Source of the DNA: Promethearchaeota archaeon
Lineage (GTDB): Archaea; Asgardarchaeota; Odinarchaeia; Odinarchaeales; JBHLKK01
NCBI GenBank assembly: GCA_048939465.1
Contig: JBHLPL010000051.1
Span: 1 to 13,268, forward strand
Direction: 5' to 3'
DNA: 13,268 nt
This document shows positions 1 through 13,268 of the stretch, piece after piece (position 1 is the first letter of the stretch; each line of letters starts with the position of its first letter). A model generated the notes under the pieces. It was not told the origin of the DNA. It did not search any database and was given only the letters and a program-made list of their open reading frames with translations. A program made the position numbers and the translations under genes.

Positions 1-54
1 AGCTGGGACAAAATTGCGGGCTACGGCGTACTAAGTGAGGGAGTCTTCTTGTGA
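1..54 (+). CDS. Probable 3' end of an upstream gene (...SWDKIAGYGVLSEGVFL*), product unknown
   Basis: Frame +1 is open from base 1 to TGA at 52-54 and reads like a C-terminal beta strand. It is only 17 codons and the other frames are similarly short. Confidence 0.35.
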   Translation, partial: SWDKIAGYGVLSEGVFL

Positions 55-201
55 GTTAAGCGGTGCATAAAATGATCATTAGCTAATTGCTTCAACTTTC
101 ATATGCTACTGCTGCTTTCTTCCCCTTCTACTCAAAATTGTTAAATTTCCCTTTTAAGTCTTTCGGTCAAGCGGATTGATAGCGAAGCATAAACAATTAA
201 A

Positions 202-218
202 GAGGAAAACTATTAAAT
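202..218 (+). promoter_or_regulatory. Putative archaeal BRE-TATA promoter of rfcL
   Basis: Purine-rich GAGGAAAA (202-209) is followed by TATTAAAT (211-218), about 50 nt upstream of ATG 268. Confidence 0.45.
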
Positions 219-267
219 CCAATGGAAAAAGTCTATTGTTGGCTCTATATTTGGCGAGTGAGAGTCT

Positions 268-1533
268 ATGAGTAGAAATCTATGGATAGTCAAGCATTCT
301 CCCAAAACGGCAAAAGAGATAATAGGTAATAGGACTGCAGTCAAGGAGCTAGTGGACTGGATTCTTTTATGGCAGAAGAAATCCCCCGCAAAACGAGCAG
401 TTCTGCTTCACGGTCCACCTGGCACCGGGAAGACAGCATCAGCTTACGCCGTGGCCAACGATCTCAATTACGACATTGTTGAGCTCAATGCCTCAGACAA
501 GAGAAGTCAAGCCGAGATTGCTCAGATTGTGGGGGCCGCTGCCAGAGAAAGATCTCTTCTGGGATCCGGTTATCGAATTGTTTTAATTGATGAGATTGAC
601 GGAATCAGTGGAACAGAAGACAGAGGGGGAATTGGAGCTCTCACCAAGATAATTAAGGAAACCAAGAATCCCATTGTCATGACGGCTAATGACCCTTGGA
701 ACGTAAAACTCAGAACCCTTCGAAGCTACTGTCGCATGATAAGCTTTCGTAGAGTCTCAAAAAGCTCGATTGCTGCTCTACTGAAAAGAATCTGTATTAC
801 TGAAGGCTTGGAAGTTGAGGAGGAAGCTGCAAAGATGATTGCTGAGAAATCAGGAGGAGACATTCGGGCAGCGATAAACAACCTACAGGCCATTGCGGAA
901 GGCAAAAGAAAGCTCACGGTCAGAGATGTTGAAGTTTTGGGATATCGCGATCGAACTGAAAACATCTTCAATGTATTAAAGGAACTCTTTTCGTCCAGGA
1001 CATTTGGCGATGCCATTAGAGCAGTAAACTCGGTTGATGTCGACCATGAAATGTTGCTCCAGTGGATTGCTGAAAATGCTGCACTGCATTTGCCCACTCC
1101 TTGGGAGCGAGCAGAAGGTTACAATGCGATTTCCAGGGCAGACATATTCCTAGGAAGAATCAGGCGGCGTCAGAATTGGAGTCTCTTGAAGTATGTGTAC
1201 GATCTTATGAGTGCAGGTGTAGCGTTGTCTATAAGAGGACCCTATCGTTGGACAAGATATCAATTCCCGTCTTGGATACTTAAGCTGAGCAGAACCAAGG
1301 GCTCCAGGAGGGAATTGAGGCAGATAGCCGAAAAGATAAAAGTCAAATGTCACACATCAATTGGGAGGGCCATACAGGATTTCATACCATTTATTGAAAT
1401 CATTTTTCGGAATAACCCTGAGCAGGCAGCCAATCTTGCCGAGTGGTTTGAGTTCACCAAAGAGGACACTGAAGCTTTGACTGGAAAAGCAAGTACGGAG
1501 AAGACTGTCCAGAAGAAGCTACTCAAAGGATAG
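268..1533 (+). CDS. rfcL: Replication factor C large subunit (clamp loader AAA+ ATPase)
   Basis: N-terminal RFC box variant WIVKHSPKT...IIGN, Walker A GPPGTGKT, ELNASD motif, Walker B VLIDEIDG, sensor-2 GDIRAAINNLQ, and C-terminal collar motifs (AD.FLGRI, WSLLKY) typical of archaeal RFC-L. Confidence 0.95.
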   Translation: MSRNLWIVKHSPKTAKEIIGNRTAVKELVDWILLWQKKSPAKRAVLLHGPPGTGKTASAYAVANDLNYDIVELNASDKRSQAEIAQIVGAAARERSLLGSGYRIVLIDEIDGISGTEDRGGIGALTKIIKETKNPIVMTANDPWNVKLRTLRSYCRMISFRRVSKSSIAALLKRICITEGLEVEEEAAKMIAEKSGGDIRAAINNLQAIAEGKRKLTVRDVEVLGYRDRTENIFNVLKELFSSRTFGDAIRAVNSVDVDHEMLLQWIAENAALHLPTPWERAEGYNAISRADIFLGRIRRRQNWSLLKYVYDLMSAGVALSIRGPYRWTRYQFPSWILKLSRTKGSRRELRQIAEKIKVKCHTSIGRAIQDFIPFIEIIFRNNPEQAANLAEWFEFTKEDTEALTGKASTEKTVQKKLLKG

Positions 1534-1608
1534 GATCATCAGCCAAAAGGAATAAGGTCATAATACGATTTTAGCAGTCTTTTATTCAGAAACTTAGGAG
1601 AGAAGGAT

Positions 1609-2748
1609 TTGGTCAATCAGCTGACAAGGATTTATGCAACAGAATTCATAAGAAGTCTGGCTCACACCATGCTGGGTATTTACCTACCAATATATATCTT
1701 GGACACTGGGTCTACCCCAACGGGATTATCGTTGTTTTTTATCCTAGTTTTCTCCTTCAATGCGATAAGCTCATTCCTATCTCTGACTTTGTTCAAGAAA
1801 AGAATGAGTCTTGGATTGTTTGTGTCACTTGTTTTCAGAGGCGTGTTCTACTTCTCAATCTTTTTGGCCATGGACTGGCAGATAATCGCACCTATTTTTG
1901 GATTTGCGGTCGGGCTTTATTGGTCATTTATAGATCTAAGCCTGATTGCATTGCCAAAAAGAGAGGAATCTGGATTAAGGATAGGTATACTCTACATGGC
2001 AATGCAGATAGCAGGAATAATCGGTCCGATAATAGGTGGATTCATAATCACAGATTTTGGTTATTCGAATCTATTCCTCATGGCGGTAGCGCTACTAATG
2101 CCGACTGCGGTTCTCGCGCTCTCGGTGGGACAGCTGAAAACCGATTTTGAGACTCCTTCTGCGCGGTTTGTAAAAGAATATTTTAAGAACAGCAGAGACA
2201 ATCGTTTGCTACTTGTATTTGTACCACTTTATGGTCTAATTACTGCTCAAATGTGGGTCTACTATCCACTGCTTCTGCGACAGTGGGGGCAAACCGAGCT
2301 TGGAATGGGTATCATCCAAACAACAGTGGGCATATTTGTTGCAGTGACTCTCATTGGTGCTGGGAAACTTTTTGACCTAAATAGGGGCCGACATGTCATT
2401 ATATCCTCGCTACTAATGCAGACCGTTTCTCTTCTGATGCTTGGAATCGCGTGGACCGTCGAGATCTTTACTGTCGCAGGATGGGTGGTCTCTCTCGCGT
2501 CCTCCTTAATGACATCACCGTTTTGGGCAACAATAGCGGGAACAACAGAAAAAAGATTCTACCCATCTCTGGTCATAATGGTCACTTCACTCCTGAACTC
2601 AGGACGAGTGGCGGCTTTTATTATGTTCGAACCCCTCTTGGCAAGAGGAGACCTAGCGCTGATTTACTTCATTGTTGCCGGAATAGCATTAGTGGGTCTA
2701 CTCGTTGCGTTCAATTTCTCAGGCTATTTCTATTCGGCAAAAAACTGA
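1609..2748 (+). CDS. Major facilitator superfamily transporter (substrate unknown)
   Basis: 379 aa with about 12 hydrophobic segments in two halves and MFS motif GIIGPIIGGFII. TTG start lies behind an AGGAG/GAAGGA purine tract. Confidence 0.85.
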   Translation: MVNQLTRIYATEFIRSLAHTMLGIYLPIYILDTGSTPTGLSLFFILVFSFNAISSFLSLTLFKKRMSLGLFVSLVFRGVFYFSIFLAMDWQIIAPIFGFAVGLYWSFIDLSLIALPKREESGLRIGILYMAMQIAGIIGPIIGGFIITDFGYSNLFLMAVALLMPTAVLALSVGQLKTDFETPSARFVKEYFKNSRDNRLLLVFVPLYGLITAQMWVYYPLLLRQWGQTELGMGIIQTTVGIFVAVTLIGAGKLFDLNRGRHVIISSLLMQTVSLLMLGIAWTVEIFTVAGWVVSLASSLMTSPFWATIAGTTEKRFYPSLVIMVTSLLNSGRVAAFIMFEPLLARGDLALIYFIVAGIALVGLLVAFNFSGYFYSAKN

Positions 2749-2753
2749 TGAGG

Positions 2754-3833
2754 CTACGAATAATTCTCTTGAAGCAGATCGAGGTGTTTGAGAGCCATCT
2801 CTGATGAGACCGATTTTTCAGCAAATCGTCTTCTTATTGTTTCCAGCAAATACTCTGGAAAGAAGGTAGGAAAGCGAATATCGGTTAGGAGGAACACCCA
2901 CTGTTTGTTGTCCCTTATTCTTAAAACTACATTGGACTCCTCAAGCCGCTTTATGATTTTGTTTGTAGCAGAAGGTTTAATCTCCAGTTCCTTTGAGATG
3001 TCAGTCACCAGCCTGGGTTCTTCTCTGAGTAGAAGAAGCATCGAATAGATGTCTGGATCCAGCATAAGCTGTGAGATCTTCAAGCTGTCTTCTTCAGTTA
3101 TTTCATATTGGCCAAAGAACTCACGTGTTGCCTCAAGATACGACCTAGCCGTTTCATCGGATGGTTTGCCTTGTTCAGCCAGTTCTACTATTTTCGCAGC
3201 GGGGCTTCTCATTACAAGAAAATCCCTTACTAGAAAGGCACACTGTCCCGGCATTCCCGCGACCCAGGACAGCACAACGAAGTTGTTTCTGGTCAAAGGC
3301 GAGACTAGCGCATCAATGCTCCTGATAGACCTTCCAGATTCTTCTTCCAGAAGATACTTCAGTTCCACTAAGGACATTGGTCCCTCCGTCAATTTGCTGT
3401 GAAGAAGGACATGAAGTTTGTCTTTGTACAGCAGAGCCAGCTGTTGCTCGTCTGTAAGTGAGGCCATCTTCAGAAGACGGTCATATGTGGATTTAAGAAC
3501 TTCTTGGAATTTAGTTGAACCGACCTGAGAAAGAACATCTTCTGCAATATCCAGCAGAGGAGCTTCGTACATCCTAGCATCCTCATCTATGTTCAGAATG
3601 AGAGCAATGAAATACTGTGGGGTTGTTTCCACGCCTGTAAAATAACTGGCAATGTTTAGATTTGCCTCCTCTAGCGAAAGAGTCAAGAAGCCTGCCTGTC
3701 CCTCTCCTACTGCATGGCTTGTGAAGATTCTCATAAGATTTTGAGCATCAATCTCAACAGTTCCTGGATATTTCGCCTCTAGGACTACTCCAGTAACATC
3801 ATCCCATTTTGCGACAAGTATACCTTCTGGCAA
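2754..3833 (-). CDS. Longin/uDENN-like N-terminal domain + tandem winged-helix protein (Asgard-type, NPRL2-like architecture)
   Basis: The N-terminus MPEGILVAKWDDVTGVVLEAKYP fits the longin/uDENN pattern (strand - W/F-D-x-x-x-G - strand - YP), followed by strands IASYFTG and QYFIALIL. Two wHTH-like segments follow (SKLTEGPMSLVELKYLLEEE; LREEPRLVTDISKELEIKPSATNKIIKRLEESNVV). Start moved from the track's GTG 3842 to TTG 3833 because SD GGAGTGA (3845-3839) overlaps the GTG and lies 5 nt before the TTG. Confidence 0.75.
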   Translation of the reverse strand: MPEGILVAKWDDVTGVVLEAKYPGTVEIDAQNLMRIFTSHAVGEGQAGFLTLSLEEANLNIASYFTGVETTPQYFIALILNIDEDARMYEAPLLDIAEDVLSQVGSTKFQEVLKSTYDRLLKMASLTDEQQLALLYKDKLHVLLHSKLTEGPMSLVELKYLLEEESGRSIRSIDALVSPLTRNNFVVLSWVAGMPGQCAFLVRDFLVMRSPAAKIVELAEQGKPSDETARSYLEATREFFGQYEITEEDSLKISQLMLDPDIYSMLLLLREEPRLVTDISKELEIKPSATNKIIKRLEESNVVLRIRDNKQWVFLLTDIRFPTFFPEYLLETIRRRFAEKSVSSEMALKHLDLLQENYS

Positions 3834-3847
3834 ACATATCACTCCTA

Positions 3848-6433
3848 TTATTCCATATTTACATCCTTCTTAATTAAATCTAACGTCTTCCTTCTTACTT
3901 CGGAAGGGAGGGCTTTAAGCTCCCTCAGTATGGTCTCCTTATCAGAATCTGAAATGCCCTTCATACTCTCAATCTCTTCTCTAAACGCTTCTAGTTGTTG
4001 ATCAGTTTCAGGTGTGTCTGTTTCCGGAACCTGCTCAACTTCATCTGTTGGGCTTCTGGCTTCTTTAGGTTGCTCATTTCTCGTTCCGATATCCTTGGTG
4101 TGGACATCTTCAGTCTGATTCTCTCGGCGGCCTTCTTTTTCTGAGTGCGACGCCTCTTCAGAGGGTATTTCAGTTTCCTCTAGCGGTGGCTCAATGGTCG
4201 GCAGTCTTGGAATTACAATAGCGTCAGCCGGACCAGTTACTTGATCAAATACGCTTTGCTGTATATCATCTCTTGTTCGTACCCCGGGTTGTTTGGGTAT
4301 CTTGCCCTTTCGAATGTCCTTCTTCATCTTCATTATCTTTCGAACTACTGCCGGAAATCTGATGTATGGGTTTAAAACCACGTAAAGAAGGGCTCCAGCA
4401 AGCCCAACAATAGGAATGATAGTAACGAATAGCCAGCCGGGAACTCCAAAGATGTACCATTGTTGCCATACGCTAATAGTCACAGTTATTTCCTGCTCCA
4501 CGGAGTAGAAGTCATGAATTACCCCAATCCTGACCGTATAATGTCCGGCCAACTCGGGGACTTCAATCTGATCTCTGTAGGGTTGTCCTTCGAGTTTGGT
4601 CATATTGTGCCAGACACCCGGCTCCCAGCTTAGCTCGTATTGCACGACTGCTGTGGAAACGTTTCCGCCTGTTATAGGGTCAACAAGCTCAACAGTGAGC
4701 CAGAAGCCTCCTCCTGCCTCAACATTCGCTTCTTGTTGGGTCGGGCGTAATAGGTTGACATCGATAAGTCCCGTTTTCCCGAAGTCCGTAGTAAGAATAG
4801 TGCCCGCTTCATATCCGTTGGTCCAGTCCACGTTAATCATGTACGGGCCGGTGAGGGAACCGTCAGGTACAACAATAACATCTGAAATCGCAATACCACT
4901 AGCATTCACAACCATGTCAACCGCAGAAGGCCATATAGAATCAGAAGGATCGGTGATGGAAATGGTTGCGTTACCAAGGTCGGTCGGAGGAAAGCCGTTT
5001 TCATCCAGCAGCCCAGCAATCACTCGAATACTATCCCCATCAGAGAAGGTGGAGCTATTCATCCACGTTCCGTTGGTCAGAACTTGGAGCTGGGCATCGG
5101 ATACATAATTCTTAGAGTTGGCTTGACAAGAATAGAGTCCGTACAGACCTATGGCAGTTGAGTTGACAGTCAGTATCTTTTTGCTTCCCAGTGTTGTGAG
5201 CGTATAATTTTCGTCCCCTGGTTGATGACTGATACCATTCGGGTCAGAAATACTGGTCAAATACCAGTCCGAAGGAATAGTCAGATTGAAGTAGTAGTCA
5301 GTGTATTTTGTAGGGCCCTCACCTCTCGGCTCGTCATATATACTCATCTCTGTTCTATGAGAAAAGGACCAAGCAACATTTGACTGGTGGTCTACTTCAA
5401 ATGCTGCAGGATTGCTGGTAGTATTGTAGGCTGCGAAGACGGTCACATTCGCCTTAAGGCTCACCTCCACCGGAGATGATGTGTTAGTCAGAAAAGTGAA
5501 ATAAAACTGCTCAAAAAGGGGGGGCGCAGCAGGCCCCCAAGCACCCGAGAATGTTACATTTCCGAAGCCATAATCTGTCGTGGATATACTATAGTTAGCA
5601 GAATCAGGAGTCTCAACTCTTAAGTCAACCTGGGACGGCTTGACTGTGGATCTCAGAACCAGAGAAATATTGTCAAAATATACCCTGTTAAGGTCACTCC
5701 AGCCACTGTAAGTTGCACCTCCTGACGTGTATCGAACCCCGATATCAATCTGAACATATTGGGTCTCAGAAAGGTTGAACACATCGGGATCAACATATTG
5801 AGCTATGTTATTCCATTGCTCGTCTAATCCAGAGTCCCGAACTGTCTTGAAGTCCAGACGCCAAACATATTCACCCCCAATAAGGGCAAAGGCTTCAAAT
5901 TCGGATCGATCAATGATGTCATTGGCATAGTAACTCAGCCTGAGCTCAGCTTCAAGAACATGTCCTCTTCCAATCACTACAGTCTCATTCCAGTAGCTAC
6001 TCTCGTCTTCATAGAACTGCCTGCCTCCACTTTGCATTGGCAGCTGGGTATAAACGCACTGATTTGCAGCCAGCCACCGGCCATCATCTACGTCGGCGTT
6101 ATCGTTTGTCTCTTGATATTGCCAAGGAGGCGAGATATAGGTAGTTCCATCTTCAAATGTGCCATTAATTGCCCAGTCCCTTAAATCTGCAAGCTCGCGT
6201 ACGTCTAAGAACACCTGGTTCCCGACCCAGCCAGCGGGGATATCTACAAAAACACTGGGGTTGGTAGGAATAGCAGCTTCCTGATCATAGTTTGTGCCCT
6301 TTGAGAATTCTACTACTTCTCGACCGAAAGCAAGAGTGCCCCCGTCGGAGTACTGAAAGCTAGGGCGACATGAGAGCAGCAAAGGGATAATAATCAAGAA
6401 AATACTCATCAGAACGTATTTTCTAGCTTTCAT
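3848..6433 (-). CDS. Large single-pass cell-surface glycoprotein with cytoplasmic tail
   Basis: Signal peptide MKARKYVLMSIFLIIIPLLLSC, then a ~640-aa beta-rich ectodomain with about 18 N-x-S/T sequons. A TM helix (GWLFVTIIPIVGLAGALLYVVL) is followed by the basic stop-transfer segment RFPAVVRKIMKMKKDIRKGK, an acidic Pro/Glu linker and a C-terminal helical module. Alternative starts are ATG 6445 and TTG 6448. Confidence 0.85.
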   Translation of the reverse strand: MKARKYVLMSIFLIIIPLLLSCRPSFQYSDGGTLAFGREVVEFSKGTNYDQEAAIPTNPSVFVDIPAGWVGNQVFLDVRELADLRDWAINGTFEDGTTYISPPWQYQETNDNADVDDGRWLAANQCVYTQLPMQSGGRQFYEDESSYWNETVVIGRGHVLEAELRLSYYANDIIDRSEFEAFALIGGEYVWRLDFKTVRDSGLDEQWNNIAQYVDPDVFNLSETQYVQIDIGVRYTSGGATYSGWSDLNRVYFDNISLVLRSTVKPSQVDLRVETPDSANYSISTTDYGFGNVTFSGAWGPAAPPLFEQFYFTFLTNTSSPVEVSLKANVTVFAAYNTTSNPAAFEVDHQSNVAWSFSHRTEMSIYDEPRGEGPTKYTDYYFNLTIPSDWYLTSISDPNGISHQPGDENYTLTTLGSKKILTVNSTAIGLYGLYSCQANSKNYVSDAQLQVLTNGTWMNSSTFSDGDSIRVIAGLLDENGFPPTDLGNATISITDPSDSIWPSAVDMVVNASGIAISDVIVVPDGSLTGPYMINVDWTNGYEAGTILTTDFGKTGLIDVNLLRPTQQEANVEAGGGFWLTVELVDPITGGNVSTAVVQYELSWEPGVWHNMTKLEGQPYRDQIEVPELAGHYTVRIGVIHDFYSVEQEITVTISVWQQWYIFGVPGWLFVTIIPIVGLAGALLYVVLNPYIRFPAVVRKIMKMKKDIRKGKIPKQPGVRTRDDIQQSVFDQVTGPADAIVIPRLPTIEPPLEETEIPSEEASHSEKEGRRENQTEDVHTKDIGTRNEQPKEARSPTDEVEQVPETDTPETDQQLEAFREEIESMKGISDSDKETILRELKALPSEVRRKTLDLIKKDVNME

Positions 6434-6517
6434 CTTGCACGCCATCAAGCAATCGCCACTTCTGTTTTATAACGCGTTAGCAAAACTCAAAGCCGTGTTT
6501 AATCTATAACATTATTG

Positions 6518-6533
6518 CTATTAAAGCATTTGT
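6518..6533 (-). promoter_or_regulatory. Putative BRE-TATA promoter for the surface protein / longin-wHTH operon
   Basis: The minus strand reads ACAAATGC TTTAATAG, a BRE-like purine motif directly before a TTTAATA box, about 70-85 nt upstream of the candidate start codons. Confidence 0.4.
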
Positions 6534-7107
6534 CAAGAGCCAACGGGTTAGAAGTTCCAGGGGTTTGCCCTTTCTTTATATGGAAAAGGCAGTATTGCCG
6601 AAGAAGATAGCTTCACGAATTCCGGCCTGAAAAAGGCGGCAAAAGGAGAGGGGGGTGGAAGCTTGAGTCGATGGGGGACACAGCCCTTCGGAGGGGGAAG
6701 GCAGTTAGGGTTTGTGGTTGCATGGATGGGGAAATTCCGTTAACCAGTTAAGCTGACAACGGGAGACTCACTCAGGAAGGCAATCCGAAGGAATTTGCTA
6801 GATTATTCAAACAAAGAATTATGGCTTCCGCAGCTCCTCTCAGGACCTAAATCATGAGCTTCCTTGAAGACGGGCTGTGATCGTTAAATCTCACTCGAAA
6901 TCCGCTGCAGATTCAAATATGCAATAGATTTCGCTTTCTTTCCGGACGCATTAATACAAGTTACGAAGGACGGTGAAGCCGCTATTTCACGGGATCTGTC
7001 GCCAATAGGTTTTGAGGAGAACGCAAATCAGGTCGAGGATATGTTTTTATGATGAAAACCGATCTCTTATTGTATTCGAATGAGTGGAGACTGAAGGTTA
7101 ATCCAAG

Positions 7108-7698
7108 ATGATGAGCAGAAAAGCCGTAGTTATTTCAGGTTCTCCTGGGACAGGAAAGAGCACTCTGGCAAATAGTCTTGCGGGCCATTTCCGGGTGGAG
7201 TTCATCGATATAAGCAAACTGGCAGAGGAAACAGGACTCATAATTGGAATGGATAAGCAGAGGGAAACGAAAATTGCGGATACAGATCGTTTAGTTCATT
7301 ATCTTGTTCACAGAATCTTTAGCGCAGAGAGCGGGATCATTTTGGAAGGACATTATGCGGACATTGTTCCGTCGGAATATGTTTCGACTGTTATTGTTCT
7401 CAGGACTTCTCCTGAAGTGCTCAATCTCAAATTAGGAAAAAGAGGATGGAAGGCAAGTAAGATTGCTGAAAATGTCCAAGCAGAGATACTCTCTGTCTGC
7501 CTTGTTAATGCCTTAAGGGCCTACAATGAAGAGATAATATACGAGGTAGACACTACAAATCTGACCCCACAGGAGACATTCAACGAGGTCTTGAAGATCC
7601 TAAGCGGAGAGAAGGCTTGCGAATATCGCGTTGGCAGTATTAACTGGCTCGAGTCGCTCGAAAAAAAAGGAAGATTAAAAGAATTCTTTCAGTCCTAG
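7108..7698 (+). CDS. Adenylate kinase AK6/Fap7 (hCINAP) family ATPase
   Basis: P-loop ISGSPGTGKST, family-specific Walker B IILEGHY, LID region KRGW..SKIAENVQAEI, VDTT motif and terminal INWL. Confidence 0.92.
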   Translation: MMSRKAVVISGSPGTGKSTLANSLAGHFRVEFIDISKLAEETGLIIGMDKQRETKIADTDRLVHYLVHRIFSAESGIILEGHYADIVPSEYVSTVIVLRTSPEVLNLKLGKRGWKASKIAENVQAEILSVCLVNALRAYNEEIIYEVDTTNLTPQETFNEVLKILSGEKACEYRVGSINWLESLEKKGRLKEFFQS

Positions 7699-7746
7699 TT
7701 GCTTTGAATTTATCCGGGAATCGTGCCCCAAAGAATGGTGAAAAAT

Positions 7747-9081
7747 ATGAAGAGGATGGATCGCGAGAATTTCAAACACGAATTCTTAAAGGAAGCAAGA
7801 TCTCTGATAAAACCCTTGAGAATAGATAGATCTCTCTATGCACCCAGCTACAAATGCAATATCTCAATGGTATTGCCCACAGCCCTAGGCCTTCTTGGCT
7901 TTGAATTTGAGGGGAGAAAGTCTCTTCCTGCGATTAAAGACTGCAGAAGGGCTTTTGAAATCGAGAATCCAGAGAACATCATCTTCTTGGTTGTAGACTC
8001 CCTAGGTATGAACCAGTTCTTGGAATCTAGTGTCTTTCAAGACATCGGAAGATGTGGAGGGGCTTTTCCGATTTCATCGGTTTTTCCAACAGTTACCTCT
8101 TCAGCCATAGTCTCGATTCATACAGGTCTGACTCCGGAGAGACATGGTATCCTGGGATACAAAATCTTCTTCAAGGAATTGGGTGTTGTTGTTGACACGC
8201 TTCGAATGTGCACAATCAAGGTGAGGTGGCGTGACGCCCTTGTACGCAGCGGAATTGATATGAGGTCATTAATGTGGGGACACGCTCCCTACAAGGATCT
8301 GCAGAGCCGGGACATCAAACATGTGATGTTCCTTCAGGAGGGTATCGCAGGGACCGGCCTTTCTCACTTCATTGCAGACTGGGGAGAGATCTTAGATTTT
8401 GGAAATCCGATTGACGCTTTCAGCCTTGCAAAAAGGGTCATTGAGAAGTACGATGGGCAAAAACTCCTCCTGAATATGTATCTTGGGTCTCTTGACATGC
8501 TTTCCCATAAATATGGGCCCAACAGCTTGGAGTACAAGTTAGGATTGGAATTCGTTGAGAAGAATTTACTCAGGCTCATACGTTCTCTTGATCAAAGATC
8601 CTCAAGAAAGACCCTTCTCATGGTTGTTTCGGACCACGGACAGGATGCAATTACGCCAGAAGACAGCCTGGTCTTTTCAGAAGAGGATATCGAAGAGACC
8701 AAGCCGTTCATGCGGACTGCACCTGGCAAATCCGGGAGAATTATCCACTTCTATCCGACAGAAGAACATCAAGATGAACTGAGGGATTGGTTAGAAGAAA
8801 GAACCGGAGAGAGGGGAGTAATACTGCGATTCGAAGATATTGAAAGAGAGATTCTGCATGACATTGTGGATAGAGAAAAGGTTCGCACCAGAGTCGGCGA
8901 CTTGGTTCTGGCTCTTAGGGAAGGGATATATACTAGATTTTCCTCTAAAAAGGAGAATGAACGGAAAGAGATAATCGACAGACCGATGCTAGGATCGCAT
9001 GGTTCGTTAAGTTTTAATGAGATGGCATCAATATTCTTAATAGCGAATTCATCAGACTTACACAGAATGTGGAGGGGTTAG
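7747..9081 (+). CDS. Alkaline phosphatase superfamily / nucleotide pyrophosphatase-phosphodiesterase (type I)
   Basis: Metal and nucleophile motifs are intact: FLVVDSLG, FPTVTSSA (Thr nucleophile), DMLSHKYG, VVSDHG, GSHGSL. ATG 7747 lies 5 nt after SD GGTGA (7737-7741). The track start is GTG 7723. Confidence 0.9.
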   Translation: MKRMDRENFKHEFLKEARSLIKPLRIDRSLYAPSYKCNISMVLPTALGLLGFEFEGRKSLPAIKDCRRAFEIENPENIIFLVVDSLGMNQFLESSVFQDIGRCGGAFPISSVFPTVTSSAIVSIHTGLTPERHGILGYKIFFKELGVVVDTLRMCTIKVRWRDALVRSGIDMRSLMWGHAPYKDLQSRDIKHVMFLQEGIAGTGLSHFIADWGEILDFGNPIDAFSLAKRVIEKYDGQKLLLNMYLGSLDMLSHKYGPNSLEYKLGLEFVEKNLLRLIRSLDQRSSRKTLLMVVSDHGQDAITPEDSLVFSEEDIEETKPFMRTAPGKSGRIIHFYPTEEHQDELRDWLEERTGERGVILRFEDIEREILHDIVDREKVRTRVGDLVLALREGIYTRFSSKKENERKEIIDRPMLGSHGSLSFNEMASIFLIANSSDLHRMWRG

Positions 9082-9084
9082 AAA

Positions 9085-9756
9085 ATCACTGAGAATGAAA
9101 AAACAGGAGCCGGACAGGTTGAAGAAACTCTCACTGAAGTCAAATCTGCAGTTCAGGAATCCAAAGATATGCTCGAGATCGTAAAAAGCGCTCTTGAGAC
9201 GCTGGGCTTGAAGCTGATTCAGAGATTTAGCGGTATGGAAGGACTGCTTGAGGAGATTAGAGAGGCACTGGGCAAACTTGAAAATATCGAAATAACCCTC
9301 CGCGGTCTAAGATTTACCGTTAAGGAAAGCTTAGAGAAGTTTGCAGATCGGTTCGGTGTTCTTGAGGAGAAAGTGAGAAGAGCAACAGCAATCTCTGCAG
9401 AGGAATCGAAGAAGATCGAGGCCGAAACCCGGTCCGAAAGGGAAATCATAGCAGAAGTTGTTGATGCCACCCCCGCCGCAACTGCAACCGAAGAGGTACT
9501 CGGCAAGTTAGCAGCAGATGCAAAGAGCGGGATGTCTTCTAGCAGACTCTCAAAGAGAATCAGAGAGAGTCGTGATATGATCATGGGCTGGTCTCCATAC
9601 CATCCCGCACTTTGGGATATGCATGAATGGAGCCTAAGAATCAAGCAAAGTTCAGAAAATAAGCCTATAAGCCCAACAATGCTAAACAAGCTGTTGATAA
9701 AGATAAACGAATGGAAGGCTCGTCTCCTGAAATCTGAGCAATCGGAAAAAACCTAA
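9085..9756 (+). CDS. Hypothetical protein: N-terminal coiled coil + C-terminal small helical bundle
   Basis: Heptad-like N-terminal half, an Ala/Thr linker, and a helical C-terminal domain (IRESRDMIMGWSPYHPALWDM...KINEWKARL). The first ATG is 9169, but the frame is open and protein-like from 9082. Proposed ATC start at 9085 behind SD GGAGGGGT. Confidence 0.75.
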   Translation: MTENEKTGAGQVEETLTEVKSAVQESKDMLEIVKSALETLGLKLIQRFSGMEGLLEEIREALGKLENIEITLRGLRFTVKESLEKFADRFGVLEEKVRRATAISAEESKKIEAETRSEREIIAEVVDATPAATATEEVLGKLAADAKSGMSSSRLSKRIRESRDMIMGWSPYHPALWDMHEWSLRIKQSSENKPISPTMLNKLLIKINEWKARLLKSEQSEKT

Positions 9757-9797
9757 ATCTTGTTCTATTATTGTCATTGATCTTGAGGTGACCTGGC

Positions 9798-10391
9798 ATT
9801 CAACAACTCGTAGATATGCACGTTCACTCTACGTACTCTCCATGTTCAAGAGCGTCAATCCAAGCGATTCTAGACAAGGCACTAGACATAGGTCTTCAAG
9901 GCGTGGCGATAACCGACCACGATACTATAAAAGGAGCTCAGAAAGCCAGAGAATTGGCCGAAGCCTATGGAGTTCAAGTATTCATAGGTTCAGAAGTAAC
10001 CTCGTCTGATGGACAAATACTTGCCTATGGCATAGAACAGGAGATTCCCCCCGGTCTCACAGCTGACGAGACTATCAGGGTAATCCATAGCCTGAATGGT
10101 GTGGCTGTCGCAGCACACCCATTCCGAGAAACAAGCTACAGCTTAGGAAACAAGATCTTTGAACTTGAACTGGATGGAGTCGAAGTCTCAAATCCGTATA
10201 GAGGAATCGACAAAGAAGCAAAGTCAGCCGCGGAGATCATGGGTGTATCGATGATTGGGGGAAGCGATGCACATCACCAAGAGTATGTGGGTTGGGGAGT
10301 AACAGAGTTCAAGATACCGGTCAAAGATGACCTGACTCTCTTAAAAGCAATCAGAAACGGAGAATGCCGTCCGCTGATCCTTAAAAAGTAG
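9798..10391 (+). CDS. PHP-domain metal-dependent phosphoesterase
   Basis: Motifs VDMHVHS, GVAITDHD, GSEV, AHPFR, VEV.N and GGSDAH. The track start ATG 9816 lies inside the DxHxH motif. Proposed ATT start at 9798 behind SD GAGGTGA. Confidence 0.9.
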   Translation: MQQLVDMHVHSTYSPCSRASIQAILDKALDIGLQGVAITDHDTIKGAQKARELAEAYGVQVFIGSEVTSSDGQILAYGIEQEIPPGLTADETIRVIHSLNGVAVAAHPFRETSYSLGNKIFELELDGVEVSNPYRGIDKEAKSAAEIMGVSMIGGSDAHHQEYVGWGVTEFKIPVKDDLTLLKAIRNGECRPLILKK

Positions 10392-10459
10392 GCTTGCCAT
10401 CCTGATTTGAAAGGTCACGCTTCGTGAGAACAACATTTCTGAGGGGGTTGACCAGGATT

Positions 10460-10479
10460 TTTGGAACATATGTTCCAAA
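10460..10479. repeat. Perfect 20-bp palindrome TTTGGAACATATGTTCCAAA (imperfectly extendable to 10452-10486)
   Basis: Read directly: the sequence equals its own reverse complement. The flanks CCAGGA / TCTTGG also pair after a small internal loop. Confidence 0.95.
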
Positions 10480-10607
10480 TTCTTGGACCTACGATCGAAC
10501 TCGGAAACTTTATCAGCATGTACTCAAGTCCAATTTGCGGGTCCTTAGACAGAACAGATTAAGAGTCAGGTTTTATCGCTGACTTCTCCTTCTCGCTGCA
10601 GTCCCGC

Positions 10608-11822
10608 TCATTTTCCGTGAAAGAAGATCAACAACAGTGTGGGAGAAAGTACATAGACAATACAAGTGAATATGTAGGGCGTCGTATAGTCGCCAGTACT
10701 CATCACTATTCCTGCAATCAATACACTGAAAGCCCAAAGCAGATTCCATGCAGTCAAGTTTGTCCCCGCTGCTTTTGCTCTTTCCTCTTTTTCGAATACT
10801 TCCATGGTAAACATGGAGAAGATAGGAGACGCCATATTCATTAGCGCTCCTCTAAGGAGGTAGAATGGAACAGACAACAGGAGGTTATAAGACAAACCTA
10901 TTCCTATTAGGAAGGGAATCGAGGAAAGCTGAGTCAGGGCAACTGATTTCACATTGCCGATTCTTTTAGCAAGTGAAGGTGCAATAATGTTCGCGATTGC
11001 GACCATCGATTGACCACCAACGAATATCATGCCCAAGACTTCTAGGCTTACATTGAAGCGACCTATGAAGAATATGTTGAAAAGCGGTACGACAAAGCCT
11101 GCTCCCAACCCAATAAAACCGTTCACTATCGCAAACAAAAGGTAAAGCCTAATATTGCTGGATCTGTTTGACTTCTTCGTAATCTGTTCATCTTGAGAAT
11201 TGATCTCTCCTTTTCTTCGAGGTGTTATTAAGAATAGTGCGACTACAGATAAGTATTGAAATACTATTGAAATGACAAGAGTGACACGATACGTCATAGC
11301 ACTCTCAGGATAGGCACCCAATAAAGAAGCAAGAAATCCCGGCAGCAGACCCCCAACTAAATAACCCACGGTTGTGAATATGGTCAGTATGGCGAAGTTG
11401 ATGCTGAAAAGATGAGCTTTCTCTTCATCACGGCTATTCTCCGTCATAAAAGGACTCTCCGCCACAAGATAGAGTGAGAAAGCTCCGCCACCAATACCGT
11501 TGCTCAGCAAAATCATCAGATCTATTTCGGTTATGTAGAGAACCGTATATGCAACCGCGCTGATGATTAGTCCAGAAATCAGAGACCTCTTTCTTCCTAT
11601 TTTATCACAAAGAACTCCAGCAGGAATGGCTGCCAGGGCGAGAGAAACTGCTCCAGAGAAGAGGATAAGCCCCACGAAATCCTCAGAGTATCCAAGCTCA
11701 AGAATGTATAAATTGAAAATGAGTTGTGAAACGCCATAACTAAAAGCAATAAGAGCGCTGGTGGATAAGAAGAGCTTTGCGTTGGTACTAAACTCTGTAA
11801 TTCTCTTTAGATAATTCTTCAT
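10608..11822 (-). CDS. Major facilitator superfamily transporter
   Basis: About 12 TM segments, with MFS motif A GVLCDKIGRKRSL and its repeat PSLAKRIG in the C-terminal half. ATG at 11822; the track start is TTG 11831. Confidence 0.92.
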   Translation of the reverse strand: MKNYLKRITEFSTNAKLFLSTSALIAFSYGVSQLIFNLYILELGYSEDFVGLILFSGAVSLALAAIPAGVLCDKIGRKRSLISGLIISAVAYTVLYITEIDLMILLSNGIGGGAFSLYLVAESPFMTENSRDEEKAHLFSINFAILTIFTTVGYLVGGLLPGFLASLLGAYPESAMTYRVTLVISIVFQYLSVVALFLITPRRKGEINSQDEQITKKSNRSSNIRLYLLFAIVNGFIGLGAGFVVPLFNIFFIGRFNVSLEVLGMIFVGGQSMVAIANIIAPSLAKRIGNVKSVALTQLSSIPFLIGIGLSYNLLLSVPFYLLRGALMNMASPIFSMFTMEVFEKEERAKAAGTNLTAWNLLWAFSVLIAGIVMSTGDYTTPYIFTCIVYVLSPTLLLIFFHGK

Positions 11823-11849
11823 TGTCAGCAATCTCTCACGAACTGTTGA

Positions 11850-12218
11850 TTAATCCCGATAGGTTTTTTTCCCGCTCTTCCCCCCTTTCAATAAGCCTTC
11901 CAGATTCGTTACAATTGCCTTCAACTTCAAATCATCGCAAACAAGTATCTTCCCGTCTTCTTCGGTAATTGCACCATTTTCCTTCAGATATTTTATGGCA
12001 TTGTACAGATTACCTGAACGTGATTCGCCAACGATCTTTGACTTTCTCGTCTTCTTCTTGAAAGAGAGGATTCTCCCGATTCTCACGACTGAGCGAACCA
12101 AACGTTTCGGAACTCCTGTTTGTATTAACATCTCAATCTCCTTAGCTTCTACTCGAGATATCAGATACTTCCTTGTCTCTCCATCAAAATCAAGCGTTAT
12201 CTTCACCTTACTTTCCAA
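11850..12218 (-). CDS. Small basic hypothetical protein, possible winged-helix DNA-binding domain
   Basis: 122 aa, Lys/Arg-rich. SRSGNLYNAIKYLKENGAITEEDGKILV resembles a wHTH recognition helix plus wing. TTG start lies behind AGGGGA. Confidence 0.6.
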   Translation of the reverse strand: MESKVKITLDFDGETRKYLISRVEAKEIEMLIQTGVPKRLVRSVVRIGRILSFKKKTRKSKIVGESRSGNLYNAIKYLKENGAITEEDGKILVCDDLKLKAIVTNLEGLLKGGKSGKKTYRD

Positions 12219-12340
12219 GATCTTTCCCCTTTTTCGTTATCATACTACTTATATTAATACCGAGTTAGTTTAATAGATGTCAACTAAGGAATCTGAGGTG
12301 CTTTAAGAATTCTAGGTCCACGTGCGGTGGAGGTGTTCTG

Positions 12341-12718
12341 GTGTCAAAAGAATTAGGTAAATATCCCGTCAAGTTTAGAATCAGGGACATAGGAGAAACG
12401 AGGGGTGAATTGATCAGAATTAAGGCCCCCAAAACTGCAGAGAAAGTCTGGCGTTCCTTACCGATCACAGCCAAGGCAAACTTATGGAAAGAAGAAGTCT
12501 ACTTTTCGATTGGGATAGGTTTGGGCAGGGAGAAACCAAGTAAGACTGCCGCAAAAGGAGACATAGCTTACTGGCCAATGGGAGACGCCTTGTGCGTATT
12601 TTTCGGTGACACTCAGCCATATTCAGATGTTAATATATGTGGCAGGATTACTGGTGATATAGAGATTTTCAGCAAGGTGAAGTCGGGTCAGACGATCATG
12701 CTGGAAAAGGCCGAGTGA
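12341..12718 (+). CDS. Cyclophilin-like fold protein (DUF369/UPF0288 family)
   Basis: TAEKVWRSLP...ANLWKEEVYF...GDIAYWPMGDALCVFFGDT...VNICG matches the family pattern. GTG start lies 5 nt after SD GGAGGTG. Confidence 0.88.
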   Translation: MSKELGKYPVKFRIRDIGETRGELIRIKAPKTAEKVWRSLPITAKANLWKEEVYFSIGIGLGREKPSKTAAKGDIAYWPMGDALCVFFGDTQPYSDVNICGRITGDIEIFSKVKSGQTIMLEKAE

Positions 12719-12719
12719 A

Positions 12720-13070
12720 TCAGGGGATTTCCGTTCGTTCGGGCGGTTCCTTCAAGTGAATTATGGGTACAGCTATCCATCCTCTTTTTACGAAATCGGT
12801 GAATTCGATTTGCTCCGGGCTGCCGTCGGTATTCATGATCGCGTATTTTCCTTTGTGATCTTTCTTAGAAGCGCAGTAATAGCAAGCAGGAAGTCTAGAT
12901 TCTGGCAGACCGAGAAGCGAGGTGAATATGCAGTAATAGTTCTCGTTCTCCTTTTCGAAGTGAAATATCTGTGTCGGCTTTGTGAGACCGGAACTCGCAG
13001 CAAGACGTACTAGATCGCTTATAGTTGAGACCTCGATATACCTAAATGGCTCTGTTTTATCCTCTTCCAT
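12720..13070 (-). CDS. Conserved hypothetical archaeal protein (resembles small TACK/Asgard proteins annotated 'cren protein')
   Basis: 116 aa. The EVSTISDLVRLAAS N-terminus and KGKY...E.....GWIAVPIIHLKEPP C-terminus recall that family from memory, not verified by search. ATG lies 6 nt after SD GGTGA. Confidence 0.7.
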   Translation of the reverse strand: MEEDKTEPFRYIEVSTISDLVRLAASSGLTKPTQIFHFEKENENYYCIFTSLLGLPESRLPACYYCASKKDHKGKYAIMNTDGSPEQIEFTDFVKRGWIAVPIIHLKEPPERTEIP

Positions 13071-13129
13071 AACATTTCACCTTTTATCTAAAGAAGCATG
13101 TAAGAAATAGAAGAACAAGTCAATAAATC

Positions 13130-13267
13130 TTATGATACAACCTGAAATTCTGTCAATTCTTTTTCTTTTTCTTTTTCTCTCTCTCTTTCTTCAGCTTTTG
13201 AGGGTTTGACTATCATAACTCCTTCCTTTTCAGTAGTTATGACGACGTCCAGACCTGTGGAAAAGAC
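13130..13267 (-). CDS. 3' end of a gene running off the window, possibly an AbrB/MazE/SpoVT-type DNA-binding protein with a charged tail
   Basis: The frame is open from 13267 to TAA at 13132-13130: VFSTGLDVVITTEKEGVMIVKPSKAEEREREKEKEKELTEFQVVS*. G.DV.I..E..G.MIVKP resembles the second half of an AbrB fold. Confidence 0.5.
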   Translation of the reverse strand, partial: VFSTGLDVVITTEKEGVMIVKPSKAEEREREKEKEKELTEFQVVS

Positions 13268-13268
13268 T

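Follow-up and report, generated by a model that had tools for sequence, protein, structure and literature searches.

A conserved Asgard two-gene unit encodes a surface protein and an NPRL2/NPRL3-like longin protein predicted to dock on its cytoplasmic tail

Two adjacent genes on the minus strand of the analysed window (the whole 13,268-nt stretch of DNA, from a Promethearchaeota archaeon), here termed A and B, constitute a real two-gene unit that is conserved among Asgard archaea. The reading that we favor, with modest but better-than-even confidence, is that the product of gene B is an adaptor that docks on the cytoplasmic tail of the surface protein encoded by gene A, thereby presenting a free longin platform at the membrane; the contact is a prediction, and neither experiments nor transcript data are available for it.

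The A and B genes and their products

The features of gene A and its junctions are the following:

3848..6433, minus strand: gene A, encoding an 861-aa type-I surface protein (ATG at 6433, stop TAA at 3850-3848)
6374..6427, minus strand: N-terminal hydrophobic helix, P0001 residues 8-25, ending in LLSC (hydropathy and a model helix at 8-25)
4415..6373, minus strand: ectodomain, an N-terminal jelly-roll-like domain followed by ~5 β-sandwich domains (AlphaFold model)
4358..4414, minus strand: single TM helix, residues ~679-697 (hydropathy and model)
4208..4357, minus strand: basic juxtamembrane tail motif, residues ~698-747 (alignment and predicted contacts 699-747)
4007..4207, minus strand: acidic low-complexity tail linker, residues 748-814 (pLDDT 30-38; unconserved in the tail alignment)
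3851..4006, minus strand: C-terminal helical tail module, residues 815-866 (three helices, pLDDT >90)
3839..3850, minus strand: A-B junction, a TAA TAG double stop with an overlapping Shine-Dalgarno-like GGAGTGA (read from sequence)
6465..6472, minus strand: TATA-like TTATAAAA, with its 3' end 31 nt 5' of the ATG (read from sequence)

A Pfam search assigned the A product to no family. Its database copy (P0028) begins at the same ATG, and orthologues with 37-70% identity occupy the same position in five genomes (G044, G053, G001, G013 and G035); relatives number about 80 among 1.8 billion representatives. The initial annotation had proposed an ectodomain-TM-cytoplasmic tail topology, which is borne out by both hydropathy and the AlphaFold model. 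The N-terminal helix might be either a signal peptide or an anchor, and the ectodomain is modelled as all-β, with pLDDT mostly >90 over residues 44-676. A second TM helix considered at a hydropathy peak at residue 509 was rejected, as this segment forms a β-strand in the model. Foldseek recovers only generic multi-β-sandwich proteins for the ectodomain, namely S-layer proteins, Eph and RPTP ectodomains and macroglobulins; among these is a Nitrosopumilus S-layer protein (E 3e-8, TM only 0.12). Archaeal S-layer glycoproteins are lattice-forming surface proteins with a C-terminal anchor, and of these two criteria the sequence and model bear only on the anchor: the A product has a C-terminal TM anchor, and its ectodomain contains 18 N-x-S/T sequons against 6.2 expected by composition. 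Glycosylation is inferred, on sequence grounds alone. Cultured Lokiarchaea reportedly lack an ordered S-layer (PMC9834061). The cytoplasmic tail spans 170 aa; the core of its juxtamembrane motif reads R-F-P-x-x-V-R-K-I...K-x-I-R-K-G-K, and its C-terminal helical module is specific to the orthologue group of the window, being kept in Odin-type orthologues and occurring twice in the tail of a paralogue in G001.

Direct reading of the sequence confirms the double stop described earlier (TAA at 3850-3848, then TAG at 3847-3845), the overlap of the second stop with the Shine-Dalgarno-like GGAGTGA (3845-3839, minus strand), and the 14-nt start spacing. Gene B has two in-frame start candidates, GTG at 3842 and TTG at 3833. 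As the homologue N-termini (M-P-E-G) align exactly with the TTG, and the Shine-Dalgarno-like spacing is conserved, gene B encodes 359 aa and starts 14 nt past the first stop of gene A. A purine-rich GGAG or AGGTG lies 6-9 nt 5' of the aligned B start at 5/5 orthologous loci, and the Shine-Dalgarno-like purine run is kept at 6/6 orthologous A-B junctions. The translational coupling proposed in the initial annotation is plausible but has not been shown: in the window a 14-nt gap separates the two genes, which do not overlap, although at other loci the intergenic gap is -8 to 0 in 23/35 surface-gene-then-B pairs. The unit is flanked, as had been noted, by a convergent plus-strand MFS gene downstream of B (1609-2748, a Pfam MFS_1 match), whose 3' end lies 5 nt from the B stop, and by a 660-bp divergent intergenic region (6449-7107) upstream of gene A. 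The TATA-like element (6465-6472, minus strand) is a candidate promoter for the unit, an inference from the letters only in the absence of transcript data.

Gene B and its domains are laid out as follows:

2754..3833, minus strand: gene B, encoding a 359-aa acidic cytoplasmic protein of NPRL2/NPRL3-like layout (TTG at 3833, stop at 2756-2754)
3459..3833, minus strand: longin domain, P0002 residues 4-128 (modelled as strand-strand-helix-strand-strand-strand-helix-helix)
3204..3458, minus strand: first winged helix, residues 129-213 (four helices and a β-hairpin in the model)
3057..3203, minus strand: helical linker, residues 214-262, contributing to the predicted tail-binding surface (interface 207-248)
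2868..3056, minus strand: second winged helix, residues 263-325, closest to the ArsR/MarR-type wHTH
2757..2867, minus strand: C-terminal two helices, with invariant F-F-P-E-Y and H-L-x-x-L motifs (interface 323-361)

The structure model displays the order longin, winged helix, helical linker, winged helix and two helices, with the longin succession of strands and helices at 7-127 and helix-helix-helix-hairpin units at 131-204 and 263-318, and the fold thus upholds the earlier description of B as a longin-wHTH protein. In VIA comparisons the longin domain superposes on the GATOR1 chain 8fw5_B (Z 11.5, rmsd 3.1, 124 aligned), a Lokiarchaeota longin (8yqg_B, Z 11.4) and the SEAC chain 8adl_S (Z 11.1). 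Pfam offers no more than a weak WH_Rok hint for the first winged helix (E 0.089). The B product has a net charge of -18, and the family is present in 115/151 of the Asgard genomes sampled.

Linkage of the two genes across Asgard genomes

Gene-neighborhood linkage was assessed for 72 full-length B genes, drawn from 63 fetched loci and the contigs of the source genome, with a partner defined as a same-strand protein containing a TM segment and a juxtamembrane [KR][YFI]Pxx[VI][KR]K motif. Such a protein directly adjoins 42/72 B genes, lies within two genes of 5 and is fused to 2, amounting to 49/72 in total. The other 23/72 are partnerless, of which 4 are cut by contig ends, so that 19/68 assessable genes have no neighbor with the tail motif; these partnerless versions form whole clades, in which B is either followed by genes of ~282 aa and 110 aa or itself extended to 430-580 aa. 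Tail-motif proteins number just 1-6 per genome, so adjacency by chance would be expected in well under 1% of cases. Gene A itself displays the features of a module partner (a signal peptide, a large sequon-rich ectodomain, one TM segment and a basic motif right after it) and matches the tail-motif model with E 6e-15 over residues 680-719.

If the two products did not interact physically, they could simply be co-transcribed neighbors preserved by synteny. The adjacency is indeed partly inherited, because an RFC-MFS-B-A block is syntenic from this genus to Odinarchaeum-type genomes, where A-B adjacency is found in the orthologues; being conserved as a block, the orthologous pairs alone are no proof of a functional link. 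However, independent pairs of deep paralogues are found in unrelated surroundings and with the two genes in either order, and G131:C61 encodes two natural fusions, one of 2661 aa (ectodomain-TM-motif-B) and one of 489 aa (TM-motif-B). The two components also share a phyletic pattern: 50 partner proteins at Asgard loci carry the tail motif, which occurs in 79/151 genomes, families f4, f14 and f16 (0/23 genomes) possess neither B nor the tail motif, and no genome family searched has the motif without B. Furthermore, B clades match tail-motif classes, with 15/16 members of the B clade of the window adjoining [YF]P-class tails and IP-class tails accompanying a different deep clade of B that the same Loki-type genomes encode; mapping tail classes on B clades requires 4 label changes, as against 22.7 with shuffled labels. 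The explanation by synteny alone is therefore already disfavored, and we regard it as very improbable. The source genome also encodes four tail-motif proteins without a B neighbor (on C4, C62, C20 and C138), which indicates that the link is not obligatory in cis. Conservation of the gene neighborhood had been named as a check on the pair, and it is met by adjacency in orthologues and, independently, in deep paralogues, as well as by the fusions; the pairing of A and B is more than local chance.

Predicted tail contact and candidate roles of B

Co-folding of the tail with the 359-aa protein, another check that had been proposed, yields a confident predicted interface: B with tail residues 692-761 gives an ipSAE of 0.84, whereas the highest-scoring of 3 controls reaches 0.00. 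Neither of the two outcomes named beforehand as refuting the pair was thus observed. In calibration this mark was reached by 58/80 solved complexes and 2/110 mismatched pairs; the co-fold alignments were custom-built, so these counts apply only roughly, and ipSAE is the model's own confidence rather than a measurement. Three runs have at least 91% of contacts in common, with a partner pLDDT of at least 74. The predicted contact joins tail residues ~699-747 to the C-terminal half of B, with its winged-helix and helical elements; the juxtamembrane motif is thus the predicted docking site, and the C-terminal two helices are predicted to form the core of the groove that binds it. The longin domain was considered as the tail-binding surface and rejected, as the co-fold places the interface in the conserved C-terminal half instead. 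Conservation within B peaks at the predicted interface (mean top-residue frequency 0.65 versus 0.53), where 12/31 of the conserved non-longin positions are located (Fisher p 0.007). D207, R212, P214, F243 and Y246 are invariant and fall within it, and in the C-terminal helices F327, P329, L354 and L357 are invariant and E330, Y331, H353 and Y361 nearly so; Y235 is likewise invariant, yet absent from the predicted contact residues. Charge computation shows the tail motif to be basic and B acidic. To our knowledge, there is no solved look-alike complex for this pair. Of the earlier proposal that the tail recruits the longin protein, a tail contact survives as a prediction of the model only, and it does not run through the longin domain.

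Taken together, the two genes could form one transcription unit producing a surface glycoprotein anchored in the membrane together with a cytoplasmic adaptor dedicated to it. With a groove made of the inter-domain helices and the two C-terminal helices, beside the second winged helix, the strongly acidic adaptor would clamp the basic amphipathic stretch C-terminal to the TM helix. Docking would hold the NPRL2-like longin domain at the N-terminus of B against the inner membrane face, where it may stay available for dimerisation or for another partner, for instance a small GTPase or a TrmB-type protein that bears a longin domain. The genes, folds, linkage, fusions and co-distribution on which this proposal draws are observed, and the contact comes from a model. 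Both the direction and the purpose of any signal are inferred, with outside-in signalling, sorting and anchoring of the surface protein as the alternatives. Of the signalling pair envisaged in the initial annotation, the conserved pairing and the predicted interface stand, but signalling itself is shown by no result.

An outside-in device, which we consider possible but unlikely, would have the state of the ectodomain control the hold of the basic tail on the NPRL2/3-like protein, whose longin domain then pairs with a second longin or acts on a small GTPase, making it a forerunner of the eukaryotic membrane-recruited longin GAP complexes. One candidate for the second longin protein is encoded on contig C79 of the source genome, where a B-type longin domain is fused to a TrmB-type regulator. 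The 13,268-nt window has no GTPase gene; small GTPases with weak Gtr1/RagA matches occur in the source genome.

Alternatively, B might bind the tail as a structural or biogenesis factor, namely a chaperone, a sorting adaptor or an anchor, serving to hold, cluster or position large surface proteins, for example by longin-longin dimerisation or a cytoskeletal link. Consistent with this are the tight stoichiometric coupling implied by stop/start overlap in most pairs, tandem arrays with one B gene per surface-protein gene, and AP/COPI coat longin-fold subunits among the structural matches; a generic handling signal would also fit better than a specific ligand response with partner ectodomains that are diverse (500-2600 aa) while sharing a tail motif. 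However, the source genome has tail-motif proteins that adjoin no B gene, and the longin domain, with its invariant W13, G18 and P26, is as conserved (0.57) as the interface, suggesting a specific partner of its own. We give such a role only limited credence, although present evidence does not separate the biogenesis and signalling readings.

A different possibility is that B is a winged-helix transcription factor regulating the adjacent surface gene, with the longin as sensor and the tail contact merely holding the regulator at the membrane, comparable to PtsG/Mlc and anti-sigma factors. The ArsR/MarR/TrmB regulators are nearest to the second winged helix by sequence and fold: it superposes on CzrA, SmtB and ArsR with VIA Z of 9-9.9, is weakly matched by profile to regulators from archaea and bacteria (E 0.002-0.005), and scores just below every Pfam curated cut-off in the Pfam search (score/cut-off: MarR_2 25.9/27, MarR 24.0/24.6, HTH_5 21.0/22, TrmB 20.6/25.6). 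Regulator genes often adjoin their targets, and related Loki-type modules have a true TrmB-domain protein as their third gene. Within the clade of the window, the net charge of recognition helix plus wing lies between +2 and +6; it is +3 in the B of the window itself, so that this copy cannot be ruled out as a DNA binder. Over 20 family members, however, this charge ranges from +6 to -5 and is negative in about half, so that the conserved basic recognition helix and wing that are the hallmark of MarR/ArsR proteins are not met by the family. Moreover, conservation in B is lowest in the recognition helix (0.42), and among its surfaces the predicted tail-binding groove is conserved best. The protein taken as a whole is strongly acidic (-7 to -23 across the family), and the second winged helix forms just one part of a longin protein of 359 aa. 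Permanent TM-motif-B fusions exist, and at full length B is structurally closest to chains of the NPRL2/NPRL3 type, in which winged helices bind proteins. A DNA-binding regulator is accordingly less likely but not excluded, and we would give this account little weight.

Relationship to known systems and implications

The NPRL2/NPRL3 layout consists of an N-terminal longin domain followed by at least two winged helix-turn-helix repeats (PMC3747258). By the model and VIA comparisons both features are met by B, which shares its domain order with these GATOR1/SEACIT subunits (yeast Npr2/Npr3) of the Rag-GTPase GAP. The best full-length Foldseek matches of B are GATOR1/SEAC chains (E 2e-4, probability 1.0), in alignments of 320-440 columns with a global TM-score of just 0.24; their assignment to NPRL2/NPRL3 rests on length fit, and chain identity is unverified. 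Sequence searches gave no match in gene B to Pfam NPR2 (PF06218) or NPR3 at E up to 1; PF06218 was not found in the source genome, although control genomes gave no match either, and the B family profile found no GATOR1 chains in PDB. GAP-type longins carry a catalytic arginine finger and a GP motif (PMC12290439). The B signature W-D-x-x-x-G...Y-P (strand 1-loop-strand 2) recalls the GP motif region of that study. Here G18 and P26 are invariant, no proline directly follows the glycine, and R38, the sole near-invariant longin arginine, lies in helix 1; no NPRL2/NPRL3-type arginine finger was identified in B, a residue-level superposition being unavailable. NPRL2/NPRL3 have a DEPDC5 partner and a Rag-type GTPase, whereas for B no Rag-type GTPase is seen next to the gene, nor a DEPDC5 partner (DEPDC5 was not searched for). 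NPRL2/NPRL3 and B resemble each other in working, or being predicted to work, at a membrane via another protein, but being encoded with, and predicted to dock on, a surface-glycoprotein tail is not known for NPRL2/3.

Eukaryotic longin GAP complexes are recruited to membranes via membrane proteins, as in C9orf72-SMCR8-WDR41, FLCN-FNIP, and GATOR1 via KICSTOR at the lysosome. The common logic is a soluble longin regulator positioned by the cytoplasmic part of a membrane partner; in contrast to these complexes, that part would be the tail of a plasma-membrane type-I glycoprotein from the same operon, with contact predicted via winged-helix and helical elements and no known GTPase client. Integrin-talin/kindlin and AP sigma/mu-cargo tails, in which a soluble adaptor reads a short tail motif, offer a functional analogy only: although AP/COPI longin-fold subunits are structural neighbors of B, neither the tail motif nor its predicted reader is related to these systems, and the binding modules are not homologous.

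Families with an "NPRL2-like longin domain" were reported in Asgard archaea by Liu et al. (bioRxiv 10.1101/2020.10.19.343400) and mentioned again in PMC9834061 and PMC12290439. B is an Asgard-wide member of this type; these papers describe the domain and two-component fusions, whereas B pairs with a surface protein, a link that, like the tail motif, is unmentioned in them. The statement in the initial annotation that no characterised system resembles this one agrees with our literature searches, in which no description of docking between the A tail and B was found, with the qualification that the longin class itself had already been reported.

Asgard archaea encode many "eukaryote-like" longin, roadblock and small-GTPase genes, almost none of which has a known partner. 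Operon structure is reported, in one published analysis, to be of little help in matching them (PMC10933270). The A-B module is an exception, in which a widespread NPRL2/NPRL3-like protein has a specific, genome-encoded and testable partner, and the contact to which it points lies between a tail motif of ~50 residues and a defined groove. Should binding be confirmed, placement of a longin platform on a membrane via the tail of a membrane protein, the logic underlying the GATOR1, folliculin and C9orf72 complexes, would predate eukaryotes. As abundant surface proteins are seen on Asgard cells (PMC9834061), confirmation would also offer a handle on how such proteins communicate with the cell interior.

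Layout of the A/B locus and its surface protein

Contig C99, which makes up the whole window, belongs to a 1.96-Mb Asgard MAG (91% complete) that the genome collection assigns to the same order as the Odinarchaeum-type genomes; database copies of its proteins are tagged Hodarchaeota. It contains a gene for a surface protein (A) and one for a longin-winged-helix protein (B), arranged as follows:

6449-7107: divergent intergenic region upstream of gene A, 660 bp and unusually long
6465-6472: TATA-like element TTATAAAA, upstream of gene A, read from the sequence
6433-3848, minus strand: gene A, from its ATG at 6433 to the stop TAA at 3850-3848
3847-3845, minus strand: second stop, TAG, directly after the TAA of gene A
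3845-3839, minus strand: SD-like GGAGTGA, overlapped by the TAG stop
3833-2754, minus strand: gene B, starting at TTG 3833

We take TTG 3833 as the start of B because the N-termini of its homologues align there, their M-P-E-G beginning exactly at this codon, and because the SD-like purine run is kept, being conserved at all six orthologous A/B junctions. The MFS gene is convergent with B, with 5 nt between its end and the stop of B. The initial annotation had inferred a translationally coupled pair from the TAA TAG, its overlap with GGAGTGA and the 14-nt spacing, with the convergent MFS gene and the divergent region as its boundaries, and each of these elements is present in the sequence. Comparison with L012, L013 and L015 shows the block of RFC large subunit, MFS transporter, B and A (window 268-3842) to be conserved in synteny from this genus to Odinarchaeum-type genomes. 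No GTPase gene lies within the window. A G-rich island in the divergent region (6600-6750; 57% GC versus 43% genome-wide) was considered as an RNA and rejected: Rfam yields no match to it, its folding is not better than that of shuffled sequences (z -0.45), and relatives do not conserve it.

Neither the whole of the gene A protein nor its parts matched any Pfam or NCBIfam entry. When 1.8 billion representatives were searched exhaustively with HMMER, about 80 relatives emerged, and many of these measure 1000-2600 aa. The layout below combines hydropathy with an AlphaFold model whose pLDDT averages 80 and exceeds 90 across most of residues 44-676; the parts of the tail rest on the model (pLDDT >90 in the three-helix end) and alignment:

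Residues 8-25, minus strand: signal-type helix
Ectodomain, minus strand: all-beta in the model, a jelly-roll-like head and about five beta sandwiches
Residues ~679-697, minus strand: single TM helix
Remainder, minus strand: cytoplasmic tail of 170 aa
Residues ~698-747, minus strand: tail part 1, basic juxtamembrane stretch
Between the basic stretch and the helical end, minus strand: tail part 2, acidic disordered linker
Window 3851-4006 (residues 815-866, the last 52 residues), minus strand: tail part 3, three-helix end

The ectodomain carries 18 N-x-S/T sequons against 6.2 expected from composition. It is assigned to no receptor or S-layer family, the fold search giving only generic multi-beta-sandwich matches with TM-scores of about 0.1. 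The three-helix end of the tail is common to Odin-type orthologues and occurs twice in the tail of a paralogue in genome G001 (L018); the short tails of Loki-type partners lack it. The signal peptide ends in a lipobox-like L-L-S-C (window 6371-6382), and lipid modification is merely possible.

Linkage of B to tail-motif proteins across Asgard genomes

As a word-based homologue search with the tail alone retrieved only two near-identical proteins, the tail family was assembled from genes neighbouring B. To the sample we added 60 further loci around B-family matches, picked from the match list blind to their neighbours. After ORF calling, HMMs were constructed for B and for the segment of TM helix plus juxtamembrane stretch, the latter iterated to describe the tail motif ([KR][YFI]Pxx[VI][KR]K, with YP, FP and IP classes). 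The pairing of A and B proposed in the initial annotation is upheld by the gene neighbourhoods across Asgard genomes, counted on a base of 72 full-length B genes:

42 of 72: directly adjacent to a tail-motif protein on the same strand
5 of 72: tail-motif protein within two genes
2 of 72: fused to TM plus motif
23 of 72: no tail-motif neighbour

Since a genome encodes only one to six tail-motif proteins, the expected chance adjacency is far below 1%. The commonest order is A-then-B (31 pairs), followed by B-then-A (11), and in tandem A-B-A-B arrays five B genes have partners on both sides; of 35 A-then-B pairs, 23 are spaced by -8 to 0 nt. Orthologous pairs (those of the same genus and those of G001, G013 and G035) also keep the flanking MFS and RFC genes and could reflect plain synteny; the paralogous pairs, which lie in unrelated contexts, provide independent evidence of linkage. 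Mini proteins of 143-147 aa, with little beyond the TM helix and tail motif, adjoin B in two Loki-type genomes (L060:8106-8537, L064:9757-10200).

Both fusions come from contig C61 of genome G131. One is a 2661-aa protein in which ectodomain, TM and motif are joined to a complete B through an 85-aa linker (L066:7053-15038), and beside it is a 489-aa TM-motif-B protein without an ectodomain (L066:15190-16659). Genome families with strong B matches carry the tail motif, families f4, f14 and f16 (23 genomes) lack both, and none of the families searched has the motif without B; this phyletic pattern is descriptive only, since related genomes do not count as independent. In a maximum-likelihood tree built from the 72 B proteins, the window's B falls in a supported clade (96/85), 15 of whose 16 members adjoin [YF]P-class tails, the sixteenth being at a contig end, and IP-class tails go with a separate deep B clade (100/100) in 20 of 21 cases. 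As the same Loki-type genomes carry both clades, the match between B clade and tail class cannot be put down to taxonomy alone.

About a quarter of the B genes have no tail-motif neighbour. Contig ends cut four of the 23 partnerless genes, including the C7 paralogue of the window's own genome, whose sequon-rich neighbour runs off the contig. The B clade of families f7 and f19 (L019, L020, L021, L027, L028, L031, L033, L034) has no tail-motif neighbour; in every case the genes that come next are of unknown function and about 282 aa and 110 aa in size. The window's genome has three full-length B genes (C99, C7, C49) and four tail-motif proteins without an adjoining B (C4:8021-10366, C62:8009-10642, C20:23810-25462, C138:70707-74663), which suggests that B may also act on partners encoded elsewhere in the genome.

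Fold of B and its predicted contact with the tail

The model of B (pLDDT 89) resolves into these elements:

Residues 4-128, minus strand: canonical longin domain
Residues 129-213, minus strand: first winged helix
Between the winged helices, minus strand: helical linker
Residues 263-325, minus strand: second winged helix
After the second winged helix, minus strand: two C-terminal helices

Over its full length, B is matched best by Foldseek to chains from GATOR1, KICSTOR-GATOR1 and yeast SEAC entries (E 2e-4, probability 1.0, TM 0.24), whose lengths fit NPRL2/NPRL3, the chain identity being unverified. With a second, independent aligner the longin domain scored Z 11.5 against a GATOR1 chain and Z 11.4 against a solved longin domain from Lokiarchaeota. 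NPRL2/NPRL3 have been described as an N-terminal longin domain followed by two or more winged HTH repeats (Levine et al., PMC3747258), and as B has this layout it shares their architecture of longin and winged helices, but is not a member by sequence: it has no NPR2 or NPR3 Pfam match, and its family profile found no GATOR1 chain in the PDB, only weak wHTH regulators. The genome has no match to PF06218, a result of little weight as control genomes likewise lack one. An ESM Atlas search with B returned only unnamed archaeal clusters. Of 151 Asgard genomes sampled, 115 encode B-like proteins.

When B (20 aligned sequences) was co-folded with tail residues 692-761 (32 aligned tails), three runs yielded an ipSAE of 0.84 and the best of three controls one of 0.00, so that the contact conjectured in the initial annotation between tail and 359-aa protein is confidently predicted. 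Among solved complexes 58 of 80 score this high, as do two of 110 mismatched pairs; the counts hold only roughly since our own alignments were used, and ipSAE is the model's own confidence rather than a measurement. At least 91% of contacts are common to the three runs, and the partner pLDDT is at least 74. The predicted interface joins B residues 207-248 and 323-361 to tail residues 699-747, without contacts from the longin domain. Its B residues are the best conserved in the family (0.65 versus 0.53), and 12 of the 31 conserved positions outside the longin domain fall within it (Fisher p 0.007), among them D207, R212, P214, F243, Y246, F327, P329, E330, Y331, L354, L357 and Y361. B is strongly acidic (-18) and the tail motif lysine/arginine-rich. 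Conservation and opposite charge, both noted after co-folding, fit the predicted contact, and overall we lean towards B being an adaptor that docks on the gene A tail.

The second winged helix resembles prokaryotic DNA-binding domains (Z 9-9.9 to ArsR/SmtB repressors with the independent aligner; all MarR/ArsR/TrmB matches sub-threshold), so that the obvious conventional account of B would be a local transcription factor. Several features speak against this as the core role of the family: conservation in B is lowest in the recognition helix (0.42), the combined charge of this helix and the wing varies among members between +6 and -5, B proteins are acidic overall, and the TM-motif-B fusions are membrane-tethered. 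We consider such a role improbable, and retain it because the helix-wing charge is positive in the window's clade.

Possible outputs and the nature of the module

The presence of a third gene after B in Loki-type modules, encoding a protein of about 640 aa with a true TrmB domain (33 bits, above cut-off), points towards transcription as an output. Its best homologue in the window's genome is a 461-aa protein on contig C79 (4377-5762; L004:625-2010, minus strand), which has a helical region besides a B-type longin (B-HMM positions 1-127, E 3e-31) fused to a TrmB winged helix (37.7 bits). This protein is a candidate downstream partner of B, and a transcription output downstream of the module is conceivable, though untested. 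Sequence cannot decide between signalling, sorting and anchoring, and we do not rank signalling above handling or anchoring.

Under the preferred docking of B on the tail, A and B would be made from one transcript, an inference that rests on the 14-nt spacing, the SD-like run and the single TATA-like element in the absence of RNA data, public runs being only DNA from mangrove or sediment metagenomes. The gene A protein would be inserted with its tail in the cytoplasm, and the C-terminal groove of B is predicted to clamp the membrane-adjacent basic helix of the tail. While 'NPRL2-like longin' families are already on record as Asgard signature proteins (bioRxiv 10.1101/2020.10.19.343400; PMC9834061), the papers searched describe neither the tail motif nor a link of B-type longins to surface proteins, in agreement with the initial view that no such system had been characterised. 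On this reading the module would be a longin-domain regulator placed on the membrane by a membrane protein, with the window holding its minimal two-gene form, and the longin domain of B would be left free at the membrane for dimerisation or for a client.
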